Positions 1-33,517 are shown, counted from the first letter of the stretch. The stretch is 33,517 nucleotides of DNA from an uncultured bacterium (GCA_964506785.1 CAZDME010000007.1:1-33517), one strand, 5' to 3'. Notes: generated by a model from the letters alone, not told the origin. Program-made: numbers and translations.

Positions 1-513
1 AAGTTAGCCTTTGTCCTGGAGCTTAAAAATGTCAAGCGGGGCCGCATTAAAGAATATGCCAAAAAATTCGACTGCCAGTATTTTGAAGGCCAGCGTCCCT
101 GGGGGGTAAAATGCGATATTGCTTTTCCTTCGGCGACCCAGAACGAAATAGATGAAAATGATGCCAAAAGATTAGTCAAAAACGGCTGTATCTGTGTGGC
201 TGAAGGGGCAAATATGCCGACGATGCCTGAAGGAGTGAAAATCTTCCAAGAGGCGAAAATTCTCTATGGGCCCGGTAAAGCCGCCAATGCCGGCGGCGTG
301 GCTACCTCGGGGCTGGAGATGTCCCAGAACAGCCAAAGGCTATCTTGGAGCCGCCAGGAAGTAGACAGGAAGCTCCACGATATTATGATGGCTATTCATG
401 AACAGTGCCGGAAATATGGCCAGGCCGGTGGTTATACAGATTATGTAAAGGGAGCCAATATTGCCGGATTTGTCAAAGTGGCCGAAGCAATGCTCAATCA
501 GGGGATAGTATAA
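1..513 (+). CDS. gdhA: NADP-specific glutamate dehydrogenase, C-terminal part (5' end lies outside the window)
   Basis: Frame 1 is open from base 1 (KLAFVLELKNVKRGRIKEYAKK...CDIAFPSATQNEI...VAEGANMP...PGKAANAGGVATSGLEMSQN...GANIAGFVKVAEAMLNQGIV*). These are hallmark GdhA C-terminal motifs. The track's start at 196 is internal. Confidence 0.93.
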   Translation, partial: KLAFVLELKNVKRGRIKEYAKKFDCQYFEGQRPWGVKCDIAFPSATQNEIDENDAKRLVKNGCICVAEGANMPTMPEGVKIFQEAKILYGPGKAANAGGVATSGLEMSQNSQRLSWSRQEVDRKLHDIMMAIHEQCRKYGQAGGYTDYVKGANIAGFVKVAEAMLNQGIV

Positions 514-519
514 AGAAAT

Positions 520-542
520 TGTGTAATGTGAGATGTGTAATG
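520..542 (+). repeat. Short degenerate heptamer repeat (TGTGTAA/TGTGAGA/TGTGTAA) in the gdhA-carB spacer
   Basis: Read directly from the sequence. Confidence 0.5.
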
Positions 543-573
543 AAAAAACGGGAAATTAAATTTGTAATTTACT

Positions 574-3500
574 ATGCCTAAGCGAGAAGATATCCATAAA
601 GTTCTAATCATTGGTTCCGGCCCGATAATTATCGGCCAGGCATGTGAATTTGATTACTCCGGCACCCAGGCCTGTAAAGCTTTGAGGGAAGAAGGCTACC
701 AGGTAGTCCTGGTAAATTCTAATCCGGCCACCATTATGACTGACCCGGGTATGGCCGATAAAACATATATCGAGCCGCTTACCGTGGAAAGTTTGGAAAA
801 GATTATTGCCAAGGAAAAACCGGATGCCCTTCTTCCTAATTTAGGGGGTCAGACCGGGCTGAATCTTACCTCCAGCCTTTACAAATCCGGTGTTTTGAAA
901 AAATACGGTGTGGAAATTATCGGTGTTAGGGCTGAGGCGATTGAACGCGGTGAGGACCGGATTGCCTTTAAAGAGACAATGAAAAAATTAGGTATCGCCA
1001 TACCCAGGTCGGCACCCTGTTATTCAGTTGAAGAAGCTGAAAAAATTGTCAAAGAATTAGGATATCCGGTGGTTTTGCGGCCGGCTTATACCTTAGGCGG
1101 CACCGGCGGAGGCGTGGCTTTTAATTTAGAAGAGTTAAGGGCGGGAGTCAGCCGGGGATTGAGCATGAGCCTGGTCCATCAGGTTTTGGTCGAAGAGTCG
1201 GTTCTCGGCTGGGAAGAATTAGAGCTTGAGGTGGTCCGTGACCAGAAGAATCAAAAGATTACCGTCTGTTTTATTGAAAATATTGACGCTATGGGTGTCC
1301 ATACCGGCGACAGTTTTTGCTCTGCCCCCATGTTAACTGTCCCGCAAGCCCTGCAGAAGCGGATGCAGGAGCTTTCTTATGAAATTGTTGATGCTATCGG
1401 TGTCCTCGGCGGGACAAATATCCAGTTTGCCCATAATCTTAAGGATGACCGTTTGGTAGTAATCGAGATTAATCCCCGCACCTCGCGGTCTTCGGCCTTG
1501 GCTTCCAAAGCCACCGGTTTTCCCATTGCCCGCATTTCTACCAAACTTGCCGTTGGATTAACCATGGATGAAATTCCCTACTGGAAGGAGGGCACCTTAG
1601 AGAAATATGCGCCATGGGGGGAATATGTAGTCATTAAATTTGCCCGCTGGGCCTTTGAAAAATTTCCTAAGGCCAAGGATATTATCGGCACTCAGATGAA
1701 AGCGGTGGGGGAGGTAATGGCCATTGGCAAAACCTATAAGGATGCTTTTCAGAAATCTATCCGGTCGCTGGAAATAAAAAGATATGGTCTGGGAGGGATA
1801 AAGGATTTTAAAACCTTATCGCTGGAGAGGCTAAAAGAAAAATTGGCCCGGCCTTCAAGTGAACGTGTCTTTTTAATGTATGAAGCTCTGCGTAAAGGGA
1901 TGGGGATAGACGAGCTTTTCCGGCTAACCCGTATCGGCCGCTGGTTTATTAAAGAGATGAGGGAGCTGGTCGAGTTTGAAGAGGAATTGCTTAAAAGCAG
2001 CTGGAATAATCTCCCCGACGAGAAACTTACCCGGGCCAAGGAATGGGGTTTTTCGGATAAATACCTGGCCGGTCTTTTTAAAATAAAAGAAAAGGAAGTA
2101 AGAACAAAGAGAATAGCCATTGGCAAAACAGCCCGGTTTGAAGCCGTTCCGGTGAGCGGCGTAGAGAATGCCGAGTATTATTACTCAACTTATGCCCCTT
2201 TGGGTTCGGCCCGTCCGGGAAAAGAGAAATTTTTTCAAGAGGGAACGGTTTCCTCGAAAAAGAAGGTGATGATTCTGGGCGGCGGCCCGAATAGAATCGG
2301 CCAGGGAATCGAATTTGATTATACCTGTGTTCACGCTGCTGTTGTCCTCCGTGATGAAGGGTATGAATCAATTATGGTTAACTGCAATCCGGAAACCGTA
2401 TCCACTGATTACGATACTTCCGACAAGCTTTATTTTGAGCCGTTGACCGTCGAGGATGTCCTGGCAATTTATGAAAAAGAAAAACCCCTGGGGGTAATCG
2501 TCCAATTTGGAGGGCAGACCCCTTTAAATATTACCGAGGAGCTTAAGGATAACGGGGTAAGGATTTTGGGGACCACTCCGGAAAGTATTCGTCTGGCCGA
2601 AGATAGAGAGCGCTTTCGCGAAAAGATGATTGCCCTGGGTATTCCCCAGCCGGAAAGCGGCACGGCCCGTTCGTTAAAAGAGGCGGTTAGTATTGCTAAA
2701 GAAATAGGCTATCCCTTAATGGTTCGTCCTTCTTTTGTCCTCGGTGGACGCGGTATGGAGATTATCTATGACGAGGATATGTTGAAGAAATATGCCGAGG
2801 AAGCAATTGAAGTCAGTCCGGAATACCCAATGCTTATTGACAGGTTTCTTGAACGGGCTATTGAAACCGAAGTTGATGCTCTTTCCGACGGTAAAGATAC
2901 CTTTATTGCCGCTATCATGGAGCATATCGAACTGGCCGGTGTTCATTCCGGGGATTCAGCCTGCGCTATTCCACCCAGAACGATTAAAGAAAAAGACCTA
3001 ACTGCGATAGAAAAATATACGGCACAGATTGCCAGGGAGTTTAAGGTAGTGGGGCTGATGAATATTCAATATGCTATCGCAGGCGATAAGGTTTATATTC
3101 TTGAAGCCAACCCCCGGGCATCACGGACCGTTCCCCTGGTTTCTAAAGTAACCGGTATTCCCATAGCCCGGATAGCCACGCAAGTAATGTTAGGGAAAAA
3201 GATTAAAGATTTTCCCGAATTGAAAATGCGTAAGCTTCCCTATGTGGGCGTTAAAGAGGCAGTTTTCCCCTTTAATATGTTTCCGGAGGTAGACCCTCTA
3301 TTGGGCCCGGAAATGAGGGCTACCGGCGAGGTAATGGGCATTGCCGATACCTTTGGCTTGGCTTTCTATAAAGCCCAAGAAGCTGCCGGAGCAAAACTTC
3401 CGGTAGAGGGAAATGTTTTATTGACGGTAGCCGATAAAGATAAATCGGCTTTACTGGCCATAGCCCGGAAGCTTAAAAAACTTGGGTTTAAAATTTATGC

Positions 3501-3819
3501 CACCGACGGGACCGGCAATTTTCTTAAGGGGAAAGGGATAGCTAATATCCCGATAAAGAAATTGCACGAGGGCCGGCCCAATATTGCTGATGCCATTAAA
3601 AACAATGAAATTAATCTTATCGTTAATACCCCGGTTGGGCGCAGCAGTAAATATGACGACAGCTATATCCGCATGAGGGCCATCCAGTATAAAATTCCTT
3701 ATATTACCTCATTGGCTGCCGCCGAAGCCAGTGTGGAAGGTATTCAAGCCGTTAAAAAAAGCAATGTTTTGCCAAAGTCCCTTCAGGATTATCACCAGGC
3801 ACTTATTAAAAGGAGATAG
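574..3819 (+). CDS. carB: Carbamoyl-phosphate synthase large subunit
   Basis: MPKREDIHKVLIIGSGPIIIGQACEFDYSG start, two ATP-grasp halves (GGPNRIGQGIEFDY, HSGDSAC, EANPRASRT) and a C-terminal MGS-like domain; 1081 aa. Confidence 0.97.
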   Translation: MPKREDIHKVLIIGSGPIIIGQACEFDYSGTQACKALREEGYQVVLVNSNPATIMTDPGMADKTYIEPLTVESLEKIIAKEKPDALLPNLGGQTGLNLTSSLYKSGVLKKYGVEIIGVRAEAIERGEDRIAFKETMKKLGIAIPRSAPCYSVEEAEKIVKELGYPVVLRPAYTLGGTGGGVAFNLEELRAGVSRGLSMSLVHQVLVEESVLGWEELELEVVRDQKNQKITVCFIENIDAMGVHTGDSFCSAPMLTVPQALQKRMQELSYEIVDAIGVLGGTNIQFAHNLKDDRLVVIEINPRTSRSSALASKATGFPIARISTKLAVGLTMDEIPYWKEGTLEKYAPWGEYVVIKFARWAFEKFPKAKDIIGTQMKAVGEVMAIGKTYKDAFQKSIRSLEIKRYGLGGIKDFKTLSLERLKEKLARPSSERVFLMYEALRKGMGIDELFRLTRIGRWFIKEMRELVEFEEELLKSSWNNLPDEKLTRAKEWGFSDKYLAGLFKIKEKEVRTKRIAIGKTARFEAVPVSGVENAEYYYSTYAPLGSARPGKEKFFQEGTVSSKKKVMILGGGPNRIGQGIEFDYTCVHAAVVLRDEGYESIMVNCNPETVSTDYDTSDKLYFEPLTVEDVLAIYEKEKPLGVIVQFGGQTPLNITEELKDNGVRILGTTPESIRLAEDRERFREKMIALGIPQPESGTARSLKEAVSIAKEIGYPLMVRPSFVLGGRGMEIIYDEDMLKKYAEEAIEVSPEYPMLIDRFLERAIETEVDALSDGKDTFIAAIMEHIELAGVHSGDSACAIPPRTIKEKDLTAIEKYTAQIAREFKVVGLMNIQYAIAGDKVYILEANPRASRTVPLVSKVTGIPIARIATQVMLGKKIKDFPELKMRKLPYVGVKEAVFPFNMFPEVDPLLGPEMRATGEVMGIADTFGLAFYKAQEAAGAKLPVEGNVLLTVADKDKSALLAIARKLKKLGFKIYATDGTGNFLKGKGIANIPIKKLHEGRPNIADAIKNNEINLIVNTPVGRSSKYDDSYIRMRAIQYKIPYITSLAAAEASVEGIQAVKKSNVLPKSLQDYHQALIKRR

Positions 3820-3844
3820 TGCCTTTTTCTCTCCCTTTTTTCGT

Positions 3845-5683
3845 ATGGCAAAAAATAAAATCTACGATGTTATTGTTATCGGTGCCGGTCATGCCGGATG
3901 TGAGGCTGCCCTGGCGGCCAGCCGCATGGGTTGTCAGGTTCTTATGCTCAATTTGCATCTGGATACCATTGGCCTTATGTCCTGTAACCCGGCTATCGGC
4001 GGAATAGGCAAAGGCCAGCTGGTTAAGGAGATAGATGCCCTGGGTGGTGAAATGGCTCAGGCTGCCGACAAATGTGGGATACAGTTTAGAATCCTTAATT
4101 CTTCAAAAGGTCCGGCAGTTCAGTCATCCCGGGCACAGGTGGATAGAAAAGGTTATTGCCAATATATGCAGAAGGCTGTAACCACTCAGGAAAATCTTCA
4201 TGTGCTTGAGGCAGAGGCGATAGGTTTAATATGTAACAATAAGGTTGTGGAGGGTATAAGGGCTAATGACGGGAGGAGTTTTTCGGCCAGAACAGTAGTA
4301 GTAGCTCCGGGGACTTTTTTAAATGGTTTAATTCATATTGGCATGCGAAGCTTTGCCGGGGGCAGAATTGAGGAAAGGGAAATCAGTAAAGGCCTTTCTG
4401 AAGATTTAAAAGGTTTGGGATTTCATCTTTCGCGTTTTAAAACCGGAACCTGTGCCCGTCTGGACGGCAAGACTATTGATTTTTCCGGGCTTAGCCCGCA
4501 AAAGGGCGATAAGGTGCCCCGGCCTTTTTCTTTTTTTACTGGAAAGATAGATATTAAACAGCTCCCTTGCTATATTACCCATACCGTTGAGAAAACACAC
4601 CAGATTATCCGTAAGAATTTAGGCGTTTCTCCCCTGTTCAGCGGGAAAATTGTCGGGACCGGTGTCCGTTACTGCCCTTCTCTTGAGGATAAAGTAGTCA
4701 AATTTCCGCACCATCCTACCCATCAGATATTTCTAGAGCCGGAGGGGCTGGATAGCGACGAGTTCTATCCCAACGGACTTTCAACCAGTCTGCCGGAGGA
4801 CGTTCAGGCAGATTTTATCCGTTCTGTCCCCGGACTGGAAAAGGTTAAAATCAATCGCTTTGGCTACGGAATTGAACACGATGCCGTTGATTCAACCCAG
4901 CTTTTGCCTACTTTAGAAAGCAAACTTGTCCGCAATTTGTATTTAGCCGGCCAGATTAACGGGACCACCGGGTATGAAGAAGCGGCCGCTCAGGGATTAA
5001 TCGCCGGTATAAATGCTGTGTTGAGAATAAAGAAGAAACCGCCTTTGATTTTAGATCGCTCGACCAGTTACATCGGTGTTTTAATCGATGATTTAGTTAC
5101 TAAAGGGACAGATGAACCTTACCGAATGTTCACTTCACGGGTCGAAAACCGCCTGATTCTTCGCGAGGATAATGCCGATTTAAGATTAAGCAGGATTGCC
5201 TTCAAAATAGGTTTATTAGCAAAAAAGAAATATGCCCGGGTAGAGGAGAAACAAAGGAAGCTCGAACAAGGAACGAACTATCTTAAAGAAAATAAAATTA
5301 CCCGTAATAATGAAAAGATTACGCTTTATCAATTTCTTAAAAGGCCGGAAGTTAGGATTGAAGACATAAAAGGGAGATTCCTATCTGATTATTCTTCTGA
5401 TGTGCTTCGGGCAATTGAAGCGGGAATAAAATATTCCGGCTATATCCAAAAACAACTTGCCGAGGTAAAAAAAATTAAGAATCTGGAACAAATCAGGATT
5501 CCGGCTGATTTAAATTATGAGACCATTCCCAGTCTTTCCCGGGAAATAAAAGAAAAGCTTACCCGGGTTTCGCCTCTAAATTTGGGCCAGGCCGGCAGGA
5601 TTTCCGGGATTACCCCGGCGGCAATTGCTATTTTGATGGTTTACCTGAAAAAACACAGCCATGGAAAAAAAAGGAAGATATAA
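3845..5683 (+). CDS. mnmG: tRNA uridine-5-carboxymethylaminomethyl(34) synthesis enzyme MnmG/GidA
   Basis: YDVIVIGAGHAGCEAA, MSCNPAIGG, RFKTGT, RYCPSLEDK, AGQINGTTGYEEAAAQG and EPYRMFTSR motifs. The likely start is ATG 3845 (MAKNKIYD); the track's start at 3731 overlaps carB. Confidence 0.96.
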   Translation: MAKNKIYDVIVIGAGHAGCEAALAASRMGCQVLMLNLHLDTIGLMSCNPAIGGIGKGQLVKEIDALGGEMAQAADKCGIQFRILNSSKGPAVQSSRAQVDRKGYCQYMQKAVTTQENLHVLEAEAIGLICNNKVVEGIRANDGRSFSARTVVVAPGTFLNGLIHIGMRSFAGGRIEEREISKGLSEDLKGLGFHLSRFKTGTCARLDGKTIDFSGLSPQKGDKVPRPFSFFTGKIDIKQLPCYITHTVEKTHQIIRKNLGVSPLFSGKIVGTGVRYCPSLEDKVVKFPHHPTHQIFLEPEGLDSDEFYPNGLSTSLPEDVQADFIRSVPGLEKVKINRFGYGIEHDAVDSTQLLPTLESKLVRNLYLAGQINGTTGYEEAAAQGLIAGINAVLRIKKKPPLILDRSTSYIGVLIDDLVTKGTDEPYRMFTSRVENRLILREDNADLRLSRIAFKIGLLAKKKYARVEEKQRKLEQGTNYLKENKITRNNEKITLYQFLKRPEVRIEDIKGRFLSDYSSDVLRAIEAGIKYSGYIQKQLAEVKKIKNLEQIRIPADLNYETIPSLSREIKEKLTRVSPLNLGQAGRISGITPAAIAILMVYLKKHSHGKKRKI

Positions 5684-6581
5684 CAGGTTTTCCAAGTACC
5701 TGAAAGAGCGTTTTGGCTGCCGGGTTTACAAGGTGAGCATAGATGCCGGATTTTCCTGCCCTAATAAAGACGGGAAGTTAAGTAAGGATGGTTGTATCTA
5801 TTGCGATAACAGAGCTTTTAGCTTTAATACGCGTATTTCACCAAGGCCTATAAAGGCTCAGATTGAACAAGGAATGAGTTTTGCGAGGGAAAGATACGGC
5901 GCCGAAAAATTTATCGTATATTTTCAATCCTGCACAAATACCTATGCGCCGTTAGAAGTTTTGAAAAAAAGATATGATATTATAAGAGAATTTGAAGACA
6001 TAGTGGGAATTAGTATCAGCACCCGCCCCGATTGTGTCAACGGAGAAATTTTAGATTTAATTGAAGATTATTCCCGGGAGTATGAGGTATGGATTGAATA
6101 TGGTCTGCAGAGCATTCATAACGAAACTCTAGAGCTTATTAACAGGCAGCATCTTTACCGGGATTTTTTAAAGGCCTTTAAACAGACCAGAAAAAGGAAA
6201 AAGATAAATATTTGCGTCCATGTAATTATCGGGCTGCCTGGTGAGACAAAAGAAAAAATTTTAGCCACGGCCAAAGAGTTGGGCCGGTTTAAGCTGGAAG
6301 GCATAAAGATTCATCCTCTGCATATAATCAAAGGAACTAAATTATATGAGCTGTGGCAGGCGGGGCGCTATAGGCCTTTAGAATTGGATACGTATGTGGA
6401 AATAGTAACGGGATTTTTAGAGTATCTCCGGCCAAATACCGTTATTCAGAGAATAAGCGCCGACTGCCCGGAAGAATTCTTGGCAGCGCCTCTATGGATT
6501 CGTGAGAAAGCCTTGGTTTTGAATATGATAGATAAAAAATTGGCAGAAAACGACACATTCCAGGGGGCAAAAAGGCCCTGA
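5661..6581 (+). CDS. TIGR01212/YhcC-family radical SAM protein (MnmL/YtqA-like)
   Basis: KVSIDAGFSCPNKDG...GCIYC (C-x11-C-x2-C), STRPDC, EYGLQS, GIKIHPLHIIKGT motifs. Overlaps the mnmG 3' end by 23 bp. Confidence 0.9.
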   Translation: MEKKGRYNRFSKYLKERFGCRVYKVSIDAGFSCPNKDGKLSKDGCIYCDNRAFSFNTRISPRPIKAQIEQGMSFARERYGAEKFIVYFQSCTNTYAPLEVLKKRYDIIREFEDIVGISISTRPDCVNGEILDLIEDYSREYEVWIEYGLQSIHNETLELINRQHLYRDFLKAFKQTRKRKKINICVHVIIGLPGETKEKILATAKELGRFKLEGIKIHPLHIIKGTKLYELWQAGRYRPLELDTYVEIVTGFLEYLRPNTVIQRISADCPEEFLAAPLWIREKALVLNMIDKKLAENDTFQGAKRP

Positions 6582-6586
6582 GCTTT

Positions 6587-7045
6587 TTACTTTTCCGCCT
6601 TTTGGAAGGCAATCAGGATTTCTTGAGGGCTCTGGGCTTTGAGGAGGGTTTCTCTAAAAAGCCCCTCTTTTAGAACCCGGGTAAGTTTGGAAAGTAACTG
6701 CAAATATTGGCCCAGTTTTTTTTCTTTGGGTGTTCCCATCAAAAAGATCAATTTAACCGGCTGACCGTCTAAAGAGGCAAATTCTATTCCCTGTTTTGCC
6801 CGGCCAAAGGCAATGACAAAATCCGTTACTGAAGCGGTCCTGGCGTGGGGGATACCAATTTCATAGCCAATCCCGGTAGTGCTTAGATCTTCCCGTTTGA
6901 AAACATCATTAAGAAAGCCATTAAAATTAGCGATGGCTTTAGATTCTTTTAAAAGCTCGGCTAATTCTTTTATTGCCTCATTTTTGTTTGCCGCCTTAAG
7001 ACTCAGTGAAATTTGACTTTCTTCGAGATAATCACTAATTAACAT
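6587..7045 (-). CDS. Stand-alone PTS EIIA domain protein (fructose/Ntr-type)
   Basis: REDLSTTGIGYEIGIPHAR (phospho-His motif), GIEFASLDGQPVKLIFL; GGAGG RBS upstream on the minus strand. Confidence 0.9.
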   Translation of the reverse strand: MLISDYLEESQISLSLKAANKNEAIKELAELLKESKAIANFNGFLNDVFKREDLSTTGIGYEIGIPHARTASVTDFVIAFGRAKQGIEFASLDGQPVKLIFLMGTPKEKKLGQYLQLLSKLTRVLKEGLFRETLLKAQSPQEILIAFQKAEK

Positions 7046-7094
7046 TTCCTTCCTCCTGGGTAATTTCTGCTTTTGGTTTTTTTATATCTTTAAG

Positions 7095-7123
7095 ATTCTA
7101 CTTGAAGATCCCCCATTTGTCAA
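7095..7123 (-). promoter_or_regulatory. sigma70-type promoter for the EIIA gene
   Basis: Minus strand TTGACA (7123-7118), 17 bp spacer, TAGAAT (7100-7095). Confidence 0.65.
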
Positions 7124-7155
7124 CATTTATCCCGAACTTATTTACCGCAAACTTC

Positions 7156-7184
7156 TTGCCTATCAGGAAACTGTATGCTATAAT
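7156..7184 (+). promoter_or_regulatory. sigma70-type promoter with extended -10 for mscS and the trehalose cluster
   Basis: TTGCCT (7156-61), 17 bp spacer, TG-n-TATAAT (-10 at 7179-84); back-to-back with the EIIA promoter. Confidence 0.65.
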
Positions 7185-7286
7185 AAACCAGTTTACACAT
7201 ATTATTATTTACATATGTTAAAGGGCGCACTTAAGAACAAATAACGCGATACAGGATAACGTGGAACGAATACCGGGAGGGCACCG

Positions 7287-8357
7287 ATGAAAGATATAAC
7301 AATTTTGGGGGTAACTGTCTCTGCCTGGATATACGCGCCAGCGGTATATTTTATCTGGGTAAGCCTTCTTCTTTTAATTAAAAAGATATTTTTCGGCCGG
7401 GTACAAAAATTTGCCCGAAAAACCCGGTCAAAACTCGACGATATATTACTAGGGGCATTGGACCTTCCCCTGCTTCTTTTAATCTTTGCCAGCGGAGCCG
7501 TGGTTTTGGAAAGAATTTCTCCTTTAGGTGAAGAGCTTGCCCTGACCAAATTCTTTATTGTCGGTCTCAAGGTAACAGCCATTATTGCTGTAATTATTTT
7601 CTTTGACCGGCTCTTAAGGAATTTGATTCAATCCTACGCTTCCCGGGTGGAAGTGCTTAGGACCTCCGGCGGCATTGCTCAGGGAATTGCCAGAGTCGTG
7701 GTGATTGCCTTGGGCCTCTTGATTCTCATGGACAGCTTGGGTATTTCCATAACCCCGCTTTTAGCCTCCTTAGGTATTGGCTCTTTAGCCGTGGCGCTCG
7801 CTTTACAGCCAACCCTGGAGAATTTCTTTTCCGGGATTCAAATTGTCATCGATAAGCCGATAAAGGTTGGTCAGTTCATTAAGCTTGATTCCGGAGAAGA
7901 AGGCTATGTGGCTAAAATTGGCTGGCGTTCTACCTGGGTGCGGATGTTGCCTAATAACGTGGTGGTTATTCCCAATAAAATCCTGGTAAACAGCAAAGTG
8001 CTCAATTATTATTATCCGGCAGAGGAACTGGCGGTTTTAGTCCAGGTGGGGGTTCATTATGGGTCGGATTTAAAGAAGGTAGAGAAAGTGACCATAGAAG
8101 TCGGCGAAGAAGTGATGAAAACTGTTGCCGGGGGAGTGCCTGAATTCAAGCCTTTTATACGATACCATACTTTTTCTGATTTCAGTATTAACTTTACGGT
8201 GATATTAAGGGCCAAGGAATTTGTCGATAATTATTTAATCAAGCATGAGTTTATCAAGCGCCTGCACGAGCGATATAAAAAAGAAGGCATTGTCATTCCT
8301 TTCCCTATTTACGCGCTCAATTATGAACAGGAGAAGGCAAAAGAAGGTAATAGGTAG
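7287..8357 (+). CDS. mscS: Small-conductance mechanosensitive channel (MscS family)
   Basis: N-terminal TM helices, then LLASLGIGSLAVALALQPTLENFFSG, KPIKVGQFI, IGWRSTWVR, VIPNKIL and GIVIPFP. Confidence 0.92.
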   Translation: MKDITILGVTVSAWIYAPAVYFIWVSLLLLIKKIFFGRVQKFARKTRSKLDDILLGALDLPLLLLIFASGAVVLERISPLGEELALTKFFIVGLKVTAIIAVIIFFDRLLRNLIQSYASRVEVLRTSGGIAQGIARVVVIALGLLILMDSLGISITPLLASLGIGSLAVALALQPTLENFFSGIQIVIDKPIKVGQFIKLDSGEEGYVAKIGWRSTWVRMLPNNVVVIPNKILVNSKVLNYYYPAEELAVLVQVGVHYGSDLKKVEKVTIEVGEEVMKTVAGGVPEFKPFIRYHTFSDFSINFTVILRAKEFVDNYLIKHEFIKRLHERYKKEGIVIPFPIYALNYEQEKAKEGNR

Positions 8358-8437
8358 CAGGGAGTAGGTGGTAGGTAGACTGTGTCCCGTAACTAAATAA
8401 CCGACGGCCTGCTTTAGGAGATTTACTGGAGGTAAGG

Positions 8438-9088
8438 ATGAGTCTAAAAGGAGCTATCTTTGATTTAGACGGAGTGATAGTTAATACTGTCCCTCTCCAT
8501 TTTAAAGCCTGGGCGAGAATGTTTGCCCAATACGGCCATAACTTTAGTTTCGAGGATTACAAAAGTAAGGTGGATGGCATTCCCCGGATAGACGGTGCCC
8601 GGGCGATTTTAAAAGACTTATCGGATGAAAAGTTAAATAAAGCAGCGGCTAAAAAGCAGGGATATTTTTTGGAATATTTGGAATCGGAAAAAATTGATGT
8701 TTATCAAACAACTCTTAATTTAATCAAGGAGTTGAGAAATCAGGGTGTCAAGATTGCGGTTATTTCATCCAGCAAGAATTGTCCGCGGATATTGAAAACA
8801 GCTGGATTATATGAGTTTATCGATGTTGAGATAAATGGAAGCGACATTACAAAAGGGAAACCCGACCCTCAGATTTTTTTAATGGCTCAGGAAAAGTTAG
8901 GCCTGGAGGTAGGGGAATGTGTCGTTTTCGAAGATGCTGTCCTCGGGGTAGAAGCGGCAAAAAGCGGCGGTTTTAAAACCGTCGGTATTGACCGCCACCA
9001 GGATCCACAGAGACTTAACAAGGCAGATTTAGTGGTTAAAGATTTAGGCGAAGTGGATTTTAACAAATTGAAAGCGTTAATTGAATGA
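8438..9088 (+). CDS. pgmB: beta-phosphoglucomutase family HAD hydrolase
   Basis: FDLDGVIVNT (DxD motif), HFKAW, KGKPDPQIF, VVFEDAVLGVEAA. Translationally coupled (ATGA overlap) to the GH65 gene. Confidence 0.85.
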   Translation: MSLKGAIFDLDGVIVNTVPLHFKAWARMFAQYGHNFSFEDYKSKVDGIPRIDGARAILKDLSDEKLNKAAAKKQGYFLEYLESEKIDVYQTTLNLIKELRNQGVKIAVISSSKNCPRILKTAGLYEFIDVEINGSDITKGKPDPQIFLMAQEKLGLEVGECVVFEDAVLGVEAAKSGGFKTVGIDRHQDPQRLNKADLVVKDLGEVDFNKLKALIE

Positions 9089-11388
9089 AAGATTTTTTTA
9101 AAAACCTTCTTTCCGAAGACGACTGGTTGATTAAAGAAAAAAATTGGGAGAGACGCCTGCAGGGTGTGCGCGAGTCTCTTTTTACTTTAGGAAATGGTTA
9201 TTTGGGAAGCCGCGGGGTTCTGGAAGAAATCCCTTATGACGCTAATCAAGGCACTTACATTGCCGGCTTATATGATAAGGCCGGAGCCCAGGTTACCGAA
9301 CTGGTTAATTTACCCAACCCGATAAAATTTAAAATCGTCGTCCAGGGAGAAAAAGTTGATGTAGTCGCTATGGATGTTTTAAGCCAAGAAAGAACCCTGG
9401 ATATGAAAAAAGGATTGCTTAAGAGAAAAGCCCTTTTTAAAAATAGCAAGAGACAAAGATTTGATTATCAATCCTTAAGGTTTTTTAGTAAAGACGACCC
9501 GCACTTAGGGATAATGCGGATTTATTTCACCCCGCTGGATAGTGGAGCAGATATTCTTGTTGAAAGTTCTATTGATGCTTCGGTTACCAATAAAGGAATA
9601 TTAAGCGAGGGAAGAAAAGAACATTTTGGAATTACTAAATTGACTAGCTTCAAAGATATCAATTATCTTTGTGTGGAAACTTTTGAAAGTAAGGTATCTG
9701 TCGGTTACGCCGCTTTACTCAAAGTTAAGAAAGGGGGAAAATCGTTTACTACCCATAAGAGGTCATTCCATTTAAAGCTGGGAAAGGGAGAGACAGTCTG
9801 TTTTACCAAAATACTTTCTATCTATACCTCGAAAGAGGTGAAGAATGTAGAGAAAAAGGCGATAAACTCTTTAAGGAAAAGTGTGGTTATAGGTTTTGAC
9901 GGTTTACTGAAAAAACACTTCAAAGCCTGGGAGAGAAGCTGGGATTTTTCCGATATTTCCATTAAGCCGGATAAGAATATTCAGAAAGTCTTGAGATTTA
10001 ATCTTTATCATCTCTTAATTTCTGGCAATGAGTTTAATGACCGGGTAAGTATCGGGGCGCGCACTTTAAGCGGGGAGGGATATCGCGGCCATATCTTCTG
10101 GGATGCAGAAATTTTTATCCTTCCATTTTTTGTCTATACCAATCCAGTGGTGGCTAAAAATATGCTTCTATATAGATTCCGTATCCTGGATGAAGCTCGG
10201 ATGAATGCCAGGGTAGAGGGATATAAAGGAGCCCTTTTTGCCTGGGAATCGGCAGATAGCGGTTTTGAAGTTACCCCCAAATGGAGCCGTGATTTAGACG
10301 GCCGGGTGATAAAGATACATACCGGAGAGATGGAAGATCATATTGTCGGGGATATTGCCTATGCAGTTTGTCAGTATTATGAGGCTACCGATGACCGCCA
10401 GTTTATGCTCAAGGCCGGATTAGAGTTGCTTTTTGAAACGGCCCGCTTTTGGGCGAGCCGGGGTCAATTCAGCCGGGATAAAAGTGTTTATCACTTAAAA
10501 CACGTAATCGGCCCGGATGAATTCCACGTTAATGTGGATGATAATGCTTACACCAATGTTCTGGCAGGATTTAATCTGGCTAATGCCGTTCGGTTTTATC
10601 GGCAGAACAAACGGGAGTCTCGCCGGGTTTTCCGTAAACTTATAAAAAAAATTAATCTAAGCGAAAAGGAAGTTAGAGATTGGGAAAAGATTGCTGGCAG
10701 CATAGCCATTTCCAGGGATGAAAAGAATAATGTGATTGAATCCTTTTGCGGTTATTTTCAAAAGAAGTATGTCCCCATTAAAAATTTAGACCATAATTTT
10801 ATGCCTCTCTTGCCTAAAACGGTTAATCTTAAAGATATCGGCCAGACCCAATTTGTTAAGCAGGCTGATGTAGTTATGCTCCTTCATCTTTTTCCTGAGG
10901 ATTATTCTTTTGAAGAAAAAAGGGATAATTTTTTGTATTATAACAAAAGAACCCTGCACGAATCTTCTCTCAGTCCATCTATTTATGCGGCTGTCGGATG
11001 GGATACAGGCAATTACCACAAAGCCATGCATTATTTCCACTATGCCCTTTATACCGACCTGAAGAATTATTGCGGGAATACTCAAGAAGGGATTCATGCC
11101 GCTTGTTTAGGCGGCATCTGGCAGGCGGTAATATACGGCTTTGCCGGGGTGAGAGCAACTGGGGATGTTATTTCTTTTAATCCGCATCTTCCTTCTGAAA
11201 TCGAATCGATGAAATTCAAGCTTAGATATCGAGGAGGTTTTTTTTCCATTTCTCTCCGGAAAAATAATTTTGAGATTCTGCCTCGTTTTAAAAAAAGGGG
11301 AAAAATAAAAGTGAAGGTTTGGGATAAAATTTATATGCTTTTAAGTAACAAGGGCTATGTCTTCAAACAAAGCCCCAGGGGGGGATAA
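9085..11388 (+). CDS. Glycoside hydrolase family 65 disaccharide phosphorylase (trehalose/kojibiose/maltose/glucosylglycerol type; substrate uncertain)
   Basis: ESLFTLGNGYLGSRG, GYRGHIFWDAE, GPDEFH (catalytic Glu), KQADV, HESSLS motifs. Confidence 0.92.
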   Translation: MKDFFKNLLSEDDWLIKEKNWERRLQGVRESLFTLGNGYLGSRGVLEEIPYDANQGTYIAGLYDKAGAQVTELVNLPNPIKFKIVVQGEKVDVVAMDVLSQERTLDMKKGLLKRKALFKNSKRQRFDYQSLRFFSKDDPHLGIMRIYFTPLDSGADILVESSIDASVTNKGILSEGRKEHFGITKLTSFKDINYLCVETFESKVSVGYAALLKVKKGGKSFTTHKRSFHLKLGKGETVCFTKILSIYTSKEVKNVEKKAINSLRKSVVIGFDGLLKKHFKAWERSWDFSDISIKPDKNIQKVLRFNLYHLLISGNEFNDRVSIGARTLSGEGYRGHIFWDAEIFILPFFVYTNPVVAKNMLLYRFRILDEARMNARVEGYKGALFAWESADSGFEVTPKWSRDLDGRVIKIHTGEMEDHIVGDIAYAVCQYYEATDDRQFMLKAGLELLFETARFWASRGQFSRDKSVYHLKHVIGPDEFHVNVDDNAYTNVLAGFNLANAVRFYRQNKRESRRVFRKLIKKINLSEKEVRDWEKIAGSIAISRDEKNNVIESFCGYFQKKYVPIKNLDHNFMPLLPKTVNLKDIGQTQFVKQADVVMLLHLFPEDYSFEEKRDNFLYYNKRTLHESSLSPSIYAAVGWDTGNYHKAMHYFHYALYTDLKNYCGNTQEGIHAACLGGIWQAVIYGFAGVRATGDVISFNPHLPSEIESMKFKLRYRGGFFSISLRKNNFEILPRFKKRGKIKVKVWDKIYMLLSNKGYVFKQSPRGG

Positions 11389-11391
11389 GTT

Positions 11392-11778
11392 ATGTTAAAA
11401 TTAAAAGTGAAAGACGTCATGGATAAACATGTGGTAACCGTCTTGCCGGAGGTAGGTGTTAAAGAGATTTGCCGGCTACTTATTAAGACTAGATTAAGCG
11501 GGGTGCCGGTAATTGACAAAAAAGATAAACTAATCGGGTTTATTTCTGAAAGAGATATTATTGCCGCTGTGAATAGAAATGGTTTTTTAAAAAAAAGAGT
11601 TAAGAATATTATGAACAAAAAAGTTAAATCTGTTAAAGAAAATATGTTTACTGAAGAAATAACCAGAATTTTTACTGACCGTCCTTTTAGGTACCTTCCG
11701 GTAATCAGGGCGGGAAAAGTTGTCGGTATCGTCAGCAGAAAAGAAGTTATAGAAAGGTTGCTGGGGCAATATTACTAA
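11392..11778 (+). CDS. Stand-alone CBS-pair (Bateman domain) protein
   Basis: KVKDVM...SGVPVID...LIGFISERDI and VKNIM...YLPVIRAGKVVGIVSRKEV. Confidence 0.9.
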   Translation: MLKLKVKDVMDKHVVTVLPEVGVKEICRLLIKTRLSGVPVIDKKDKLIGFISERDIIAAVNRNGFLKKRVKNIMNKKVKSVKENMFTEEITRIFTDRPFRYLPVIRAGKVVGIVSRKEVIERLLGQYY

Positions 11779-11841
11779 AGTGGGAGACGTAAAAAGAAGA
11801 ATGCTCAGTTATACCGCGAAATTTCTCGTTAAGGAGTAATT

Positions 11842-13038
11842 ATGGCAAATCAAAAAAAGAAAAGGCTGAACATTTGTCACCTTCACTGGGGGTTCCCGCC
11901 TATTATTGGCGGGGTTGAGACCCATTTAAAAACTATTCTGCCCGAAATGTCCAGGCGGGGGCATCGAGTTAGTCTTCTTACCGGCACAGTTGAAGGGTGC
12001 AAAGTTAAAACTAAGTTTCATGGAGTAGATATTTGGCGAAACCCTTTGATGGATTTAAATTGGCTTTATAAAAGAGGACTGCAGGGATTGGATGAAAAAG
12101 TGTTAGAAATATTCAGCAAATTTCTTGATAATTTTAAACCGGATATAATCCATTGCCACAATATGCATTATTTCAGCAAGATGCACATAAAAACTTTGGA
12201 GGATTTAACCCAAAAAAGAAAAATCCCTATGGTCCTCACCGCTCATAACATCTGGGATAACCTTCTTTTTCTAGACCTGACCCGAAAGGTAAAATGGGCG
12301 CATATAATTGCTGTGAGTCACTTCATAAAAAAAGAGTTGATTGGAATCGGCTGTGATGACAGGAAAATTTCCGTTATCCATCATGGTATTGATACAAGAA
12401 AATTTCATCCCCATATTTCTACTGAAAAAATCAAGAAGAAATATCCTCAATTAAAAAATAGAAAGGTGATATTTCATCCGGCCAGAATGGGATTGGCCAA
12501 AGGATGCGATACCAGTATCAAAGCTCTTAGGTTTATTAGAGAGCGGTTCCCTGAAGTTATCTTGGTTTTAGCAGGAACAAAGAATATAATCGACTGGGGG
12601 GCAGTCCAGCAAAAGGATATTGCCTATCTGGTAGATTTGGTGCATTCTCTGGATTTGACCGGGAATGTGCTGATAGAGATGTTTACTTTGTCAGAAATGG
12701 CAGAGATGTATGGGTTGGCTCAGGTTTGTGTTTATCCTTCCAGCGTGGGGGAACCGTTTGGGCTGACTATGCTGGAGGCACTTGCTTCGGCCAAGCCGAT
12801 GGTGATTACTAATACCGGGGGAATGCCGGAAATTATCAGAGACGGCATTAATGGCTTTGTTATTCCGGTCAGAGATTTTGAGGCTTTGGCCTCCCGGACT
12901 ATTCAGCTTTTGGCTAACCAAAGACTGCGTGAGCGTTTAGGGTATACCGGACGGCAGATGGTTAGAAGCCATTACACCAAAGAGATAGTGACTAGAAATA
13001 ATTTAGAGATTTATAGAAAAATGCTGGCTAAGAAATAG
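11842..13038 (+). CDS. GT4-family (GT-B) glycosyltransferase
   Basis: PPIIGGVETH, PDIIHCHN, VIHHGID, EPFGLTMLEALASAKPMV...GGMPEII. Confidence 0.9.
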   Translation: MANQKKKRLNICHLHWGFPPIIGGVETHLKTILPEMSRRGHRVSLLTGTVEGCKVKTKFHGVDIWRNPLMDLNWLYKRGLQGLDEKVLEIFSKFLDNFKPDIIHCHNMHYFSKMHIKTLEDLTQKRKIPMVLTAHNIWDNLLFLDLTRKVKWAHIIAVSHFIKKELIGIGCDDRKISVIHHGIDTRKFHPHISTEKIKKKYPQLKNRKVIFHPARMGLAKGCDTSIKALRFIRERFPEVILVLAGTKNIIDWGAVQQKDIAYLVDLVHSLDLTGNVLIEMFTLSEMAEMYGLAQVCVYPSSVGEPFGLTMLEALASAKPMVITNTGGMPEIIRDGINGFVIPVRDFEALASRTIQLLANQRLRERLGYTGRQMVRSHYTKEIVTRNNLEIYRKMLAKK

Positions 13039-13083
13039 CCCTGTTTAATTTTTTAAAGGCGAGCGGGATAAAGGAGGTAGACT

Positions 13084-14562
13084 ATGTGGACAAAGGAGAA
13101 TCTTAGAGATTTAATTAAAGAGAAGATGGGGGATTATCTGTTCATAGTCGTTTCTAACCGCCAGCCTTATGTTCATGTTTTTAACAAAGGAAAGGTTGAG
13201 TACAAACGAAGTCCTGGCGGCCTGACGGCGGCATTGGATCCGGTCATGCAGGCCTGTCGGGGTATTTGGGTTGCTTATGGCCATGGCGATGCCGACCGCA
13301 AAGTGAGCGATGCTAAAGGAAAGGTTAAAGTTCCGCCGGACAATCCCAGTTATACCTTAAAGCGGGTCTGGCTTTCCAAGGAAGAAGAGAATGGGTTCTA
13401 TTATGGGTTTTCCAATGAGGCCCTCTGGCCTTTAAGCCATATGGCATTTCAGCGCCCCATATTTAGAAAGGAAGACTGGCAGTATTATTCACAGGTGAAT
13501 AAAAAATTTGCCGAAGCAATTATTGAAGAAATTGGTAGTCAAAAAGCCTTTATCTGGATTCAGGACTATCACCTGGCTCTGCTGGCGCAATATTTAAAGA
13601 AAAAATTGCCTACCCAGTTGATTACCGCCCAGTTCTGGCATATTCCCTGGCCGAATTCAGAGGCTTTTCGTATTTGTCCCCAGAAACAGGAAGTTTTAGA
13701 AGGGCTTCTGTCTAACGATCTCTTAGGCTTTCATATTCGTTATTTTTGTGATAATTTTTTTGATACCGTGGACCGCGAAATAGAATGTAAGATTGACCGG
13801 GAACGCCTTGCTATTATTCGAGGCGAGGTAGAAACTTTAGTGAGGCCTTATCCGATTAGCGTCGATTTTCAAGGCATAAATGAAGTCTCTCAATCCGCCA
13901 AGGTTGCCAAAGCTATGGAAGATTTAACTGAAGAATATTCGCTTTCCGGGGTTCGCCTGCTTTTGGGAATTGACCGCATTGATTATACCAAAGGCATTCC
14001 CGAACGTCTTTTAGCTATTGACCGGATGCTGGAAAAACATCCGGAATTAAAAGAGAAGATTGTTTTTTTGCAGATGGGAGTGCTCAGCCGTATCCATCTT
14101 CCCGGGTATAAAGCCTTAAATGAAGAAATTAATAAATTGGTTGAGGAGATTAACTGGAAACATTCGACTGACAGATGGACGCCGATCATTATGGTCCGCC
14201 GGCACCTTTCGCCGGCCGAACTATCGGCTGTATACCGGTTGGGCGATGTCTGTATTGTCAGCTCCCTGCATGACGGCATGAATTTGGTAGCTAAAGAATT
14301 TATTTCTAACCGTTCCGACGGCGACGGTGTTTTAGTGCTCAGTCAATTTACCGGAGCGGCCAGGGAGCTGGGGGATGTCCTTCTCATTAATCCCTATGAC
14401 CGAGAAGGGTTCAGCGAAGGTATATTTCAAGCTTTGACTATGCCTAAAAGAGAACGGAAGAAACGAATGAAAACAATGAGGCAGATTGTCCAGCAGAATA
14501 ACATCTACCGCTGGGCGGGAAGAATTCTTTCTGATTTGTTAAAATTCGAATTTAAGGAGTAA
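13084..14562 (+). CDS. otsA: Trehalose-6-phosphate synthase (GT20)
   Basis: VVSNRQP, PGGL, YYGFSNEALWPLSH, WIQDYHL, FWHIPWP, DRIDYTKGI, DGMNLVAKE, LSQFTGAA. Confidence 0.9.
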   Translation: MWTKENLRDLIKEKMGDYLFIVVSNRQPYVHVFNKGKVEYKRSPGGLTAALDPVMQACRGIWVAYGHGDADRKVSDAKGKVKVPPDNPSYTLKRVWLSKEEENGFYYGFSNEALWPLSHMAFQRPIFRKEDWQYYSQVNKKFAEAIIEEIGSQKAFIWIQDYHLALLAQYLKKKLPTQLITAQFWHIPWPNSEAFRICPQKQEVLEGLLSNDLLGFHIRYFCDNFFDTVDREIECKIDRERLAIIRGEVETLVRPYPISVDFQGINEVSQSAKVAKAMEDLTEEYSLSGVRLLLGIDRIDYTKGIPERLLAIDRMLEKHPELKEKIVFLQMGVLSRIHLPGYKALNEEINKLVEEINWKHSTDRWTPIIMVRRHLSPAELSAVYRLGDVCIVSSLHDGMNLVAKEFISNRSDGDGVLVLSQFTGAARELGDVLLINPYDREGFSEGIFQALTMPKRERKKRMKTMRQIVQQNNIYRWAGRILSDLLKFEFKE

Positions 14563-14566
14563 AAAA

Positions 14567-15034
14567 ATGAAGGTAAAAGAGCTGATAAACCGGGGTGTAA
14601 TTAGCGTAAAACGGTCCACCACCTTGACAGAATTGATAAAGCTTTTCAAGGATTTTCACACTTTCCCTTTAGTGCCGGTAGTTGAAGATGGGAATCGTTT
14701 GGTTGGCATTGTCTCTTTTCAGAATCTGACGGAAATTTTTCGCACCCAGGAGCCGGAAATACTGAAAACAGTTCCGTTTATAGATGAAGAACAGGAAGAT
14801 ATCTTGAAAGCCGATATTTCCCCGGAGATGGGGAATTTAGTCATTGTTGACGACATTATGAAGACTAAATTTTTCAGTATTCAGGAAGAAGCCAGCATTG
14901 AAGAAGCCTATAATTCTATGAAGCTTCATTCTAAAGAACAATTGCCGGTAGTAGACAAGGAAGAGAGACTTATCGGAATTATCGGATTATTTGATATTGT
15001 CCTGGGCATATTTAAAAACAAAGGGGTTGTTTAA
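14567..15034 (+). CDS. Stand-alone CBS-pair protein with an acidic insert between the two domains
   Basis: LVPVVEDGNRLVGIVS ... VDDIM ... QLPVVDKEERLIGIIGLFDI. Confidence 0.88.
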   Translation: MKVKELINRGVISVKRSTTLTELIKLFKDFHTFPLVPVVEDGNRLVGIVSFQNLTEIFRTQEPEILKTVPFIDEEQEDILKADISPEMGNLVIVDDIMKTKFFSIQEEASIEEAYNSMKLHSKEQLPVVDKEERLIGIIGLFDIVLGIFKNKGVV

Positions 15035-15073
15035 AGTAATTTGAAATTTATCAATGCCTATGGGCAAAAAGGG

Positions 15074-15176
15074 GGAATCAGTATTTTAAATCAGTAGGTG
15101 CTGATTTTGCCTGACCGCTTACTCGGTTTTGGCAGGCGGATATTTTGTAAAGCCGGGTAAAGGCGGTTTTTATTTT
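15074..15176 (+). promoter_or_regulatory. Candidate attenuator-type leader (hairpin / antiterminator / intrinsic terminator) upstream of the antiporter genes
   Basis: Hairpin 15074-86/15096-108; terminator stem 15114-130/15149-167 followed by TTTTATTTT; competing stem 15106-116/15131-140. All paired by eye. Confidence 0.5.
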
Positions 15177-15193
15177 ATAAACGAGGTGGGAAG

Positions 15194-16402
15194 ATGAATA
15201 CTGCTTTAGTCCTGGCGGTTATTTTACTGGCCGGGTTAATCGTTCCACAATTAATCGATAAGTTGAAATTATTCCCTCGGAGGTTTAGGTTCAAAATTCC
15301 GGCGGTAACTATCTGGCTTTTAATCGGTATTGCCATCGGGCCTTCTGTTTTGAAATTAGTGCCGGCAGAATTTAATAAGGTCTCGTTTTTTATCTCCAAT
15401 CTCGTCTTGGGGATGATTGCTTTCGGTTTAGGCCAGAATTTTACCAAAAGTTTATTCCAAAAGGTTGGCAAGGTGGTTATGTGGGTTTCTATCCTGGGAG
15501 CGATTGGTCCCTGGCTTTTGGTTTCTTTAGGGTTAACCTTTTTAATGCATATACCGATGCATATTTCATTGGTTTTTGGGGCCATTGCCGCGGCTACTGC
15601 TCCAGCGGCAACCATTGCCGTCATCAGAGAAGCTAAAGCCCGGGGTTATTTTACCGATGTTTTATTAGGGGTAGTGGCTATTGATGATGCCTGGTGTCTT
15701 ATCATTTTTGCCGTGTCTTTAGCTTTGGCCCGAGCTTTCCTCCAGCATATGGCGGGACTTAATAGTTTTTTCGTTCTAAATGTCCTGGTTTCTTCCTTGA
15801 AGGAAATAGGCGGAGCCTTGCTTTTCGGCGGTATTATCGCCATACTTTTTATGAAACTTTCTCGTTTTGCCCGTACCGCGGCTGAACTTTTAACTTTTAC
15901 CTTAGGGCTTATTTTATTAACTACCGGCCTGGCTATATTTTTAGGGATTTCTGTTTTACTAACTAACATGTGTCTGGGAGCAATCCTGGTTAATTTAGAT
16001 AAAGCCAGCTTTACCTTTCTAGAATCTTTGAGGATAGTTGAAACCCCTCTTTATCTTATATTTTTCGTTCTGGCTGGTGCAAGTTTTCACCTTTCGTTTT
16101 TCTTACAATTGGGCTGGTTGGGGCTGGCCTATATTACCCTTCGGGCGCTTGGTAAGGTTGGCGGAGCCAGCCTGGGAGGATTTCTGGGACGGGGAGGAAA
16201 AAAGCTCACCCGGTTTATCGGTTGGGGATTACTTCCTCAGGCAGGGGTCGCTATGGGTGCGGCGCTGGTAGCTAAATCAGTGCTTCCATTTGACTGGGGG
16301 AATATGATTAGCACCATTATTATCGCCAGCACGGTTTTTTATGAGTTGGTCGGTCCGATATTTACCCGGATAGCTTTGGAGAAGGTTGGCGAGGTTTCAT
16401 AA
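15194..16402 (+). CDS. Cation:proton antiporter (CPA2-like), paralog 1
   Basis: Highly hydrophobic 402 aa with AATAPAAT, VVAIDDAWCLI, FFVLAGA and LLPQAGVAMG. Confidence 0.88.
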   Translation: MNTALVLAVILLAGLIVPQLIDKLKLFPRRFRFKIPAVTIWLLIGIAIGPSVLKLVPAEFNKVSFFISNLVLGMIAFGLGQNFTKSLFQKVGKVVMWVSILGAIGPWLLVSLGLTFLMHIPMHISLVFGAIAAATAPAATIAVIREAKARGYFTDVLLGVVAIDDAWCLIIFAVSLALARAFLQHMAGLNSFFVLNVLVSSLKEIGGALLFGGIIAILFMKLSRFARTAAELLTFTLGLILLTTGLAIFLGISVLLTNMCLGAILVNLDKASFTFLESLRIVETPLYLIFFVLAGASFHLSFFLQLGWLGLAYITLRALGKVGGASLGGFLGRGGKKLTRFIGWGLLPQAGVAMGAALVAKSVLPFDWGNMISTIIIASTVFYELVGPIFTRIALEKVGEVS

Positions 16403-16450
16403 AAAAATGGAAGGCTGCTTTCTTTATTATTTATTTGGATATCGTTTGTT

Positions 16451-17620
16451 ATGAATGTAATCCTTGATTTAGGTTTTATACTTTTAGCCGGCATTTTTTT
16501 GGCTAAGTTTATTCGCAAAATGCATTTCCCGGCGGTAACCGCTTATCTTCTGTTAGGTATTTTTATCGGGCCCTCCCTTTTTAATCTTATCTCTCCGGGT
16601 ATTATCCAAATCTCTGGACTTGTTTCTAACATTGCCCTGGGATTTATTGCTTTTAGTATCGGCCAGAATTTTTCTATCGTCCATTTCCGTAAAATCGGCC
16701 GCTCTGTTTTCTGGATTTCTATTTTAGAGGCTTGCGGAGCCTGGATTTTAGTAACCTTATTATTTTATTTTCTCTTGCGGCAGCCTTTTTATATATCCCT
16801 TCTGTTTGGGGCTATCTCGGCGGCTACCGCTCCGGCGGCCACGGTTATGGTAGTAAGGGAGTATAAAGCCCGGGGAATATTTACCGATACACTCTTGGGT
16901 GTCGTGGCCATTGATGATGCCTGGTGTTTAATTATTTTTGCCCTATCTTTTGCCGTGGCCAAAGCTATTTATTTCCATCTTTCCGGCAATTTCTTTTTGC
17001 TCAGGGTTCTCATGAAAGCTTTGCTGGAAATAGGTGGTGCTTTTATTTTAGGCGGGCTGATGGCTTATTTTTCCTCTTTAGTTTCTAAATTTTTACGGAC
17101 CCCTACCGAGCTTTTGGTTTATACCCTGGGGTTTATTTTTCTAAACATCGGGTTGGCTATTGCCTTTCATCTTTCTGTTCTTCTGTCCTCTATGGTTCTG
17201 GGTATGACTTTGGTCAATATAAATAAATCGAGTTTCCAGTTTTTTGATATTCTAAAAAGTGTCGATTCACCTCTTTATTTAACATTTTTTGTCCTGGCCG
17301 GGGCAAACCTGGAGTTAAAACTGCTTGGCCAGATTGGCATTTTGGGGATGAGCTATTTGATTTTTAGAATAATCGGTAAGATGTCCGGGGCTGCTCTCGG
17401 GGCGGCTATAGCTAAGGCGGTTAAACCCGTAAGAAAATACTTTGGATTGGCTTTAATCCCTCAGGCGGGTGTAGCTTTGGGTTGCGCCCTGATTGTCAAG
17501 GCCAATTTTCCTGAGGTGGGCGGGATGATTTTCACCGCTCTGATTGCGACAACTATAGTTTATGAATTAGTGGGGCCAATCTGTACCAAATTTGCCTTAA
17601 AAAAAGCCGGGGAGATATGA
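16451..17620 (+). CDS. Cation:proton antiporter (CPA2-like), paralog 2
   Basis: Same motifs as paralog 1 (AATAPAAT, VVAIDDAWCLI, LIPQAGVALG); 389 aa. Confidence 0.88.
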   Translation: MNVILDLGFILLAGIFLAKFIRKMHFPAVTAYLLLGIFIGPSLFNLISPGIIQISGLVSNIALGFIAFSIGQNFSIVHFRKIGRSVFWISILEACGAWILVTLLFYFLLRQPFYISLLFGAISAATAPAATVMVVREYKARGIFTDTLLGVVAIDDAWCLIIFALSFAVAKAIYFHLSGNFFLLRVLMKALLEIGGAFILGGLMAYFSSLVSKFLRTPTELLVYTLGFIFLNIGLAIAFHLSVLLSSMVLGMTLVNINKSSFQFFDILKSVDSPLYLTFFVLAGANLELKLLGQIGILGMSYLIFRIIGKMSGAALGAAIAKAVKPVRKYFGLALIPQAGVALGCALIVKANFPEVGGMIFTALIATTIVYELVGPICTKFALKKAGEI

Positions 17621-18408
17621 AACATCTTTTCAGCTCCTGGGGAAAAGTTAAGAAAAAATTAGCTTCAAGCCGGCACGTCTTACTTGCCTTTGATTATGAC
17701 GGCACTTTAACGCCGATTGTAAAAACGCCGGAATTAGCCCGGCTTTCGTCGCCGATAAAAAACTTATTGAAAGTTTTATCAGAAAATCGACAATTTACCT
17801 TAGCGATTATCAGCGGGCGGCCGCTTGCCGAAATTAAAAAAATAGTCGGCTTAAAAAAAATTATTTATGCCGGTAATCACGGTTTAGAAGTAGAGGGGCC
17901 TAAAATAAAATTTGTTAATCCCAGGGCTTTAAAGAGTAAAGTTCTAATGCGAAATCTTTTCAATCTTTTATCAGAAAAACTTTCCTCAATAAGCGGGGCG
18001 CTGGTAGAAAATAAAGTTTTGACTTTAAGCATCCATTTTCGTCTGATAAAATCTAAGAAGGCCGTAGGCAAACTACGGAAGATTTTTTATAGCATTATTA
18101 AGCCCTGGCAAATTAAGAAAAAAATAAAAGTTACCTTTGGCAAGAAGGTTTATGAAATTCGCCCTCCCCTGAGATGGGATAAGGGTAAATCACTCAAGTT
18201 CCTTTTAGAAAAAAAATTCCAATTGGAACTTCAGCCTTTAGTTATTTCTTTGGGTGATGACCGGACGGATGAAGATATGTTTAAAGCGGTTAAAAATAAA
18301 GGGATTTCTATTTTTGTCGGCAATCCCAGGGGGTCTTCGGCCCGGTATTATTTGAGAAACGTCGGAGAGGTGAAAAATTTTTTAGAAAGGCTTAATAACC
18401 ATGGTTAA
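17617..18408 (+). CDS. otsB: Trehalose-6-phosphate phosphatase
   Basis: FDYDGTLTPIV, IISGR, YAGNHGLE, GKKVYEIRP...WDKG, LGDDRTDEDMF (HAD IIB). Confidence 0.92.
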   Translation: MKHLFSSWGKVKKKLASSRHVLLAFDYDGTLTPIVKTPELARLSSPIKNLLKVLSENRQFTLAIISGRPLAEIKKIVGLKKIIYAGNHGLEVEGPKIKFVNPRALKSKVLMRNLFNLLSEKLSSISGALVENKVLTLSIHFRLIKSKKAVGKLRKIFYSIIKPWQIKKKIKVTFGKKVYEIRPPLRWDKGKSLKFLLEKKFQLELQPLVISLGDDRTDEDMFKAVKNKGISIFVGNPRGSSARYYLRNVGEVKNFLERLNNHG

Positions 18409-19072
18409 TAAGAACCCATTTAAATTTTTTACCCGGCTGCATCTTTCCGAACTGACCGGACGCAGGGCAATAAATCTTTTACAGCTTCTTACCCATCTTA
18501 AGCGGGTGCCGGGTTCTTACATCTATCACCATACCCATCGTTTTTTGCAGATTCATCAATATTTATCCCCTGAGCCGCCAAATGATTTCGGTTACTGGGT
18601 AACCGAATTCTTGGGCGAAAGTGAATTAGGCGAGAAATTAACCAGCATCGATACTATTCAGTTTTCCACCATTCGTTCTTTAAGGATGGAGATAATTAAA
18701 ACCATAGAGGGCTATATCAGAGAGCATCCTAAGGCTTTGCAGAAGTTTGTCAACCCCGGGCAGGAATTCCATTTTTTAAAATCAAGAAGCTTTGTTTTAC
18801 CGACGAAATATGAAGCCACTACCCTTAGGGAATTTAGCGAGATTTTGAAAAAGATTAGCATTGATTCTATTTACTTCCATATTTTTGAAGCGCGTCTGAG
18901 AAAGGGTAAGGGAATCAACGATTTTTCCGCCTGGATAGAAAATTCGATCGGTGACAGGGAATTGGCAGATAAAATAGCTTCTCTCGATCCTTATACCCGG
19001 ACTATGGAGGATTTACGAAAAACTTTAGTTGAGATAATTGAAGGGAAAATCTCAAAAGAATTAAAAAAATAA
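18401..19072 (+). CDS. DUF5752-type protein (TreT-associated, internally duplicated domain)
   Basis: Two similar halves (PFKF...SYIYHH...NDFGYWV...ELGEKL / EFHF...SIYFHIF...NDFSAWI...ELADKI), located directly upstream of treT. Confidence 0.75.
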   Translation: MVNKNPFKFFTRLHLSELTGRRAINLLQLLTHLKRVPGSYIYHHTHRFLQIHQYLSPEPPNDFGYWVTEFLGESELGEKLTSIDTIQFSTIRSLRMEIIKTIEGYIREHPKALQKFVNPGQEFHFLKSRSFVLPTKYEATTLREFSEILKKISIDSIYFHIFEARLRKGKGINDFSAWIENSIGDRELADKIASLDPYTRTMEDLRKTLVEIIEGKISKELKK

Positions 19073-19126
19073 AGCGTAAAGGTAAAAATAAAGTTCAAAT
19101 TCCGCTTTTTGATTTGGAAGAATATT

Positions 19127-20341
19127 ATGGCAAAATTAAATGACTATATCCCTATCATTGGCCAGCCGGTTATTGACGAATTAAAACTTCTTGCCGATAA
19201 GCTTAGAGGGAAAGTCATTCAGATTATAAATTCTACATCAGTCGGTGGCGGGGTAGCGGAGATATTGAACCGAATGGTTCCGCTCCTGAAGGGACTGGGA
19301 ATAAATACCCGCTGGGATGTGATTAAAGGGGGGGAGCAATTTTTTGAAGTCACCAAAAAATTTCATAATGTTCTCCACGGGGGAAAGGAATTGGTAGAAA
19401 ATAGGGATTTTGAAATTTTCTACGAAACCAGCCAGAAAAACATTGAGGAGATGAGTATTTACGGGGACATTATTTTTGTGCACGACCCTCAGCCTATCGC
19501 TTTGGTACAGAAAAAAACCCAGAATCAATGGATTTGGCGGTGTCATATTGATGTTTCCAATCCTCATGAGAAGGTTTGGGCCTTTATCAAAAAGTTTATC
19601 TCACAATATGACGCTTCAGTTTTTTCGGCACCGAGTTTTGCCCAGAAACTGCTTATCCGCCAATATTTGATTCCACCTTCGATTGACCCCCTAAGCGATA
19701 AAAATAAACCTTTAGCTCCCTCGGTAATTAGCGCAGTTTTAAAGAAATACGGCATTGCCCGGGATAAACCCATCGTTACCCAAATTTCCCGGTTTGATTA
19801 TCTAAAGGATCCTTTGGGGGTAATAGAGGCTTACCGCTTGGTTAAGAAATATAATGATTGCCGGCTGGTCTTGGCCGGAGGGACAGCCCGGGATGACCCG
19901 GAATCAGGTGAGGTTTTGGCTAAGGTTAAAGAGAAAGCCGGAAGCGATCCGGACATTCACGTTTTGCTTATTCCTCCCGGCAGCGACCTGGAGATAAATG
20001 CTCTTCAGCGGGCTTCAGATGTTATTGTCCAGAAATCAATAAAGGAAGGTTTTGGCCTGACTGTTGCCGAGGCCTTGTGGAAAGCAAAGCCGGTGGTAGC
20101 TTCCGGGGTGGGAGGTATTCCCCTTCAGGTCAAACATAAATATTCGGGACAGATTTGTTATTCAATAGAAGGTGCGGCTTTAGGGATAAAACTGTTTTTG
20201 AATAGCCCCGATTATGCCCGAAGATTAGGCGAGCATGGGCGCGACCATATAAAGCAAAATTTTCTCCTGACCAGGCATCTGCGCGACTATATGCTGCTTT
20301 TCCTTTCCTTGTATCATCCCGAGGATATAGTTTCTTTATAA
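19127..20341 (+). CDS. treT: Trehalose glycosyltransferring synthase (TreT-like GT4)
   Basis: INSTSVGGGVAEIL, VTKKFHNVLHG, VHDPQP, WIWRCHID, PPSIDPLS, QISRFDYLKDP, QKSIKEGFGLTVAEALWK. Start ATG 19127 is preferred over the track's TTG at 19109. Confidence 0.88.
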   Translation: MAKLNDYIPIIGQPVIDELKLLADKLRGKVIQIINSTSVGGGVAEILNRMVPLLKGLGINTRWDVIKGGEQFFEVTKKFHNVLHGGKELVENRDFEIFYETSQKNIEEMSIYGDIIFVHDPQPIALVQKKTQNQWIWRCHIDVSNPHEKVWAFIKKFISQYDASVFSAPSFAQKLLIRQYLIPPSIDPLSDKNKPLAPSVISAVLKKYGIARDKPIVTQISRFDYLKDPLGVIEAYRLVKKYNDCRLVLAGGTARDDPESGEVLAKVKEKAGSDPDIHVLLIPPGSDLEINALQRASDVIVQKSIKEGFGLTVAEALWKAKPVVASGVGGIPLQVKHKYSGQICYSIEGAALGIKLFLNSPDYARRLGEHGRDHIKQNFLLTRHLRDYMLLFLSLYHPEDIVSL

Positions 20342-20350
20342 ATTTTTCCC

Positions 20351-20379
20351 TTGCATTTTTGGTTGATTTTTTATAAACT
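20351..20379 (+). promoter_or_regulatory. Putative sigma70 promoter for the btuFCD-cobO leader
   Basis: TTGCAT (20351-56), 17 bp spacer, TAAACT (20374-79). Confidence 0.45.
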
Positions 20380-20585
20380 GTAAAGTGCTTCTTTGAAAAT
20401 TTGTTTTAAAAGGGAAGCTGGTAAAAGCCAGCACTGCCCCCGCAACTGTGAGTGGAAAAGAGCTTAAGGAGGTTTGGCTTCCTTAAGCTGGTTCAAGTCG
20501 GCCGCCACTGTTTCGTTTGGTCTGAAATTCGGGCTGGCGGGATGGGAAGGCGCCGACAGAAAGCCACAAGTCAGGAGACCTATGG
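20378..20585 (+). ncRNA. Cobalamin riboswitch 1
   Basis: AAAAGGGAA-GCTGG/CCAGC-ACTGCCCCCGCAACTGT ... GCCACTG ... GGGAAGGC ... AGTCAGGAGACCT (B12 box), upstream of B12 ABC transporter genes. Confidence 0.93.
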
Positions 20586-20615
20586 AAGCCTTCGGGGTGA
20601 GAGGGAAAAGGTTTT

Positions 20616-20646
20616 ACCCAATCTCGTTTCGGAGATTGGGTTTTTT
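20616..20646 (+). terminator. Intrinsic terminator, the likely expression platform of cobalamin riboswitch 1
   Basis: ACCCAATCTC-gtttcg-GAGATTGGGT followed by a T run, just before btuF. Confidence 0.85.
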
Positions 20647-20654
20647 ATTAACAT

Positions 20655-21602
20655 ATGACACCGATAAAAAGAATGAAACACACAGGTAAAATTATAGGAT
20701 ATCCGATATCCTATAATTTTTGGCTTGGGGTTTTAATTTTTGGCTTTCTTTTTCTACGCGGCCAGGGGTTTTCTCAGGAAATAAAAGTTAAAGATGCTAC
20801 CGGCCTGATTTTTCAGTGGAATAAGCCGCCGCAGAAGATTATCTCCCTTAATCCGTCGGCGACGGAGACAATTTGTGCCTTAGGCGGGGAAGATGAGCTG
20901 ATTGCCGTAACCTCTTTCTGCCGCTATCCCGAAGAGGTAAAAAGCAAAGATAAAATCGGGACAATTTTAGAACCGGATATTGAAAAAATTGTCAGTTTAA
21001 GGCCGGATTTAGTTTTAGCTACCAAAGAAGGAAACAGGAAAAAAACCATAGAAAAAATCAGAGAGCTGGGAATAAAGGTTTTTACTTTTGACAGCATCTA
21101 CAGGTTCGAAGATATTTATGAAAGGGTGTCCTTGTCGGGTAGATTATTAGGCCGGAGGGAAGAAGCCGGCAGACTTATTTCCGATATGAAACACAGGATA
21201 GAGGAAATTAAAGGAAAGGTTAAAGGGCGGCCAAAGGTGAAGGTTTTCTGGCAATATGGATTGGAGCCGATAATCACCGCTAACAAAAAAACCCTGGCTA
21301 ATGAAATGATAGAGTTAGCCGGAGGGAGTAATATTGCCCGGGACGCCTTATTGAGATATCCTCGATACAGCCTGGAAGAGGTTACTATCCAGAATCCTGA
21401 GGTGATAATATTAACCTCTATGGAATCTTTTGGGGAAGATGCTTTGGATAATTGGAGGCAGTTTAAAAGTATCCCGGCAGTAAAAAATAATCGAATCTAC
21501 CTGATTGATTCGGACTTGGTCTGCAATATGGGGCCGCGGTTGATAGAAGGTTTGGAAAAGATAGCCAGGGCTTTACACCCGGAGGCGTTTGCCAATGAAT
21601 AA
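20655..21602 (+). CDS. btuF: Cobalamin ABC transporter periplasmic binding protein
   Basis: Signal-like N-terminus, then KIISLNPSATETICALG, PDIEKIVSLRPDLV, SLEEVTIQNPEVII, IPAVKNNRIY, GPRLIEGLE; B12 riboswitch context. Alternative start at 20673. Confidence 0.88.
   Translation: MTPIKRMKHTGKIIGYPISYNFWLGVLIFGFLFLRGQGFSQEIKVKDATGLIFQWNKPPQKIISLNPSATETICALGGEDELIAVTSFCRYPEEVKSKDKIGTILEPDIEKIVSLRPDLVLATKEGNRKKTIEKIRELGIKVFTFDSIYRFEDIYERVSLSGRLLGRREEAGRLISDMKHRIEEIKGKVKGRPKVKVFWQYGLEPIITANKKTLANEMIELAGGSNIARDALLRYPRYSLEEVTIQNPEVIILTSMESFGEDALDNWRQFKSIPAVKNNRIYLIDSDLVCNMGPRLIEGLEKIARALHPEAFANE
20688..20720. repeat. Perfect 33-bp palindrome inside the btuF 5' end (second copy at 27994-28018)
   Basis: AAAATTATAGGATATC-C-GATATCCTATAATTTT. 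Confidence 0.85.
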
Positions 21603-22608
21603 AAACTGGATTATCTGGATATTGGTTCTTTTGGGTCTTGTGGTGATAACTTCATTTCTGGCTATAAGCTGCGGTTCCGCCGATATACAGATAAAAGATG
21701 TATTTATTCTTTTATATGAAAGGTTACAGGGTCAAAAGGTTATCTCGCCGGAGGCAACGGTTATTTTTAGTTTGCGCCTCCCTCGTCTTATTTTAGGCCT
21801 GATGGTCGGCGGAGCTTTAGCTCTGGTCGGGGTTATATTTCAAGGAATGTTTCGAAATCCCCTGGTTGAGCCTTATACCCTGGGGGTTTCTGGCGGGGCC
21901 GCTTTAGGGATAAGTATTGCTTTGGCTTTTGGGTTCAAGCTAATTTTTGGCCTGCCTCTGATTGGATTTCTGGGGGCCCTTTTGGCCATTTCCATTGTTT
22001 ATTCAATTGCCAACCGTTGGAAAAGCCTCAGAATGACCAACCTTCTTTTAGTCGGTGTCATGTTTTCATTTATTTCTTCTTCTTTAATCATGCTCATTTT
22101 ATCGCTGTCCCGGGCCGCCGAGGCCCATGGCATCCTTTTCTGGATTATGGGAAGCCTGGAAGAGAATAACCCTGTTTTATTAAAAATAATCTGTACAGTC
22201 ATTCCGATAATAGCTTTCTTTTCTATATTCCGAGCCTGGGAGTTAAATGCCCTTTCTTTGGGAGAAGAGGAAGCCGTTCATTTAGGGGTCGATATAAAGA
22301 GAACCAAGAGAATTTTTTTTATCTTATCTTCAATCCTGGCCGGGATAGCTGTTTCGGTCTCGGGTATTATCGGCTTTGTCGGTTTGGTCGTGCCTCATTT
22401 TATGAGAATGTTTGTCGGGGGCGACCACCGTATTCTTATGCCTACTTCGTTCTTATTAGGCGGGATTTTTTTAGTTTTAAGTGATACCTTTGCCCGGACA
22501 GTCATCGCTCCGATTGAACTGCCGGTTGGGGTAATTACCGGGATTATCGGAGGAATAATTTTTATCTGTTTTCTGGTTAAGGGGCAAAATTTGAGATGGA
22601 CGAGGTAA
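21595..22608 (+). CDS. btuC: Cobalamin ABC transporter permease (FecCD/BtuC family)
   Basis: LRLPRLILG, FRNPLVEPYTLGVSGGA, LGEEEAVHLG, IGFVGLVVPH, ELPVGVIT. GGAGG RBS at 21581. Confidence 0.9.
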   Translation: MNKNWIIWILVLLGLVVITSFLAISCGSADIQIKDVFILLYERLQGQKVISPEATVIFSLRLPRLILGLMVGGALALVGVIFQGMFRNPLVEPYTLGVSGGAALGISIALAFGFKLIFGLPLIGFLGALLAISIVYSIANRWKSLRMTNLLLVGVMFSFISSSLIMLILSLSRAAEAHGILFWIMGSLEENNPVLLKIICTVIPIIAFFSIFRAWELNALSLGEEEAVHLGVDIKRTKRIFFILSSILAGIAVSVSGIIGFVGLVVPHFMRMFVGGDHRILMPTSFLLGGIFLVLSDTFARTVIAPIELPVGVITGIIGGIIFICFLVKGQNLRWTR

Positions 22609-23378
22609 TTTTAAAGGTTGATAATATAAGTTCCGGATACGAGAAGCATTTAGTTTTGAAAAACTTGAGTTTCCGGATAAATGAGGGAGAGATTATCGGG
22701 GTAATCGGGCCTAACGGCTCGGGTAAAACCACCCTTATCCGCAGCCTCACCCGGATTCTTCCTTTAAAGAACGGCTCGATACGGTTTAAAAATAAGGATA
22801 TTATAGATATATCCTATAAAGAGTTGGCCAAGGAAGTGGCTGTCGTTTCCCAGCTTAATTCCAGCCTGTTTTTTAGTGCCCGGGTAGAAGAGGTTATCCT
22901 TTTGGGGCGCATCCCCCATTTTCGCTCATTCCAGCTGCTGGAAGATAGGGGAGACCGGGAAATAGTGGAAAAGGTAATGAAGCTTACGGATATAATTGAG
23001 CTGAGGGAGCGGGATTTAAGCGAGATTAGCGGAGGCGAAAGGCAGCGGGTTTTTATTGCCCGGGCTCTGGCTCAGCAGCCTAAGCTCCTGCTTTTAGATG
23101 AGCCGACAGCCCATCTAGATATCAATCACCGCTTAGAGATATTTAAATTGGTCAGCCATCTGGCTAAAGAAGGGGGTTTTACCGTACTAAGCGTCCTTCA
23201 TGACCTGAATCTGGCCAGTCGTTTCTGCGAGCGACTGATTATTCTAAATAATGGAGAAGTTGCCGCGCAGGGCCTTCCGGAAGAAGTCATTAATAAAGTT
23301 AAAATCAGGGAAATTTATGGCGCAGAAGTAAACGTATATCAGGGAGAAATGTCAGAAAAACCGCAAATTCTGTATTAA
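22596..23378 (+). CDS. btuD: Cobalamin ABC transporter ATP-binding protein
   Basis: GPNGSGKT (Walker A), ISGGERQR (signature), LLLLDEPT (Walker B), VLHDLNLA. Confidence 0.9.
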   Translation: MDEVILKVDNISSGYEKHLVLKNLSFRINEGEIIGVIGPNGSGKTTLIRSLTRILPLKNGSIRFKNKDIIDISYKELAKEVAVVSQLNSSLFFSARVEEVILLGRIPHFRSFQLLEDRGDREIVEKVMKLTDIIELRERDLSEISGGERQRVFIARALAQQPKLLLLDEPTAHLDINHRLEIFKLVSHLAKEGGFTVLSVLHDLNLASRFCERLIILNNGEVAAQGLPEEVINKVKIREIYGAEVNVYQGEMSEKPQILY

Positions 23379-23392
23379 AAAGGGGGTAAATT

Positions 23393-23917
23393 TTGAAAAA
23401 AAGAGGATTAATTCAGGTTTATACCGGCAAAGGGAAGGGTAAAACCACGGCCGCTTTGGGCCTGGCTCTAAGAGCGGCTGGAGCCGGATTAAAGGTTTAT
23501 ATCGGACAATTTCTTAAAGGCGCCTCTTATAATTACAGCGAGTTGAAAACTCTTGAAAAGATTAAGCAAATTAAATTAGAGCAATTCGGCCAGGGTTGTT
23601 TCATTAAGGGGGCGGCTAAAAGTGAAGATAAAGAATTAGCCCGAGGGGGCCTTAAGAAAGTAAAAAAGCTGATGGTTCAAGGGAAATACGACCTTATGAT
23701 TTTAGATGAGATTAATATTGCCTTAAAGTTAGGCCTTTTATCCCTGGATGAGGTGATTCAGCTGATTAATAACAAGCCCGGGAGGTTGGAATTGGTTTTA
23801 ACCGGCCGTTCGGCTCCGGCTAAAATTCTAAGAATCGCGGATTTGGTTACCGAAATGAGAGAAATTAAGCATTATTATAAAAAGAGCGTTTCGGCGCGCA
23901 AAGGAATAGAATTTTAA
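23393..23917 (+). CDS. cobO: Cob(I)yrinic acid a,c-diamide adenosyltransferase (CobA/CobO/BtuR)
   Basis: QVYTGKGKGKTTAALG, GQFLKG, ILDEI, ELVLTGR, ADLVTEMREIKHYY...ARKGIEF. TTG start with AGGGGG RBS. Confidence 0.93.
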   Translation: MKKRGLIQVYTGKGKGKTTAALGLALRAAGAGLKVYIGQFLKGASYNYSELKTLEKIKQIKLEQFGQGCFIKGAAKSEDKELARGGLKKVKKLMVQGKYDLMILDEINIALKLGLLSLDEVIQLINNKPGRLELVLTGRSAPAKILRIADLVTEMREIKHYYKKSVSARKGIEF

Positions 23918-23937
23918 AATGGGGGAACGCCCCCGTT
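23918..23937 (+). terminator. Hairpin immediately after cobO (weak U tail)
   Basis: AATGGGGG-aacg-CCCCCGTT. Confidence 0.45.
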
Positions 23938-23945
23938 ACTTAAAA

Positions 23946-23988
23946 ATCACACTTCGCAAGTGTGATTATCACACTTCGTAAGTGTGAT
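23946..23988. repeat. Tandem pair of 21-bp palindromes (ATCACACTT-CGY-AAGTGTGAT) overlapping a putative extended -10 promoter
   Basis: Copies at 23946-66 and 23968-88; TG-a-TAAAAT at 23985-93. Confidence 0.8.
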
Positions 23989-23995
23989 AAAATGT

Positions 23996-24205
23996 AGAGA
24001 ATTGAAGTACAGGGAATACGCTCTCCCCAGAGGGAGAAAACGTAGCTGTCCCCGCAACTGTAAGCGGCTCCGTCCAGGCTGATAGGCTTTCGTTCTCAGC
24101 TTGGGTGGGTAGTTAGCTGGCAGTCACTATTTGCTGAAAGTCAAAAATTTGGCTTCAGGAATGGGAAGGCTGCCAGGAAGTATGCCGCCAGCCAGGAAAC
24201 CTGTT
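23996..24205 (+). ncRNA. Cobalamin riboswitch 2 (variant architecture)
   Basis: AGGGAA-TACG...CGTA-GCTGTCCCCGCAACTGT ... GTCACTA ... GGGAAGGC ... AGCCAGGAAACCTGT, upstream of btuB. Confidence 0.88.
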
Positions 24206-24336
24206 AAATCCTTCGGGGCAGGAGGTGATGAAAATGACTGAATTTACCTAGGCGGACAGCAGCTTCCAGTGAAAAATCTCTACCGACGCGGTAGCGATAG
24301 AAAAAACTGACTTTTTTATATGGAGGGAATAAACAA

Positions 24337-26235
24337 ATGAAAAAGTGTTTATGTTTTACTCTTTTATTTTTGCTTTGTTGCTCTGCCGGTATTGCCAGGG
24401 CAGAGGTATCCAGTTACGACCTTGGCCAGGTAGTTATTAGTGAGTCCAGAATTGAAGAGACTTTGGGACAAATTGGCTCATCTGGCACGGTGATAACCGC
24501 CGAGGAGCTGGAAAAAAGGGGAATCAAAAATGTTAAGGAGGCTCTGAGGGAAGTAGTTAGCATTGATGTGGCTGCTTCCGGAGAAGAAGGAGGGCCGGCT
24601 TCGGTTTTTTTAAGGGGGGCCAATTCCGGACAGAGCCTGGTGATGATTGATGGCGTCAAGGTTTATGACCCTATGTCCACCAATGCCAGCTTTGATTTTG
24701 CCCACCTTACCATAGATAATATTGAGCGGATTGAAATTATTCGCGGCCCGCAAAGTTCTCTTTACGGCTCTGATGCAATTGGCGGTTTAATCAATATCAT
24801 TACCAAAAAAGGAGAAGGAAAGCCCAAAGTAGAGGTCTCTTTTGAAGGGGGTTCCCACCATACCTTTAGCGAAAGAGTGGGCTCCTCGGGCAAACTCAAT
24901 GATTTAGCTTATTCTTTTGTCATCAGCCGCAAAGACACTAAAGGTATATCAAAGGCGGCCAAAAAAGACGGCAATGTAGAAAAAGACAAATATGAAAATA
25001 CATCCGCTTCCATCCGCCTGGATTATGATTTAGATGAGGCCCTTAAGGTAGGGGTAATCAGCCGTTACACCCGGGCTGAATTTGATGTTGATGATGCTGG
25101 CGGCCTTGGAGGAGATGATGAAAACCGGGTGGATAGATTAGACCAATTTTTAGTATCTACCTACCTCACCCATGAGTTTAGCGATTGCTGGCAGCACCAT
25201 CTCAAACTTTCCTGGATGAAAAACGTCCGTCACGATAATGATGACAATAATGGCTCCACCCTTGATTATTTACGAAGCTGGTATAAGGGAGAAAATTTAG
25301 CCGTTGACTGGCAGCATAATTTAACCTTAACCGAATGGGATACAGTGGTGGCCGGGGTGCAATATAACGAAGAGAAAGGCAAGTCATATTATCATTCAGA
25401 GACGGCCTTTGGCCCTTATACAAGCAGCCTTTCGGAAAAAAAGGCGGATAATATCGGCGGTTATATAGAGAATAAACTGAATATTGATGACGCCTTTTTT
25501 AACACCCTGGCGGTGAGGCTTGATGACCATTCCCGTTTTGATGACCACTTCACCTGGCGGGCAACCGGGGCTTATTTATTGGCGGCGGCCACCAAGGTAA
25601 AGGGAAGTTTTGGCACCGGTTATAAGGCGCCGTCTCTTTATCAGCTTTTTTCTTCTTATGGCGATGAGAATTTAAAGCCGGAAGAAAGCGAAGGCTATGA
25701 CCTGGGGATAGAGCAGTCATTCTTTGAAGATAAACTCTTTGGCAGTCTGGTTTATTTCCATAATGATTTTAAAAAGATGATTGATTATGATTTACTTACT
25801 TCTAAATACAAAAATGTTGACTCTGCCGAGACCGAAGGGATAGAGACAGAAATAAGATTTACTCCCGATGAAAGGTTAACGGCCAGGTTCTCTCATACCT
25901 ATCTTGATGCGGACGATACCACGAATAACGAGACGCTTTTAAGAAGGGCCAAGCATAAATTAAATTTAAACCTCGATTATGCCCTTTGTGAGAGGGCTAA
26001 TATTAATTTAAATGTCGGCCATTTCGTCAAGCGCTATGATAAATCCGGCTTCCCGGCGGCGCTGGTAGAATTGAAAGATTACACCAAGGTGGATTTAGCC
26101 GCCTCCTTTGACCTCAACGAAAATGTTGAGCTTTCCCTCCGGGCGGAGAATTTGTTGGATGAGGATTATGAAGAAGTTAAGGGCTACGGCACTAAGGGCC
26201 GCTCTTTTTACGGAGGTATCAAGGTAGTATTTTAG
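24337..26235 (+). CDS. btuB: TonB-dependent cobalamin receptor
   Basis: Signal peptide (ARA-E), TonB-box-like QVVIS, plug motif IERIEIIRGPQSSLYGSDAIGGLINIITKK, C-terminal ENLLDEDY...GRSFYGGIKVVF; B12 riboswitch upstream. Confidence 0.9.
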   Translation: MKKCLCFTLLFLLCCSAGIARAEVSSYDLGQVVISESRIEETLGQIGSSGTVITAEELEKRGIKNVKEALREVVSIDVAASGEEGGPASVFLRGANSGQSLVMIDGVKVYDPMSTNASFDFAHLTIDNIERIEIIRGPQSSLYGSDAIGGLINIITKKGEGKPKVEVSFEGGSHHTFSERVGSSGKLNDLAYSFVISRKDTKGISKAAKKDGNVEKDKYENTSASIRLDYDLDEALKVGVISRYTRAEFDVDDAGGLGGDDENRVDRLDQFLVSTYLTHEFSDCWQHHLKLSWMKNVRHDNDDNNGSTLDYLRSWYKGENLAVDWQHNLTLTEWDTVVAGVQYNEEKGKSYYHSETAFGPYTSSLSEKKADNIGGYIENKLNIDDAFFNTLAVRLDDHSRFDDHFTWRATGAYLLAAATKVKGSFGTGYKAPSLYQLFSSYGDENLKPEESEGYDLGIEQSFFEDKLFGSLVYFHNDFKKMIDYDLLTSKYKNVDSAETEGIETEIRFTPDERLTARFSHTYLDADDTTNNETLLRRAKHKLNLNLDYALCERANINLNVGHFVKRYDKSGFPAALVELKDYTKVDLAASFDLNENVELSLRAENLLDEDYEEVKGYGTKGRSFYGGIKVVF

Positions 26236-26237
26236 CA

Positions 26238-26301
26238 AAAAAGGGGCCTGGACCCATTTAAATTTGACTCCGTTTAGTTGTGGGCGTACCAGCCCCTTTT
26301 T
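26238..26301. terminator. Long hairpin after btuB, possibly a bidirectional terminator
   Basis: AAAAAGGGG..CTGG..CCCA pairs with TGGG..CCAG..CCCCTTTTT. Confidence 0.55.
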
Positions 26302-26392
26302 CTCTCCCCAGAAAAGCAAAAAATTTTGGGGAAAATATATTGACAGAACGTTGACTTTGTTGTTCTATAATATAGAGTAACTGTTCTATATA

Positions 26393-27028
26393 ATGGGACA
26401 GGAGTGGGGAAAGATGGATTCAGATTTTATTGCCAAAAAATTCAGGCAGCACGAGAAAGTCAGGCGCCAGTTTAAGAAACACGGTTATGATATGGACGGC
26501 TCGCGTAAAGAGGTTTTAAAACGGGCCGGCAAAATTGCTGGGCCGGTTTTAGATGTGGGGACCGGCCCGGGCCGGATAGCCTATACCCTGGCGTTAGCCG
26601 GTTATAAAGTAACCAGCGTCGATATATCAGCTCAGGCCCAGGCGATTGCCAGGCTTTATGCCGATAAATTCAAGGTCAGAGAAAAAATCAGATTTTTAAA
26701 AATGGATGCGGAGAAGCTCGATTTCAAGGATAATTCTTTTAAGACGGTAATTTCGGTTAATCTTCTTCACGACGTCAAAAGCCCCAAGAAGGTTATCAAG
26801 GAAATCATCCGGGTCTGCCGGCCGGGGGGGAAAATCGTCATTACCGACCTTAATGAAAAAGGGAAAGATATAGTTAACCGGGTTTACAGAATAAATAAAG
26901 AAATTCACCGGGGAAAGAATTTAAATCTGGATAGGGTCGTAGGGGGCTCTTTAAAAAATAAGGGGATTGTCTTTAAAAAATACGATGGCGGCCCTTTAAC
27001 GATTTTTACCGGGGAAAAACCTTTGTAG
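26393..27028 (+). CDS. Class I SAM-dependent methyltransferase (Methyltransf_11/UbiE-like)
   Basis: VLDVGTGPG, VTSVDIS, DAEKLDFKDNSF, RVCRPGGKIVITD. The start may instead be ATG 26414, which follows a G-rich RBS. Confidence 0.85.
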   Translation: MGQEWGKMDSDFIAKKFRQHEKVRRQFKKHGYDMDGSRKEVLKRAGKIAGPVLDVGTGPGRIAYTLALAGYKVTSVDISAQAQAIARLYADKFKVREKIRFLKMDAEKLDFKDNSFKTVISVNLLHDVKSPKKVIKEIIRVCRPGGKIVITDLNEKGKDIVNRVYRINKEIHRGKNLNLDRVVGGSLKNKGIVFKKYDGGPLTIFTGEKPL

Positions 27029-27046
27029 ATTAAGAAAGGAGAAAAG

Positions 27047-27409
27047 ATGCCCAATATGGTTTTGTATCTTTTATTAGGACTTTTGGCCGGAAGTTTAAGC
27101 GGACTTCTGGGTATTGGCGGGGGGACGATAATTATCCCCGTCTTAGTCTATATGTTTGGTTTCTCCCAGCACCAGGCTCAAGGAACTACCCTGGCTTTAA
27201 TGGTTCCTCCCATTGGATTGCTGGCCGCTTTAAAATACTATCAGAGCGGGAATGTAAATATCCCTATCGCCGTATATATCTGTATCGGGTTTTTCTTAGG
27301 GGGATTTATTGGCGCCGTTTTCGCCCAGCCGGTTCCGGATTTATTTTTAAAAAAAATATTTGGAGTTTTTTTACTGCTGATTGCGCTAAAGATGATTTTA
27401 GGCAAATGA
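27047..27409 (+). CDS. Half-size TauE/SafE (TSUP) family membrane protein
   Basis: GLLAGSLSGLLGIGGGTIIIP...SQHQAQGTTL; about 4 TM segments in 120 aa; AGGAG RBS. Confidence 0.85.
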   Translation: MPNMVLYLLLGLLAGSLSGLLGIGGGTIIIPVLVYMFGFSQHQAQGTTLALMVPPIGLLAALKYYQSGNVNIPIAVYICIGFFLGGFIGAVFAQPVPDLFLKKIFGVFLLLIALKMILGK

Positions 27410-27512
27410 ATTAAGAAGATCCGATTTATAAATTCAAGCTGACTTTAGTCAGACTAAATGGGCTTTAAGCCTACTAACAGCCGCAGATAGCATATATTAT
27501 ATTAAGGGGCCG

Positions 27513-27583
27513 AAAAAAAGCCCAAAAAAAGCTCAAAAAAAAGCGCAGAAAAATTTGACAAAGGGCTGAAAGTATGCTATATT
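27513..27583 (+). promoter_or_regulatory. Strong sigma70 promoter with extended -10 and upstream phased A-tracts
   Basis: A-tracts start at 27513, 27524, 27535 and 27549; TTGACA 27555-60, 17 bp spacer, TG-c-TATATT (-10 at 27578-83). Confidence 0.75.
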
Positions 27584-27611
27584 TATAGTGGAAAAAGAAA
27601 AGAATAGAAAG

Positions 27612-27696
27612 GTCCGAGAAAGGCTAATCCATCGTAAGGTGGAGACGCAAAGCTACGGACCCTTAGCGAAAGCGAAGGGAGGCCGAGTTGCCGAAG
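27612..27696 (+). ncRNA. Cyclic di-GMP-I (GEMM-I) riboswitch 1
   Basis: AAAGGCTAA-TCCATC-GTAA-GGTGGA-GACGCAAAGC...CCCTT..AAGGG..GGCCGAGTTGCCGAA: GNRA-capped P2, GACGCAAA junction and GCCGAA end. Confidence 0.88.
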
Positions 27697-27720
27697 AGAA
27701 AAAGCAGCTCGGTTTTTTTT
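27681..27720 (+). terminator. Intrinsic terminator overlapping aptamer 1 (ON-switch platform)
   Basis: GGCCGAGTTGC pairs with GCAGCTCGGTT and is followed by a T run; the 5' arm is the aptamer's 3' strand. Confidence 0.8.
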
Positions 27721-27799
27721 GTTGAGAAGATGGATATTAGCAAAGCCCAATATAATACAATGATAGACCCTGGAAAGAGCTGAAAAAATTAAATAGAAA

Positions 27800-27886
27800 C
27801 GCCCGATAAAGGCAAATCCGCCGTAAGGCGGGGGCGCAAAACCACGGGCCCTGAGTGCAGCTAAGGGCGGCCGGGCTGCCGAAGCA
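27800..27886 (+). ncRNA. Cyclic di-GMP-I (GEMM-I) riboswitch 2
   Basis: CGATAAAGGCAAA-TCCGCC-GTAA-GGCGGG-GGCGCAAAACCACGGGCCCT..AGGGCGGCCGGGCTGCCGAA. Confidence 0.9.
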
Positions 27887-27917
27887 AAAGAAGCTTGGAT
27901 AACCCGGCTTTTTATTT
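27869..27917 (+). terminator. Intrinsic terminator overlapping aptamer 2 (ON-switch platform)
   Basis: GGCCGGG...CCGAAGC pairs with GCTTGG...CCCGGCT and is followed by TTTTATTT. Confidence 0.75.
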
Positions 27918-27925
27918 AGAAGAAA

Positions 27926-30900
27926 ATGGATAGAGATAAAGAAGAAAGACAGAAGAGAGAGAAAGAGGAAGCCCAAGGACAGACCCCCGATTCTATGGGA
28001 TATCCGATATCCTATAATAAAAAGAATAAAGGGGAGTCTGCAAGCGGGCTGTCTTTATATTTTTCTTCCCGCGGGGTAGAGCCGAAACAAAGGCAAGGCA
28101 GCTCAAAAAGCAATTCTTTATCTGATAATCCAGTAGAAAGTATCAACCTCTGGCAAAGGCATAAGCTAATTCTGAGAATCATTGCCTCGGTCATAATATT
28201 TACTTTTGTACTTACCCAATCAGACATTGTCTGGGCAGTCGATTATTTTAAAAACAAGAAATGGGAGAAGTCTTCTCCCCAGGCAGAACCTGTTCCTTTT
28301 TCTCCTAAGAAAACATCTCCTCTCCCGGCTACTTCCCAAGGGACTGTTCTTGATAAGCAGATTAAAGAGAAAAAAGAAAAGCCCGAGCCGCCCGTTAGCC
28401 CGATTAAGACCCCTTTTAAAAAAAGCAAGCCTCAAACTACCAAATTTTTTGATAAGGAAATTAAACTTCCTTCTAAGGAAGAAATCCAGCCTGAAAGCAA
28501 AACCTATTATGAGGAATCCAGCGGTTTCACTTTCATATTAGATGAAAAGGGGCGGGTTGTCTCGGCCATAGATAAAAAGGGTAATGTTTATAAACGGCAG
28601 AGAGACGGAAAACTCATCCCTTATCAAGGTACCTTCCGGACCGCCCAGGGTAAAAAGGCGGTATTAAAAGAGGGTAAAGTAGTTGAGCTAAGGGCAGTTC
28701 CGGCTAAAGAAGTCGATGAAACCGAAGGTATTAAGGAAAAAATACATGAGAAAGTAATTTCAAAAGATGAGGCGGCCAAAGGAAATAATTTAAAAGAGAG
28801 AATAAACGATAGAGCCGGGGAAATATTTTCTACTCTCCGAAAGACAATAAATAAAACCAAAGAATCATTTAATAACTTCGGCGAGACCTTATCTGAAAAA
28901 AGGAAAAAATTTGTTTCTACTCTGGGAATAGATAAGGCCAAGGAGGTTTTTGCCAATTTCGGCATAAAGAAAGCGGCTAATTGGCTTAAAGAGAAAGGGC
29001 TTTTTGCCATTAACTGTGCCACCCAGGCTTTAAGCACCCTTTTTGATTTCCTCAAGGTTCAGGTAAGTAAAGAGGAAATTGCCACGACAGTCATTTTAAT
29101 TGATAGTTTTTTGGGCGTTGTAACTTCGAGTTCTACCGGACAAATCTCCACCTCTCTTTATGCGATGATAAAGGCTGCGGCCGCCCAGGATATTAAATTA
29201 TACGCAGTTGAAACCAATTTTACGCAGTTAAAAGAAACTGAAGAACCGGTTATTGCCCATGTCGGCGGCAATCACTATGTGCTGGTTACCTCGGCCGGTG
29301 ATGACGGAGTAACCGTAATTGATAATGGAGAGGAAATTAAAATTTCTAAAGAAGAATTTAATTCTCAGTGGGGCGGATATATTTTAAGCACCCGGGCCCC
29401 GCCCGAAGGAGAAATTAGAGTATTAACTCCTGAAGAAACGAAAGGGATAAAAGGAGCTAATTTTTTCTCTGATTATGTCTCCTCTCAAAACAAACCTCCT
29501 GTTCATGATTTCTCCAATGCAAACAAACCTCCTGTTCATGATTTCTCCAATGCAAACAAACCTCCTGTTCATGATTTCTCCAATAAAAGTTCCATCTCTT
29601 CCACGCCGATACCTCAGGCGACAGATTTTTCTTCAGTCAGTTCCGAGACTTTACCAAAGCCTACTGTAGGAGATGCTTTGTTAGCTCTCCAACAGGGTGG
29701 AGAAGCTGAGGGTGCTCGTGTTCTTAGAGAAGCCTTGGGATTACCCGCCCAGAGTACAGAACCCTCTGTTGGTACGACGGTTACAGCTCCAACACCTCAG
29801 GCGACAGATTTTTCTTCAGTCAGTTCCGAGACTTTACCAAAGCCTACTGTAGGAGATGCTTTGTTAGCTCTCCAACAGGGTGGAGAAGCTGAGGGTGCTC
29901 GTGTTCTTAGAGAAGCCTTGGGATTACCCGCCCAGAGTACAGAACCCTCTGTTGGTACGACGGTTACAGCTCCAACACCTCAGGCGACAGATTTTTCTTC
30001 AGTCAGTTCCGAGACTTTACCAAAGCCTACTGTAGGAGATGCTTTGTTAGCTCTCCAACAGGGTGGAGAAGCTGAGGGTGCTCGTGTTCTTAGAGAAGCC
30101 TTGGGATTACCCGCCCAGAGTACAGAATCTCCTTATACCCAAACGGACGATATACAAACTTCTTCCGTTCCCGTTCAAACCATCGAAACTATTAATACCG
30201 CTTGTGATGAGAAGATAGCTGACGCATATCAAAGAATGAAAAGTGGGGAAATTAATATTAGGGATTATTTCGATATAAAAGATGAAGCGAAAGATGAAAA
30301 AGATGAAGCACTTAAAGAACTTGGCGATGAGGCCTTAGAAGCCGGTTATTATGACGAGGCTTATGATGCTTACCATGAGATTGGTGTTAAAGAAGGCTTT
30401 GAAATGAAGGAAAAGATTGAATTAACAACGGGTGGAAAATACAGTCCTTTCACTGGGTACTCTGGTCCGGATAATCCTCTTATCAATAACAATCTTGGCG
30501 ATGATTCCTCCTTGGGAAATGATGTTGGGGGTATTTATAAGGAGGCTGTTGAAGGTATTAATACAGGTATTTATTCCCATTCGCCCAATACAGTTACCGA
30601 AACCGTTACTGAAGAAAAAGGTGGAAAGCCAGTTGAGGTTACCAAGGTATATGCAAAGCCTCTCTTGAACCAGCCGCAGGCGGAACCTACCCTCCTCAGA
30701 ACTATTGAAAAAAGTGATAATAATCTCACCGTAACCATTCCCGGTCTAAATTCAGACGGCAATTCTCAAACCGAAGTTTATTCTTATGATTTAGGCGGAG
30801 ATGGCAGTGTTTTCGGAGTTGGAGTTACTCAGGCCGTCAATATTGACGGAACAGACTATCAAACAGTAAGCAACACCTATGACGGTGATTTCAATCCTAC

Positions 30901-33517
30901 AGAATTTAAACATTACTATCTGCCGACAGAAGGAGAAACCACTCCCGGCACATCTCATCTTCAGGAACATTGGCAGTTTGATAATTCAAAAGGGACAGCA
31001 GAGCAAACAGTCTATGAAGAAAACGGTGAGAAAGATTATGAAAATACTTTCGATAGCGCCGGCCGTTTTCTAAATGGCACTGACTATAATGCCCTAGATA
31101 CAGAGGGTGTCCACTCCGGAATCGATGTTTCCGAAACGGTTAGCTGGGGGGGGAATGCCTATCTCCCGGCCGGTATCAATGTACAGTTAATTCAAGGAGA
31201 GGGTGAAGATAAAGGCGAGGTTTTTTATAATGCCGGCTACCAGGATGTTAAAAATGTTGATATCGACATATATGCGGATAACAATACCGGCGGGGGGCCA
31301 CAAGAGGCGGTAATCACCGGAACTAACATTGGAGTATTGCCCGACGGGTCATCTGCCGGAGAAGTATCGGGTTTATTCAACCGGGTGAATCTCGACCCCA
31401 GTCTTTTAAATGAAAATGGCAGCTTGGTAAAAGCAGGCTTTGAGCTTGAAAGCAATACCTACCTGACTGACGATAAAGGAAAGTGGGTAGTAGAAAAATA
31501 TGGGAATAAATACAGCCCTCAGATAGTTGACCACAGGCAAACTGAGTATATTAACGCTGGGCAATTTGATGCCAACGATATGTTTTATGCTCCTGCGGAA
31601 TTAATTTCTACTCCCGAACTTTCAGGGACGGTGAAAATTGAAAGCTCCCTCCATAATGATTACGATGATTCTTTTAAGAAAACCGGTTCAAAGGCAAATG
31701 TTAATGCTCTCGGCAAGGATGTTTTAGGTAGTTCAATAGATATCACCCAGGAGCAAACTACCGGGAATTATAGATATGACCAAAACGATAATCTCCTTAG
31801 TTTTAACCAGGATACAACCATTGAAAATGGGGTGCAGAAGTTAAATTTTGATGAAACAACCACTATTGATTATCAAAAAGGAAGTATTAATACCTCCGGC
31901 ACGATAAAGGGGACCGATATTGACGGGAGCTCCGTTGATGCCGCCATTAACTCAACCACCAATCCAGGAGAAGGAACCTCTTCAACCTTTATCAAGAGCC
32001 AAGAAGGAAGCTCTCCGTTAAATCTTAGTATAATTACCACCCCCACCGCTGATGGCCAGGGAAGCTTTACCCAAACCACCGGCAGCTATAAACAATTAGT
32101 TTTTGATGGCGAGACAAAGAATTATCTGCCACAGTCAGTCTATGTAGATAAAACAGTCACCAGCCAAAGAAAAAAGACAGATGCCGATAACTTTTCTATA
32201 ACCACCGTCACCGAAGGTAACCTCTGGCAGGCAAATTCTTCTGGTGAGAAAATTGAAGGGAATTCGATTCAAACCTTCGATAACACCAACACCAAAAACT
32301 GGACCATTCATAGCCGCGACCCCGTTTCCGGCCAGGCCTTTAGCTATACAATTGAGACAATTGAGGAAGGAAAAGGTAATGCCAAGGATATATTAGGTTT
32401 CGAAAATTCCGCTACCGGAAGCTATAACTTTTCTCAAATAACCGAGGTAAACTGGACCATATACAATGGGTTGGATGAATTAGTTTCTCAATCAAGCACA
32501 ACTTCTCCTAGAGTTGGCACCTTTACCTTTGACACCGGACAGAGTGAGTTGGTTCAGAATATCCAGGGTGAAGGGAATATGTTTGGACAGGCAGGGAGCT
32601 GGGATGAGAATGCTACCCAGACGCTGAGTGATAAGGGTGGAAAAGATATTGAAAGTATCGTCTTTGGCAAAGATAGTACCAACTACTTGAATGGCGAGGA
32701 TGTATTAGAGATAGATAACAAACTTCTTGGCACCTTCACCTTTACTAACGGCCAGAGTAAGTTAACCCAGAATATCAGCGGTGACGCAGAGATGTATGAT
32801 CAGGCAGGAACCTGGGATGAGAATGCTACCCAGACGCTGAGTGATAAGGGTGGCAAGGAAATTAAAAGTATCGTCTTTGGAGAAGATAGTACCGAGTACT
32901 TAAACGGTAAGGATGTGTTAGAGCTAGATAACAAACTTCTTGGCACTTTTACCTTGAAGACCGGCCAGATTGAGTTGGTTCAGAATATCAAGGGAAAAGG
33001 CAAGATGTATGATCAGACAGGAATCTGGGATGAGAATGCTACCCAGACGCTGAGTGATAAGGGTGGCAAGGAAATTAAAAGTATCGTCTTTGGAGAAGAT
33101 AGTACCGAGTACTTAAACGGTAAGGATGTATTAGAGATAGATAACAAACTTCTTGGCACTTTTACCTTTGATACCGGCCAGAGTAAGTTAGTCCAGAGTC
33201 TCAGCGGTAAAGGAGAGATGTATGGTCAGGCAGGGAGCTGGTGGGCAGGGAGCAGCCAAACGCTGAGCGCGACGAATGAAGAAAATATTAAAAGTATTAA
33301 GTTTGCTAAGGATGGAGCTGATTATTTAAATGAAAATGACGGCAGATTAGAAATAAACAGTCAGACTATAGGGGTATTTACTTTCTCTGACCCTCAGAGC
33401 CAATATTCTCAGGATTTGAGTGGGTCGGATATACTAGATGGGAAATCCGGTGTTTGGTCTGAAGGTAGTACCCAAACTATTTTTTCTACAAACGGAGAAA
33501 AGATTAATTCTGTTTCC
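27926..33517 (+). CDS. Giant secreted/surface protein, 5' part (at least 1864 aa): signal/TM segment, peptidase C39 domain with cis double-glycine-type motif, and tandem repeats
   Basis: Translated by hand in frame 2: in-frame TAG at 27917-19, ATG at 27926 (alternative 27995), and no stop codon up to the window end, which is why the track omits it. Segments: LILRIIASVIIFTFVLTQSDIVWA (28166-28237); INCATQAL (Cys 29015), IAHVGGNHYVLV (His 29273), VTVIDNG (Asp 29321), EEFNSQWGGYIL; LTPEETKGIKGA (29423-29458). Confidence 0.9.
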   Translation, partial: MDRDKEERQKREKEEAQGQTPDSMGYPISYNKKNKGESASGLSLYFSSRGVEPKQRQGSSKSNSLSDNPVESINLWQRHKLILRIIASVIIFTFVLTQSDIVWAVDYFKNKKWEKSSPQAEPVPFSPKKTSPLPATSQGTVLDKQIKEKKEKPEPPVSPIKTPFKKSKPQTTKFFDKEIKLPSKEEIQPESKTYYEESSGFTFILDEKGRVVSAIDKKGNVYKRQRDGKLIPYQGTFRTAQGKKAVLKEGKVVELRAVPAKEVDETEGIKEKIHEKVISKDEAAKGNNLKERINDRAGEIFSTLRKTINKTKESFNNFGETLSEKRKKFVSTLGIDKAKEVFANFGIKKAANWLKEKGLFAINCATQALSTLFDFLKVQVSKEEIATTVILIDSFLGVVTSSSTGQISTSLYAMIKAAAAQDIKLYAVETNFTQLKETEEPVIAHVGGNHYVLVTSAGDDGVTVIDNGEEIKISKEEFNSQWGGYILSTRAPPEGEIRVLTPEETKGIKGANFFSDYVSSQNKPPVHDFSNANKPPVHDFSNANKPPVHDFSNKSSISSTPIPQATDFSSVSSETLPKPTVGDALLALQQGGEAEGARVLREALGLPAQSTEPSVGTTVTAPTPQATDFSSVSSETLPKPTVGDALLALQQGGEAEGARVLREALGLPAQSTEPSVGTTVTAPTPQATDFSSVSSETLPKPTVGDALLALQQGGEAEGARVLREALGLPAQSTESPYTQTDDIQTSSVPVQTIETINTACDEKIADAYQRMKSGEINIRDYFDIKDEAKDEKDEALKELGDEALEAGYYDEAYDAYHEIGVKEGFEMKEKIELTTGGKYSPFTGYSGPDNPLINNNLGDDSSLGNDVGGIYKEAVEGINTGIYSHSPNTVTETVTEEKGGKPVEVTKVYAKPLLNQPQAEPTLLRTIEKSDNNLTVTIPGLNSDGNSQTEVYSYDLGGDGSVFGVGVTQAVNIDGTDYQTVSNTYDGDFNPTEFKHYYLPTEGETTPGTSHLQEHWQFDNSKGTAEQTVYEENGEKDYENTFDSAGRFLNGTDYNALDTEGVHSGIDVSETVSWGGNAYLPAGINVQLIQGEGEDKGEVFYNAGYQDVKNVDIDIYADNNTGGGPQEAVITGTNIGVLPDGSSAGEVSGLFNRVNLDPSLLNENGSLVKAGFELESNTYLTDDKGKWVVEKYGNKYSPQIVDHRQTEYINAGQFDANDMFYAPAELISTPELSGTVKIESSLHNDYDDSFKKTGSKANVNALGKDVLGSSIDITQEQTTGNYRYDQNDNLLSFNQDTTIENGVQKLNFDETTTIDYQKGSINTSGTIKGTDIDGSSVDAAINSTTNPGEGTSSTFIKSQEGSSPLNLSIITTPTADGQGSFTQTTGSYKQLVFDGETKNYLPQSVYVDKTVTSQRKKTDADNFSITTVTEGNLWQANSSGEKIEGNSIQTFDNTNTKNWTIHSRDPVSGQAFSYTIETIEEGKGNAKDILGFENSATGSYNFSQITEVNWTIYNGLDELVSQSSTTSPRVGTFTFDTGQSELVQNIQGEGNMFGQAGSWDENATQTLSDKGGKDIESIVFGKDSTNYLNGEDVLEIDNKLLGTFTFTNGQSKLTQNISGDAEMYDQAGTWDENATQTLSDKGGKEIKSIVFGEDSTEYLNGKDVLELDNKLLGTFTLKTGQIELVQNIKGKGKMYDQTGIWDENATQTLSDKGGKEIKSIVFGEDSTEYLNGKDVLEIDNKLLGTFTFDTGQSKLVQSLSGKGEMYGQAGSWWAGSSQTLSATNEENIKSIKFAKDGADYLNENDGRLEINSQTIGVFTFSDPQSQYSQDLSGSDILDGKSGVWSEGSTQTIFSTNGEKINSVS
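29489..29584 (+). repeat. 33-bp in-frame tandem repeat x~3 (NKPPVHDFSNA)
   Basis: Identical units at 29489, 29522 and 29555. Confidence 0.95.
29612..30127 (+). repeat. 183-bp (61 aa) in-frame tandem repeat x2.8, copies identical
   Basis: Units at 29612, 29795 and 29978: PQATDFSSVSSETLPKPTVGDALLALQQGGEAEGARVLREALGLPAQSTEPSVGTTVTAPT. Confidence 0.95.
32516..33517 (+). repeat. 213-bp (71 aa) in-frame diverged tandem repeat, at least 4.7 copies, running to the window end
   Basis: Units at 32516, 32729, 32942, 33155 and 33371. First unit: GTFTFDTGQSELVQNIQGEGNMFGQAGSWDENATQTLSDKGGKDIESIVFGKDSTNYLNGEDVLEIDNKLL. Confidence 0.93.

Follow-up and report, generated by a model that had tools for sequence, protein, structure and literature searches.

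Control of a very large surface protein by c-di-GMP is described for LapA/LapG/LapD (PMC3032545), in which the second messenger decides deployment of the protein and cleavage close to its N-terminus falls to a cysteine protease; there the control acts after translation, by way of the LapD receptor, LapG is a separate protein of another family, and LapA leaves the cell by type I secretion. For C. difficile, a cyclic dinucleotide riboswitch is described that turns on surface proteins, the adhesins CD2831 and CD3246, whose fate is set by a specific releasing protease (PMC6200980, PMC6447587). Tandem c-di-GMP-I riboswitches have been counted as 347 doublets and 12 triplets (PMC9481103), and the triple tandem Bc3-5 of Bacillus thuringiensis is reported to consist of complete aptamer and terminator units in series, each acting alone (PMC4759541); a more digital response is expected from arrays of this kind (PMC4759541; PMC9481103). 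Giant and long proteins of Omnitrophota are described as carrying a signal peptide and then an N-terminal C39 domain, which their authors proposed to cleave the protein (10.1101/2023.11.21.568195; 10.64898/2026.06.07.730766). A precedent for such processing is the very large exported, CdiA-like protein StbD, in which an internal C39 domain is reported to cut its own chain (10.64898/2026.05.07.723447).

The sequence-only reading of the DNA considered here had named no characterised system with the same combination of features. That claim is correct only in part, since tandem riboswitches are common and c-di-GMP adhesin/protease circuits and N-terminal C39 domains on Omnitrophota giants are known; in the literature we found neither riboswitch control nor a cis cut site for such long C39 proteins.

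The window is one entire contig of 33,517 nucleotides (GCA_964506785.1 CAZDME010000007.1) from an uncultured bacterium, and the gene-control region and the long frame (P0001) were studied at positions 27513–33517 (Table 1). The genome is 1.38 Mb in size and holds 15 c-di-GMP-I-type aptamers, mostly ahead of exported-protein genes, in 13 riboswitch-controlled leaders, the P0001 leader among them. The taxonomy assigns it to a phylum of only three species, which lends no support to membership of Omnitrophota, though the relatives of P0001 are mostly in MAGs titled Omnitrophota. The analysis shows matches in sequence and structure, an arrangement that is conserved and a motif that is enriched; ligand binding, export, cleavage and role are inferred. 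We favour, with confidence somewhat above even, the explanation that a second messenger licenses this gene, whose long product is exported and processes itself.

Table 1. Positions of the features discussed, counted from the first nucleotide of the window
Feature	Position (nt)	Strand	Basis and details
A-rich repeats, 11-12 nt, GCCCAAAAAAA x about 4	27509..27553	+	Tandem Repeats Finder and sequence; adjoin the -35 hexamer upstream
Sigma-70-type promoter	27555..27583	+	TTGACA-17 nt-TATATT with TG ahead of -10; 11/12 matches
c-di-GMP-I aptamer 1, complete	27613..27696	+	RF01051 64.7 bits, RF03167 60.6 bits
Intrinsic terminator 1	27683..27720	+	9-bp core stem 27683-27691/27704-27712, 12-nt loop, T8 at 27713-27720
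c-di-GMP-I aptamer 2, complete	27802..27884	+	RF03167 72.4 bits, RF01051 65.0 bits
Intrinsic terminator 2	27869..27918	+	interrupted stem 27869-27885/27893-27909, then TTTTTATTT
Frame P0001, 1864 codons, 3' end open at contig end	27926..33517	+	ATG 27926; in-frame TAG 27917 upstream
Predicted hydrophobic export signal, residues 76-104	28151..28237	+	sequence; type W..K/R-hydrophobic-..VWA|VD
Lys-rich region (18% K), residues 105-345, GNVYK-type repeats	28238..28960	+	sequence composition
C39 double-glycine-type cysteine peptidase, residues 345-495	28958..29410	+	Pfam PF03412, E 2.5e-13, 50.5 bits vs cut-off 22
Double-glycine-leader-like motif LTPEETKGIKGA, residues 500-511	29423..29458	+	pattern search; predicted scissile bond Ala511|Asn512
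Perfect tandem repeats	29488..30127	+	Tandem Repeats Finder; 33 bp x2.9 at 29488-29584, 183 bp x2.8 at 29611-30127
71-aa unit x4.7, residues 1530-1864, off contig end	32513..33517	+	repeat analysis

The C39 domain and the leader-like motif behind it

P0001 holds a single C39 domain. The Pfam alignment spans only profile positions 41-129, so that the catalytic Cys364 (nt 29015-29017) is assigned from the family alignment and the structural model. His450 is encoded at nt 29273-29275, and the third catalytic residue is probably Asp466. Across 13 sequences, N363-C364-A365 and H450 do not vary. In the AF2 model of the domain (pLDDT 88.7), which has a papain-like fold, the Cys lies at a helix N-terminus and the His at a strand start. 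The top Foldseek match of this model is 6MPZ (E 2e-7), a double-glycine motif protease solved together with a leader peptide, with 6MPZ, PCAT1 and ComA ranging from 2e-7 to 4e-5, and a PDB profile search matched PCAT1 and LahT150.

The strict 12-residue leader pattern matches once in the 1864 residues of P0001, directly behind the domain. Across the 151 matched proteins, 100 of 167 strict-pattern occurrences fall within -10 to +40 aa of the C39 end, and the looser [IVLMF]xG[AGS] follows the domain by no more than 36 aa in 128 of 158 C39 instances (143 proteins), as against 5993 of 31600 control windows (19%). At positions that the motif search left free, Leu is found at -12 (70%), Ser/Thr at -11 (57%) and Glu/Gln at -8 (72%), echoing LSXXELXXIXGG, which we take to be the leader consensus. 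G510 is invariant in alignment A1, and the AF2 model gives block 499-508 a pLDDT of 97. The P0001 motif deviates in having Thr at -7 instead of a hydrophobic residue and Ala at -1. The motif is missing after 30 of the 158 instances, and in multi-C39 proteins it is usually found behind the first C39 only. Many distant members of the family have a hydrophobic or Gly/Trp-rich stretch behind the G[AS] site that resembles membrane-active peptides.

Docking of the C39 domain against residues 496-525 gave an ipSAE of 0.57 (best of three controls, 0.01), a pass that the test rates as weak support and that may merely reproduce a like complex, 6MPZ, which is already solved. Of 157 solved complexes, 116 reach the docking mark, as do 2 of 215 mismatched pairs; at ipSAE ≤0.60, only 18 of the 157 reach it, and so do both passing mismatches. 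The runs share at least 65% of contacts, with a partner pLDDT of at least 58.

C39 peptidases cut behind a Gly-Gly/Ala/Ser leader motif, and these observations are consistent with self-cleavage of P0001 after Ala511, as predicted from the motif. The C39 domain would bind residues 500-511 and cut after Gly510-Ala511, separating a pro-region of ~400 aa, made of the Lys-rich repeats and the peptidase, from a passenger of at least 1353 aa; we put the chances of this step at about even. Of the earlier claim that the protein is matured by its own protease, the conserved leader-like motif directly behind the C39 domain speaks for it, and cleavage itself keeps the standing of a prediction.

It is also conceivable that P0001 is not cut by its own C39 domain, which would then act in trans on other double-glycine substrates or, as a toxin, on target-cell proteins, or would be a non-catalytic, HlyB-like binding module. 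Tox-PL-C39 is listed among polymorphic-toxin domains (PMC3482391), the StbD C39 toxin is reported to cleave Gly-Gly motifs in GyrB/ParE (10.64898/2026.05.07.723447), the Foldseek matches of the C39 model also include the HlyB C39-like 3ZUA and CdiA-CT 8SSK, and a distant relative, P0002, carries RHS repeats. However, the invariance of Cys and His across the close family makes an inactive binding module unlikely, and the domain sits near the N-terminus, behind the signal and away from the C-terminal position of a toxin. The leader-like motif follows it in 81% of instances, far above the control frequency. On balance we regard an explanation without self-cutting as unlikely, though cutting in trans and self-cutting do not exclude each other and both can hold together.

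Export signal, repeats and passenger

The domain order first read from the DNA is borne out: a signal, a Lys-rich region, the C39 domain and a hydrophilic, repeat-laden remainder rich in Gly, Thr, Ser, Asn, Asp and Glu. For residues 76-104 the prediction is a Sec signal, which signal peptidase may cut after Ala104, and the N-termini of homologues carry a matching motif, MLDWQNKKWIKVIA...AWAxDF. Export through this signal, which is conserved across the family, is somewhat more likely than not as a step in the mechanism. A functioning signal would place a thiol protease outside the cytoplasm, which counts against the model. The GNVYK-type repeats are common to P0001 and a riboswitch-controlled 480-aa paralogue on contig C33. 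Behind the peptidase, the copies of the 33-bp and 183-bp repeats are 100% identical, and a further repeat (213 bp x3.4) is 84% identical; the copy number of the two perfect repeats is uncertain in short-read assemblies, and contigs of four runs break here.

Residues 760-1864 have no match in Pfam, NCBIfam, the homologues or the Atlas. Searches of the 1864 assembled residues (Pfam, NCBIfam) gave neither a toxin nor an immunity domain, no RTX or LapG-type domain was seen in P0001 (Pfam), and no SecA-like domain in its assembled part; the only SecA_DEAD match in the genome is in a 956-aa frame. The region after the C39 domain differs between lineages and is not conserved. Self-cutting, with chances about even, would release a passenger of 1353 aa or more that evolves fast. 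Two descriptions of the protein in the sequence-only reading do not carry over. It had been called giant, and the assembled part is 1864 aa, with the closest relatives in the search library at 1961-3237 aa and one, shown complete, at 2029 aa. An adhesin or host-contact role had also been proposed, for which the matchless residues 760-1864 offer no footing; that the passenger works on the cell surface, to adhere or to make contact with other cells, is a tentative suggestion only.

A different role would be that of a polymorphic-toxin-like effector and no adhesin, the C39 domain freeing a toxic or membrane-active C-terminal portion encoded past the end of the contig. Polymorphic toxins are marked by a toxin domain at the C-terminus and an immunity gene next to it. 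The membrane-active-peptide-like residues of distant family members, the lack of passenger conservation between lineages and the position of the P0001 3' end beyond the contig fit this role. We think it rather improbable, given that P0001 and its close relatives have at least 1353 aa of hydrophilic repeats after the site, and no short peptide, and that the assembled part is free of recognisable toxin and immunity domains.

The riboswitch leader, its ligand and the frame

The promoter in Table 1 is the best of three promoter-like sites in 27000-28600, a count which by itself is non-significant since shuffles average 2.5, and its position is correct for the leader. At L029, an orthologous locus, TTGACA-17-TATAGT occupies the equivalent relative position, and the A-rich repeats may play the part of an UP-element-like A-tract. 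Transcription would very probably begin here and yield some 335 nt of leader RNA. For the fold of the 341-nt leader z is -5.87, and none of 100 shuffles is equally stable. In both units the terminator 5' arm lies inside its own aptamer, with a U-run after each. As the 3' half of each aptamer is common to the intrinsic terminator, both are, with high likelihood, ON switches. Without ligand, the 3' half of the aptamer would pair downstream to form the terminator; with c-di-GMP bound, the aptamer would retain this strand and RNA polymerase would read through. Two such independent riboswitches in series would be two checkpoints that both have to be passed, hence a low leak and a steep response. 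The sequence-only reading thus fares well in the control region: its near-consensus promoter and its two GEMM-I aptamers overlapping terminators agree with the matches in Table 1, and transcriptional ON control by c-di-GMP is favoured by the model matches, the canonical contact bases, the aptamer/terminator overlap and four GGDEF genes.

The arrangement recurs elsewhere. In G002, which belongs to another genus of the same small phylum, a promoter, two aptamers and two terminators precede a 43%-identical orthologue. Among MLDWQ-type homologues with the 5' end present, which are Omnitrophota-type, one aptamer with a terminator lies 30-80 nt before the start in 13 of 14 loci (6/7 GTDB and 7/7 metagenome; L035 and L067 probably represent a single sequence). 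L033, with an MLDWQ-type N-terminus, gave no aptamer match at E<=1. A second subfamily (MIAESQKPKY...) has an aptamer 650-770 nt upstream in six of the eight loci with at least 800 nt upstream. None was found within the 814-846 nt upstream of L050 and L059. The design with the terminator 5' arm inside the aptamer recurs in 14 homologous loci. Aptamers upstream of long C39 frames, which the earlier reading had suggested looking for, are found, and the riboswitch-gene pairing is conserved.

Both aptamers pass the RF01051 model, at slightly under twice its gathering score of 35. The best-scoring clan member and top Rfam label for both is the c-di-GMP-I-GGC variant RF03167 (gathering score 59). 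The name of this variant presumably refers to G replacing A at the middle ligand-contact position, where its model consensus has G, and A47 is the intercalating base of the c-di-GMP-I aptamer. Membership in the variant was considered and rejected: though the scores pass gathering, A and not G follows the (A/G)CGC motif in 15 of 15 aptamers of the genome. By Rfam alignment positions, the window aptamers have G at the G20 equivalent, A after ACGC/GCGC and C in UGCC, where the correspondence of alignment columns to Vc2 numbering is putative. G20 and C92 are described as reading the two guanines of c-di-GMP, and a G20 RNA as binding c-di-GMP at pM and cGAMP at 10 uM (PMC6140456). A at position 20 is the change reported in cGAMP riboswitches, and it renders Vc2 bispecific (PMC6140456). 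c-di-GMP is accordingly the predicted, and in our judgement probable, ligand of both window riboswitches.

That the switches sense 3'3'-cGAMP, or the ligand of the GGC variant class, would agree with the RF03167 label and with the cGAMP-riboswitch-like A at the G20 equivalent in 11 of 12 readable aptamers of MLDWQ-type homologues (PMC6140456). We consider it improbable for the window, whose aptamers carry G there and A instead of G at the position that defines the variant, score well with RF01051 and occur in a genome that encodes GGDEF cyclases, four in all, as well as an HD_5 (HD-GYP-type) protein behind another riboswitch. c-di-GMP remains the preferred ligand.

The uninterrupted 5.6-kb frame first reported is upheld. 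It runs stop-free over 5592 nt, and a check for frameshifts and stops against contigs from four public runs, assemblies rather than raw reads, which break at repeats and of which one run may be the source sample, gave 0 indels and 2 single-base differences across 27513-33517. One public contig extends 3927 nt past the 3' end of the window. An assembly artefact or a decaying gene is very improbable: the contig terminates inside a repeat array and its perfect repeats leave the copy number uncertain, but the frame has no stop and no indels in the contigs of the four runs, metagenome contig L047 encodes an identical protein over 187 compared residues, and the family is widespread, with an orthologue in G002.

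Comparison with known systems

The locus may represent a widespread, cargo-borne form of double-glycine export logic, a broader proposal that we offer as speculative. Signal, C39 domain and leader helix would form a self-removing N-terminal module, and a riboswitch would license a hypervariable passenger in small-genome, probably cell-associated bacteria, with the specificity base switched between G20 (c-di-GMP) here and A20 (cGAMP or bispecific) in Omnitrophota-type homologues.

Compared with Bc3-5, the P0001 locus lies in a 1.38-Mb genome of a three-species phylum and has a different gene family under its control. In C. difficile the protease is reportedly a metalloprotease of its own under opposite regulation, with adhesins said to be sortase substrates, whereas P0001 holds a cysteine peptidase and a predicted site inside the regulated protein itself. 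P0001 has the N-terminal signal and C39 domain of the Omnitrophota giants (Archaeovorin type, West-Roberts preprint). The Archaeovorin type is further marked by >10,000 aa, many TM helices and a SecA-DEAD-like domain, and P0001 is known to 1864 aa of a frame open at its 3' end; with its closest relatives it is in the range of two to three thousand aa rather than tens of thousands, and its assembled part is without SecA-like domains. StbD is described as having its C39 domain at the C-terminus, as a toxin with topoisomerases among its targets, and as being processed in the linker upstream of the peptidase, in contrast to the N-terminal C39 domain of P0001 with its predicted site downstream. Finally, P0001 and its family share with the C39 domains of PCAT/AMS exporters (PCAT1 4RY2, ComA 3K8U, LahT150 6MPZ) the fold, the Cys/His pair and a leader consensus of L -12, S/T -11, E -8, I -4 and G -2. 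Unlike these exporters, P0001 has no ABC domain across 1864 aa, and its match to NCBIfam TIGR03796 is confined to the peptidase part (19.9 bits vs cut-off 853). Its peptidase, with the invariant motif N-C-A, is fused to the cargo instead of an ABC transporter, and the "leader" lies C-terminal to the peptidase.

Promoter, tandem aptamers and terminators

The sequence-only reading of this locus had described a near-consensus promoter followed by two GEMM-I aptamers, each overlapping a terminator, and as the table shows, the consensus scan recovers the promoter, Rfam the aptamers and inspection of the sequence the terminators. In both units, the 5′ arm of the terminator hairpin is the 3′ part of its aptamer, and because of this shared strand the aptamer and terminator are mutually exclusive. 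Ligand binding should promote read-through, which makes both elements predicted ON switches. The leader (27590-27930) folds with z = -5.87, much more stably than its own shuffles. An internal promoter past the terminators was looked for as well, and a consensus scan finds no further promoter-like site on the + strand past the terminators and ahead of the start codon.

Features of the locus, of the encoded protein P0001 and of the remainder of the window
Feature	Position	Strand	Basis or remark
Promoter TTGACA-17-TATATT, extended -10 TG	27555-27583	+	consensus scan, 11/12 matches
c-di-GMP-I clan aptamer 1	27613-27696	+	Rfam
Terminator 1 hairpin	27683-27691 pairs with 27704-27712	+	sequence; followed by T8
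c-di-GMP-I clan aptamer 2	27802-27884	+	Rfam
Terminator 2 hairpin	27869-27885 pairs with 27893-27909	+	sequence; followed by TTTTTATTT
P0001 frame, 1864 codons	27926-33517	+	ATG at 27926 after in-frame TAG; open at 3′ contig end
Tandem repeat, 33 bp x2.9	29488-29584		100% identical, in frame
Tandem repeat, 183 bp x2.8	29611-30127		100% identical, in frame
Charged N-terminal stretch	residues 1-75
W-x-basic-hydrophobic segment	residues 76-104		ends VWA/VD (slash, boundary)
Lys-rich region (18% Lys)	residues 105-345		GNVYK-type repeats common to riboswitch-controlled 480-aa paralogue on contig C33
Peptidase_C39	residues 345-495		Pfam E 2.5e-13; sole Pfam family above curated cut-off
Cobalamin riboswitch	20374-20601		68.1 bits
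Cobalamin riboswitch	23973-24222		48.5 bits
TonB-dependent receptor gene	24337-26235

Both aptamers score well with RF01051, the c-di-GMP-I riboswitch (64.7 and 65.0 bits vs a gathering score of 35). The top Rfam label in each case is the variant RF03167, 'c-di-GMP-I-GGC'. In the Rfam alignments, the base directly after the ACGC/GCGC motif is A in both window aptamers, whereas it is G in the RF03167 consensus; A occupies the same column in 15/15 aptamers of the source genome (G000). Both window aptamers carry a G at the last unpaired position preceding the G-C pairs and a C within UGCC, which are the likely equivalents of G20 and C92 in the riboswitch Vc2. GGDEF is found in 4 proteins of the source genome, HD_5 (HD-GYP-type) in one and EAL in none, making an endogenous c-di-GMP signal plausible. 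According to PMC6140456, the two guanines of c-di-GMP are read by G20 and C92 of Vc2, and the G20 RNA has pM affinity for c-di-GMP, against 10 uM for cGAMP.

The open frame, its peptidase and a predicted cut site

The source genome comprises 1.38 Mb in 112 contigs and is 91% complete, with the window being one whole contig (C7, 33,517 nt). The frame had been described as uninterrupted, and a comparison of 27513-33517 with public contigs from 4 runs agrees, revealing 0 insertions or deletions and 2 single-base differences in what are assembled contigs rather than raw reads, one run possibly being the source sample. The contigs from all 4 runs break at the internal repeats of P0001, and the identity of these repeats indicates either recent expansion or collapsed copies. 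One public contig (run X5) extends 3927 nt past 33517. No continuation of P0001 was found in the source genome: the final 300 nt share no overlap with the end of any other contig, and tblastn with P0001 matches only N-terminal paralogues on contigs C33 and C62. The last 54 nt of unique sequence have 0 exact matches among metagenome contigs, and metagenome locus L047, whose protein is identical over the 187 residues compared, stops short of the end of the window. The frames on contigs C39 (4531 aa) and C53 (2994 aa) were considered as the continuation and rejected, as in both cases the product is a multi-enzyme protein for which no similarity to P0001 was detected. Each of these contigs (13,596 and 8,983 nt, respectively) is entirely one frame, open at both ends; the former encodes HAD, GNAT, Glu/Leu dehydrogenase and LOG-like domains, and the latter RelA/SpoT and HD_4 domains. 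They are pieces of at least one giant multi-enzyme gene.

The C39 peptidase proposed to lie within the frame is borne out by the Pfam match, the conserved catalytic residues and the fold, and the source genome has no other C39 match. Residues 100-560, searched exhaustively without a profile, matched 490 proteins at E<=1e-3, vs 2 matches only in a word-index search with residues 180-520. The best nine homologues are 1961-3237 aa in length and contain 1-3 C39 domains each, with no non-C39 Pfam family at E<=1e-4. Asn363-Cys364-Ala365, His450 and Gly510 are invariant in a 13-sequence alignment. In the AlphaFold2 model of residues 339-525 (mean pLDDT 88.7), Cys364 starts a helix and His450 starts a strand, as in papain-like enzymes. 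Its top PDB match is 6MPZ, the double-glycine motif protease LahT150 with leader peptide (E 2e-7); PCAT1 and ComA are among the other best matches, and a sequence-profile search of the PDB also matches PCAT1 and LahT150. Only two cysteines, Cys364 and Cys760, occur in all 1864 aa.

In P0001, the C39 domain is directly followed by ...RVLTPEETKGIKGA|NFF. We sampled the 36 residues past each of 158 C39 instances, from 143 retrieved proteins with enough sequence, and found [IVLMF]xG[AGS] in 128/158 of these stretches, that is, in ~80% of the family domains, vs 19% (5993/31,600) of windows drawn at random from these proteins. Anchoring on the site reveals a strong bias at positions that were free in the search: Leu at -12 (70%), Ser/Thr at -11 (57%), Glu/Gln at -8 (72%) and Lys at -6 (47%). 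The motif has the shape of LSXXELXXIXGG, the double-glycine leader consensus. A strict 12-residue pattern matches P0001 a single time, at residues 500-511, and in 151 hit proteins 100/167 occurrences are within -10..+40 residues of the C39 domain end. Residues 499-508 have a pLDDT of 97 in the AlphaFold2 model.

Docking of the C39 domain with residues 496-525 gives an ipSAE of 0.57, which is graded as weak support; of 3 controls, the best reaches 0.01. The mark is reached by 116/157 solved complexes and 2/215 mismatches, but at <=0.60 by only 18/157 solved complexes and both passing mismatches. As a similar complex has already been solved, the pass may reflect memory. Contact agreement between runs is >=65% and partner pLDDT >=58. 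Three observations run against a cut site: the motif is absent from 30/158 C39 instances, the second and third C39 domains of one protein mostly lack it, and position -7 in P0001 is Thr. Overall, the data are consistent with a predicted self-cleavage, in which the P0001 peptidase would bind the leader-like helix behind itself and cut after Gly510-Ala511.

LLALQQGG, which occurs in three perfect 61-aa repeats, was rejected as a source of extra cut sites since it has no hydrophobic residue at -4 and no acidic residue at -8; the strict 12-residue pattern is not matched in these repeats. In many distant family members (e.g., P0002, P0032, P0040 and P0047), a hydrophobic or Trp/Gly-rich stretch is seen right past the predicted cut at the G[AS] site. 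This stretch resembles a membrane-active peptide, and the same C39-plus-site module may free very different cargos.

The passenger, the C-terminal remainder of P0001, gives little in database searches. Pfam finds MliC alone, below threshold (19.1 bits vs a cut-off of 22), NCBIfam has no match, the ESM Atlas has no usable match, and a homologue search with residues 760-1864 among near-length proteins returns 0 matches. The AlphaFold2 model of two 71-aa repeats (pLDDT 41.4) is unusable. An adhesin is at most a candidate reading of the passenger.

Riboswitches at homologous loci and across the source genome

The phylum of the source genome contains three species in one family by taxonomy. In G002, from another genus, a 4.2-kb contig has TTGACA-17-TATAGT together with two terminators and two aptamers, which score 70.3 and 70.5 bits. 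The orthologue encoded there is 43% identical to P0001, shares its signal, its repeats and its C39 domain, and has the motif as ...LSAEETKKITGS|; the query used to find it has no match in G001, a further genome. Since the 13-row alignment is too divergent for locus scanning, a 5-row alignment was used, yielding 17 loci in GTDB species genomes (10 in MAGs titled Omnitrophota or Omnitrophica) and 30 loci in metagenome contigs. Homologues starting M(L/I)(D/G/N)WQxKKW(I/V)KV...AWAxDF, the MLDWQ group, are preceded at a distance of 30-80 nt by a c-di-GMP-I aptamer with its terminator in 6/7 GTDB and 7/7 metagenome loci, or 13/14 in all, although the loci are not all independent, as L035 and L067 are probably one sequence. 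The exception, L033, has no aptamer at E<=1. In the subfamily MIAESQKPKY..., a weaker aptamer match (37-40 bits) is located 650-770 nt upstream, ahead of a small ORF, in 6/8 loci having >=800 nt of upstream sequence, and is absent from L050 and L059. At the other loci, the 5′ end is missing or the homologue falls in a distant branch. Predicted cyclic-dinucleotide ON riboswitches are conserved ahead of these genes in at least three subfamilies.

The G20-equivalent is A in 11/12 readable aptamers of the MLDWQ group (L034, L035, L037, L040, L043, L052, L055, L060, L064, L068 and L070), and G in L031, as it is in the window, G002 and L041 aptamers. According to PMC6140456, A at position 20 is a change known from cGAMP riboswitches and renders Vc2 bispecific; in the MLDWQ group it would be a cGAMP-type or bispecific signature. 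Separately, ten loci (L031, L033, L034, L035, L037, L040, L043, L060, L064 and L068) show conserved synteny with a tRNA gene, which precedes the riboswitch or the start of the gene by 350-800 nt.

The source genome contains 15 c-di-GMP-I aptamers in 13 leaders within 1.38 Mb, compared with 0-3 aptamers per genome in 58 genomes of other families, 8-10 in G001 and 4 in G002; this is the densest set in the genome sample examined. The 13 further aptamers are on contigs C1, C2, C4, C10, C17 (x2), C27, C29, C33, C55 (x2), C62 and C84, with the second tandem pair on C55, and almost every one has a terminator behind it into which the 3′ strand of the aptamer can pair. Judging from N-termini, most of the 13 leaders appear to precede exported or membrane proteins. 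The C84 leader precedes a TolC-like outer-membrane protein with an HlyD-type partner, and those on C17 a DUF2341/laminin-G protein of >1512 aa and a glycosyltransferase-AAA-HD_5 group (GT4-AAA-HD_5); other downstream genes encode HIT-pentapeptide and DUF1015 proteins and, for the most part, signal-bearing proteins without a known family. Post-terminator sequence (...TTTTTTAATGAGCCCGTRACTTATGGAGCG...) is alike at C10:15640-15712, C1:50786-50860, C2:51658-51730 and C4:15970-16046, and riboswitch units may have spread along with a flanking repeat module. The window also contains two cobalamin riboswitches, the second of which precedes the TonB-dependent receptor gene; the C-terminal part of such a gene is upstream of the orthologous locus in G002 too.

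Relation to known systems

Among tandem riboswitches, c-di-GMP-I is the commonest class (PMC9481103, PMC12452182). Giant proteins of Omnitrophota have C39 domains near signal peptides at their N-termini, and the preprint describing this suggests that these domains cleave the giant proteins, while calling the cleavage points unknown (10.1101/2023.11.21.568195). A PF03412 architecture cluster of 24 proteins appears in a later preprint (10.64898/2026.06.07.730766). Riboswitches are unmentioned in the text of both preprints and PMC10066038, and c-di-GMP in that of the later preprint and PMC10066038, though the preprint supplements may hold more. Literature pairing riboswitches with Omnitroph* was found only on ComFB. 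On these searches, riboswitch control of the P0001 family and the cis double-glycine site were not found in print.

The riboswitch set of the source genome is a ready list of candidate surface factors, most of its members preceding exported proteins of unknown function. The locus itself bears on the regulation and processing of very long proteins in Omnitrophota and neighbouring uncultured lineages, and it provides two handles that are testable without cultivating the organism, namely the cyclic-dinucleotide signal and the predicted self-cleavage after G510-A511. In other bacteria, c-di-GMP control of large adhesins and of their proteases is established.
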